A stretch of DNA of 64,000 nucleotides from contig OZ024748.1 in assembly GCA_964016885.1 (NCBI GenBank), positions 1,426,001 through 1,490,000 of the forward strand. Direction: 5' to 3'. The DNA is from Eledone cirrhosa (taxonomy: Eukaryota). Below the pieces are notes generated by a model, which saw only the letters and a program-made list of their open reading frames with translations, was not told the origin of the DNA and did not search any database. Both the position numbers and the translations under genes were made by a program. Shown one piece after another: positions 1-64,000 of the stretch; the stretch's first letter is position 1, and each line of letters opens with the position of its first letter.

Positions 1-530
1 GGTGGTGGTGTTGAAGGTGGTGGTGATGAAGGTGGTGGTGGTGGTGGTGTTGAAGGTGGTGGTGAAGGTGGTGGTGGTGGTGGTGGTGGTGTTGAAGGTG
101 GTGGTGGTGGTGGTAGTGGTGGTGGTGGTAGTGGTGGTGGTGGTAGTGGTGGTGGTAGTGGTGGTGAAGGTGGTGGTATCAATGATGGTCAACGTGGTGG
201 TTGTGGTGGTGAAGGTGGTGAAGGTGGTGGTATCAATGATGGTCAACGTGGTGGTGGTGAAGGTGGTGGTATCAATGATGGTCAACGTGGTGGTGGTGGT
301 GGTGAAGGTGGTGGTGGTGAAGGTGGTGGTATCAATGATGGTCAACGTGGTGGTGGTGAAGGTGGTGGTATCAATGATGGTCAACGTGGTGGTGGTGGTG
401 GTGAAGGTGGTGGTGGTGAAGGTGGTGGTATCAATGATGGTCAACGTGGTGGTGGTGGTGTTGGTGGTGAAAGTAGTGGTATTAATGATGGTCGTGGTGG
501 TAAAATGTGGTGATGGTTGTGATGGTGATG
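1..530. repeat. (GGT)n-based compound repeat
   Basis: GGT runs with recurring GTATCAATGATGGTCAACG unit. Confidence 0.9.
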
Positions 531-884
531 TTAAATGAAGTTGAGTGAGAGTGAGTGTGTAGTTAAGTGAGAATGAAGAGATGAGTGAGAGTAAGAGTTC
601 ATAATTGAGTGTACACGAATGAGTAGTTGAATGTAAGTGTATGAAGACAGTTGTGAGTGAGTTGTATGTGCAAGGGCTTAATTACAGGCATAATAGGTGC
701 AGGAGAACAACAACAATGTGCAGTATGGCTCAGTGTGCAGCACAGAATACCTTTTATGGAGAGAGTGACAGGTGAAGGACCTGCTGAGTAACACTTCATA
801 TTGTAGAGTGTAGCTGGAATTAAAGAAGAGAAAGAAACATACATGAAAATAGCAGCAGCAGCTGGATCAAATGTTGGATGGAAG

Positions 885-1240
885 GAGAGGGGGGACATTT
901 GGATCAACTGTTGGAGGGGGGACATTTGGATCAACTGTTGGATTGTAGGGGGTGGTGATGGTAGTGGGACTGGTGGCAACTGGATCAACTGTTGAATCAA
1001 GAAGGAGGGGCTGAATCAACTGCTGAATCAAGAAGGAGGGCCTGAATCAACTGATGAATCAAGGAGGAGGGGGTGGGATCAACTGATGAAGGTGTGGGGG
1101 AGGATCAATTGTTGAATCTAAGAGGAGGGGCTGAATCAACTAATGAATCAAGGAGGAGGGGGCTGGATCAACTGATGAAAGTGTGGGGGAATCAACTGTT
1201 GAATGGTTGTTAGAGCTGGATCAACTGACCCTGGTCAACT
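885..1240. repeat. degenerate ~30-nt tandem repeat
   Basis: Recurring G(G/A)ATCAACTG(T/A)TGAA + GGAGGGGG. Confidence 0.75.
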
Positions 1241-1831
1241 GACATCAGTGTAAGAAGTTATTACATCATATCTACAGAATATTCCTAACATACTTCACTA
1301 GTTTTTAATACATTAGTGTATCTATACTAACACTAACCCTATTCCTAATTCTAACCCTAACCCTAGTTTAAATTCTAACATTATCTCTCACACACTCCTC
1401 CTTCAAAAACCAAATAATAAAACACAAAATGTCTACTGGTTTTAAACAAGTTTTATCTCGTTTACTGTATTTTATTTTATTCTAGCTTCTCCCTCTTAGC
1501 TCCCTATAGCTCACTCTTCTTACCTTGCACTGAACTGCACACTACAACAACATACACAACCCACTATATATTTACTTGTATTGTTAGTATTTTTTTACAT
1601 TGTAGTAACAACTGCATCAGACTTGACCCTAACAGCAGATTCTGCTAAAGGCACCCAAGGACCAGCCGGTCATATTAACCCTTTAGCATTTAAACCAGCC
1701 ACATCTGGCCAGAATTCTGTCACCTTTTTCTGTTGAAACTGGTCATACTTATGTTAAGGTATTGTTCTCAAAATAAATAATATCAATATCTTGTAGATTC
1801 GATATTATGTGAGATAAAGTGTTTACCATGA

Positions 1832-2138
1832 AAAAGCACACCTCCCATGACTTTCAGAAACATTTTTTCACGTTCAGAGTTGCTGAAGCATGGAACAAAC
1901 TACCAGCATCAGTTGTTAGCTGCCAAGACTCTGCATCCTTTGAAACCTCCATGCTTCCTGAAATTCACCAACACTACACCTGATATCCTCCATCCATACA
2001 CACGCACACATGTATTTCATGACTCATACACAGTTCATTTTCCTGATATTTGTACACCATTCTATGTACTATACATGCACCTTTTATGAGTTGTAGTGCA
2101 CCTGAGCACTGTACACAATAATTTCATTATTATTATTA
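1832..2138 (+). mobile_element. CR1/L2-type LINE 3' end nested in a TTAA MITE
   Basis: Translates KHFFTFRVAEAWNKLPASVV (CR1-like FFxxRVxxxWNxLP); tail GTGCACCTGAGCACTGTACACAATAATTTC(ATT)n recurs inverted at about 27043-27095 and 43975-44015. Confidence 0.7.
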
Positions 2139-4818
2139 AATATAGAGTAATGTAAATGTTAAAGTGTTAAACCTGGTGACAAATTAAACCTTTCTACTAA
2201 CAATTGCCTAAACTTGAATGTAAATACATCTAGAACAAACCAAAGTTATCCACGAACTCAAACAATCTGTAAACCTACATGGGATTTCACTCATCAGACC
2301 CATTCTCCACGAGGAAAAGTAAAAACAAAATATCACACTCGACCTTCTACTAAATGATGTCCCAACCTAATCAGCTAAACAATCACCGACCTACAACCGT
2401 TACTGTTGTATTGGGGATGACGGACATCATCAGGCTGCAGCTGTTGTATTACGTAGTTTGTGGGAGGAAGGAGACAGTAAAGTAAAGCGGTGGGTGGGTG
2501 GGGGGATGTGTGTGTGTCTGAGTGTGAGGGAGAAACAGGGAGAGAAAGGGAGAGAGGGAGAGAGAGATGTGCAGACAGACAGAGAGAGAGAGAGAGAGAG
2601 TGGCATGTGCAGAGAGAGAGTGTGTGTGTGTGTGTTTGAGTGAATGTGTGAGTGTGAATGTGTGAGTGTGTGTGTGTATGTGTGTGTGTATGTGTGTGTC
2701 TGAGTGTGAATGTCTGAGTGAATGTGTTGAGTGTGTGTAAAGAGAGAGAGAGACCGCCATGTTGGAAATGAGTTACATTCCAAGTAAATTGACTATTAAA
2801 CAGTGATTAAATAATCCCCTGTTATTGGTGCTAAATGATGCTGAACTGGGAGGGTTGACTACTTAGTGGTAGAGAGCAGGATCAGTGAGGCTAAATAAAA
2901 CACGCAGTAAAGACAGACTGTAGTGGTACTAACTACTAACTCAGGGACATTTTACCAATAGTGGGGGAACTAGCGAGAGAGAGGTGAAAAAAAATATATA
3001 TATGTTGGTAACTATACATATATAAATATACACCCATATATATTCACACATATACATATATATATGTATATATATATATACACACATATACACATATATA
3101 CACACATATACATACATATATATATATACACATATATATATACAGACATATACATATACACATATATACACACATATACATACATATATACACACATACA
3201 CCCACATATATATGCATATGCACACAAATATACCCCCCCCCCCCACACACACACACACACATACATATATATGTGTGTGTGTGTATATATATATATCCCC
3301 CCATACATACATATATAGTAGTAACTTAATAGATTCACGGAAAAAATATCCCCCGTCATCAAAAGATCAAACAAACTAAAGCCAATAATATTTAAGAGAG
3401 AAAAATTAGCTGAATTAGAGTTGATCCTGATTAGTTTAATGGTAATCTAAGTGGCAGTTAATCAATGATGAATTAACACAGTTTCAGGTAACGAGGAATT
3501 AATGTACGGATATTAAAATATATAATAATTGTTTCTACTTTTGGCACAAAGCCAGCAATTATCCAGTGTATTACTGGTACTTTATTTTATCGACCCCGTG
3601 AGGATGAAAGGCAAAGTTAACCTCGGCCGGATTTGAACTCAGACAGTAAAGGGCATAACTCTATGTTTCAAAGCATGGCCAAAATGGTCTGGAAAGTTGA
3701 AATAAAACTATCACCATATATGGAAAACAGGGACATATGTTGATAACGAGGAGGTGAGGGGAGGAGGGTGATAATGAAGAGGAGGAGGAGGAGAGGATTA
3801 TAATGAAGAGGAGGAGAATGATGATGAGGAGGAGGAGGAGAATGATGATGAGGAGGAGGAGTAGGTGGTGGATTCCACAGATACGAGTACCCTTAACGTA
3901 ATTCTCACGGAGATTCGGCGTGTGACAAAATAAGCCTTTTGAATTACAGGTACGGTCCATCTGACGGGCTTCCAAACAGTTTCCGTCTACCCAATTTCAC
4001 TCTCAAGACATTGGTCAACTCGTGGCTATGGTAGATGACACTTGCTCAAGATGTTACGCAGTGGGGATTGAACCTGGTACCTAGCGATTGCAAAGTAGAT
4101 TTCTTAACCATTTGGCAACGGCTGTGTACACGATTATCAAATATTTGGCATTGTTTTAGTGTTGCATGAGAGAGAGAGAGAAAGGCAGACAGAGAGAGAG
4201 AGAGACAGGCAGAGAGAGACAGATAAAGAGGGAGGGAGGGAGACAGATAGAGACAAACAGAGACTGGCAGAGACAGATAGAGAGAGAGATCAAACAGACA
4301 TACAGAGACACAGAGAGAGAGACTTTCACCAGTCATTCCCAATTGTAAATAGTAAAACTATGTGAAACGAAGAAAACAAACTTTTTATTTAGTTTTCGTC
4401 TGCTGGGAAATTAAAATTCATAGTTTGCGAATACATTTACTTATTTATTTATTTGTCTTCTGTACGAACTATTTGACAGATTACGTGAGAAAATAAAGAT
4501 TAAATTGAATGAGAAATAAATAAAATATCTTCCTCGTTGTTTAACAAATGTAAAAAAGATATGATAAAAATGTGGTCAATAGGTACTTACAAATTATAAA
4601 ACCTTTTTATATATCGGCAAACATATTATATAATTGTGTTTAATACATATCGGACTATTGAATAAGGAGAATGAAAATAAATATTGAATAAAGAGAATAT
4701 GTATGTATGTACATTATATATATATATATATATATTGTATATATATATACACGCACGCATTTTGTACGTATTATGAAATTTATATTGGTGGGAACTAAAA
4801 TTTGACTTGGTTGTTCTT

Positions 4819-4873
<55 letters not shown>

Positions 4874-5420
4874 CAGTTAACGTCCGTTAAACGATTTGGG
4901 AATACGGAAGATGATGTGGTTGAGAGGAAGAGCAAAGCCTGGGCGGCGTGCCACAGCTTGAGATCGGTGTGGAAGTCGGACCTTCGTAAAGTCCTGAAGA
5001 TCCGCCTCTTCATTGCTGTAGTGGAGTCTGTGCTGCTGTACGGATCTGAGACTTGGACACTGACCAAGAAACTCACTTAGATGGTGGATGGGTGCTACAC
5101 GAGAATGCTGAGGATGGCTCTGAACATTAATCAGTATACACTGAGGATGAAGAACTCAGAGCTGTATGGGAGCCTCCCAAAAGTCAGCTCAAAAGTGACA
5201 CAGGAGACTGAGGTTAGCTGGACATGCTCACCGACATCCAGAGTTGACACTGCACTCAGTGCTCCTGTGGCAGCCCCTGCATGGACACACTGGAAGAGGA
5301 AAACCGAGGTTAACGTATGTTGATGCCCTAAGGACAGACACTGGTCTGTTGGAGACGCAGGGCATGGCAGCGATAATGGGGGACAGAGACCGCTGGAGTG
5401 AACTTGTCCCATGTATCTCG
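4874..5420 (+). mobile_element. decayed RTE-like LINE 3' fragment
   Basis: KIRLFIAVVESVLLYGSETWTLTKKL*..DGCYTRMLRMALN; stop and frameshift; GKPRLTY; starts in a (TG)n run. Confidence 0.85.
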
Positions 5421-6210
5421 GGAATTTTACCCGCTCTAGATAGATATATAGGTTATTGGCAGAGGACTTTTGTATAATGTTATATGTATTCGAGAGTTCA
5501 GATGACATGGGAAAAAGTGTTGAGGTAAGATCTCAGGTGGATGAACCACACAATACGACAGTAGAGATTACAAAAGACCATTAGTATCAGACATTACAAC
5601 ACTCAGCAAACCTATTTAACACAAACTAATAGGAAGAAGAAGAAAACCAAAAAGGGGAAAAATTAGAGAAATAATACGAACATTAAAATGATAATGATGC
5701 GATTAATTCTGGTGATGTTATTGGCACTGAAATATATCTTGGGATTACAGTTATTCTGAGTCATTCTATGGCTGGATGTCCTTCGTTACGACTACAGTGT
5801 GGACGGGGTGCATTTTGAGGTGGCACCAAAACGATTATCTGACAGGGTGAACTGAATGTATGTTTGGCAAGATACCAACACGACTACTTTTGTGGTAACT
5901 AGGTGTTTTTGTGTCATGGTACTAATACGACCATATGATAGGGTGGACTGGGTATTGTTTTTATTGTCATGGCAACAAACGACCACCTGACAGGGTGGAC
6001 TGTGTGCTTTTTTCGTTGTGACACCAAAATGATAATCTAACAGGATGGACTGGGTGCCTCTTTTCGTTGTGGCACCAAAATGACCATCTGATAAGGTGGA
6101 CTGGTTGTTTTTTTGTCGTGATACCAGCACGACCACATACACATACGAGTATACATTTTATGCTAACCTTTCACACCTCCTCATCTACAATACTGTACAA
6201 CTACTTAAGC

Positions 6211-6354
6211 CAGTGGTTCCCAAAATAGGTTCCGTGGTTCCCAAGGGTTCCGCAAACAAGTGTCTATATAACAGTATTAGATTTTGGGTCCCCCCCCCCC
6301 CCAAAGGTTCTGAACCAAAAGGCGTTCCGCGTTTGAAAAAGTTGGCAAACCCTG
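6211..6354. mobile_element. hAT-type MITE
   Basis: TIR CAGTGGTTCCCAA / TTGGCAAACCCTG; imperfect 8-bp TSD ACTTAAGC/ACTTAATA. Confidence 0.7.
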
Positions 6355-6543
6355 ACTTAATAAATCACTCATTGCTGTTCCAGCAAGTCCAGTAAAGTCT
6401 ATACTTCCACACAGTTCCCATTTACTAAATTTCATTTACAAACCAATGGTCAACACCAAAGACTATGGAGGAAGATATTTTACCCAAGGATAGAACCGAG
6501 AACCACGTAATTGTGAAACTAACTTCTTGACCACACAACCACC

Positions 6544-6759
6544 TTAACCCTTTAGCATTTAAACCGGCCGTATCCTGCTAGAACTCTCTAGCCTTTATCT
6601 GATCAAACCAGCTGTAACTGGCTGCTCATATCTACATTAAGGTATTGTTCTGAAAATAAATAACATCAAAATATCGTAGATTCGATATTATGTGAGATAA
6701 AGCCTTTACTGTGACAATACAATAGTAAATATAGAGTAATGTAAATGGTAAAGTGTTAA
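6544..6759. mobile_element. TTAA-flanked MITE (piggyBac-like); other copies 1675-2170, 30586-31305, 32522-32735, 58156-58301
   Basis: TIR TTAA|CCCTTTAGCATTTA...TAAATGCTAAAGGG|TTAA (degenerate) with shared internal sequence in five copies. Confidence 0.8.
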
Positions 6760-7747
6760 GTTTTTCACATACACCCCACCTCCCTTTCATGATATTGTTT
6801 TGTTTATAGTTCCATACACATCTTTTCTCTTTTACTTTCTCTCTATCAAATTAGAAATCTCCTTGTTTTGTAAGGGCACAACCCTATCTATCTAAAAAAC
6901 AAAACAATGTGTGTGGGTGTATGTATACACACACACACACACACACTCACTCACACACAAACGTAGTGTTTGGGGAGAGGTTATCATCAAAATATCAAAA
7001 CTGCTCAATAATCCTTATATTAGAAGTGTGAAGAGTCTATTGTATGTGGTAACTAGGATTAAACCTATAATCCTAGTTACCACACTGAGACACACATTAT
7101 ATATATATATACATATATATATATATACACACATACACGTGTGCGTTTGTGTGTTGTGAGTGTGCGCGGGCACACATGTAAAAAAAATCAGAATCTGAGA
7201 AAAACTGCTAGTTATCAGCCTAGGACATGTTTCAGTTTTATTAAACCTCCTCAGCAAACGTCACTGTACTTGCTGAAATAGATGTACAGTATTGCAGCAA
7301 ATATAGTGAAGTGTAACTAGAAAGGTGTAATAATACTGAAACATAGCCAGAGTTGTCTCCCATACCTGTTGAAATAACTATGATATTTATTAACTAATAT
7401 CTTTTCTCTTTACAACATAATTCACATAAGTTGTTTTTAATACGTACATCATTAAATGTTAACACAAACTTAATTGTTTTCCATGCAGATTACGCCTCTG
7501 AGTAATTTATTCTCTAATAGAAACAAGTTAGTCCATATAAATGATAATTATTATAATGTTGAAGATGATGATGATGATAATTATTATGACGATGTTGATG
7601 ATGATGACGATGATGATCATCATCATCATCATTATAATAAAGATATTGATGATGATCTATATTTCCATGGATTACAAGAATGTGAAATGTCAACGATATA
7701 TATATATATCGATAGATTGTTCTAGACTGTAAAACCTGAACTCAGAC

Positions 7748-7788
<41 letters not shown>

Positions 7789-8026
7789 TTACGGTGAGAA
7801 GAAGATTCAAACAAGACTTGTTTGTACTTTGTTCACAGAATGTTTCCTCAATGAAATGTAACCTGCTTTGTGTTTAGTGATTCACACACATGCTTTTCCC
7901 ACGACCACCCATTAGTATATAGGACAAGGCAAGCTGAGTGTATGTGTGTGTATATATATATATATATTATATGTACGTATATATATATATATTATATGCA
8001 CGTATATATATATATATTATATGCAC

Positions 8027-8105
<79 letters not shown>

Positions 8106-8275
8106 GGTGTGTGTGTGTGTGTACGTAAACATATCGAAGGTATAGAGTAACTCAAATCCGCAGGGCGAGTTTGAATATAATTATTAAGGTTCATTTTTAT
8201 CGGCACAGGTTGAACAAGATCTTCAGAGCTAACGAAACGTACGTGCCTGGTATGCCGTTGTAGTAACTGGCCTTA

Positions 8276-8321
<46 letters not shown>

Positions 8322-9619
8322 CCTCGACCTTCCAACCTCCTCTTTTTCCTAACTTTATTCTTTTTAAATAAAAGACTAACGTCCAATAAGTCGAACATTC
8401 CTTTCTCTTTTGTAACAAGCAAGAACATAATGATACTATGTAATTGCATTTCAAGTTGGAGGGCTCATACACAAAAAAAAAAAAAATTAGAATATACAGC
8501 AAACCCTCAATTTTACGTATAAAAGTCAGCTTATCGCAAGTAATTGGAATTGAAAAGCTAAAAATAAAGGTATTAAATTCAAAAATTCTAACCATCCTAA
8601 AACTAAAAAGCCCAGTAAAGGGCGCAAATAAATCGCTGCGGGTGTCGCTGGTGGGGCGCCCCACTGCATTGGGTCCGAGCCAATTGAACTCACAACCTTT
8701 CGATTGCAAGCCCAATGCTCTAACCACTAAGCCATGCGCCTTCACCTTGCTCTTGATGCAAATCTACAATTCTTAACCTGATGAAATTTCAGGATTCTTG
8801 AAGAAATTGACGTAAGACTGTTAATATGTAATAGATTGTGTTGTATACAAGGATACTAAAGTTAAATTCATATAAAACTTTTAATGTACGGTTTATATTG
8901 TGTTGAACACAAGACTACTAACGTTAAATTAATATAAACCTGTTATTGTTTGTTATGTAATAACCTTGTATATAAAATAACGTTTTTATTATCATAGCTG
9001 TTGACCCTAGAGGTCAATATAAAAAGAATTATCATGTGGTGGTGGTGGTGAAGGAAATATCGTGAACTGACGGGATGAGGGGGAATAGAGAAATATGTTA
9101 ATCAGTGGCATATAGGAATGGACGTGAGTACTGAAAGGAATTTGGATGTTTAAACCTACCGTTTAGCATTCCACTGTCTTTAAAAGAAAAATTCTTTTTT
9201 CAAACTTAATGCCATTTGGTTAATAAAATCATCTTTTTTAAATAGTGAGGTGTGTGGAATTATTTAAAGAAGAGCTATTGTTATTTAACCCTGAGTCAAC
9301 CATCGATCAGAAAACTATAATTAAAGGCTTTCCAGATGTGACCATTCCGCCTTTTTATTTTTATTTTTTTAATAGTGTGCTTCGGGTAAAATTTGCCAAT
9401 GTGTCGTTCCATTTTCAGGTCCTCAAACGTATAAAGATGGGTTGAATATTGCCGGCCACTAACAATTCTGCAGATTCACCACATTATATCATTGTATTTA
9501 AAAACAAAAAAAAAACAAAACAACTAGATTCGGCTTTTATTATGGCTTGGTCAGTGGAGAAAGGACAGCACCCACAACCGTTTCCAAGTCCTCATAACAG
9601 CTGAAAACAGACCTGTACC

Positions 9620-9897
9620 CAGAGGCATAACTAGGGAAAATAGCGCCTATGGCAAGCAGTGAAATTGCACCCCTGTCCAGCACTGTATGGGCCTAATTAT
9701 ATAAATGGTTTAATGATCCAGCCATGATAATGTTTCTTACCCATGATAATCAGAGACAGATCATACATCTGAAGGAGTTTCTTTTTTCACCCTCCGACGA
9801 GGCTTATTTGACTTTAATAGAACGTGTTCCTAGTCCAAGTGGCGCCCCTTGCATGTGGAGCCCATGGCACGTACCATGCTTGCTAGTTACGCCTCTG
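9620..9897. mobile_element. MITE with 15-bp TIR
   Basis: CAGAGGCATAACTAG ... CTAGTTACGCCTCTG. Confidence 0.7.
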
Positions 9898-10344
9898 CTT
9901 GGAACAGGGATCTCTGCCAAAAGCGACTAAGGACCATGTAATGTTACAGGAATCGTGTTGTTGTTGGTGGTTGTGGAATGAAGCCAGGCGAAGGATTAAG
10001 TCATTTATTAAATCACAATTGAACTAAACAAATTTCTAATTTGTATATTTGCAATAAGCCTGGAGGGGAGATGGGCTCTACCAGGTTTTAAATGCCCAAG
10101 AAACGCCGTATGTCAATACAGCGCCCCTACAACTCCATCAGGAGTTACAGGTCCGTACATACATATTTGCAATAAACATGTTATCGATAACATCATTACG
10201 GTTTAAAAAAACAATAAATTGCGGATGTACCATTGATTATTTCCGGATAAGATAGCGTGACCAACAAGGAAATTGATCAGTAATGATGAAATGTAGATTT
10301 TTTAACGTCTGTACAGACGGACTACAAATTCTGATGGTCTATAC

Positions 10345-10507
10345 TAGGCATGGGCAACCTTTTTCGAGCAGAGGGTCTCGTCGGATGTGGTTCATCATAC
10401 GGCGGGTCGCACTACTAAAAAGCCAAGGCAATTTTAAAATTAGGCCGGCCACTCAGAAAACAAAACGGGCCGCGTGCGGCTTGCGTACCGTAGTTTGCCC
10501 ATCACTG
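10345..10507. mobile_element. hAT-type MITE
   Basis: TIR TAGGCATGGGCAA / TTGCCCATCACTG; 8-bp TSD GTCTATAC/GTCTATTC. Confidence 0.7.
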
Positions 10508-12247
10508 GTCTATTCTATAGATTCAATACTATGGGTGAAAAACTCTTCATCCGCAGACGAAATTTTTCTCGCAATCAAGTTTAAAACTTGCCAGCTAAAG
10601 AAGTCTGAAAGAATTCATATGTTTAAAATGGTTTAACTCTCAAAAATTTAGTATCAATATAAGTTACATATCTATGAATTTATAAAATCAATTTTTTTCA
10701 GCACAAATATGTACCCCCGTAGATTTAAAATTCCTATACATTTAAAACTCCTGACATATACAGTTAACTTTCTAGTGATGTACGGAGAAAACCATACCAG
10801 TTGTATTTCATACACAAACAAATAAACCCTGTGGTAGATGTACAAAGAACATAGTAAGGACACTTGAAATGAAGTATTAACACAGTGTGAAAATGTTTTA
10901 TTAAAATAATTGTTTCTACTTTTGGCACAAGGCCAGCAATTACCCAATGCATTACTGGTACTTTATTCTATCGACCCCGGAAGGATGAAAGGCAAAATTA
11001 ATGACTGTAACAAAGGTATTTCGCTTCCTACACGAACACATTTTTGTTAGACTGACCATTTTCATAAAACGCAGAGGCTCAGTCTATATATAAGGAATGT
11101 CAACAAGGAAAAAAAAGGCATATAATGATGATATACATTAACGCTTGATAAACTAGAGAAAGACTTAATGTTTCGGGCGTTAGTCTTTTATCGAAAGAGA
11201 GAGAGGTGAGAGAAGAAATAGAGAAATAAACGGGAGTAAGAAAAGAAAGAAAACAGGAATTTGTTTAGACAGGAAGAAAGCACATGTGTAGTTAACTATT
11301 TTCGTTATCGTATGCATAACATGCATTATTATACATGAAGATATAACATACATTATATACAGAGAGACAGGCATAATGAAATTTGATAACTTACATTTAA
11401 ACACAAACACTTAACTCTATATTTTTATTTCCTAGTGTCAACATTTTCGCCGCACTGTCTGCGACCTGGTTAACTGTGTTTTTAATGGTTAAAATAACTC
11501 CCCAAGACAGTGTGTCTGTGAGTGTGTGTAAGAAGGTTCAAAGTATGTAATGTATGTATGTGTGATCATGGAACAAAGAGAAAAAGATTCAATAATATTT
11601 TATTAGAAATTTAAGCTTCCAATAAAGCATACATATATACTATACATGAAACGATGACATACATACATACTATACATGAAACCATGGCATGCATGTATAC
11701 ATGCATACATACATACATACATAAATATATACTATACATGCAACCATGAAATATATATATACATGCATACATTAAATATATACATACACACACACACATA
11801 CATACATACATGAAATATATACATGCACACAGACAACATCCATATACACATATATAGAGAGACAGACGGACATAACATAACATACATATAAGTGTTGGAT
11901 ATTTTTTGTTTTGTTAATGTATAAAATTGTTTAGATCCAGGTCAACCATGACAGAAGATCTATCATGAAAGACATTCAGGTTGTGACCATCCAGCCTTAT
12001 CGTAGATATCTAGGACTACATTATACAATGTTTCACCTTATTTCTTTAACATGGTAGGGGTCTGGTTTAACTGAAGTAGGTCGCACAACCATTTAGGACC
12101 ATGCTAGCGTATAGAATGTTTGAGCTCCGACTGTGTCCACGCGAAAATGTATACACACTTCAACAGCATTCTAATAAATATTGCTTGTACAGGTAATCAA
12201 AATAAATACATTTGGGGGAGGATACCCCGTATATATATATATATACA

Positions 12248-12439
12248 CAGTGAAATTCGGTTATAACGAAATTCACTTCACGGGGTATAAAAAAAATTCG
12301 TTGTAATGAAAAATTATTTATAACGAGATCGACCAAAACAAATCGAGCATTTGTTTGTCATCACCACTGGGATTGAAAAAAAATTCGTTATACTGGAAAA
12401 TTCGTTATAATGGTATTCGTTATAACGGAATTTTACCTG
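12248..12439. mobile_element. Tc1/mariner-pogo-like MITE; second copy 46155-46309
   Basis: CAGTGAAATTC(C/G)GTTATAACG ... CGTTATAACGGAATTTTACCTG, TA flanks. Confidence 0.75.
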
Positions 12440-12522
12440 TATATATATATATATACGGTATATATCGGTATGTAGTTGATGGACGAGAAAAAACAGTGTT
12501 CAATACCGTAGTAGAGTTTAAA

Positions 12523-12578
12523 GTATTGTCTGATGACCCTGTGTTGTGTGTACAGGTGAAACTTCAGAGTAACAAGAC
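12523..12578 (+). ncRNA. type-I hammerhead motif (second family)
   Basis: GTATTGT-CTGATGA-CCCTGTG...TACAGGT-GAAA-CTTCAGAG-TA-ACAAGAC; GUA triplet; first stem II pair mismatched. Confidence 0.6.
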
Positions 12579-12646
12579 TCACTACTTAGTCATAATAAAG
12601 TTCTCATTTTGGTATCACCATCGGTAATTCACTGAATCAACTACAC

Positions 12647-12680
<34 letters not shown>

Positions 12681-12785
12681 CAAATAAGCAAAGATGAAAA
12701 TTAAGACATTTGTTTTCCTTATGCGTGTTACTACAAAAATTTAAAGGAGTAGTGAAAAACCTTGCTCAAGCTCCTCTATTCATTC

Positions 12786-12829
<44 letters not shown>

Positions 12830-13809
12830 CTATATTATAATCTGAGCATTTCTTAAGGAATTAGATATTAATTTTGCTCGTTTTCGTGTCATCACAGAAT
12901 TTATAACATTTAAAGTAACGTCTGTGAAATAGGATTCCTGTAAACAATTACATGATATATTACATGATATATATATAACGGGGGGGGGGGGCCTAGATTT
13001 TCCCCAGTATTTGTTTACTCCGAGTTTCCCGTTGCTCCAGTCCACTCAGCTAACAAAAATGTGTTGTACCTGTAATTCAAAGAGCCAGCCAGCCTTGTCA
13101 TATACAATGATACGCTGAATCTCCCTGAGAACTAAGCTAAGGGTGCACATGTCTGTGGAATGCTCAGCCACCCGCAGTCAGTACCGTGTTCCAGTTTTTC
13201 GTTCGTTCGAGCAACTGGAACACTCGTCATCGGAACCGACAGGTGAGAGATATAGGTGCGTGTGTGTTTGAATGAGTGAAAAAGGTAACTCACCGTCTCC
13301 GAACAAATCCTGAAAAATGCCATTCCAATTGGTACTCCTTGCTCGAGTATTTGAAGTCATTCCAATAGAGAAGATTTATTTGTCCTTGTTTAAATTAATT
13401 TGTTAGGTTTAGTTAGTTAAGTTTGTTGTTTGTTATTATTGTACGTTCCGTCAACGTCCTACATGATTTTAACCACCAGTCTTTAATAACAATAAATGTT
13501 GCACATAAATAAATATATATTATATATCATATAAATAAATATACACAGGTAGATAGCAAGGGAAGACTCCCATTTAACTTATAATACCGTCTATCTTTAC
13601 GTCTGTTTACCCATGTTATGTCCGTGGTCGATATAATATGAGGCAGTCATACCCTGGACTATAACTTCAAAGCCACTTGTTTGTTTCACTCACTCTCTTA
13701 CTCTGTCGTCTTTTCCTTCTCACTTTCTATCTTTCCCTCACTACCTCACAACATATCTCTCTTTCTCTTCTCTGCTACTCACTACGTTTGTCTATCTTTT
13801 TTTATATTT

Positions 13810-13848
<39 letters not shown>

Positions 13849-14609
13849 ACTCATTATACCAGTCTGTCTCTTTTGATCTCTCTCTCTCTGCTATTCATTA
13901 TATCAGTCTGTCTCTTATGATATTTGTCATTCCCTCTCTCTCTGCTACTCATTATATCAGTCATTCTCTCTCTGCTAGTCTTTGTATCTGTCTGTCATTT
14001 TCTCCCTATCACTTCTCTATCTGTCACTCTCTGACATCACCCCTTCTCTCTATATGTCTATCTCTCTCACTCTTCCTCTCTCTCTATCAATATTGCACTT
14101 TCGATCTAGCTCACATGTCTCCTTCCCCCTCTTTATCACTTTCTTTTTCTCCTTCTCACTCTCCCTCTCAACCTCAAATTCACTTACCCCCTTTTTCTAT
14201 CTGTATATCGCTTCTCTGTCTCTGTTTTCTTCATCCCCTAACTTACTTTCCTCATTCACAAACACACTCTTTCTTTAGTAATCTATCTTTTTTCCTGACC
14301 CCCCCTTCCCTATTTTCTTTCTATCTTTTTCAAAGCCCTATCACTCACATTTCCCTTCTTTCTTGTTTCCCCTACATTCATTATCAAACTTCACTCTACC
14401 TGACCCTCATCTCTGTTTTTCCGCTCTTCATTCACCCCCCCCCCCCCTACAACCCACACACACCTTCGTTCATTTCAATTCTCTCCCACTTCCATTCAAT
14501 AAACTCCTCATACTACAACTTCTTAATGAGGAAAATACATAATTTGACCAGAGTTCCATCTGCCTCTACATCTATCTTATCTTTTTATCAATATATCTGT
14601 CTCTCTCTA

Positions 14610-14662
<53 letters not shown>

Positions 14663-14772
14663 CTTTAACATCGTCTCTCTCCTGTATATATCTATATATA
14701 TATATATATATAAACAATGAGTTATATGGTTTGTTGATTTAAGATATGTCACTATCTTAACACCAAATATTA

Positions 14773-14833
14773 TATTTTATCTGAGGAAAGCGTACTTAAA
14801 TATTAGAACCCTTGAAATACGTATAATAAAATA
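14773..14833 (+). ncRNA. degenerate hammerhead motif, same family as 40021
   Basis: TATTTTAT-CTGAGGA-(decayed stem II)-GAAA-TACGTA-TA-ATAAAATA, followed by the same AT-rich tail as the 40021 copy. Confidence 0.55.
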
Positions 14834-16430
14834 AATATGGTTTTATAAAGATATTTTCCATTTATTAATATTATTGATATTAATGATACTCCGAAAATTC
14901 TGTTGAGTGCTTCTAATCTGTAAAATTAATTTTGTTGAATAATCAACAAACCAAATAACTCATTGTTTATTTATATAGATACAATGCCGGACTGGATCTA
15001 AAAATATCGGGTGCCAGATGAAGGGGGCCCACCTACATATAGAATGCTATCTTTTGATTTTGAAAGTAGGTTTATAATTATTAATTTTCATTATACTTTT
15101 GTAACTGTCTTGGCGGCCTAGTTGGAGGAATCATAGACGGTGGTGATCCTGGTCTGAAGTTCGACCCTGGTCGGGAGTAGGGTTCTCGGTAAACCTTTTC
15201 AGTCTGTTTTCTCTGGGATGTAAAATAAAAACTGAGAGACATTACATGTACCTCTTGGCCAGGATTGAACCCAAGACCAGGATCTCCATCGTCTCTAGTA
15301 CCTCCCTCTAGGCCACTGAGATAGCTATAAAAATCTACTGAAAATTCAAACTTATAAACCTACTTTCAACATTTTCAAAACAAAATGGTGTGGTGTCCTT
15401 GACCAAATGTGTTGCTTAATTGTTTTATTTATTTTTAAAAAAAATTTATTCTTTCTCTTAGACTTCAGGTATTTTTTGAAAGCTAAGCATTGGCCCCTAA
15501 AATACTAGTGGGCCCTGCAATGCTACCGTGGGCCCCCTTGCCATTGGGCAATCTGGCAAGTCCGCCACTGTATGTATATATATATATATCACATACACAC
15601 TCTCTCTGCTTTGATTTCTTATTGTCGTTCTTGTCTAGAGAGGTATTTGTGTTAAGATTTAGTTTGAGAGAGACGGGGAAGAGTCAAAGAAGAGAGAAAA
15701 ATAGAGTCAAACAGGCAGACAAAGAAAATAAGGGGGAAAAACAGAGAAAGGAAGGCAGGGAGAGGGAGATAGAGAGACAGTCAGAGAGAGAAAAAGGAGG
15801 AATGGAAGGCAGATGTCCAATGGAAGGAGGAGGAGGTAAGCAACAGAAATTATCCTTGTGTCACGTGACAACACGACGAAACAGGTGCGACAAGTTTTCC
15901 AGTGGCAGTCGGCATAACTTAGAAAGAGGAGAATAAAATTTAGAAAAAAATTTAAAACCTCGACAAACAGAGAGAATCACTCAGACATTTGTGACTAACG
16001 GTCAAGCGGATGGTCCTACAGTGACGTCTGACATTGTCAAAGGCATGAGGGAGTGAGGAGTTGACACAGACAGGGCAAAATATGTGGAATGTTCCTTATT
16101 CGGTTTTTCACACCTCCATGTTTAAATGACTTTACCTATTTCCAACTCGTTTTTTTCTCCTTTTTATGTCACCCTGGTTGCTTTTCGTTCAGTTCATCTG
16201 ATAGAATTTATAAATACCTTTTGAGGGAGGGAGGGAGGAGAATGTCTCCTTTCCCAGTCTCTCTCTCTATTTATTTATTTTTTTTATTTATTCCTTGCTG
16301 ACATCGTCTTCCTAATGACATCAGTTTGTGAATTTGATGCGTGTGTATGTGTAGATGTGTAATACGTGTGTAAACACTTGGCTATGTCTATGTGTTTACA
16401 CATACACACACAAATAAATAAATAAATAAA

Positions 16431-16511
16431 TACAGAGTGCGGAGGAAATACCTCCAATATTTTACACGACCAACCGTTAAAATATGGGAGGTATTTTTGC
16501 CGCACCCTGTT
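16431..16511. mobile_element. tiny Tc1/mariner-type MITE
   Basis: TACAGAGTGCGGAGGAAATACCTCC...GGAGGTATTTTTGCCGCACCCTG. Confidence 0.6.
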
Positions 16512-16519
16512 TATATGTA

Positions 16520-16857
16520 TATAAGGGTCAACTGAAAAGTTCATAGGCTGACTATGAAGGATTGATGTTAGAGCTGTGAAATCTAGCATGCATTAATTTC
16601 AACTCTATTAATAACTGCATTGTTTCTTTCCAGGGAGTAGGTTAATAAATAAACCTCATCTGGTCATTCCATGAGCGTATCTTGGTCAGTCTTTGAAGGA
16701 GTGATGCTAGAGCTATGAAATCTTGCATGCCTTAATTTCAACTCTTATTAATAATTGCATTGTTTCTTTCCGGGGTCTATGTTAAAAAATACACCTCATT
16801 TGGTCATTCCATGAGAGTATCTTGATCAGTCAATGAACTTTTCTGCTGAACCTAGTA
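16520..16857. mobile_element. Tc1/mariner-like MITE with internal ~130-nt duplication; inverted relative at about 20228-20542
   Basis: GGGTCAACTGAAAAGTTCATAGGCTGAC ... GTCAATGAACTTTTCTGCTGAACC; repeated TAGAGCTGTGAAATCT unit. Confidence 0.6.
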
Positions 16858-19800
16858 TATAGCTGTGTGGTTAAGGAGTTTGCTTCGTAACCACGTGAGT
16901 TTGGGATCACTCCCATTGCGTCCCACCTTGGACAAGTATCTGACACATCGAAGTGGCCAATACCATGCACATGAAATTTGGCTGATGAAAACTATAGGAA
17001 CCCGTCGTTTATATATAAATGTGTCTACAGCTTGATCAATAAAGATAAAAACCAGACTTGAGCAAGTAAATGCTGGGGGTTACGATCAACTAAATCCCTT
17101 CTTGGACGCAATTTGATGACGTAAGAGAGAGAGAGAGTGTATGAGTGTGTGAGTGTGTGTGTGTGTACACACACACTTTTCTAAATGTGTGCCCTGAATT
17201 ATTTGACAGGTGATATAATTTTAAATCCAGATTAATGTTTATTTATTCAAGTGGCAGATATATGGCTATGTTGTTAATCCCTGCTGGATTATGACAGATC
17301 CAGGTGTAAGATGACTCAATATGGGAAACAAGGGCCACCAGCTGGTCCCTAATCTCATCCAACTGTGTTTATATAGGTAATGTTTGTTATTCTGTACTTC
17401 AACTGCCAGTCACCATAGCCTTGAGTTCACCCCTAACTTGTAAGTGAAGTTGGGTAGCCAGAAACTGTTTGGAAGCCCATCAGATGGACTGTACTTGTAA
17501 TTTAAATGTCTAGTTATGTCACATACTGTGTCATGCTGAATCTTCCTGAGAATTACGTCAAGAGTACACGTCTGTTGAATACTCATCCAATTAAATGTTT
17601 ATATCGTGAACAGATCAATCCACTGATTAAACTGGAATACTCATTGTCTAAACCAATGGAGGCCCATTCTTTCTGTGCCTCATGTAACCCTATAAAATAT
17701 TGTTGTGGATTGAACTCAAGACTAAATATTGAAGGTCAGTTGAAATTGTCAATTGGTTAGAGTTGTAAAGTGTCTTGGTCATAGTTATAATATAGTGAAC
17801 TCTATCAGTTTTACAGGTTATGGACTTAATATAATGAACTATACCATACTGGTAGAGGTCATAAATCTAATACAGTGAACTATACTACGCTGTAATAAGG
17901 GTCATAGATACATTATAGTGAACTATACTACACTGTGGTACAGGTCATACAGTTAATAGTGAACTATACCACACTGTGGTACTTAGAGCTGGGTAGACTG
18001 AGCTGTTGACAGTTTGATGTCTTTGTCATGGCTCAGTACAGTGAACTATTGACAACTAAATATCTTAGTCATAAGACACAATACAGTAAACTATACTAGT
18101 GTTGTACCTACTTAAGTGGACTGGATTATTGACAGTAAAGTATTCTACTCTTGGACATAGTCCATAGCTTGTCTTATGAAACTATGGATTTACATTGAGA
18201 AAGTTACTTTCCAATGTGTAGACCTATGCAAGGCTCTTTTGTAAAAGACCAGCAGTCGCACACATATGAAAATTTTCTCTCTTTATACCACTAATGTTAT
18301 CCAAGAGAAAGACAAAAATTGATACAGCTTGACAACACCAATGGCATCGAAGGCTGAACTAAGAACACAAAAGACCAAAAGAGATAGAGCAGGACATCAT
18401 ATCCGACATTCTAACAATTTTACCAATGGACTGGTATTTTATTTTATCAAAAGGATGAAAGGCAAAGTTGACCTTGGTTGGATTTGTATTCTGAGTACAG
18501 ACAGCTGAAAGAAATGAAGCCAGGAATGTTATAGATTCTACCAATCCACCACCCAATAGGTTCTGCCAATCTACCACACCTATTGATTCTGTCAATCCAC
18601 CACCCTAACACTAAAAACAATAATAAAATAATTTCCTAATAATGCTGAAATGAGTCGTCACTAACAAATCAGTAATTAGAGTCAGTAATTACAATTAGAG
18701 TTCTCTCAACCGTAAATAAACACATAAAAACATTAAATCTGTAAAGTTTTGTATGTAATAAACAGTTTGACAGCTGTTGTATGCATCTGTCTATATCTTT
18801 AATTTGTTTGGTTTCAATCAGATTAGGTTTAAAAGCTTCAACTTTTACTGTAACTTACATTTTGCTGTTACTGTTGTTGCTGTTAATTATTTTTCAAAGC
18901 TGATTAACTTACTTTATAGAATTATACACGATATATAGAGGACAGGTTGTTGGCCTTCCCGAGTAGGGTGCTTAGGCTTGTCAGTGTATGTGTGCATGAG
19001 TGTACTCAGTGCTGGCTATAGAGACTGTCAGAGTATTTACCAGGGAACCCTCCATCATTATATTTTTTTTAATACAGAATTATGGAAAATACAATTCTAT
19101 AGAACAAGGGATAGGTATAGTCGTGTGTGTGTGTGAATTGTCTTGAGCCACTCAGGCTTCCACCCAAGAGACTCTCATTGGACATTACATCAGCACACTT
19201 GACCAAATGTTCTTCCTGTGGTGACAGTATTCTTTGGAATGGTTACTCAGCCAAGTCGTTTCCATCACCTCTTACACAATTACCAAATGTCTCACAAGAG
19301 TTTCGTCCCTTTCATTTTCGGTTTCAAAACCTGTTGAATAATCTTGTTTTTTATATCCTTTGTGTTTGATAAAATATATACCAGTTATATATGTAATAGT
19401 GCCAGGTGAAGGTGGGGATGGATGATGCGACTATATTCTGAACTCCGTTCCCTGCAGATTAAAAGCCTCATTCCAATGTTAGAATTCAATATTTAACCCT
19501 TTTGAAACCAAACCTGAAACCGACCATGGTCCTACAATATTAAGCTGTGTATTTCGAAGGTGGCACAAACGATATTAGTAAATATTTCTCAAACAATATT
19601 AGTAAATATTTTAACAAAATCAAAATATTTGAGAAAAGACATGTATGTACCTTCAGTTTAACCAAACTTAGTAGTCGACTGGTATTTATTTAACCCTTTC
19701 GTTGAAACATATTTCTTATGAAAGACACTGCCTATGATTTTCAAATAACTTTGAAAAGAACCAAGAATTTAGAAAAATTAAAAATTAATTTTCTCATCGT

Positions 19801-19956
19801 TGGTTCTCACATAAAATTATGTAAGGTTCTCACATAAAATTATGATGAACAATTTTTAGATAAATATAAACATTTTAAAATAAACAGCTCTGTTGAAGAA
19901 CTTAAGGTGGCTTCAACCAATTTGGTAGTGAAACAGTTAATTAATCAATTCTTTAA

Positions 19957-20146
19957 TAATTGTTTCTACTTTAGGCACAAGGCCAGCAATTACCCAGTTC
20001 ATTACTGGTACTTTATTTTATCGACCCCGTAAGGATGAAAGGCAAAGTCAACCTCGGCGGGATTTGAACTCAGATCGTAAAGGGACGTAACTATGCTGGA
20101 AAGCATGGCGTCCGACCCTCTACCGATACTGCCAATCCACCGCCCT
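19957..20146 (-). mobile_element. tRNA-derived SINE family B (Meta-domain-like); many copies, e.g. 3525, 10907, 20600, 31908, 36770, 42885, 59352, 62900
   Basis: Head GGGCGGTGGATTGGCAGTATCGGTAGAG, B-box GAGTTCAAATCCC, body TTTGCCTTTCATCCTTACGGGGTCGATAAAATAAAGTACCAG. Confidence 0.85.
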
Positions 20147-21230
20147 TCAATTCTTTAATAATGAAAGATAAACGTTAACTTTGGTTCAAAAGAATTTTGA
20201 ATTTAGAACATAACTATATAACGAAAGGCAGCTGAAACGGTCATAGGTTGACCAAGATACTCTCATGGAATGACCAAATGAGGTTTATTTTTCAACATAG
20301 TCCCTGGAAAGAAACAATGCAGCTATTGATAAAGAGAGTTGAAATCGTTGAATGCAAGATTTCACAGCTCTAGCATCAATCCTTCATAGGCTGACCAAAT
20401 GAGGTTTATTTTTCAACAAAGCCCCCAGAAAGAAACAATACAGTTATTCATAAAGAGAGTTGAAATTAGTGCATGCAAGATTTCACAGCTCTAGCATCAA
20501 TCCTTCATAGTTAGCCTATGAACTTTTAAGCTGACCCACGTAAATATCTCCTGCATCAAACACACATGTTCTACCAAATCTGCCAACTCACAGTCCTCTA
20601 ATAATTGTTTCTATTTTTAGCAGCAATTACTCCAGTGCATTACTGGTACTTTATTTTATCGACCCCGTAAGGATGAAAGGTGAAGTTAACCTCGGTAAGA
20701 TTTGAACTCAGACCATAAAGGGCGGTAACTCTATGCTGCAAAGCATGGTGTCCGACCCTCTACTAATACTGCCCTAATAATGATATCTAACAGAGGCACC
20801 AGGCAAGAAATATTGGGGAAGGAACACAGTTAAGTATAGCAAAGTTGACCCCAGAAGGATTTCAACTTAGAACATTAAGAGCAAAAACAAATACCGCAAT
20901 GTATTTTTGGCAATTCCTTAACGATTCAGCGAAAGGGCTAGCACTTTTGGGAGGGAAGAGTGACTGCAGTATTTAACTGGTACTTTATCTGACCTCAGAA
21001 GGATGAAAGGCAAAGGTAATTGCAGCAGGATTAGAACTAATGCTGCAAAGAAACCATTTGTTTGACTCTAACAAAGATATATATAGCTGTGTCTAATAAA
21101 ACACAATAGTATGGTGTATATAAATATATCTTTGATGTATATGTGTATACACACACACACACACCATTGACTTTTGTTTAGATACATACCTATATCATTG
21201 TTAGACTCAAACAAATGCTTTGTAGCATTG

Positions 21231-21272
<42 letters not shown>

Positions 21273-21574
21273 GGACGTTAAACGATGATGATGCTATTAA
21301 ATAGGGTTTCAGAAATTAAAAGCCAAACCAAACCAAATTATTATGTCAAGAAAAAAAAAATAATAAATGCAAGTAAATAACTCAATAAATTATTTACATA
21401 AACAATAATAATAATAAACATGTGTTTCACATTGGTATTATATTCTATTATATATATTTCCTATACAAACAATATCCTTCTCTTTATATATATATTGTCT
21501 TTTGACAGTTCATGATCTTTGGATATACAAAACCATATCCACATTATATAAAGGGGTCATTTTCTCTATCTGAT

Positions 21575-21614
21575 TATATATATATAATGTATATATATAA
21601 TGTATATATATATA

Positions 21615-21661
<47 letters not shown>

Positions 21662-21749
21662 GTATATATATATAATGTATATATATATAATGTATATATA
21701 TATAATGTATATATATATAATGTATATATATATAATGTATATATATATA

Positions 21750-21786
<37 letters not shown>

Positions 21787-21975
21787 GTATATATATATAT
21801 AATGTATATATATATATAATGTATATATATATAATGTATATATATATATATATATATAATGTATATATATATATATATAATGTATATATATATATATATA
21901 TATAATGTATATATATATATATATAATGTATATATATATAATGTATATATATATATATATATAATGTATATATAA
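21575..21975. repeat. (TA)nATG microsatellite
   Basis: Direct reading. Confidence 0.9.
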
Positions 21976-22228
21976 GTATATAATTTATACACACACACAC
22001 CATGTTGTAGCTCAACTTTCCGTGGATTTACAAACCATATCACATTGCAGGCCTGTGGGATGTTGGACATCTCACAAAACAGAATTACCTACACACCCAA
22101 TAGATCAGTCTGTAATATATATATAAGCACTATATCCGACTGTTGTGGGTCATTCATCTATGCAACCACGGATATGTGTGTGTGTGTATATATATATACA
22201 CACACACACATATCCGTGGTTGTATCTA

Positions 22229-22270
<42 letters not shown>

Positions 22271-22562
22271 ATATATCTGTGGTTGTGTATGTGTGTATAT
22301 ATGTCTGTATGTTTGGTCTTTTACAGACCATTTTAGAAAGAAAAGCTGTTGCGAGTTTATATATATATATATAGACTATAAAAGCTATATATATATATAT
22401 ATATATGCACATACATATATATCATATATACACATATACATACACACACACACATATACATATATATACACATATATCATCATGTCATTCTTTTGTGGTT
22501 CTAACAGCCATATACCACACCATACCAGTCCTTTGTGGATATCGCGGCCATGTATATGCGTG

Positions 22563-24478
<1,916 letters not shown>

Positions 24479-24589
24479 CCACACCATGTCAGTCTCTCGT
24501 GGATAAAATGACATACGTTGGAATCGTGAGACTGTCCAAACATCTTTAGATAAGACAATATTACTGGTATTAGATTCAGTTGACAGTGA

Positions 24590-25870
24590 GGGGGAGAGGG
24601 ATGGGTGGGGGGAGGAAGGGGAGGATGGCTTTGGGCTTTGGTAATAGTGTATCTAGCATGGAGAGGAGGGAGGGAGAGAGAGGCATATACATATATACAC
24701 AGGACATAGGAAGAGAAGGGAGAAGCATGAGAGGGAGAGAGAGAGAGAGGAAAGAAGGAGAAAAGACGGGAAAGGAGGGTGAGAGAGAGAGAGAGAGAGG
24801 AAAGAACGGGAAAGGAGGGTGAGAGAGAGAGAGAGAGAGGAAAGAAGGAGAAAAGACGGGAGAGGAGGGTGAGAGATAGAGAGGGAAGAGAAGAGATGAG
24901 AGAGAGAAGAGAGAGAGGAGAGAGCAGAGGAGAGAGAGAGGAGAGAGCAGAGGAGAGAGAGAGGAGAGAGCAGAGGAGAGAGGAGAGAGAAAGGAGAGAG
25001 TAGAGGAGAGAGAAAGGAGAGAGTAGAGGAGAGAGAGAGAGGAGAGAGTAGAGGAGAGAGAGAGAGGAGAGAGTAGAGGAGAGAGTAGAGGAGAGAGAGA
25101 GGAGAGAGTAGAGGAGAGAGAGAGGAGAGAGAGAGGAGAGAGAGAGGAGAGAGTAGAGGAGAGGAGAGAGGAGAGAGTAGAGGAGAGAGTAGAGGAGAGA
25201 GACAGGAGAGAGGAGGGAGAGAGGAGAGAGACAGGAGAGGAGAAAAACAGGAGAGAGGAGAAAAACAGGAGAGAGGAGAGAGACAGGAGAGAGGAGAGGA
25301 GAGAGACAGGAGAGAGGAGAGGAGAGAGGAGAGAGAGAGGAGAGAGACAGGAGAGAGAGGGGAGAGAGACAGGAGAGAGAAGAGAGGAGAGAGACAGGAG
25401 AGGAGAGAAGAGGAGAGAGGAGAGGAGAGAGGAGAGAGGAGAGGAGAGAGGAGAGGAGAGAGGAGAGGGAGAGGGAGAGGGAGAGGAGAGAGGGAGAGGA
25501 GAGAGGAGAGAGAGAGGAGAGAGAGAGAGGAGAGAGAGAGGAGAGAGAGAGGAGAGAGGAGAAAGGAGAGAGGAGAGAGGAGAAAGGAGAGAGGAGAGGA
25601 GAGAGGAGAGGAGAGAGACAGTGGAGAGAGAGAGGAGAGAGACAGTGGAGAGAGAGAGGAGAGAGAGACAAAAGAGATAGAAAAGAGGAGAGAGAAAAGA
25701 GGAGAGAGGAAAAGAAAGAGAGAGAAGACGGAAGAGGAGGGTGAGAGAGAGGAGAGGAAAGAAGAAAGAGAGGAAAGTAGAGAGTTGAGGGAGGAAAGAA
25801 GAAAAGAGATAAAAAAGAGCAAAGAAATGAGAAAAAAGAAAAAGAAAGTAGAGGCAAAGGAGGAGGGGGA
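24590..25870. repeat. ~1.3-kb polypurine (GA/GGAGA)n tract
   Basis: Direct reading. Confidence 0.95.
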
Positions 25871-26444
25871 ATGGTTTTATAAAGATGAAACAACATTATG
25901 AGGAAGGAACATTTGTGACTGTGGGAAGGGGGTGGTGGGAGATATTAGGGGGTGGTTGAGTCTGTATGAGTTATCATACTTCGTCTCATTTTGATTTATA
26001 CACATCACATATGTGTGTATGTGTATATATCTGTAATGATGCTTGCATGTGAATGTATATCTGTATGAGTGTGTGTTTGTTTATATATATATATATATGT
26101 ATGTTTATATATATATGTATGTTTATATATGTATATGTATGTTTATATATATATGTATGTTTATATATATATATATGTATGTTTATATATATATGTATGT
26201 TTATATATGTATATGTATGTTTATATATATATGTATGTTTATATATGTATATGTATGTTTATATATGTATATGTATGTTTATATATATATGTATGTTTAT
26301 ATATATATATGTCTATATATATATATGTATGTATATATATATAAACATATTTTTTCTTGTATTCATGTTTATATAAATTTATGTAGTAATTACAAATCCA
26401 ACAACAACAAAACAATAAAATAATAATAATAATTATAATAATAA

Positions 26445-26653
26445 TTAATCGAAACTAATCAGCTCCGCTTCGTTTTGTGGCAGCACCATCTGCTGTGGTG
26501 GAGCCTGGTACTGCTGGGTGGGAGGTGCTGGCATGTATTGCTGTTGTTGTGGTTGTTGCTGTGGTGGTGGTGCTTGCTGTTGAGGTTGTGCAGGTAGTGT
26601 ACCATAAACATTTTGTTGAGATGCACCGACTGGAGGAAGGGTGTTTGCCAGAT
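26445..26653 (-). CDS. HGS: HGS last coding exon with clathrin box
   Basis: LANTLPPVG...QNEAELISFD*; LISFD is the conserved HGS C-terminal clathrin box. Confidence 0.95.
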
Positions 26654-26799
26654 CTGCACAGAAAGAGAGAAAGATTATCATCATCATCACCACCATTTAA
26701 CGTCCATTTTCTATGCTTGCATGGGTTAGATGGGTCGGCCACATCAGGAGACAAGTCTGGCTAGAATTGGCCGCGCCGTACCTTGCTCAGACGGAACTG

Positions 26800-26849
<50 letters not shown>

Positions 26850-27450
26850 TTCATTCAATTTACGTCCACTTTTCCCTGCTTGCGTATATATTAATGTTCA
26901 TACATGGAACTGTCAATTTGGCCAGGATTTTTACAGCTGGATGCCTTTCCTAACACCAACCACATTTAGAGTGTGGAACTGTTATATATATATATTGTTA
27001 TACTTGGGGAGGGGCATATTTGTGTAATAATATTGCCAGAAATAATAATAATGAAATTATTGTGTAAAGTGCTCAGGTGCACCACAACTCGTCAATATAG
27101 TACATAGAATAATACACAATAACAGAACACGCTCACTGTTTGGTTGGTTTTCGCTTCTGTATCTTTTATATCTCCATAGTTAATTTATTTGGCAATCAAT
27201 GTTTTTCATTGACTGACCAACGGTTAAAAATACAGATATAAATATAAACAGATATAATGATAAATGTTGATTGCCAAACTATGGAGATATAAAAGATGCA
27301 GAAGCAAAAACCAACCAAACAGTGAGTGTGTTCTGTTATTATTTCTGGAAATATTATTACAAGTATAACCCTCCTCAAGTATAACAATATTTATTTCGAC
27401 ACACGATTTCATATAAAAAACCTTGCAAAACAAATTCATCGCCATTATAT

Positions 27451-27887
27451 ATCATCATCATCACCGTTTTACGTCCATTCTTCCACGCTAGCATGGGTTA
27501 GACGGATTGTCCTGTTGTGGGCAGTGTCCGGTCGGCTGACCTTGTCTTGCTCATACGGGAACTGATTCTGACTTGATTTCTACAGCTGGATGCCCTTCCT
27601 AACACCAACCTCATTTACAGTGAGTGCTGGTTGCTTTTTTTCTGTGGCACCTCCACGTCCACTTTACAGTGTGGGCTGGGTGCTATTTTGCCGTGGCACC
27701 GCCACGACCACTTTGTAGTGGAATGATAGGGACCGCAGTCCTATCATCTCATTTCTACAGCTGAGTAAACTGGAGCAATGTGAAATAAAGTGTCTTGCTC
27801 AAGGAAACAACACATCACCCAGTCCAAGAATTGAACTCACAATCTTTCAATTGCAAGCCCAATGCTCTAACCACCAAGCCATGTGCC
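27451..27887 (-). mobile_element. SINE family A copy
   Basis: Same head, body and tail, with one extra internal ~48-nt unit. Confidence 0.9.
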
Positions 27888-29227
27888 TACACACATATAT
27901 ATATATATATATATGTGTGTAGGCACGGAACAAAAGAGCTACCTAAGGGCCATGAAGCCTTAGGTAGCTCTTTTGTTCCGTGTATGGACATAATTAAATA
28001 ATATATCAGCTTTCTTTTTTATGTCATTGTTGTTGAAGAAAAAACAAAAAAAAAAATGCAACAAAAAATACACACAAAATAATGAAAAAAAAAAGGTCTA
28101 AATTTTGTTGAAAACCTTTTGCTGCTGTATTTCTAATGAAATATAATTTAAAGAATTTAATGAGATAACAGTGAGCTGATATTTGAAACAGTACAGAACG
28201 ACGATTTCTTAAATAAAATATGATGATTTTAAAACGAATTGTTGTGTTTCATAAAACTACGGCAGTTTCAGAAACGTTGTAACCCATTGGTAACAAAACC
28301 AACTCTGGTTCTAAATCTCCCAACATAATTTTCATTAAGTTACTTAGGTAATTAAATAATAATTTTAGTAAATCCCTCAAAATTTTTCATTAACTAATTG
28401 AAATACGGTGTATTTCATTAGAAATATGGTCAAGAAAGGGTTAAACTTCAAATCTTGCTCGTCACTGTATTGTCATTATGCAAGGGAGACAACCCTTGTT
28501 GGCTACGGTTTTTTTAGTAAGTGAAGATCGTCATCAAAACATCACAGCTCTAGTGGTTGTCTATCAAAAGAAACAATTCCACAGCAAGATAGATGCTCTT
28601 CCTAAAGCCAACACCACATTTGGGCTTTAAGTAAGGTAAGAATCTTCACACATCTAACTAATGAGTAGCGGAATTTTTGTTTATGTCTAAGGTAGACAAA
28701 AAGAGACAAACACACACACATAAATACATGTGTTTGTGTGTGTATATACATATATGTATTCATATATACATGTTTTTCATCCCACAGGGTGTCCAAAATC
28801 ACCCTCCTCACCAAGCAAGCTTAGTGGGCTTACATGTTACCAGTAGCGCTGAAGATGGACCTAACATAATGTCAGGTATTATGTTAAGTCACTCTTTAGA
28901 GCTACTGGTAACATGTAGCCTAGTAGAACCTGTGATGGTTGGGTCGTCGGTGAATAAACCGGCAATCCCACCAAACTTGTTTGGTGAGGAGGAGGATTTT
29001 GGACACATTGCGAGATGATATATATATATATATTTATTATGAGAACAGATTAAAGTTTAAGCAAAAAATCACTTCTTTCACCCTTAACGGTTAAAGGTGA
29101 AAGCAGCAATTCTTTGCTTAAACTTTAATCTGTTCTCATAATAAATATTTGCTCCATGGGTTTTTATATATATATATATCTATATATATAATCCTTACCA
29201 AGCCCTCTTCGGATTTTATTCTTTATT

Positions 29228-29274
<47 letters not shown>

Positions 29275-29422
29275 TAAGTGTACGAAGGGCTTCATAAAGT
29301 TTCTGCCTGTTAAATTCCACTCACAAGGCATTATTCGACCAGAGGCTATAGAGAGTATAAGATACTTGCCAAAGGTGCGACACCTGGTCACAAAATGAAG
29401 AAAAGAATTATTTTATACGTAC

Positions 29423-29978
29423 TCTGCATGCTTAACGAGGAATATTCTGGATTAGGGATTGATGTGTAAATTGGTCCTGCTGAAGAAATCTGTGATAAAC
29501 TTGATGGCTGGCTCGATGCTGGGTTGTAAGATTGATAAGAATTGGAAGAAGCCTGTATCACGTCTGTGCTCAACGCTGTCTGATAACCAGCAGACTGTGC
29601 AACTGTTTGAGATGGATGACCAAGGGCAGGTGGATACTGACCACCACCACCCGGCTGACTGTAGTTTGTGGAGTTTGGTGCATTGGGTATCTGTTGTGGT
29701 GGGGGTGGTGCTTGTTGTTGTTGTGGTGGTTGTTGTGCTGCGGGTTGTTGTTGTGGTGGTGGCTGTTGCTGTGATGGTGGTGCACCAGGTGGCTGCATAT
29801 ATATCTCGTTTGGTGCAGAACTGCTGACTGGGAGGGAGGGAGGTGGTGCCATTCCAGGTGGAGCACCAGGACCTGGTATCATACCAACAGGCACATAACC
29901 TATTCGATGCATTTGATGAACCGGAGAGTTTTCTAGTGAGCTGCCAGGACTAGGAAAGTTTGGAGCACCATAGGGGTT
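29423..29978 (-). CDS. HGS: HGS exon (Pro/Gln-rich tail)
   Basis: 556-nt open exon, NPYGAPNFPSPGSSLENSPVHQMHRIGY...YSSLSMQ; phases 0/1 fit neighbours. Confidence 0.88.
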
Positions 29979-30585
29979 CTGAAATAGAAGAAACAGGACT
30001 CATTTAGGGACCAAAGAAACATTTTATAATGATAGAAAAGGGATGCTGTGCTGGAAAAGATATATCCGACCCATGCTAGCATGGCACCAACACTACCAAT
30101 TTACAGAGTGTACTGGGTGTATTTTATCCCGACACCAACACTACCACTTTACAGAGAGTAGTGGGTGTATTATTTCATGACACCAGCACTACCATTTTAC
30201 AGAGTGTACTGGGTGTATTATATCATAACCCCAGCACTACCACTTTACAGAATGTAATGGGTGTATTATATAACACCAACACTACCACTTTACAGGGTGT
30301 ACTGGGTGTATTATATCATGACATAAGCACTACCACTTTACAGTATAGTCTTACAACTAATAAATATCTCAAATATCTGTGTAATCACAGCTGGGTTAAA
30401 GGAATCAGTTTATTCTTATTTCAGTTCAGATACAATATCACAACAAAACCATCTCAGATAACCCACAAATATCTCAACATTGTCCTTATGTAATCACCAT
30501 TGGGTACAAGAGGCCAGGCTACCCTTGCATGACAACACTCACCTAACCATAAGTCTGCATTTAAGAAACCAGGCTACCCTTGTTT

Positions 30586-31305
30586 TTAACCCTTTAGCAT
30601 TTACATTACACTATATATACTATTGTATTTTCATGGAGGCACATGGCTTAGTGGTTAGAGCATTGGCCTTGCAATCGAAAGGTTGTGAGTTCAATTCTCA
30701 GACCGGGTGATGTGTTGTTTCCTTGAGCAAGACACTTTATTTCACATTGCTCCAGTTTACTCAGCTGTAGAAATGAGATGATAGGGACTGGGGTCCCTAT
30801 CATTCCACTGCAAAGTGGTCGTGGAGGTGCCACGGCAAAAAAAGCACCCAGCACTCACTGTAAATGAGGTTGGTGTTAGGAAGGGCATCCAGCTGTAGAA
30901 ATCAAGCCAGAATCAGTTCCCGTCCCACCCTTGCAAGCAGGGAAAAGCGGACGTAAAATGAAATGATGATGATGAAATGATGGTAAAGGCTTTATCTCCA
31001 TAACATTTGCATTACTCTATATATACTATTGTATTTTCATGGTAAAGGCTTTATCTCACATAACATTTGCATTACTCTATACTATTGTATTTTCAAGGTA
31101 AAGGCTTTATCTCACATATTTACATTATATATACTATTGTATTTTCATGGTGAAGGCTTTGTCACATAATATCGATTATGATATTTTTTTATTTTGAGAA
31201 CAATACCTTAACATTAATATTAACAGCCGGTTACAGCAGGTTTGAATAAAAAGTGGCGAGAGAATTCTGGCCAAATACGGCCAGTTTTTAATGCTAAAAG
31301 GTTAA
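30586..31305. mobile_element. TTAA MITE copy interrupted by a SINE and with an internal triplication
   Basis: TTAA at both ends; SINE at 30638-30977; ~55-nt internal unit repeated at 30978-31170. Confidence 0.8.
30638..30977 (+). mobile_element. SINE family A copy nested in TTAA MITE
   Basis: GGCACATGGCTTAGTGGTTAGAGC...GGACGTAAAATGAAATGATGA. Confidence 0.9.
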
Positions 31306-31413
31306 TCTAATTAAGACATCACAACACTCAACTGGCCATAACCATAAGCCTGCATTCAAGAAGCCTGTCTACCCTTGTTTTTAATCTAGTTAAAACAGCA
31401 CGAGACCACTCAC

Positions 31414-31545
31414 CTGGCCATAGCCATAAGCCTGCATTTGTCTTATCTGAGTGAGTTGCTTCTGTTGCTCAAGACGTATTTGGTACTCTCTCTCCTGTTC
31501 GTGCATTCGCTGGAAAGCTAACTGGCGCTGCATCTCAAGGTATTC
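31414..31545 (-). CDS. HGS: HGS exon (coiled-coil end)
   Basis: 132 nt, EYLEMQRQLAFQRMHEQEREYQIRLEQQKQLTQIRQMQAYGYGQ|gtgagt. Confidence 0.93.
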
Positions 31546-32105
31546 CTGGTAGAAAAATGGAAGAACAACAAAAACAAATTAATACAAGAATTATAGGGTT
31601 GGTTATTGGGGTTAATAAGGAGGTGAATGGTCAGTGGGGCATATTCTGGTCCCAGTACTACTGGATCAAATCTGTAGTCAAGACATTTAGCTGAATCAGA
31701 GTTTATCTACAACTAAACAAGGAAGGGGACACTGGATAATGTAGTCCTAGATACACTATCTCAGGACAGAAATTAAGATAGCCATGGCTGGAATATCATT
31801 GATCATATGTCCACTTGGTCAGAGCTGACCTGAAGCTATACAATAATACTATCTAAATATGACAGGATAGTCATGGCTGGAATGTCCTTGATCATATGAA
31901 ACTAGACAATAATTGTTTCTACTTTTGGCACAAGGCCAACAATTACCCCAGTGCACTACTGGTGTTTTATTTTATCGACCCCGTAAGGATGAAAGGCTAA
32001 GTTAACCTCAGCTTGATTTAAACTCAGAACGTAAAGGGCCATAACTATGCTGCAAGGCATGGTGACTGACATATTTCTGCCATGGAAGGTGTGATAAAGA
32101 CGTAC

Positions 32106-32278
32106 GTGTTTCTTCTGTCGCATAATTTCCAATTTCTGTGACATTTGAATTTGTCTTAGTCGCTCTTGCTCCTCTTGTTCTCGTCTCCTCTTCTCACGAT
32201 GATCTTCCCGCAAAGCATCAAGAGCTTCCCGTGCGTCTCTCAGCTGAGCAAGTTTATCCTGGAGACATTCATAGTGGC
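32106..32278 (-). CDS. HGS: HGS exon (coiled coil)
   Basis: 173 nt, HYECLQDKLAQLRDAREALDALREDHREKRRREQEEQERLRQIQMSQKLEIMRQKKH. Confidence 0.95.
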
Positions 32279-32861
32279 CTGAAATTACATCAAGTAGACA
32301 TATACATATATGTGAGCCAGACTTTGAGTATGTGTGTGCATGTATATATATATATATATGTGCGTGTGTGAATGTCAGTGTGTGTGTGTGTGCATTGAAA
32401 GAGTGGGTATATTTTAGATGTTTAGCTGACTTCTACTAATATAGAAAAATATGTTGTGCAAGTTTATCCTGGAGACATCTATAGTGGTTTGAAATTATAT
32501 CAAGCAGGAAAAATAGACAAAAACCCTTTAGTATTTACATTACTCTATATTTACTATTGTATTTTCGCAGTAAAGGTTTTACCTAACATAATTACCTCAC
32601 ATAATATCGAATCCATGAGATTTTGATATCTATTTTGAGAACCATACCTTCACATCAGTATGAGTGGCTGCTTATAGCCGGTTTGAACAGAAACAATTCT
32701 GGTCGGATAGAGCTGGTTTAAATGCTAATGGTTAAATGTTCATGATGATGATGCTAACGAGACCAAATGTTACTTATTCCATCTACAAAACAATGGGTTA
32801 TGTACTATTAATAGTTTAGTGTACCAAAATGGAAGTCCTGAGAGGGTGGAGGGTAACTTAC

Positions 32862-33063
32862 TTCGGGCATCTTCTTGCTCTTGAATGTATTTCAGCAACT
32901 GTGGGTGCATGTTGCTAATCACGTTGAAAAGGGATTGCACAGATGTGTCGTTGGTTATACTGCGACCCCGCATTGAATTACTGCGCATGCGATTGACAAA
33001 TATCTCAACGCTACTCTGTAGAGCACCCAAGAACTGTTGTTGGTCAATATCAATATCTCCATT
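32862..33063 (-). CDS. HGS: HGS exon (helical/GAT region)
   Basis: 202 nt, ...VEIFVNRMRSNSMRGRSITNDTSVQSLFNVISNMHPQLLKYIQEQEDAR. Confidence 0.95.
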
Positions 33064-33703
33064 CTGAAATGACAGAAACAAATTCAAATTCAAATTTTAA
33101 CCCTTTTGTTGAGATATTTGTAATGAAAGACATTGCCAATAATTTTCAAATAATCAAGAATTTGTTCTGATTTAGTAATACAGCTAATATATTAAGATTG
33201 GTGTTTAGAACATAAAATATTCTTACGTAAAATTATGATGGAAAATTTTAATTTAAATATGAATTCTTTCCAAGAAACAGGTTTGTAAGAGAGAACCAAG
33301 GAATGGTTTCAGGTGATTTGCTATCAAAAAGATTAAAGATAATATTGTAGTGTTCCCCCATCACACTGGCTGAAACATGGGGGTTAAAAGAATCAACCAG
33401 AATAACACAACATTTTTCTATATATATATATATAGATATAAATAAAGATTCAGCGAGAATCGCATTTCAGCGGGCAGGAAATGCGAAGCGAAACGCAAAA
33501 ATCAGAAATGATACTGGCAAAGTGCTCAATAGTTATATATATATATTATATTATATTATATTATATCATCACCATTTTACGTCCATTCTTCCACGCTAGC
33601 ATGGGTTAGACAGGTTGTCCTGTTGTGGGCAGTGTCCAGTCAGCTGACCTCATCTTGCTCATACAAGAATTGATTCTGGCTTGATTTCTACAGCTGGATG
33701 CCC

Positions 33704-33740
<37 letters not shown>

Positions 33741-33750
33741 CTCGACCTGA

Positions 33751-33792
<42 letters not shown>

Positions 33793-33799
<7 letters not shown>

Positions 33800-35198
33800 C
33801 CCTTCAAGCTATAACAGAGGAGTTCAAGACCGGCTGCCCATGGGAACTCCTATACGCAGACGACCTGACACTCATAGCTGAATCAATGGCCGAGCTAGAG
33901 AAGAAATTCCAAACATGGAAGCATAGCCTAGAATCAAAAGGCCTTAAAATTAACCTGGCTAAGACTAAAGTTCTAGTTTGTAGGAAAGAAAATAAGGCGG
34001 CATTCCCTTCCGGGAAATGGCCATGCTCAGTGTGTAGGAAAGGCGTAGGTAGAAACTCCATTTTATGTCCCAAATGCAAAGTATGGGTGCATAAAAGATG
34101 TAGTGGGATCACAGGTAAGCTAACTAAGAACTTAGATTTTACATGTGGGCGGTGCTCTGGTGCAATAAGTAGCAGCGAGTGCCCACAAAATACTAACTCT
34201 TTCAATTGCGCAGAGGGCTCTATAGAAATAGTGGACAGCTTCCGTTACCTGGGTGACAAAATCAGCAGTGGGGGAGGGTGCTCCGAAAGTACAGTAGCTA
34301 GAGTCAGAACTGGATGGAAAAAGTTCAGAGAGCTTATACCACTATTAGCCGCTAAAGGGTTCTCCCTAAAAATGAAAGGCAGGTTGTATGATGCCTGCAT
34401 ACGAACAGCAATGTTGCATGGCAGCGAGACCTGGGCATTGTGCGCAGAGGATATACGCAGACTAGAGAGGAACGAAGCTTGCATGCTCCGCTGGATGTGT
34501 AATAGTAATATACGTGAATGGCAAAGCATAAACGAACTAAGGAAAAAATTAGAAATAAGAGGGATCAGATGTTGTTTACTCGAGAGAAGGCTACGTTGGT
34601 ACGGACACGTGATGCGCATGAAAGTCGATAGCTGTATAACAAAGTGCAGGGCAATAAAGATAGACGGTAGCCACGGAATAGGCAGACCTAGAAAATCCTG
34701 GGACGAGCTGATAAACTCCGACCTCACACACTTACACCTCTCCAAGACAATGTCACTGGACCGAGACCTTTGGCGGTACTCAGTAATAGAGAAGACCCGC
34801 CTTACCTAAATACATAGTAAAACCTACTACAGCCAGTAGGCATCTCTAACAAAATACACCCCCGTCCCACCACCCACACCCCCATCCACACCACCCCCTC
34901 CTATGTAAAGTTATGTTGGTGCCACAACATCCAGGCCGAAACAAATGAGATCGTGTAGGTGTCACGACAAAAAAACACACAGTCCACGCTGTAATGTGGC
35001 CGTGTAGGCAACACGGTAAAAACCTCCCAGCGCCACACTGTAAATGTGGTTGGTGTTAGGAAGGGCATCCAACTGTAGAAAACCTGCCAGACAGTCCTAT
35101 GCGAGCAAGACAATCACTCTTGCCTCAAGTGGGAATACCCCCGTCCAAACCCATGCAAGCGTGGAACACGGACGTTAAACGTTGATGATGATGATGAT
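33793..35198 (+). mobile_element. 5'-truncated RTE-clade LINE with open RT C-terminal ORF and 3' tail, inserted in (TA)n
   Basis: LLYADD at about 33853, INLAKTK, FRYLG, LHGSETW, RRLRWYGHV, GRPRKSW; ORF open to 34809; ends GGACGTTAAACG(TTGATGA)n. Confidence 0.92.
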
Positions 35199-36070
35199 AT
35201 AATATATATAATATATATAATATATATATATAATATATATATATAATATATATAATATAATATATATAATATAATATATATAATATATATAATATATATA
35301 TATAATATATATATATAATATATATAATATATATATATAATATATATATATAATATATATAATATATATATATAATATATATAATATATATAATATATAT
35401 ATATAATATATATATATAATATATATAATATATATATATAATATATATATATAATATATATAATATATATATATAATATATATAATATATATATATAAAA
35501 TATATAATATATATATATAATATATATAATATATATATATAATATATATAATATATATATATAATATATATAATATATAATATATAAAATATATAATATA
35601 ATATATATAATATATATATATAATATATATAATATATATATATAATATATATATATAATATATATATATAATATATATAATATATAATATATATATATAT
35701 AATATATATAATATATATATATAATATATATATATATAATATATATATATAATATATATAATATAATATATATAATATATATAATATATATAATATAATA
35801 TATATAATATATATAATATATATATATAATATATATATATATAATATATATATATAATATATATATATAATATATATAATATAATATATATAATATATAT
35901 ATATAATATATATAATATAATATATATAATATATATATATAATATATATAATATATATATATAATATATATATATATATAATATATATAATATAATATAT
36001 ATAATATATATAATATATATATATAATATATATAATATATATATATAATATATATAATATATATATAATA
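35198..36070. repeat. pure A/T (TATAA)-type microsatellite after the LINE tail
   Basis: Direct reading. Confidence 0.95.
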
Positions 36071-36327
36071 TTGGGTATGAATCAAAGTTGTAGCCACAAT
36101 ATTGCAGATACAAACAGCTTTGTAATATAGACCCAGGGTCGGTTTCAGGTGGTTAGGTATCATGTAGTACCCGAGCATGCTGGCTGAAACTTAGGGTAAC
36201 AGAATAACCCTTTCACTAAAGAAACAAAAAACAGGGTTCCTTATGGCCGCTTCTTAATGTGTTTCAAACAAAGACTGTAATAAAAGAATCATCATCAATA
36301 AGACAAAATGCAAGAATATCTCCATAC

Positions 36328-36495
36328 CATTTCATGTGTCTTCATAATCGTTGTCTTTGGTTCTGCTGTGGCAATGGGGGCGGAAGGGGTTGTAGCACTA
36401 GTCTGTTCTGACCTTTGTTGCCAATAATTCCGGTTAAGGTAACGAGCAAGTTCTGGGTCCATATCTGAAGTGTCTATTGCAGGAGCCGAAACAGT
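36328..36495 (-). CDS. HGS: HGS exon (DPELARYLNR segment and PSAP motif)
   Basis: 168 nt, TVSAPAIDTSDMDPELARYLNRNYWQQRSEQTSATTPSAPIATAEPKTTIMKTHEM; PSAP is the TSG101-UEV binding motif. Confidence 0.95.
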
Positions 36496-39400
36496 CTAAA
36501 ATATAAATATATTATATCATATATATATATCTATCATATCATATATATATAAATATATTAAATATAGAAATATTCAAACTGAAATTTAGAAAGGCAGACA
36601 TGATAATTTATTACACACCACAAACTGGAAAAATACAGAAATTAATTCACATTTCAGTGCTCAATGTTTTGAGCAAACAAAAGAATAAAAAAAAGGAACT
36701 GATCATCAGATTGAACTAAAGAAACAATGTGTCCATTGGTCTCTCCATTTCTAATCTGCTGGTTGCAATAATAATGGTTTCTTATATAGGCACAAGGCCA
36801 GCAATTTTGGGGGAGGGGGAAGTTGATTAAATCAACCCTGTAAGGATGAAAAGCAAAGCTAACCTCGGCAGGATTTGAACTCAGGACGTAGGTATATGCT
36901 GCAAAGCATGTCCAATACTCTACCTATGCTGGTTGCAATAATGATAATGTTTTCTGATTGAAGCACAAGGCCAGCAATTTCGAAGGAGGGAGAAGTCAAT
37001 TATATCAACCCCAGTGCATTACTGGTACTTTATTTTACTGATCCTTGATGGATGAAAGTTAAAGTTGACAATGGCAAGATTCAAACAAAGAACTGGAATA
37101 AATATCACCATCATTTAATGTCTCCTTTCCCAGCAAAATATTTTGCCCAAATGCTCTAACAATTCTGTGAATCCACTGCCCTATTGTTTCTAACAGAAAT
37201 AAAAACCAGAATTTTTAGGGGCGGGGGAGGTAAATAGTCGATTAAATTGCTCCTAGAAAGAATTTGAACTCAGAATATATTAATTCTGGTGCTCTCTGTT
37301 CTAGTTTAAATTCTAATGAGGTGAACTTTGCTTCTCATCCATCCTACACCATAAAATAAAGCAAATATGTGTATGTATATATGTGCGTGTGTATGTGTGT
37401 GTGTATATTCCACACTAAGGGACATTTTTACTCAATCTTGATGGGACTGATGAAAATGAATTAATTAAAATTATCAATTACATTTATCTTGTTAATGAAA
37501 TGTATGTAGGGTTAAAAATGTCTTGAATTCAGCTTGGCACCAATGACATAGCAACTCATTTCTACAGCTGAGTAAACTGGAACTATGTGAAATAAAGTGT
37601 CTTGCTCAAGAACACAACGTATCAGCCGGTCCAAGAATGGAACTCACAACCTCCCGACTGCAAGCTCAATGCTCTAACCACTAAACCATGTGTTTGTCTG
37701 TATGTAGAGCTAGATATTGTTGACTGAAAAGTTAAGTGTGTTTCACAATCATTAGGTTCCAAGTTCAATCCCACTGAGTGACATCTCAGTCATCTATATA
37801 CTACTAAAACTCTGTGATTGTGTGCTTGTCTGTAATTTAATACAACCAAAACAGCGCATAATGGGAACATACTTTGAAAGGAAGTTACCCCTGAAATGGG
37901 AATACAAATGGAGTAAAACAAGTTTCGCGTAAATTGGAGCCGGGTTCCCGAGATACAGGGTTTTTCCAGGTACCTTCATAAATAGCCAACAGCTCCGTGA
38001 TAACTCCCTCTCTTTCTCTATATATATCATAACCCTCTCTCTGTGTATATTATAACCCTCTCTATATATATATTACTAGACTACCCGTGACCTGTTGGTT
38101 GGTCTAGTTTACCATAACCTCAAGTCAAACCATGGCTTGTGGGTAAAATAGAGTAGATGGAAACCCATTGGAAGGACTGTACTGGTAATTCAAAGGATCA
38201 GGCTTGTTACACACCATTTAACACTGAACCTCACTGAGAATTATGTTAAGAGTAAGAGCAGATGTATTTCTGGAATACTCAACCAATCACTTGTTATATA
38301 TATATATATATATATATGCATATATATATATATACACCTGTGTCATAGTTGAGTTTAAAGCTTGTTTTTTCTTCATGATCATTCTGCTGTATCTACAATT
38401 TAACTAGAATACAAATAAATATCTGTTCTAAACGGTAACAATCTAAAACAAATTACAACTCTACTAATATGAGGAAGTGGCAATACATACATTATCTCTA
38501 GATTTGGTTATTACCAATGAATGCATGCATGATCCTGTAACTCCTGAAGTCAAAGGGGCATCATATTGACATACAGCTTTTCACTGAGCATTTTTAAATC
38601 TGGCAGAGCCCATCTCATTCCTAATGAAGTCCTAGGGTTCCCGACAAACTCATAAGGTTCTTAATAGCCACTAACAGGACTGCCCTAATTAACTCAGTCT
38701 CTTATATTGATTCAAATATTAACTGAACAAAATGCTCAACTTCATTGGTATAATTTAAAAACAATTTTAATATGTACATGTATGTCATCATTCCCAATCA
38801 ATATCTCAACAAAAAGATCATTTAAAAACAATTTTTTTTACACAAAAATTCTAGTTAATCTAGTGTTATTTATAGTATTATTGTTTGTGTGCCATATCTC
38901 TATGTATGAGTACTATCATATTCAATAGAGAGACAGGTTTGCCTTAATAAACAACCACAAAACATCTCGTATCTGTTAAACAACTACAGACTACCTAAGA
39001 TATGTTGTTATAATTTATATTCGGGTGTCGATGAAATGAATACCGGTATTTCAATCGAATAATAAATCACTCCCACAAATGTTGGTAAATTCTTATCAAT
39101 TACATCCGTCTCCAAGATAGACCTAACAACTTATAAAAAAAATATACCAATCAGGGAAAAACGGACGTAAAATGATGAATAAGTCGACCCGACCCTCTAT
39201 TTTATGTTTGAGAAATAGGCAAAAATCCAAACTCCACTTATAAGTCGAGGCAGCTAAACAACGCATTGTTTAAATGACATATATAAGTCGAGCCCCCCCC
39301 TTTTTTTTTCCATTTTATCACCGGTTTGAGAGGGCAGAGTCATATTCCTCGACTTATATTCGAGTACATACAGCATATTTTAAGGATAGTTCGTTGATAA

Positions 39401-40020
39401 GTTTGGTTAAAATTTTAAAGGTGAAACTTATATTTATCCTATGAATTTTTGTTTGAACAAATATGGCCTTGAGAACGGTCATGAATTACTCGTTGGTTTT
39501 TGTTTTTATTATTGACACCAGAAAACTCCCTAACACCTGTCTCTGAGATGGGTTTAATAATATAGTATTTACACAAATGTGCTGTGGGCTTGTGCCATCA
39601 AATTAAACCCCTATGACACAAAACTTCGTATTATTTTGTCACCTTTCCAAAAAACGCCATATGTCGCTACGGTTCCCTGGAGATAGAGAGTTAGAAAGAA
39701 ACAATTATATTAGAGTCCGTAACAACCACATTCCTCACCCGTCCCCTCATATAGTTAAAGAGAAAAAAATTGACAACAGAATTTGAATACGGCAGGTAAA
39801 TGTTGAAGCTTGTTTTTGTTTTAGTTAATTCTTTATCGAGTAAATTATATTTCATAATATTCATAAGCTATAAATGGATGACTTAGTCACCATTGACGAC
39901 GCTCAAGTATCAGTCAACTGACATACACACACATTATACATACATATATATATATAAGGAAAACTTGAACCGTTAAGGTATCTTTTCTTGATTATGTCAA
40001 AATTTATAAAACAAACTTTG

Positions 40021-40081
40021 TATTTTATCTGATGAGAGCGTACCAAAGTTTTGGTACCCTTGAAATATATATAATAGAATA
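40021..40081 (+). ncRNA. minimal type-I hammerhead ribozyme motif (Penelope-like element style)
   Basis: TATTTTAT-CTGATGA-GAGCGTACCAAA(GT)TTTGGTACCCTT-GAAA-TATATA-TA-ATAGAATA: stem I, core, stem II, palindromic stem III, UA cleavage site. Confidence 0.7.
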
Positions 40082-40123
40082 AATATGGTTTTATAAATAT
40101 AGTTTCCATTTATTTAATATCAT

Positions 40124-40170
<47 letters not shown>

Positions 40171-40627
40171 GATAAAGATCCCATAACTCCTTGTGGAGTC
40201 GTAGAGACACCGTTAAACGGTGTGTCTAGGGCACTTTTAAACCCGGCAGAGCACAACCCTCTCCAGATCTCAACACAGCCGATTTTATCTATAGAGCAAG
40301 AATCGAGCCCAGTACTAGATTCGTATTTTTTTTATCGACCTCAAAAGGATAAAAAGCAAAGTTGACTCCGGCGGGATTTGAACTCAGAATTAGCAGATAC
40401 TAATTGAATTGTTTGAGGCAATCACAAAGGACTCAACTGGGCGAGAAATTAATACATTGTCGTCCAGAGTAAACACAAAAGTTAATAACGTGTGACAAAA
40501 GAAAACCGACCAAAAGCAGTGGCCATACTTATACCACAACAACGAGAAATACAAATAGGTTGAAGACATATATATATAAATAAAATAACAGGAGGCTGGA
40601 CTGGTGTAAATCCTTGAAAAGTTTATT

Positions 40628-40685
40628 ATACTATGATCATTTCAATGACCGGGTTCCGTATGAATCCGGTGATATCATCAGGTAT
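40628..40685 (-). ncRNA. mirror hammerhead motif in left arm of long palindrome (sense to HGS)
   Basis: Reverse complement of 40803-40860. Confidence 0.55.
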
Positions 40686-40802
40686 TCGAAATGTAACAAA
40701 GGAATATATAAAATCCATGGGTCCGAAATCAGAGACAGAGACTCTGTCTCTGTCTCTGATTTCGGACCCATGGATTTTATATATTCCTTTGTTACATTTC
40801 GA

Positions 40803-40860
40803 ATACCTGATGATATCACCGGATTCATACGGAACCCGGTCATTGAAATGATCATAGTAT
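40803..40860 (+). ncRNA. hammerhead motif in right arm of long palindrome (third family)
   Basis: ATAC-CTGATGA-TATCACCGG...CCGGTCATT-GAAA-TGATCA-TA-GTAT. Confidence 0.55.
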
Positions 40861-41510
40861 AATAAACTTTTCAAGGATTTACACCAGTCCAGCCTCCTGT
40901 TATTTTATTTATAATAATTAACTCCGTACCACCAACTACACAAACGAAGACGAGTGAACTGCACTACGTTGAGTACTCTCCATAATATTACATCAAGATT
41001 GACCATACGGAATGACCAATTCTATGCAGTGGTGAACCAACAAACCTAAATATATATATATATATATATATATATACTCAGTCCGTGGGATGAGTTAAGT
41101 ATATTATATGACCTGCCGTTACAACAACACGGAATCGGCTGGCCATCCCCGAATCAAAATCGGTCCTTTATTTTTTATTCTTTGTGTTCACTAAAATCAT
41201 GTTCTCATATATAATTCTAAAATTAAAACCTGTTTAATTCGGATGATGAAGCTGGGCCATTGAAATATGTATAGTGTTTTCGAGGAATTAAAATCAGAGT
41301 TTCTAGTCCGGCCTTCTGATGATGTTTTTAATATATACAAAGTTTAATATAGAAATGGCTTCTACAGAACTAGAACTGTTTCATTCAAAAGAAATCATTT
41401 TGAATGAAACAGTTCTAGTCCTGTAGACGCCATTTCTATATTAAACTTGATGTTTACACTCTACTTGAATACCTTACTTACTGTGGTTACCTCCGATTGA
41501 ACCCGGGACT

Positions 41511-41551
<41 letters not shown>

Positions 41552-41871
41552 CATTGAAGTCAATGTCCCAGCATTGTCAATCCCAGCATTGTTACAGTAA
41601 AGTGTCCGGAACCAGAATATTAAAAGAATGTTATATAAAGTTCTTTTTTTTTTCTTCTTTTTACATTTGAAAAGAAGGCATTGCTAGCGTGAGGCGTCAA
41701 TAATTTTCTGTCGATAACAAGGTAGGTACCAAACGACATTGTTTCATGGTTAATAATACTAATAATAAATACACAACTCTTTTGTGTTAACAACAAAACG
41801 AGTGACACCCAACAACAATTAATTAGCATGCCAAAAAGAGAGAAAGAAAAAGAACGAACAGTGACTGCGTG

Positions 41872-41910
<39 letters not shown>

Positions 41911-41979
41911 TTCCAATCTACTGTAAAACTCTTTGATATACTCATTGAATCTTGTTTAACTCTTTAATATATATATATT

Positions 41980-42059
41980 TACAGGGTGTCCCAAAAAATG
42001 TATACACACTTTGATTATATTTATATTGACGTGTGTATACATTTTTGGGATACCCTGTA
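41980..42059. mobile_element. tiny Tc1/mariner MITE; relative at about 43428-43527
   Basis: TA|CAGGGTGTCCCAAAAAATGTATACAC...GTGTATACATTTTTGGGATACCCTG|TA. Confidence 0.75.
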
Positions 42060-42189
42060 TATCTATCTATATATATACATACACACATATCTATGTATAT
42101 AGTTTATTTTGGTTGTATGTGGTTAGTAGAGATGATGGATGTGAACGAAAATCTTTCAAGCAGATCAAGATTGTATATGTTGACAACTA

Positions 42190-42228
<39 letters not shown>

Positions 42229-45200
42229 CACGAAGATATAGTGAAACAAAAATACCGGAAGTCCGCTTGTTTACTTACATAAAACCTAGTGATAATATAG
42301 TAAAAGTATCCCACAAGTTAAGAAGAGAGAAAAAGACTAGGGTCTTTACTACCTTAACATAACCGACGTGGAAAAAAATATAAAAATATACATCCACTAC
42401 TTACTTGGAAACATAATCTGGCGGTGCAGTTATACATACGTACATATAACACCCATATACATGTAGGTATGTGTATATATGTGTCTATTTATTTATATAT
42501 ATGTATATACAGTATATGACTCAAAACGTGTTGGGAAGGGGAGATAACTCAAAATGCTTCACATCGCATCACATGACTTCAACCTGACTGGCTAAGGAAA
42601 GAATAGGAAACTTTATTTCGTAACTAACAAAATCAATAAAATGAAAATCATTGTAAAATAAATAAATATAAAAATAAACAAACTAATTAAAGCCCACATC
42701 CCAGTGATACAGCGCCGTTTACTATAGAATAAGCTGACTGATGTGGTTTTTCAAAGCTGTCTATAGGAGCGGCCAGCTCATATTCTGCAGTACAAGTTAT
42801 TCAACGGATTTTTTTTTTCTTTTCCAACAGTTAGTTTCGAAAAACACACACACACATATATATATTTTAAACTATTGAATTATATAATTTCTAATAGAAG
42901 CACAAGGCCACAAATTTGGGTGTTGGTTGATTAAATCGACCCTAATACTCGACTTGTACTTTATTTTATCGACACCGGAAAGGCAAAGTTGACCTAGGGT
43001 GGGATTCGGATTCAGAACGTAAAAAGCCAGAATAAATACCACAAGACATTTTGTCCGATGCTCTAACGATTCTCTCAACTAACGATAATAAAAGAATTTT
43101 TAATTTTTTTTTCCTCGTTTGACAAAAAAAAAAAAAAAAATGGTTTTGTAGTTAAAATTTAAGGATTATTCAACAGTTGTCAAAAACGTATTTAACCATA
43201 TTTTTGTGTGTACAGAAAAATGTCTAATTTTCGAAGGTGAATTTGATACATAAAAATATATTTGAAATTGTGATTAAAGTTATTTTGATTAGCCATTCAA
43301 CGTTTATAATATTTCTTAGCAGTTTACTGTTCGTTTTAAATATATTTTTATCCGAAAAATCAACAGACATGTGAAATTAAAGTGATAACTATGAGAAAGA
43401 AACAAAATCGAAATAGATCCTATGATGTATAGGATGTCCCCCCAAAACGTATACACACTTTGATTACCTGTACGGGCAATATTTATTAGAATGTTGTTGA
43501 ATGCATTTTGGGGAGACAATTCGTGTATATATATATATATATATGTATATATAAGGATTACACTTTTACCAGTATCAATCATTAGACTGCGGCCAAGCTG
43601 GGAAACCACAATGAGGGCATTTAGTCGATTGTATCGACCCGAGGACTTTATTTTTTTTCAATTCTGACACTTATTTCATCGATATCTTTTTGTCGAACCG
43701 CTCAGTTACGCGACATAAACAAACGGTAAACGTAAACACACACGGACACATATATACAAACAAACAAACATAGGACGGTCTTCCAGAGACTGTCTACCAA
43801 ACATCACTCACAAGGCATAATACCTGTAACAGGTGTCATACACTGGGATTGTTTTATAATGTTATTTTAATAGCTGACGTTAACTAAAATGTATCTCTTC
43901 AACGTGACAACTTCTCTCGTGACACGACAATATAATCATATTGAATGAAATACTGAAAGATTGGTAAAATACTGAAAATTATTGTGTACAGTGCTCAGGT
44001 GCACTACAACTCATCAAAGGTGCATGTATAATACATAGAATAATGTAGAATTGGCCAAATATTCCAAAACAACCACTCCTCAATCAACAAAGAAATCCTT
44101 CACATTTACAGCTTGCTTTGTTTCCAACTCTACACAATGGAATGGACCTCCGTCGGTCTCAACGATGAGTATTCCAGTTGTTCGAAAAATACCAGAGAGT
44201 CCTCGCGAAATCGACGTGTAAGTAGCTGAGCATTCCCCTGACAAACTTACTTCATCAATCTCTTTTTGTCAAACCATTAAGTTACAAGATATAAACACAG
44301 AAAGAGAGAGAGAGTAAAGACCCTCTTCAGTCATGAATCACCATGAGATTTGTACCTAGAAAGTTCCCCTCCAAGGTACAAGTTTGATCAAGGTTGTCAC
44401 CCATGTATACCGGTTTCCCCTCTCCATGCCATTAATGTTGTCCAAAGGAAAAAGGAAGGACTGATACAATTTGGCATCAGTGGTGTCGTGACTCATTTCT
44501 ACAACTGAGTATACTGGAGTAAGATGAAATAAAGTGTCTTGCTTATATTTCTTCCATAAGATAATGAGATAAATTACGTGAATATTCCTTCTTTTACAAA
44601 TATGTAAGCGTTGTAATAGGTTAAGAGAAAATTACTTTTCATTAAGTTAAGTTTATTTAATGTAAAATAAATTTTGTCACAGAAAATGACAGAGGTAGAA
44701 TGTGTGTGTATCATCCCTGTCTAACATCCATTTTTCTACGCTAGCATGGGTTAGACGAGTTGTCCTGTTGTGAGAAATGCCAGGTCAGGTGACCATGCCT
44801 TGCTCATACAGAACTGCTTCTGGTTTGGTTTCTATGAATGGATGCCCTTCCTAATGCCAACCACATTTACAGTGTGGGCTGGGTGCTTCTTGTGGCACCT
44901 ACACGACCACTTTACAGTGTGGGCTGGGTGCTTTTTGTTGTGACACCAAGTACAGCAAATTGCCCATGGGGTGTGTTTATGTTTGTGTGTGTTTGCATGT
45001 ATTTTCATAAAGCTTCTTTCAAATAAAAACATTTAGGAATTTAAAATATGGAAATCATTTACAAACTTTTTTTTAAAATCTTATACATTTTCAAAGTCTT
45101 TTACAATGGCTAAAGTCGAGGGGATAAGAAATACATATATATATATATATATATATATAGGTAGAAGTTCTATTTAAATTGTTGGGATACAACAAGCAAA

Positions 45201-45344
45201 TATTTTTATAACTGATATAAAGCACTCAACAAATTATTGGAATGCAACCATTTCTGTTGGAAGCTCTATCCGGGAGCTTCCAACAGAAATGGTCACATTC
45301 TTTAAGGGTATGTCAATATTTATTTATAAAACTGATCTATATTA

Positions 45345-45409
45345 TATTTTATCTGATGAAAGCACACCATAATTTAACTTGGTGACCTTGAAATACGTAT
45401 AATGAAATA
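45345..45409 (+). ncRNA. minimal type-I hammerhead motif, same family as 40021
   Basis: TATTTTAT-CTGATGA-AAGCACACCA...TGGTGACCTT-GAAA-TACGTA-TA-ATGAAATA. Confidence 0.65.
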
Positions 45410-46988
45410 AATATTGTTCCATTTGTTAATATATCGTATATATATATTTATATATTGTTCTATGCACAAATACACATATATATATATACAGCATATAAAA
45501 TACATCAATTGAGAGCAAAGCTATGTCATTGCAAGCAAGCAAATTATGTTAATAATTTGAAAAATAATAGCAAAACAAATAATAAAAGTGATGGTAATGA
45601 TGATGGCGGTAGTGGTGGTGGTGGCAATGGTGGCAGTGATATTATGTACTTTGGAACAAACTATTAGTTTCTTACATGTGACATGACAGTGTGTGAAAGA
45701 AAGGGAGAGAGAGAGGGCAATAAAAAGAGAGAAAGCTAGAATTTAAACTTTTAATTTTTTTCGGTAATTATGAAGAAATTTACCTCAGATAAAAATAATG
45801 ACAGTCACCCCCACATAGCCCTTACACTAAGCCTAGTCCTCCATACTCAGAGCATCATCCACACGGTTACCCACACTGCTGTTTCTGGTACTCATTTTTC
45901 TAGCTGAATGGACTTAAACAACGTGGAATGAAGTGACTTGCTCAAAGACACATTGCACCACCTGATCTGGGGTTTAAAACCAGGTCCTCACAATCCCGAA
46001 ACTAACAAGCTAACCACACGGCCATGTGTGTCTTCATCGTACACTAGTTATCCTCACAAACATACCTGCCAATCTTACCAGTCTTGTGTTCTTGGTGGTG
46101 ACACAGTTTAGTACCGGATGTCACTGACGTTCCATCAGGATAAATATTTCACAATACAGTGAAATTCCGTTATAACGAAATTCACGGAGTATAAAGAAAA
46201 ATTCTTTATAATGAGACCGACCGAAACAAATCGAGCGTTTGTTTGTTATTAACTTGGGGACTGAAAACAATTTTGTTATGGTATTCATTATAATGGAATT
46301 TTACCTGTATTAGTTTATTTCCAAATGTCACTGCCGTTTGAGTGAATTTAGTTTGATACACATTTGAACAATGAAAGCATGTGGCTTCGTGGTTAGGCTG
46401 TTGATTTCACAATCCTACTGTTGCAAGTTCGAAACTACCCTCTGGCCTATATATATTATGCTTGAATACCTTGCAGTCCTTTCATTTACAGGGACACCAG
46501 AAAATGATCTATGACCTCAAGGAATCTTGACTTTTATGCTTTTCATTACATGTGTGTATCAAGTATATAAAGCTAATATTTTAAACACATGTAAGCCCAC
46601 ACATGTACATGTACACAAATGCAAATACATATATGCAAACACTTACACACAAACAACTATGCACAAGTGCCACGTTTACACACAGACATCTACACACGCA
46701 CGTGTGTATATACGTAAATACCTATGCATGCACACATGCATGACAACAACCTAAAAGGTTCACAGGCAGTGTTTAAACACACTAAACTAGGAAACATAAA
46801 CCAGAGAAGAGAATTAAACATTGAGGGTAGAAGTTCTAGACAACTGGAACTTAGAAACACTTGATGGTGGGAGGGCTGACAACTTGTTAACAGTGAAATA
46901 AATCTACTCAACTAAGAAATACTATATAAACCAGAGCAGGTGTATGGATGGTGGGTATGTGGGTTCTAAACACAGAATCAGAACTTAC

Positions 46989-47075
46989 AACAGTAGATGG
47001 TGGTGGGCTCACATTTGTCTTGCTCGAAGAAGTAATTCCATTATATGTACGTACTTTATGGCCATGTTTCTCTCG
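46989..47075 (-). CDS. HGS: HGS exon (low-conservation linker)
   Basis: 87 nt, tttccag|...|gtaagt, open phase 0/0, REKHGHKVRTYNGITSSSKTNVSPPPSTV. Confidence 0.75.
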
Positions 47076-48870
47076 CTGGAAAGTAAAAACCAACATCACA
47101 ACAAATAATGCACTGCAATCCTACCCCCACCCCCACCTCCACATACACACCTCTGGCCCACCAACTCTATCCGGAGAGTCATAAGATCAAATCTGATGTC
47201 TTGATGTATCACATGCAAATTATATTATTATTATAATAATAAATATTATTGTTATTATAAATATTATTGTTATTGAGAATAATAATGACAATGTAGTTTT
47301 TGTCTTTCTTTTCATTGCTTCTATTAATAAGTTCTATTTTCAGGATTGAGTGAGTCTGTGTGTATCTGGTATAGAAATAGGTACACTGTATCCCTGTGTG
47401 ACCAACCTGCATGGTGAAAAGCCACATCATACACGAGGTGCCTCTGATATAACTATCATAGGATAGACTTGCAGAACACGTCGGATCTAGAGGAGTAAAC
47501 CTCAATAAAAATCTTATTTATCTCATAGTAAGCAGTAGCTCATGCGATAATCACCAGTTTAATAAGATGACCTTAGTGTCACGAACACCAGTGGTTTCGT
47601 AGATGATCGACTATTAATTTAACAATGGGGTGGCACAACTACTCCAGAAACCTACAAGTATGCAGGTGTGACGAGCCACATATATTCTAGCCATTAACAC
47701 TAACCAATTTGCTAATCATTCTATTCTATTTTGTTTGAAACCCTTTCATTATTATATTTCTAATCACGTATTTAGAAATATCACTTTTCTATTTAGAAAA
47801 TAAATTTCTACACCTTACCCACCAGTATTGAGTACTCATTTAGTTAACGCTTGAATGCTTTAAATACTATGTTAATTTAAACACATTCTATGATGTTAAG
47901 TTAAATAGTTAGCTGTTAAATAGTTAGCTATTAAAATGATAACCATTAAAATATTAGCCATTAAAATGATCGTGTGATTTTGTCTCAGAGTACCAGAGAT
48001 GGTTTAAGACGGACTGATATCAAAAGGTTTAAGAGAGATCTAATTGCTATTTTTAGCAGGTGAAATGACCATTTAGGGGTTCCTTAATTGACCCTGCAGT
48101 ATCTGTATGGATATGTAAACTATATTTCAAGGGAAAGGAGGCAATACTGAAATAAAATGTAAAAAGCTGACAAAATAGAAACAAGAAAAACTAAAAGACA
48201 AAAAGGTTCACATCAAAATTGTTAAATTGAAAAGGCCAACATGTGTGTTGTGTGGTGTGAGTGTAGGGTGTGAGTGTGTGGTGTGGTGTGAGTGTGTGGT
48301 GTGGTGTGAGTGTGTGGTGGGTGGTGTGTGTGTCATGTGTTGGGAGTGTGTCTGTGTATCTTGCGTGTGTGTTGTGTGTGCATCATGCATGTGTGTTGTC
48401 AATGTGTGTGTGACATGTCGTATGTGTGTTTGTGTGTGTCACATCATGTGTGTCATGCAGTCAAATGCTACTCCCCATCACTACCACCACAGTACTATAT
48501 ATTCAAAGGCTGTGTGTATCAATATATGTGTAAGTACACCCCACAATAAGCTTCACACAACAACACACACCATCACATACACACCAACACCAACACCACA
48601 GCACACACACACACCAACACCACAGCATACACAACATGTAGGCCATTGTTATTAAGCTGTGCAAAAACCAAGCAGAAGCTGAATGATACTTCAAAGGTCA
48701 AACAGAATCAGATCAATGAGAGAACCCAGGACCCTTGAAATCTGGGACCCTGGTAACCAGAAACCCCAGAAATAAGAATTCCGGAAACCAAGAACCCCAG
48801 AAACCAGGAACCCCAGAAACCAGAAATCCAGGCACCAAGGATCCAGAAGCCAGGAACAAAATGTACCTAC

Positions 48871-48969
48871 CTCTTTCTCTTTACTTTCATGTTCACTTTT
48901 TGACAATGCTAATGCCAGTTGTAACTCCTCCTCTTCTTGGATTTCCTGTTCACTCTTTGAAGGGGGAAG
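48871..48969 (-). CDS. HGS: HGS exon (ubiquitin-interacting motif)
   Basis: 99 nt, LPPSKSEQEIQEEEELQLALALSKSEHESKEKE (QEEEELQLALALS UIM). Confidence 0.96.
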
Positions 48970-49849
48970 CTGCAAAAGTAGAAGGACCCCCTATAATTTT
49001 ATTTGAATTCACACATACAAAGAGAACATCAGAAACCATGTGTACATCAATGGTTCCAAGACTCATCAGCAAGTTGTTTATAAAACAACTTGCTGATTTA
49101 TAAACAAGAGGTTGTGTTCCATTCATGGAATCTGTGAAAATTCTGTAATGCTCACCATCATCTCTCAAAAAAATTAAAACTGTTTCCCTCTAAAACTGTG
49201 GTACTAAGCCTTATCTAGTAATGGAACCCTTATACGATTTAACAAAAAAAAAAAAATTGCTCTACATGGTTACTTTATCTTCAATAAATATCAGCTAGAC
49301 TCCCCTCATATGATACCCTACTGTCTTAAAAAAGGACATAATACATCATTTAGTCTAAGTGTCTGCTTGATAAAGGCTGACCTGTGGCTCAACAACCACA
49401 CACACATCACATCCTGTTATCTTTAAAAAGTCAAGGACACTAATGCCTTTCAAAAACATGAATTAAAAATAACAGGGCAGTTACAACTGGAATATATTGG
49501 ATAATAGGTCCACTGGATAAAGGAATAGTTAAAGTTAAAATCTGTTCCAAGCCCAGAGTCTCACCAGGCTAGGGATTATCCTAGTTTCATTGCTGCTAAG
49601 TGAGAGTACAACACTCTTCTCTGGATAAGGCACCAGTCTATCACAGGGTTAGCTCCCAACTAATGCAGGTTCTTTTTTTTTTCTTTTTTTCATCTAAGTG
49701 GACTAGAGGAATATGAAATGTTTTCCTCAAGCACACAATGTGCCACAGTTCTGGGAACCGAACCCATAACTTTACAATCATGGACCCAACGCCATAACTG
49801 TCCTTGTTCTTGTTCTTCCACTTATTTCTAGGAGGATCATGGAGTCAGA

Positions 49850-50110
49850 GTCTTCAAACACACTTCTAGAGGGTCCAATCAAAAACAAACATCTCTAAAT
49901 GATATGGCTGGATCTCCAAGAGAGATCAAATCCAGCTCAAGGGTGTTATCCAACCATCCTGCCCCTGGTCTACTACTGGTTTTCCTCTCGGTTGGCTTTG
50001 CATGCAAAATCTGTCTAGTGATTCTTTCCTTAGACATTCTAACTATATGCTCATAATAGCAGAACTGTGATCCCTCAATTCTCTGAGCTACGCACCCCAT
50101 CAAGTAACCC
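49850..50110 (-). mobile_element. decayed RTE-like LINE fragment
   Basis: HIVRMSKERITRQILHAKP...RPGAGWLD resembles an RTE C-terminus; a related remnant lies at about 60330-60515. Confidence 0.6.
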
Positions 50111-50830
50111 CAATTCAACCACTTCATCATATGAAAGCTGCCAAGTCAAAACAAGCTGTCCAAAAAAGCTTAAAAAAGAAAAGAAAAGAAAAAAAAACTA
50201 AAAACTAGTATTAAAGAAAGAAAAGCAATCTAAAGCATATTAAAAGAGCTGAGTAACTACTCTCAGGCGCCAAATAATGGGGGGGGGGGGGTAAGTGGGC
50301 GGCTGGACATTTGCTTAAAACTTTATAAGAATTGGTAATTGTATAGTGTATGTTCTTAAATATGGGATTTCTTGTAATGTTCTTTTTTTTTGCCATATAT
50401 GTTTTTTTTTTATGTAAAATAAAATTATTATTAATAGATTCTCCAACTGTAGTATCAATATGAATCACTTAAAATAAAATTTCACCAGACACAGATAGCG
50501 GTATGGGGAGGGGGATTATTCAAGACCTGAGAGTATATATATATATACATATATATATATGTATATATATGTCTACAAGCAACAGCTATATTATTACATC
50601 ATGCTTTAAATACACTGACAAACAAAACAGACGAGGGAGAGGAAAAACCCCACAGAAACACAAGAAGACCCTGTATAGAAAGTATTAACATTAGTCTGTG
50701 AGATGCAGGAAAGCAGGCAAGCAGCTAAACAAATGATCTATGAATATATATATATATATATATATATACATGGTGCTGTTTTAAATAAACATGTTTTAAC
50801 GGTCTATTCTCCGATTTTTTACTTTCCCAC

Positions 50831-50870
<40 letters not shown>

Positions 50871-51452
50871 GCTTCCTGTCCACACTGTAAATGTGGTTGT
50901 TGTTAGGAAGGGCATCCAGCCGTAGAAAACCTGCCAGATAGTCCTATACGAGCGAGACACGGTCATCCGATCAATCTTGCCTCAAGTGGGACAATTCCCG
51001 TCTAACCCATACTAGCATGTAAGATAGACGTTAAACGATGATGATGATATATATATATATACATAGCTACCAGGTGAATTCTCACCTGATAGCTATATTA
51101 TTTTATGTATTTAAAATCAAATTTCACAAATGTCGATTGATTATTGATGATAGCAATTTCAAGACAAGAATCAGTTGCTAATCAGTTGAAACATATGTTA
51201 ATGCTTATGTGTTAATCCCCTTTTTACCTGTTATTACTACTCCAAGAACTACTGATCATGGAACTTTCAGAAATCTACCCTCCAAGAAACATAACTAAGT
51301 AATATCTTGTAGAGTCAACTACCGTACGCTGAAATATTCCTCGGTACAGATTACTCGTAACCTGAGCTAAGGTAACCCAAAATGATATCCCGTTCACTTT
51401 TATATATATATTTTCTTACCTCCCTATTACTACTATACATACATATACAAAC

Positions 51453-51486
<34 letters not shown>

Positions 51487-51494
51487 TATATATA

Positions 51495-51672
51495 TACTGT
51501 ATTTCTGGCACCGAAGACACTGCGTCCTCAAGAGCGCACACAAATTTTGACAACCAAAACTTTAAAAAAACAAAAAAATAATAAACAACCTTCGGCCTCC
51601 AGGACGCATGGTAGATTTTTTTAGACATAATTTAGGAAAAAAGTAGCATCTTCAACGCCAGGAAATACAGTA
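51495..51672. mobile_element. TA-flanked DNA-transposon MITE
   Basis: TACTGTATTTCTGGC ... GCCAGGAAATACAGTA. Confidence 0.65.
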
Positions 51673-52062
51673 TATATTATGTTGGAATTTATCTATGTGA
51701 TTGCGTCATGAAATGCAACACAAATTGATATGTGATGTAGCCCATCCAACATTCTGATAATATACAAAAGGTGTTCATATTATCAGAGAGAGGGACATCT
51801 AAATTGATTTTGAATAAGCTGGGGACAGAATGCAGAGGCAGCATGGAGAATTTGAACAGGAATTTACAACAATAAACTGAGGAAAATACACAAATATATA
51901 TTTTACATTTTCTCAAGCACCAACAAGCTGACTATTATTATTATAAAGAAGCAAGCAATAAATAACAACAACAACAAAAGACTTCTCATATGATCGTAAT
52001 AGTAATAATAATTATTATTATAAGAGATAAAAAATAGTTGAAAAAAAATAAGGTCTGCTTAC

Positions 52063-52086
52063 ATTTTCCTGACCTCTTGTTGCTTT
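52063..52086 (-). CDS. HGS: candidate 24-nt in-frame HGS microexon (KATRGQEN)
   Basis: Long pyrimidine tract + cacacag|AAAGCAACAAGAGGTCAGGAAAAT|gtaagc; phase 0/0 inside a phase-0 intron. Confidence 0.5.
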
Positions 52087-52208
52087 CTGTGTGAGCAGAT
52101 AAAGATAGGGATAGACAGATAGAGAAGGGGATTAAGGGACAAATTTCAGGATATTGGTGGAAGTATATGTAAACAAAAGGTAGTTCAGGAGTTCAATGTA
52201 TATATGCA

Positions 52209-52250
<42 letters not shown>

Positions 52251-53148
52251 ACTCACATTAGCATGGAAGACATGTAAAATGGTGATGATGATTATATATA
52301 TATATATATATATAAAATGGTGGTGATGATTATATATATATATATATATATATATATAATGGTGGTGGCTTATATATATGTGATATTCATTAGTCCAAGA
52401 ATAAGGTTTTAAATGGGTACTCAATAAATATTAATGGGTTTAAACAATAGAGAATATTTGAATATATATATATTCAAGGGATTTTTTTGTAAGGGTTTAC
52501 AATGATAATGTGTGCGTGTGTGTTTGCATGTGTGTGTGCATGTGTCTAGTGGTATGGCAGAGGTGAACAGTGAGGAAATGTTTAATGACGTGATACAGCC
52601 AGTCACACACACGACCACATACATACATACATACAAACATACATACACACAAACAGGACTGACAACCCACCAAACTACCAAAATGTGCAGTTCAAACAAA
52701 GGATGAATAAATTAAGTCCAACTGCTGACACTGTTGCTATTGGCAACCAGCATCAGTTCTAATCAGAAGCTGAAGAGGATTAAAAACAACAAAAACAACA
52801 ACAACAATATGGAGTTATTTGAAATCAATATTCTGTTAACCCCTAATGGTATTTAGCTGTCATCATGGCTGACAGCTATTCCTCTCTTTCATTAGCTATG
52901 ACTGTGTGGTTACAATTCCTGCTTAACAGTCAAACAGTTCCAGGTTCCATCCCACCCATGCTAGCATGGAAGATGGACGTTAAACGATGATGATGATGAT
53001 GCACAGCACCTCAGGCAACTGCCTTCTACTTTATCGGATGGCCGCCATGATGTATTGTGAGTGAAATCTGTTAGACGAAAACTGCTGGCGTGTGTGTATA
53101 AATAAATATATATATATAATCCAGCTTTCTCATTGAAATGAGTATATA

Positions 53149-53583
<435 letters not shown>

Positions 53584-53609
53584 TATATATGTGTGTGTGT
53601 GTGTGTGAA

Positions 53610-53997
53610 GGCACATGGGTTAGTGGTTAGAGCATTGGGCTTGCAATCGAAAGGTTGTGAGTTCAATTCTCAGACCGGGAGATGTGTTGTTTCCTTGAGC
53701 AAGACACTTTATTTCACATTGCTCCAGTTTACTCAGCTGTAGAAATGAGATGATAGGGACTGGGGTCCCTATCATTCCACTGCAAAGTGGACGTGTAGGC
53801 GCCATGGAAAAAAAGCACCCAGCACTCACTGTAAATGAGGTTGGTGTTAGGAAGGGTATCCGGCTGTAGAAATCAAGCCAGATTCAGTTCCCGTATGAGC
53901 AAGACAAGATCAGCCGACCGGACACTGCCCACAACAGGACAACCCGTCTAACCCATGCTAGCATGGAAGAACGGACGTAAAACGGTGATGATGATGA
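53610..53997 (+). mobile_element. tRNA-derived SINE family A (full length)
   Basis: A-box TAGTGGTTAGAGC, B-box GAGTTCAATTCTC, body CCTTGAGCAAGACACTTTATTTCAC, RTE-like tail GGACGTAAAACGG(TGA)n. Confidence 0.9.
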
Positions 53998-54072
53998 TAT
54001 ATATACACACACACACATCCTTGCTAGCAGGGAAAACAAACACTAAATAGGCCTTAAACTGATGATGATATC

Positions 54073-54440
54073 TATTATATTAGAGAGAGAGGTATATGCC
54101 ATCGTCACCATCCTTTTTACGCCACCTTTTTCCCTGCTTGCATGGGTTGGACTGGTCTTTTCCAATACAACTTCCCTCCACTTGTTGCATTCTTTCATTG
54201 TCACATCTGCCAGGTTCAGCATTTTGTGATCCACTATCACCACCCTCTGTCCGAGTCTTTGGGCTTCCTCTACTGCAGTCCACTTCCACTCTGATCTTCC
54301 GACACTTCACCCAGTGATCATCATCCCCACACATCACATGTGCATACCAGCACAGTCTCCTTTCTTCTACTTGCACACTACATCTGATTCCTCTTATACC
54401 CAGTTTCTCTTTCAGCTCATCCATGCTTCGCTGTTCATGC
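54073..54440 (-). mobile_element. decayed RTE LINE 3' fragment related to 33793 element
   Basis: ELKEKLGIRGIRCSVQVEERRLCWYAHVM; shared tail CCCATGCAAGCAGGGAAAA... Confidence 0.8.
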
Positions 54441-54466
54441 ACAATAATATCACACCATCCATTGGA

Positions 54467-54517
<51 letters not shown>

Positions 54518-54520
<3 letters not shown>

Positions 54521-54853
54521 TCATCATCATTTTACATCCGCTTTTCCCTGCTTGCAAGGGTGGGACGGGAACTGATTCTGGCTTGATTTCTACAGCTGGA
54601 TGCCCTTCCTAACACCAACCTCATTTACAGTGAGTGCTGGGTGCTTTTTTGCCGTGGCACCTCCACGACCACTTTGCAGTGGAATGACAGGGACCCCAGT
54701 CCTATCATCTCATTTCTACAGCTGAGTAAACTGGAGCAATGTGAAATAAAGTGTCTTGCTCAAGGAAACAAACAATACATCACCCAGTCTGAGAATTGAA
54801 CTCACAACCTTTCAATTGCAAGGCCAATGCTCTAACCACTAAGCCATGTGCCT
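54518..54853 (-). mobile_element. SINE family A copy
   Basis: Near-identical to 53263-53583. Confidence 0.9.
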
Positions 54854-55163
54854 ACATATATATATATTTATATATATATATATGTCATGGGCATTTTAAC
54901 ACTTGGTGGAGCCAATTGCTCTCCACATCGGAATGTAGCTGATTTCAGAGGGGGGGGGGGGGTTGCCCCAAGTTCTGAACTGGTTCTGTATCGGCCTCAA
55001 AAGGATGAAAAGCAAAGTTGACCTCAGCGGGACTTGAACTCCAGGCGCAGTAAGTCAGAACAAATACCAAGGTCTTTTTAATCAGACACCCTTAATGACT
55101 ACCAAAATACACCACCTGACTTAATATCAAGAAAGTTTACATAAAACTTGTATAGTTGTTTAC

Positions 55164-55236
55164 CTGCGACTGTTTAGAAAGTGTACTGGCTAAATACTCA
55201 GAAAGCAGAGGGTCTGAATCAGATGTTTTCTTATCT
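55164..55236 (-). CDS. HGS: HGS exon (FYVE-UIM linker)
   Basis: 73 nt, DKKTSDSDPLLSEYLASTLSKQSQ, resembling the HGS EYLxSxLSxQSQ linker; phases 2/0 fit. Confidence 0.88.
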
Positions 55237-55367
55237 CTGAAATAAATAAAAAGAAAGGATATAAACATCTCTATCTAAACAGACTACTAGTCATCGTCGC
55301 TGCTACCACTGCCACCACCGTCATAGCAACAGCACTATCATTTTACAGGGTGGGTTAGGTGGTTTTT

Positions 55368-55990
55368 GTCATGGCACCAACACTACCACCTTACAGGGTG
55401 GACTGTGAGCATTTTGTCATGGCACCAGCACTACCACCTTACAGGGTGGACTGTGAGCATTTTGTCATGGCACCAGCACTACCACCTTACAGGGTGGACT
55501 GTGAACATTTTGTCATGGCACCAGCACTACCACCTTACAGGGTGGACTGTGAGCATTTTGTCATGGCACCAGCACTACCACCTTACAGGGTGGACTGTGA
55601 GCATTTTGTCATGGCACCAGCACTACCACCTTACAGAGTGGACTGTGAGCATTTTGTCATGGCACCAGCACTACCACCTTACAGGGTGGACTGTGAGCAT
55701 TTTGTCATGGCACCAGCACTACCACCTTACAGGGTGGACTGTGAGCATTTTGTCATGGCACCAGCACTACCACCTTACAGAGTGGACTGTGAGCATTTTG
55801 TCATGGCACCAGCACTACCACCTTACAGGGTGGACTGTGAACATTTTGTCATGGCACCAGCACTACCACCTTACAGGGTGGACTGTGAGCATTTTGTCAT
55901 GGCACCAGCACTACCACCTTACAGGGTGGACTGTGAGCATTTTGTCATGGCACCAGCACTACCACCTTACAGGGTGGACTGTGAACATTT
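55368..55990. repeat. 48-nt minisatellite, about 13 near-identical copies
   Basis: Unit ATTTTGTCATGGCACCAGCACTACCACCTTACAGGGTGGACTGTGAGC. Confidence 0.95.
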
Positions 55991-56494
55991 CAACATAGCT
56001 AAAAAATATAGATTGAAGAAGGGGAAATAATTCAAATAAGATGCCACTAACAGGGCTGACACCAGGAAGAGCAGCTGACCATTTAACATAGACACAAAAA
56101 AGGTCACATGGTGAGTATAAAGACTCATGGGGGTCATGTAAAGCTGACCCCTACTCTAGCAATGAAAATTACTTTAAAACCCTCAATGTACCAGGAAAAT
56201 ATGTAGCTGATCTCTCAGACTCTCAGCACTGAGAATATAAAGTTATTATAAAGAATAGAGACGCTATAAAATAGCTTATAACATGGGGACCTTTTAAGGG
56301 TTTTCCCCTTATTTCATAAGCTAATTTATAGCATCTCCACACATAAGCACATCATTCTTTATATTAACTCAATATGCCGTTGTACTCCATTAATTTTCAT
56401 TCACATCCACATCCACCATAGGGGTTTAGAATCCATGAGATCAGCAAAAAGTTAAAAAACAAATAAATAAAAGTAATAGAGTGATATGACTTAC

Positions 56495-56616
56495 CTGAGT
56501 TTATCGAAGCAAGAATCACAGACACGCACCTCACGTTCTATCCCAAAGCGAGGAATGGTTGAGACTTTTGAAGAACATTTACTACACATTACTTCTCCAC
56601 AGTTGCGGCAATGGTG
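56495..56616 (-). CDS. HGS: HGS exon (FYVE core)
   Basis: 122 nt, [40 protein letters not shown]; RKHHCR (completed across the junction) and RVC motifs. Confidence 0.97.
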
Positions 56617-57039
56617 CTAAAGAAAAATAATAAATACACCCAAAGTAAAAAGTCTGCTGTCAGAATTTGTATCCATATCATTTTTTTTTTTCCTCAAAAT
56701 TCTAATGAAAAAGAAATTTTCCACATAAGTTTGGCACCTGGAAAGGAAAGGGAATGTTTCCATGCCCTTCCTTAATGCTTTAAACTCGCTGTTTAAAGTG
56801 CCCAAGACACACATCTACGATTCCACCAGGAGTTATGGGTGCATACATATACATGTATATAAGTGTACTGTATGACTGATAAATACTTTATCTTACAATG
56901 TCAAGTTCAATTCTTAAAAGAGGTAAACACTCCTACAAAGGGACTGTTAGATTTACTGTCAACCTACTTTGACATTTTCTCTTATCCTCTATAGTGTTTT
57001 GTTTGATATAATAGAAGGTATTTAGAATGAGGCGACTAC

Positions 57040-57590
57040 ACCAGGATGAACTATAGATGATATATAGACCAGGAAGTACTATAGTCATGATATAGATGAG
57101 GTGTACAACTAGGAAGTGCTATAGATGAGGTGTACAACTAGGAAGTGCTATAGATGAGGTGTACAACTAGGAAGTGATATAGATGAGGTGTACAACTAGG
57201 AAGTGATATAGATGAGGTGTACAACTAGGAAGTGCTATAGATGAGGTGTACAACCAGGAAGTGCTATAGATGAGGTGTACAGACCAGGAAGTGATATAGA
57301 TGAGGTGTACAACCAGGAAGTGATATAGATGAGGTGTACAACTAGGAAGTGATATAGATGAGGTGTACAGACCAGGAGGTGCTATAGATGAGATATACTG
57401 ACCAGAAGGTGCTATAGATGAGATATACTGACCAGGAGGTGCTATAGATGAGATATACTGACCAGGAGGTGCTATAGATGAGATATACTGATCAGAAGGT
57501 GCTATAGATAAGATATACTGACCAGGAGGTGCTATAGATGAGATATACTGACCAGGAGGTGCTATAGATGAGGTGTACAGAACAGGAGGT
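57040..57590. repeat. 29-30-nt minisatellite with two subtypes
   Basis: AGGAAGTGCTATAGATGAGGTGTACAACT grading into AGGAGGTGCTATAGATGAGATATACTGACC. Confidence 0.9.
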
Positions 57591-57895
57591 AGTGAATCAA
57601 TGAAATTAAAGAATCCCTAATTTTAAAAAATCACTGAATATATATAAATGATATATTATTGTGGTTGATTTTCTTTTTGTTTATATTTTACATTCATTAT
57701 CCTATGTTTACATGGATGGAATGGTGTACTTGTAGGGGTTTGGACAAGAGAATTGGGGGACCCACTGGTTCAAAATATAAAAAAGTTTTTAACAACTCCT
57801 CAGAGAATGGTGAATGTAAATATAATTTAATAGGGTTGGGATAACAACAACAAAACAACAAAAGGATCAACATTATAAAAACAAATACAACATAC

Positions 57896-58017
57896 CTTTC
57901 TTTGAACAACACCGAATCCAACACGGCAACGAGTACAACACTCACCATCTTTCCATTCTGGTGCCTTCTCTGCTACAAACATGGCATCAGCCTCTTTTAA
58001 TGCAGGAAATGTATAGC
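57896..58017 (-). CDS. HGS: HGS exon (VHS-FYVE linker, FYVE start)
   Basis: 122 nt, YTFPALKEADAMFVAEKAPEWKDGECCTRCRVGFGVVQRK; WxxD motif of FYVE. Confidence 0.95.
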
Positions 58018-58670
58018 CTATATGGTGAGAAATAAAAGTTTGGTGTGTAACTACTGAAGTTGCTATATTCCTAAATAATTTTGAAAATAATCAAGAATTT
58101 GAGGGATTTAGTAATATACTTTTCTGATTATTAAACTGATGTCTGGAACATAACATAACCCTTTAGTATTTACATTACTCTATATATACTGTTATTTATT
58201 TTGAGAACAATACCTTAACATCAGTATGAGTGGCCAGTTTCAACAGAAAGAAGTGAGAGAATTTTGGCCCGATATGGCCAGTTTAAATGCTAAAGAGTTA
58301 AAGATTCTTACATAAAATTATGAAGGAAGGTTTTTAGATGTAAATATTTTAAAACAAACATCTTAGTATCATCGAAAAGGAGTGGTTTCGGGTGATTTGG
58401 TATCAAAATTTAAACACATTCTAAACATTGAACTAGCGATGGGAGAGTAGATACAGAGTAATAGAGGAGAAAGTAGACTGGAGCAATATGAAATGAAATG
58501 CCTTGCTCAAGGACACAATGCACAACCCAGTCCAAGAATGAAACATTACTTTATGATTGAGATACTAACACCCTAACCACCTTCATATTAGTGGCATCCA
58601 TTTCTGTTATTAAACTGAGACTAACATAAGTTATAATGAAGATAAAGAAAAAGTTAAAGTGATTGTTTAC

Positions 58671-58791
58671 CCTCCATCTTCATTAAATGGAATGTATCTT
58701 GTACTGCTTTGTAGCTAGGTTCATTGCGGAAGGCATGTGACCATACTTGAATTAGTTCCAATATCTTCTCTTTGACGGGAGGTGGCCTTGT
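58671..58791 (-). CDS. HGS: HGS exon (VHS C-terminus)
   Basis: 121 nt, TRPPPVKEKILELIQVWSHAFRNEPSYKAVQDTFHLMKMEG. Confidence 0.95.
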
Positions 58792-59351
58792 CTGCAAGGA
58801 AAGAAAGGAAAGGAGAAGAGAGAACAATGAAATAATTTCTTGGATGTAACAAAGGTTAACTACCAGTCCTGGGGGGGAGAGGTGATATAATAAAGTACCA
58901 GTCTAGAGGGGGTGTCAATAAAATAAAGTACCAATCCGAGAAGAGGGGGAGACAGTACATAAAATGCCAGTCCAGAGTGGTAGATTGACAGAATTGTTAA
59001 AAACTTTGGATGAAAAGCCTTGCAGCATTTCCTCCAGTACTCTGTACTTTGAGTTTTAAATCCTGTTGCAGTCTACTTGAGTGATAGACTTAATTCACTG
59101 CCCAATTTGACACCACCACCTGGCTCTTGGGTACATTTAGTAGAGTTTCACTGACTTGCAAACAATCAGTTCGGAACCCAGTTTTACTGGTTTGAGGATA
59201 CCTTCCTCACATCAGCCTCGGAGACCCTGAAAAGGGTCATGAGCATTGCTCTTTCTTCACTGACTAAACTGTCAATCAGCTGCTAACCGTCTTCTCTAGA
59301 AGTTTACAGCCTACTGCTGGCAGCTTTGCATAAAAAGTGAATAAGAAATAA

Positions 59352-59543
59352 TAATTATTTCTACTTTTGGCACAAGGCCAGCAATTATCCCAGTGCATTA
59401 CTGGTACTTTATTTTATCGACCCCGTAAGGATGAAAGGCAAAATTAACCTCGGCGGGATTTGAACTCAGATCATAAAAGGCCGTAACTCTATGCTGCAAA
59501 GCATGGCGTCCGACCCTCTACCGATACTGCCAATCCACCGCCC
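59352..59543 (-). mobile_element. SINE family B full copy
   Basis: Near-identical to 19957-20146. Confidence 0.85.
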
Positions 59544-59592
59544 TAAGAAATAAGAAATAATAATAATAAGAGAAAGGGATGAAAAATGACAC

Positions 59593-59685
59593 CTTGACTT
59601 GTTCCTTCAGAAACTCCATGAACTCTTTTGAAGCAACTTCTTGGTGAATCAATGAGGAGCAATTCTTTACACAGGACTCCAGTGT
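59593..59685 (-). CDS. HGS: HGS exon (VHS)
   Basis: 93 nt, TLESCVKNCSSLIHQEVASKEFMEFLKEQVK (VHS ES-VKNC motif). Confidence 0.95.
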
Positions 59686-59916
59686 CTGCAATGGAAAACA
59701 ACGCAACTATTTTATTCTGCATCAGAGAAAAAGTTTACATATGGAATTAAATTCAATTGACACACTTAACTGCCACATCATATATATATCATTAAAGTGG
59801 TTGTGTACGTGTCATGACAAAAAGCACCCAATCCACACTGTAAAGGGGTTGTGTAGGTGCCATGATAATAAGTGCCCAGTCCAGACTATAATAATGAAAA
59901 ATTATCAACAAATTAC

Positions 59917-59992
59917 CTGGAGTGCAAACATTGCAACATGAGGATTATCAACAGCTAATTTCTTCTTGATTGCAGCCAGGGCATATTTCGGT
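59917..59992 (-). CDS. HGS: HGS exon (VHS)
   Basis: 76 nt AG/GT exon, PKYALAAIKKKLAVDNPHVAMFALQ; phase compatible with neighbours. Confidence 0.95.
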
Positions 59993-60516
59993 CTGGAAAT
60001 TAAAACAAAGAAACAGAATTATGTTTGCAGAGTTCAATTTACAGAGAACTACATTATCAAAATAAAACCTTAGCTGGCTGGATCCCCAATGAATCTAGCA
60101 GTTAAAACTACTTATTTGTTGAACCCAGCTATTCTTAGCCTTGTTTATATAATATCTATGGTCCAACTTAACTTGAACAATTTCACTTCTTTCTCTCCCT
60201 ATCATACACCAAAGTTTTCTCCTGATCAAAATTGATGTAGCTCGACAATTTACACTATATACATGTTCAATACCTTTGATGAAGAAGAGAGAAATCTCTC
60301 TTCTTCGCCCACTTATTACTGAGAGGGTCATAGGAACAACCTTCTCCAGTTGATCTGGCTGGATCCCCAAGTGGAATCAGATGAGCTCATGGATGTTATC
60401 CAACTATTTTGCTCGGGGATCTACCTCTGGATCTCTTTCTTGAGTCATTCTAACCACATGTCTGTAATATCAGAACTGTGATCTCTCAATTTGGAGAAGA
60501 AGCGGCTCTACCTGGT

Positions 60517-61161
60517 GCTACACACTATTGAATAACTCCAAGCTACACACTATTGAATAACTCCAAGCTACACACTATTGAATAACTCCAAGCTACACAC
60601 TATTGAATAACTCCAAGCTACACACTATTGAATAACTCCAAGCTACACACTATTGAATAACTCCAAGCTACACACTATTGAATAACTCCAAGCTACACAC
60701 TATTGAATAACTCCAAGCTACACACTATTGAATAACTTCAAGCTACACACTATTGAATAACTCCAAGCTACACACTATTGAATAACTCCAAGCTACACAC
60801 TATTGAATAACTCCAAGCTACACACTATTGAATAACTCCAAGCTACACACTATTGAATAACTCCAAGCTACACACTATTGAATAACTCCAAGCTACACAC
60901 TATTGAATAACTCCAAGCTACACACTATTGAATAACTCCAAGCTACACACTATTGAATAACTCCAAGCTACACACTATTGAATAACTCCAAGCTACACAC
61001 TATTGAATAACTCCAAGCTACACACTAGTGAATAACTCCAAGCTACACACTAGTGAATAACTCCAAGCTACACACTATTGAATAACTCCAAGCTACACAC
61101 TATTGAATAACTTCAAGCTACACACTATTGAATAACTCCAAGCTACACACTATTGAATAAC
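60517..61161. repeat. 25-nt minisatellite, about 26 copies
   Basis: Unit GCTACACACTATTGAATAACTCCAA, head-to-tail without spacers. Confidence 0.95.
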
Positions 61162-61834
61162 ATTACTCCAAAGACCTTTTGGAGGAACCCTGTTTTGGCT
61201 GCTTCTATTCGCGATCATATTCTTTCAATTATTACCAAAGATTCCTGACTATAGATAAGGGCTCGCACAAATACCAAATTGAAGATAACGAGTTTAGTTT
61301 TTACACCTACTTCCCTTCCTCTGATGAATGCTGAAGCTGGCACATTACTATAAAGTGGTTGGCATCCAACGATAGAAACCATGTTAAAATATGGAGTGTA
61401 TGAGCAAGAGGTGGTTCTCAGTGGCCCCCAGAAAGGTTCAGGTCATGGACACTGCTCTTTCTCCTCGAAGTCATGTTAAAATAAATTGTTTAACCTTTTC
61501 ATGACTGCATTTCTAATGAAAGATACTCTCATCATCATCATCATCATCATCATCGTTTAACGTCCATCTTCCACGCTAGCATGAATTAATTAATTAATAA
61601 TTTTGAGAGATTTACTAAAATTATTAATTATTTCATGACTAAGTAACTTAATGTAAGGTTCTTATATAAAATATTGGAAGATTTTAATTTAAATTGGAAA
61701 CCTTTGAAATGGCTGGTTTTATTTCATAGAACCAGAGCCGGTTTTGGCCAGGTTGGTAACTAAAGGGTTAGATATAAAAGAAAAACAGTTATTAGAGAAA
61801 CAAAATTAAAAAAAATAGGAGGTGGAATACTTAC

Positions 61835-61919
61835 TGTACATCTCCCTGTCTGATGCAGTCACAGATACCTAAAATGGAGTCCCAGTCTGGTTCTAGTAGT
61901 AGCTGGCTTGTTGCTTTCT
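61835..61919 (-). CDS. HGS: HGS/Hrs first visible coding exon (VHS N-terminus); ATG exon not in window
   Basis: 85 nt, ttacag|AG...GTACA|gtaagt; translates KATSQLLLEPDWDSILGICDCIRQGDVQ, matching the HGS VHS start (KATSQLLLETDW). Confidence 0.95.
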
Positions 61920-63439
61920 CTGTAATACAAGGAAATAAATAATGAGAGAGAGAGAGCTATAGAAGAAGAATCAACCCAGTACTAGACTTGTACTTTATTG
62001 AGCACAAAAGGATGAAAGGCAAAGCTGATCTCTGTAGGATTTGAACTCAGAGTGTGGTGAGCCAGAATAGATACTGCAAAGAATTCTATCCCACATTCTC
62101 ACAACTCCGGCAATTCCTTGTTACATTACTTTATTTTATTTGTCATCCTTTGCCCTTTATATATTTCTACCACATGAGCAAGGTACAGGGCGGCCAATCT
62201 GTCCAGACTTGTCTCATAACGGGGACAACCCATCTAACCCATGCAAGCCTGGAAAATGGACGTTAAACAGTGATGATGATGTACCAGCTTTCTGAAACTT
62301 AGTCATATCTGATCAGCTTCTTTTTAACATTATTTTAACTACTTTATTCACATTAATAATAGTTAATTATGGAAAATTGATAGTATCTTGTTTTCTGTCC
62401 ACTAACACAGTAGAAAAAGTTGAAATCTAAGAAATGTTCCTATCTGTCAGGATGTTTGACATAAATCCACAAATCAGCAATGCTCGGACACTAGATAAAT
62501 GAATGCAGGATGGTTGTGTCACCCTGCACACATCTTGGACAGGACCAGTTGCCAGCACTTCCATGCTTGTAGAGTTTATTTCAAGCTGACAATGCTCTCC
62601 AGTAGCATTGCCAGGCCAGAGATTTCTGGAAGTTATCCATGGACTTCAAGAAAAGCCTGGCTATTAGATTTTCTTTGACACCCAGAGTCTCCCCAAGAAT
62701 GTCACCCCTTTTACCTGCCACTAACCCTCTATAGAACACCAAAGTAGAGTTCCGAACAATTGGCAGAGGGCCATGAGCGTTTCCACACACTCCCTCTCAG
62801 TCTTTACTTGACCCAGAACTGCAGCTCTCTCAAGGAAAGGTAGGGAAACATATCTAACAAATGGCGACCACAGGAAAAACTGGAGCTGATGTAGTCAATA
62901 ATAATAATAGTTTGATTTAGGCACAAGGCCAAACATTTTGGAGGAGGGGAAAATTGATTAAATCGAGCCCCATGCATTACTGGTACTTTATTTTATGAAG
63001 GATGAACGGCAAAGCTAACTTCAGCAGGATTTGAACTCAGAATGTAAAGGGTTCTAACTATGCCAAAAAGCATGTTGTCCGACAATAATAATAATTGTTA
63101 TTGTTGCATTAGGGACTTAACAGAAAGATTCCTGAAAGACATAGGTAACAAATAACAACAAACGCTGACCCAAACACTGCTTTACTGGGTACAGTTAGAC
63201 TCCTCAGAGACATCCTTGAGCACTAAGGAAACTCATTGTGACCCAACCTTAAGGACAAAAAATTCCAATTTATTTGTGCAAAACATTCATAATAATAATG
63301 ACAGCAGTGCTATATTTAGTTATCGCTTGTGGTGAGTAGTTTTAATGAGAGAGAGGTTAAGGTGATTACCAGGTTAAATAGCAGTAACACACAGAATTGA
63401 TTGACACTGATAGAAAAGCCTTCATCCGAAAATACCTGA

Positions 63440-63525
63440 TGTGTGTGTGTCTACTTGTGTCTGTGTGTGTGTACCTGTGTGATTGAGATATTTACCTTCA
63501 TTTGAAAATACCTGATGTATGTGCG

Positions 63526-63570
<45 letters not shown>

Positions 63571-64000
63571 CTGTGAGTACCTGTGTGTGTACTTCTGTGA
63601 CTGTCTGCCTGCATGTGAGTGTGTGCATATGTACCACTGTGTGATCTGTGAATATGTACCACTGTGTGTGTGTGTGTACCTCAGTGTGTGTGTGTACCTC
63701 AGTGTGTCTCTCAGTGTGTCTGTGTGTGTGTACCTCAGTGTGTGTGTGTGTGTGTGTGTACCTCAGTGTGTGTGTGTGTGTATCTCAGTGTGTGTGTGTG
63801 TGTGTACCTCAGTGTGTCTGTGTGTGTGTGTGTACCTCAGTGTGTGTATGTGTGTGTGTGTGTACCTCTGTGTGGTCTGTGTGTGTGTACCTCTGTGTGG
63901 TCTGTGTGTGTGTGTACCTCTGTGTGATGTGTGTGTGTACCTCAGTGTGATCTGTGTGTGTGTGTACCTCAGTGTGATCTGTGTGTGTGTGTACCTCTGT
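63440..64000. repeat. (TG)n-TACCTCAG compound repeat
   Basis: Direct reading. Confidence 0.85.

Follow-up and report, generated by a model that had tools for sequence, protein, structure and literature searches.

A perfect 339-base palindrome in an HGS intron of Eledone cirrhosa is very probably a short copy, mirrored head to head, of an abundant non-coding hammerhead repeat, likely inserted into a (TA)n target by the reverse transcriptase (RT)/endonuclease of a Hydra-type Penelope-like element (PLE) acting in trans, by two-ended priming. Mirrored insertions of this repeat family nearly always pair two different fixed ends, here called site A and site B. The observation is real and its cause is ordinary; only the A+B rule of the family has wider interest. 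The window is the whole 64,000-nt stretch that was analysed, and all positions below are counted from its first letter.

The palindrome and its repeat family

The two arms, at 40575-40742 and 40746-40913, are complementary at 168 of 168 positions around the loop TCT, in agreement with the mismatch-free 168-bp arms and 3-nt loop of the preliminary description. The sequence also shows the reported start of the left arm in a TA run (40567-40576), which we read as the left remnant of the (TA)n target because family ends abut (TA)n. The left, shorter arm is an inverted, 5'-truncated pLTR copy on the minus strand with its outer end at site A, and the right arm is the 5' part of a long pLTR copy on the plus strand. 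Beyond the right arm, the long copy continues into a one-sided tail of about 140 nt between the two end sites (40914-41056, plus strand). This tail, earlier called pLTR-like, is indeed family-derived; it carries a 6-nt deletion near 40927, reaches about 41051-41056, where a second TA run follows (the right target remnant in the sequence, 41052-41076), and stops just before a hairpin motif common to tandem copies and an autonomous PLE. The central junction (40738-40751) holds the loop (40743-40745) and an additional CTCTGT unit, which none of 52 other copies has at the same place and which likely arose by slippage or microhomology joining. Further right, at 41340-41448, lies a separate high-copy repeat, an imperfect palindrome of 110 bp, and a query with this flank returned 3,406 first-look candidates.

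The family is abundant. Exact patterns for two halves of the hammerhead motif occur 4,553 and 2,781 times in the genome, while the reversed controls occur 0 times, in agreement with a hammerhead core in the family itself. The right arm and tail are 94-97% identical to other loci (40 scored of 2,834 candidates). The first 100 listed copies form 19 head-to-head pairs at a distance of up to 2 kb, of which 13 are within 400 bp, and 0 tail-to-tail pairs. Scaled up from one part of contig C1, this gives roughly 865 pairs within 2 kb and 590 within 400 bp, both rough figures. The palindrome is not rare, and a special interest in it finds no support: hundreds of mirrored pairs are estimated, and close opposite-strand hammerheads have been published (PMC4209133, in its available part). 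Longer copies have a unit of 2.0-3.1 kb with direct terminal repeats; at L031, L032 and L080 these repeats lie 2.0-3.1 kb apart, the partial tandems expected of pLTRs. A second, very young subfamily (L073-L105) is about 86-88% identical to that of the window and has a different non-coding body of 3.1 kb, and many of its copies are identical across the hammerhead arm.

The identity of the arms had been ascribed to recent origin or gene conversion. The first stands and the second is not needed: the subfamily is young, 11 of 46 inverted-arm loci show 0 mismatches (median divergence 1.9%), and some palindromes with a short spacer have arms that diverge by 4.6-8.5%. Against the arm, the closest of the other copies shows 1 difference in 167 sites and several others show 2, and across the inverted-arm loci rare variants are unshared between the arms 128 times and shared 23 times. 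The perfect arms fit a recent origin from one template, which on sequence grounds would suffice; they are identical because both were likely copied recently from the same RNA.

Paired end sites and the mode of insertion

Copies of the family have one of two ends in front of (TA)n: site A, which is the palindrome's outer end and lies about 55-57 nt past the hammerhead cut site, or site B, where the tail ends, at about +200. One exact site-A junction alone has 96 occurrences. The pairing of ends was scored at 31 mirrored loci, obtained from 33 loci picked solely by opposite-strand pattern pairs plus the window, minus three without an exact anchor on both arms; their source, contig C1 lists and exact patterns, favours young copies. 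By the position of the TA run, 26 of the 31 loci have one A end and one B end (26 of the 28 that could be classified, p=3e-6), and by tail markers the same is true of 30 of 31. Among these 30 A+B loci, 18 are symmetric on a lenient alignment, the A arm extends further 5' in 6, the B arm does so in 5, and 1 is ambiguous. On a strict walk, the spacer is at most 5 nt in 7 of 30 loci, window included. Of 30 loci selected for their A end, 5 have a B arm that covers the tail alone and stops at about site A.

We infer that the enzyme would cut both strands of the (TA)n target and that each of the two DNA ends would prime cDNA, with starts at site A and site B of the element RNA. A head-to-head joint would then link the two truncated cDNAs, in the window at the CTCTGT repeat with a 6-nt slip. 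A target-site duplication is unreadable in (TA)n, and we count this against the preferred explanation.

A less probable account, rather unlikely overall, is that a single cDNA started at site B, folded back at the AGAG-A-CTCT mini-hairpin and copied itself, the product then being cut or joined at site A. Self-priming has been proposed for inverted PLE junctions in the part of PMC3846280 available to us, both window arms end at the same base, are identical and flank a 3-nt loop, and for the many near-symmetric loci a fold-back is the simpler explanation. However, it cannot yield the 6 of 30 loci in which neither arm was copied from the other, because there the tail sits on the B arm and the A arm is the one with the greater 5' extent, nor can it yield the loci whose B arm spans the tail alone. 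The asymmetric loci therefore need two separate primings. The symmetric junction of the window fits either two primings or a fold-back, and for this locus alone a fold-back is possible.

More tentatively, and with somewhat less confidence than we would give to the opposite view, we propose that, after one double-strand cut, a Penelope-type RT dimer uses a single RNA to prime both DNA ends, each at its own fixed start site, both sites being determined by a shared hairpin, that every mirrored insertion is consequently A+B, and that Hydra-type enzymes mobilise unrelated non-coding RNAs via the hairpin.

Two-ended priming can be set beside what is published on PLEs. The preliminary statement that PLEs often insert with inverted terminal-repeat fragments is borne out by the accessible portions of PMC3846280 and PMC8557442, which describe inverted pLTRs, palindromes at the junction and a tail on one arm. 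As far as those portions go, EN+ PLE insertions resemble the window family in their head-to-head 5'-truncated copies, junction palindrome, one-arm tail, microsatellite targets and partial tandems. They have a tail of 30-40 nt, compared with about 140 nt here, and the window family differs further in being non-coding and in that A+B pairing has been counted. In the Poseidon element PAc of Anolis, two internal RT start sites define the tail (Frangieh et al. 2024, PMC11167929). PAc shares with the present family two start sites downstream of the hammerhead, an AC-rich start region, cutting and extension of both strands and AT-rich targets; it shows no strand difference in the start site, whereas here the two ends of an insertion nearly always start at different sites. 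Literature searches of titles and abstract openings returned no account of the window repeat family or of strict A+B pairing, although the supplements of PMC8557442, which according to its available part list Hydra hammerheads, may hold the architecture.

Class of the family, candidate helper and hammerhead motif

The Penelope-like origin first suggested for the palindrome agrees with the pLTR-type tandems, the one-sided tail, the (TA)n targets and the hammerhead. The family has the features of a non-autonomous PLE: a hammerhead within the pLTR, an inverted 5'-truncated copy with a one-sided tail, microsatellite or AT-rich targets, fixed 3' ends and variable 5' ends. The family units examined contain no long coding ORF (RT plus GIY-YIG) as expected of an autonomous PLE, and 30 copies that read through site B contain no ORF downstream of it. 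It is improbable that the family is instead a non-LTR retrozyme, whose short tandem monomers are copied from a small circular RNA. Such retrozymes are likewise non-autonomous, carry a type I hammerhead and are linked to PLEs (bioRxiv 10.64898/2026.07.22.740005 and PMC7229834, both in the parts available), tandem copies are present here too, and the consulted part of the former proposes that retrozymes derive from PLE pLTRs. Their arrays of short monomers nevertheless contrast with the 2-3 kb unit in partial tandems found here, and the loci examined contain no short-monomer arrays.

A candidate helper for this non-autonomous PLE family, proposed from sequence features, is an ORF-intact 738-aa Hydra-type element in the same genome. 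A hammerhead with the architecture of this family precedes the ORF by about 235 nt, and copies of the element terminate in front of (TA)n at about +50 or +140. Past site B, the repeat family and the 738-aa element have in common an AC-rich stretch and the same small hairpin; their alignment scores 42 against a best of 38.5 in 1,000 shuffles, a significance that is optimistic since the region was picked by eye beforehand. The two share short cis motifs rather than overall sequence, and a blastn comparison of the repeat family with 30 ORF loci gave no match at E 1e-4.

The PLE/Hydra label of the 738-aa protein rests on motifs compared with the available part of PMC8557442. The protein, as read at L157 and L203, has cysteines at 597, 599 and 605 (CxCX5C), at 695 and 698 (CxxC) and at 722, the last with a histidine (CxH), carries RWR instead of RWK, lacks CCHH and belongs to an element with (TA)n targets. 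This cysteine pattern appears to fit the Hydra clade as that part of the paper defines it. Hydra-clade PLEs (Craig et al. 2021, PMC8557442, same part) match the 738-aa element in CxCX5C, CxxC, CxH and an RWK-like motif, and both lack CCHH, carry hammerheads and use (TA)n targets. Pfam and PDB searches with the protein gave no match; it has 275 homologues, almost all of them without a name, the best named one being a hypothetical protein of Argonauta hians at 40%, and this suggests that the host is a cephalopod. The loci L203 (G000:C7:78450500-78460400), L204, L205 and L157 hold this young PLE in 4.0-kb tandems and inverted arrangements, and the element has at least 150 matches near 98% identity.

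The hammerhead of the family is of type I, with the core CUGANGA, GAAA and UH. On the plus strand, antisense to HGS, the motif spans 40803-40860, with stem I ATAC/GTAT, CTGATGA at 40807, a 31-nt stem II, GAAA, TGATCA and TA, and a predicted cut after 40856; the mirror copy at 40685-40628 on the minus strand is sense to HGS pre-mRNA. Both strands accordingly have the type I layout, with the core in each arm and the 4-bp stem I originally noticed, a stem II with U.U and C.C mismatches and the palindromic stem III TGATCA. The imperfect base of stem II pointed out at the same time is real and family-wide: among the first 100 listed copies, U stands at 10.1 in 100 and at 11.1 in 99, and the usual 10.1-11.1 base pair, typically G-C, is absent. 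Because the U.U is near-universal among these copies, it is the family norm rather than a sign of decay. A natural hammerhead with U.U at 10.1/11.1 is described in the accessible part of PMC3088659.

A structural descriptor found 170 matches in 546,647 fetched bases, which are loci enriched for the motif, whereas the reversed sequence gave 0 and so did every one of 5 block shuffles, which puts the motif above chance. The descriptor yielded 75 distinct motifs from several families. Position 4 of stem II is unpaired in all 75 and is C in 74, and stem III is a 6-nt palindrome in 74 of 75. The sequences of stems I-III are swapped between the families of the genome with pairing kept, a covariation that supports the three stems, although the descriptor itself demanded pairing (controls 0). 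Other PLE hammerheads have an additional unpaired base after A9; on inspection by eye such a base was rejected here, as the register without a shift pairs better across families. The Rfam hammerhead models gave no match to the window motif, and with an E-value threshold Rfam returned only microRNA-type hairpin matches below the gathering score. The plus strand of the window contains three further hammerheads of other families, at 14781, 40029 and 45353, with the C.C mismatch in stem II and a palindromic TACGTA or TATATA as stem III; inverted pairs occur as well in the family at 45353, for which there are 818 first-look candidates.

The ribozyme of the window is predicted to be inert. The active monomer fold has -0.9 kcal/mol compared with -14.9 kcal/mol for the best fold, and in the model a double hammerhead (-18.4) loses to the best dimer fold (-33.4). 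Prediction suggests that the hammerhead would work only as a same-sense dimer; Lunse et al. 2017 reportedly dealt with dimer cleavage. In the consulted part of PMC4209133, a single minimal motif is uncleaved and dimers cleave at a low level. In the window, its partner is antisense and the hammerhead itself is locked in a 168-bp duplex, which underlies the prediction, and this copy is likely dead as an element because it is without the downstream hairpin. For PAc, ribozyme mutants had no effect on insertion in vitro (PMC11167929). The same part of PMC4209133 describes PLE hammerheads that have in common with ours a short stem I, a long stem II, a palindromic 15.2-16.2 and predicted use as dimers, and reports opposite-strand pairs 100-700 bp apart, which are seen again here. 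They differ in having G10.1-C11.1 where this family has U10.1.U11.1, and the C.C mismatch at position 4 of stem II, found in several families of the Eledone cirrhosa genome, is likewise unlike them.

The HGS intron and the meaning of the insertion

HGS lies on the minus strand, with VHS, FYVE, UIM and Hrs_helical in separate exons (Pfam; 5 of 8 HGS segments matched with E below 0.001). The palindrome sits within an intron of about 10.4 kb on that strand (about 36496-46931 by its splice sites; a small exon may have been missed), so that exon domains and splice sites agree with the intronic placement given at the outset. The expectation that the antisense arm is made first in HGS pre-mRNA and sequesters the ribozyme is in line with the predicted fold of the minus-strand hairpin, in which the ribozyme motif is fully paired. 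The hairpin would plausibly be an ADAR/Dicer substrate in HGS pre-mRNA, where it would be one among many intronic dsRNA stems.

That selection or gene conversion maintains the hairpin as a regulator of HGS is very unlikely, and jointly with it so are its variants, an editing/siRNA substrate or a lock against cleavage of the pre-mRNA by the ribozyme. On the HGS strand, the prediction is a 168-bp duplex without mismatch, and both other descriptor matches in the same intron (40029 and 45353) are antisense to HGS. However, arms at other short-spacer loci diverge freely, with the same excess of unshared over shared rare variants, a monomeric ribozyme would in any case be weak by prediction (from the fold and the available part of PMC4209133), and about 40 further inverted-repeat pairs of at least 60 nt lie in the HGS region. 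The regulatory reading finds no support in the analysis, and an ordinary PLE footprint is likely the better account.

Other features of the window include an imperfect palindrome of 600 bp (88%) that belongs to another repeat and sits in an HGS intron (53302-53894), a tandem array of 45-bp units with open frames (55327-56030) and long degenerate TA-rich microsatellite arrays at about 22400-24650 and 35100-36150. A 351-aa open frame at 33754-34809 on the plus strand, antisense in an HGS intron, may represent the C-terminus of a non-LTR retrotransposon RT, which it resembles, with a PHD-like Cys cluster.

An assembly or library fold-back artefact is scarcely credible: the arms are perfectly identical and no read or contig bridging the centre or junctions was seen, but the mirror terminates exactly at the fixed end site A of the family, the two flanks are unlike each other, the tail is one-sided, and dozens of loci have the same layout with arms up to 8.5% divergent. 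RAD reads and contigs (6 of 12 runs) contain the repeat family at very high depth and are uninformative on the window locus, as no piece spans the centre or a junction and the unique right flank is uncovered at 99%. A right-flank query against the assembly found no second haplotype and no empty site.

Taken alone, the window locus is of small importance, being one of several hundred estimated similar insertions. The near-obligate A+B pairing and the hairpin common with the Hydra-type element bear on how the inverted repeats and tails of PLEs form. If the proposal is true, the repeat family names an enzyme and an RNA for the study of PLE inverted repeats and offers hundreds of natural events. 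For Eledone cirrhosa itself, the insertions contribute numerous near-perfect dsRNA stems in introns, and these, if transcribed, could be relevant to RNA editing.
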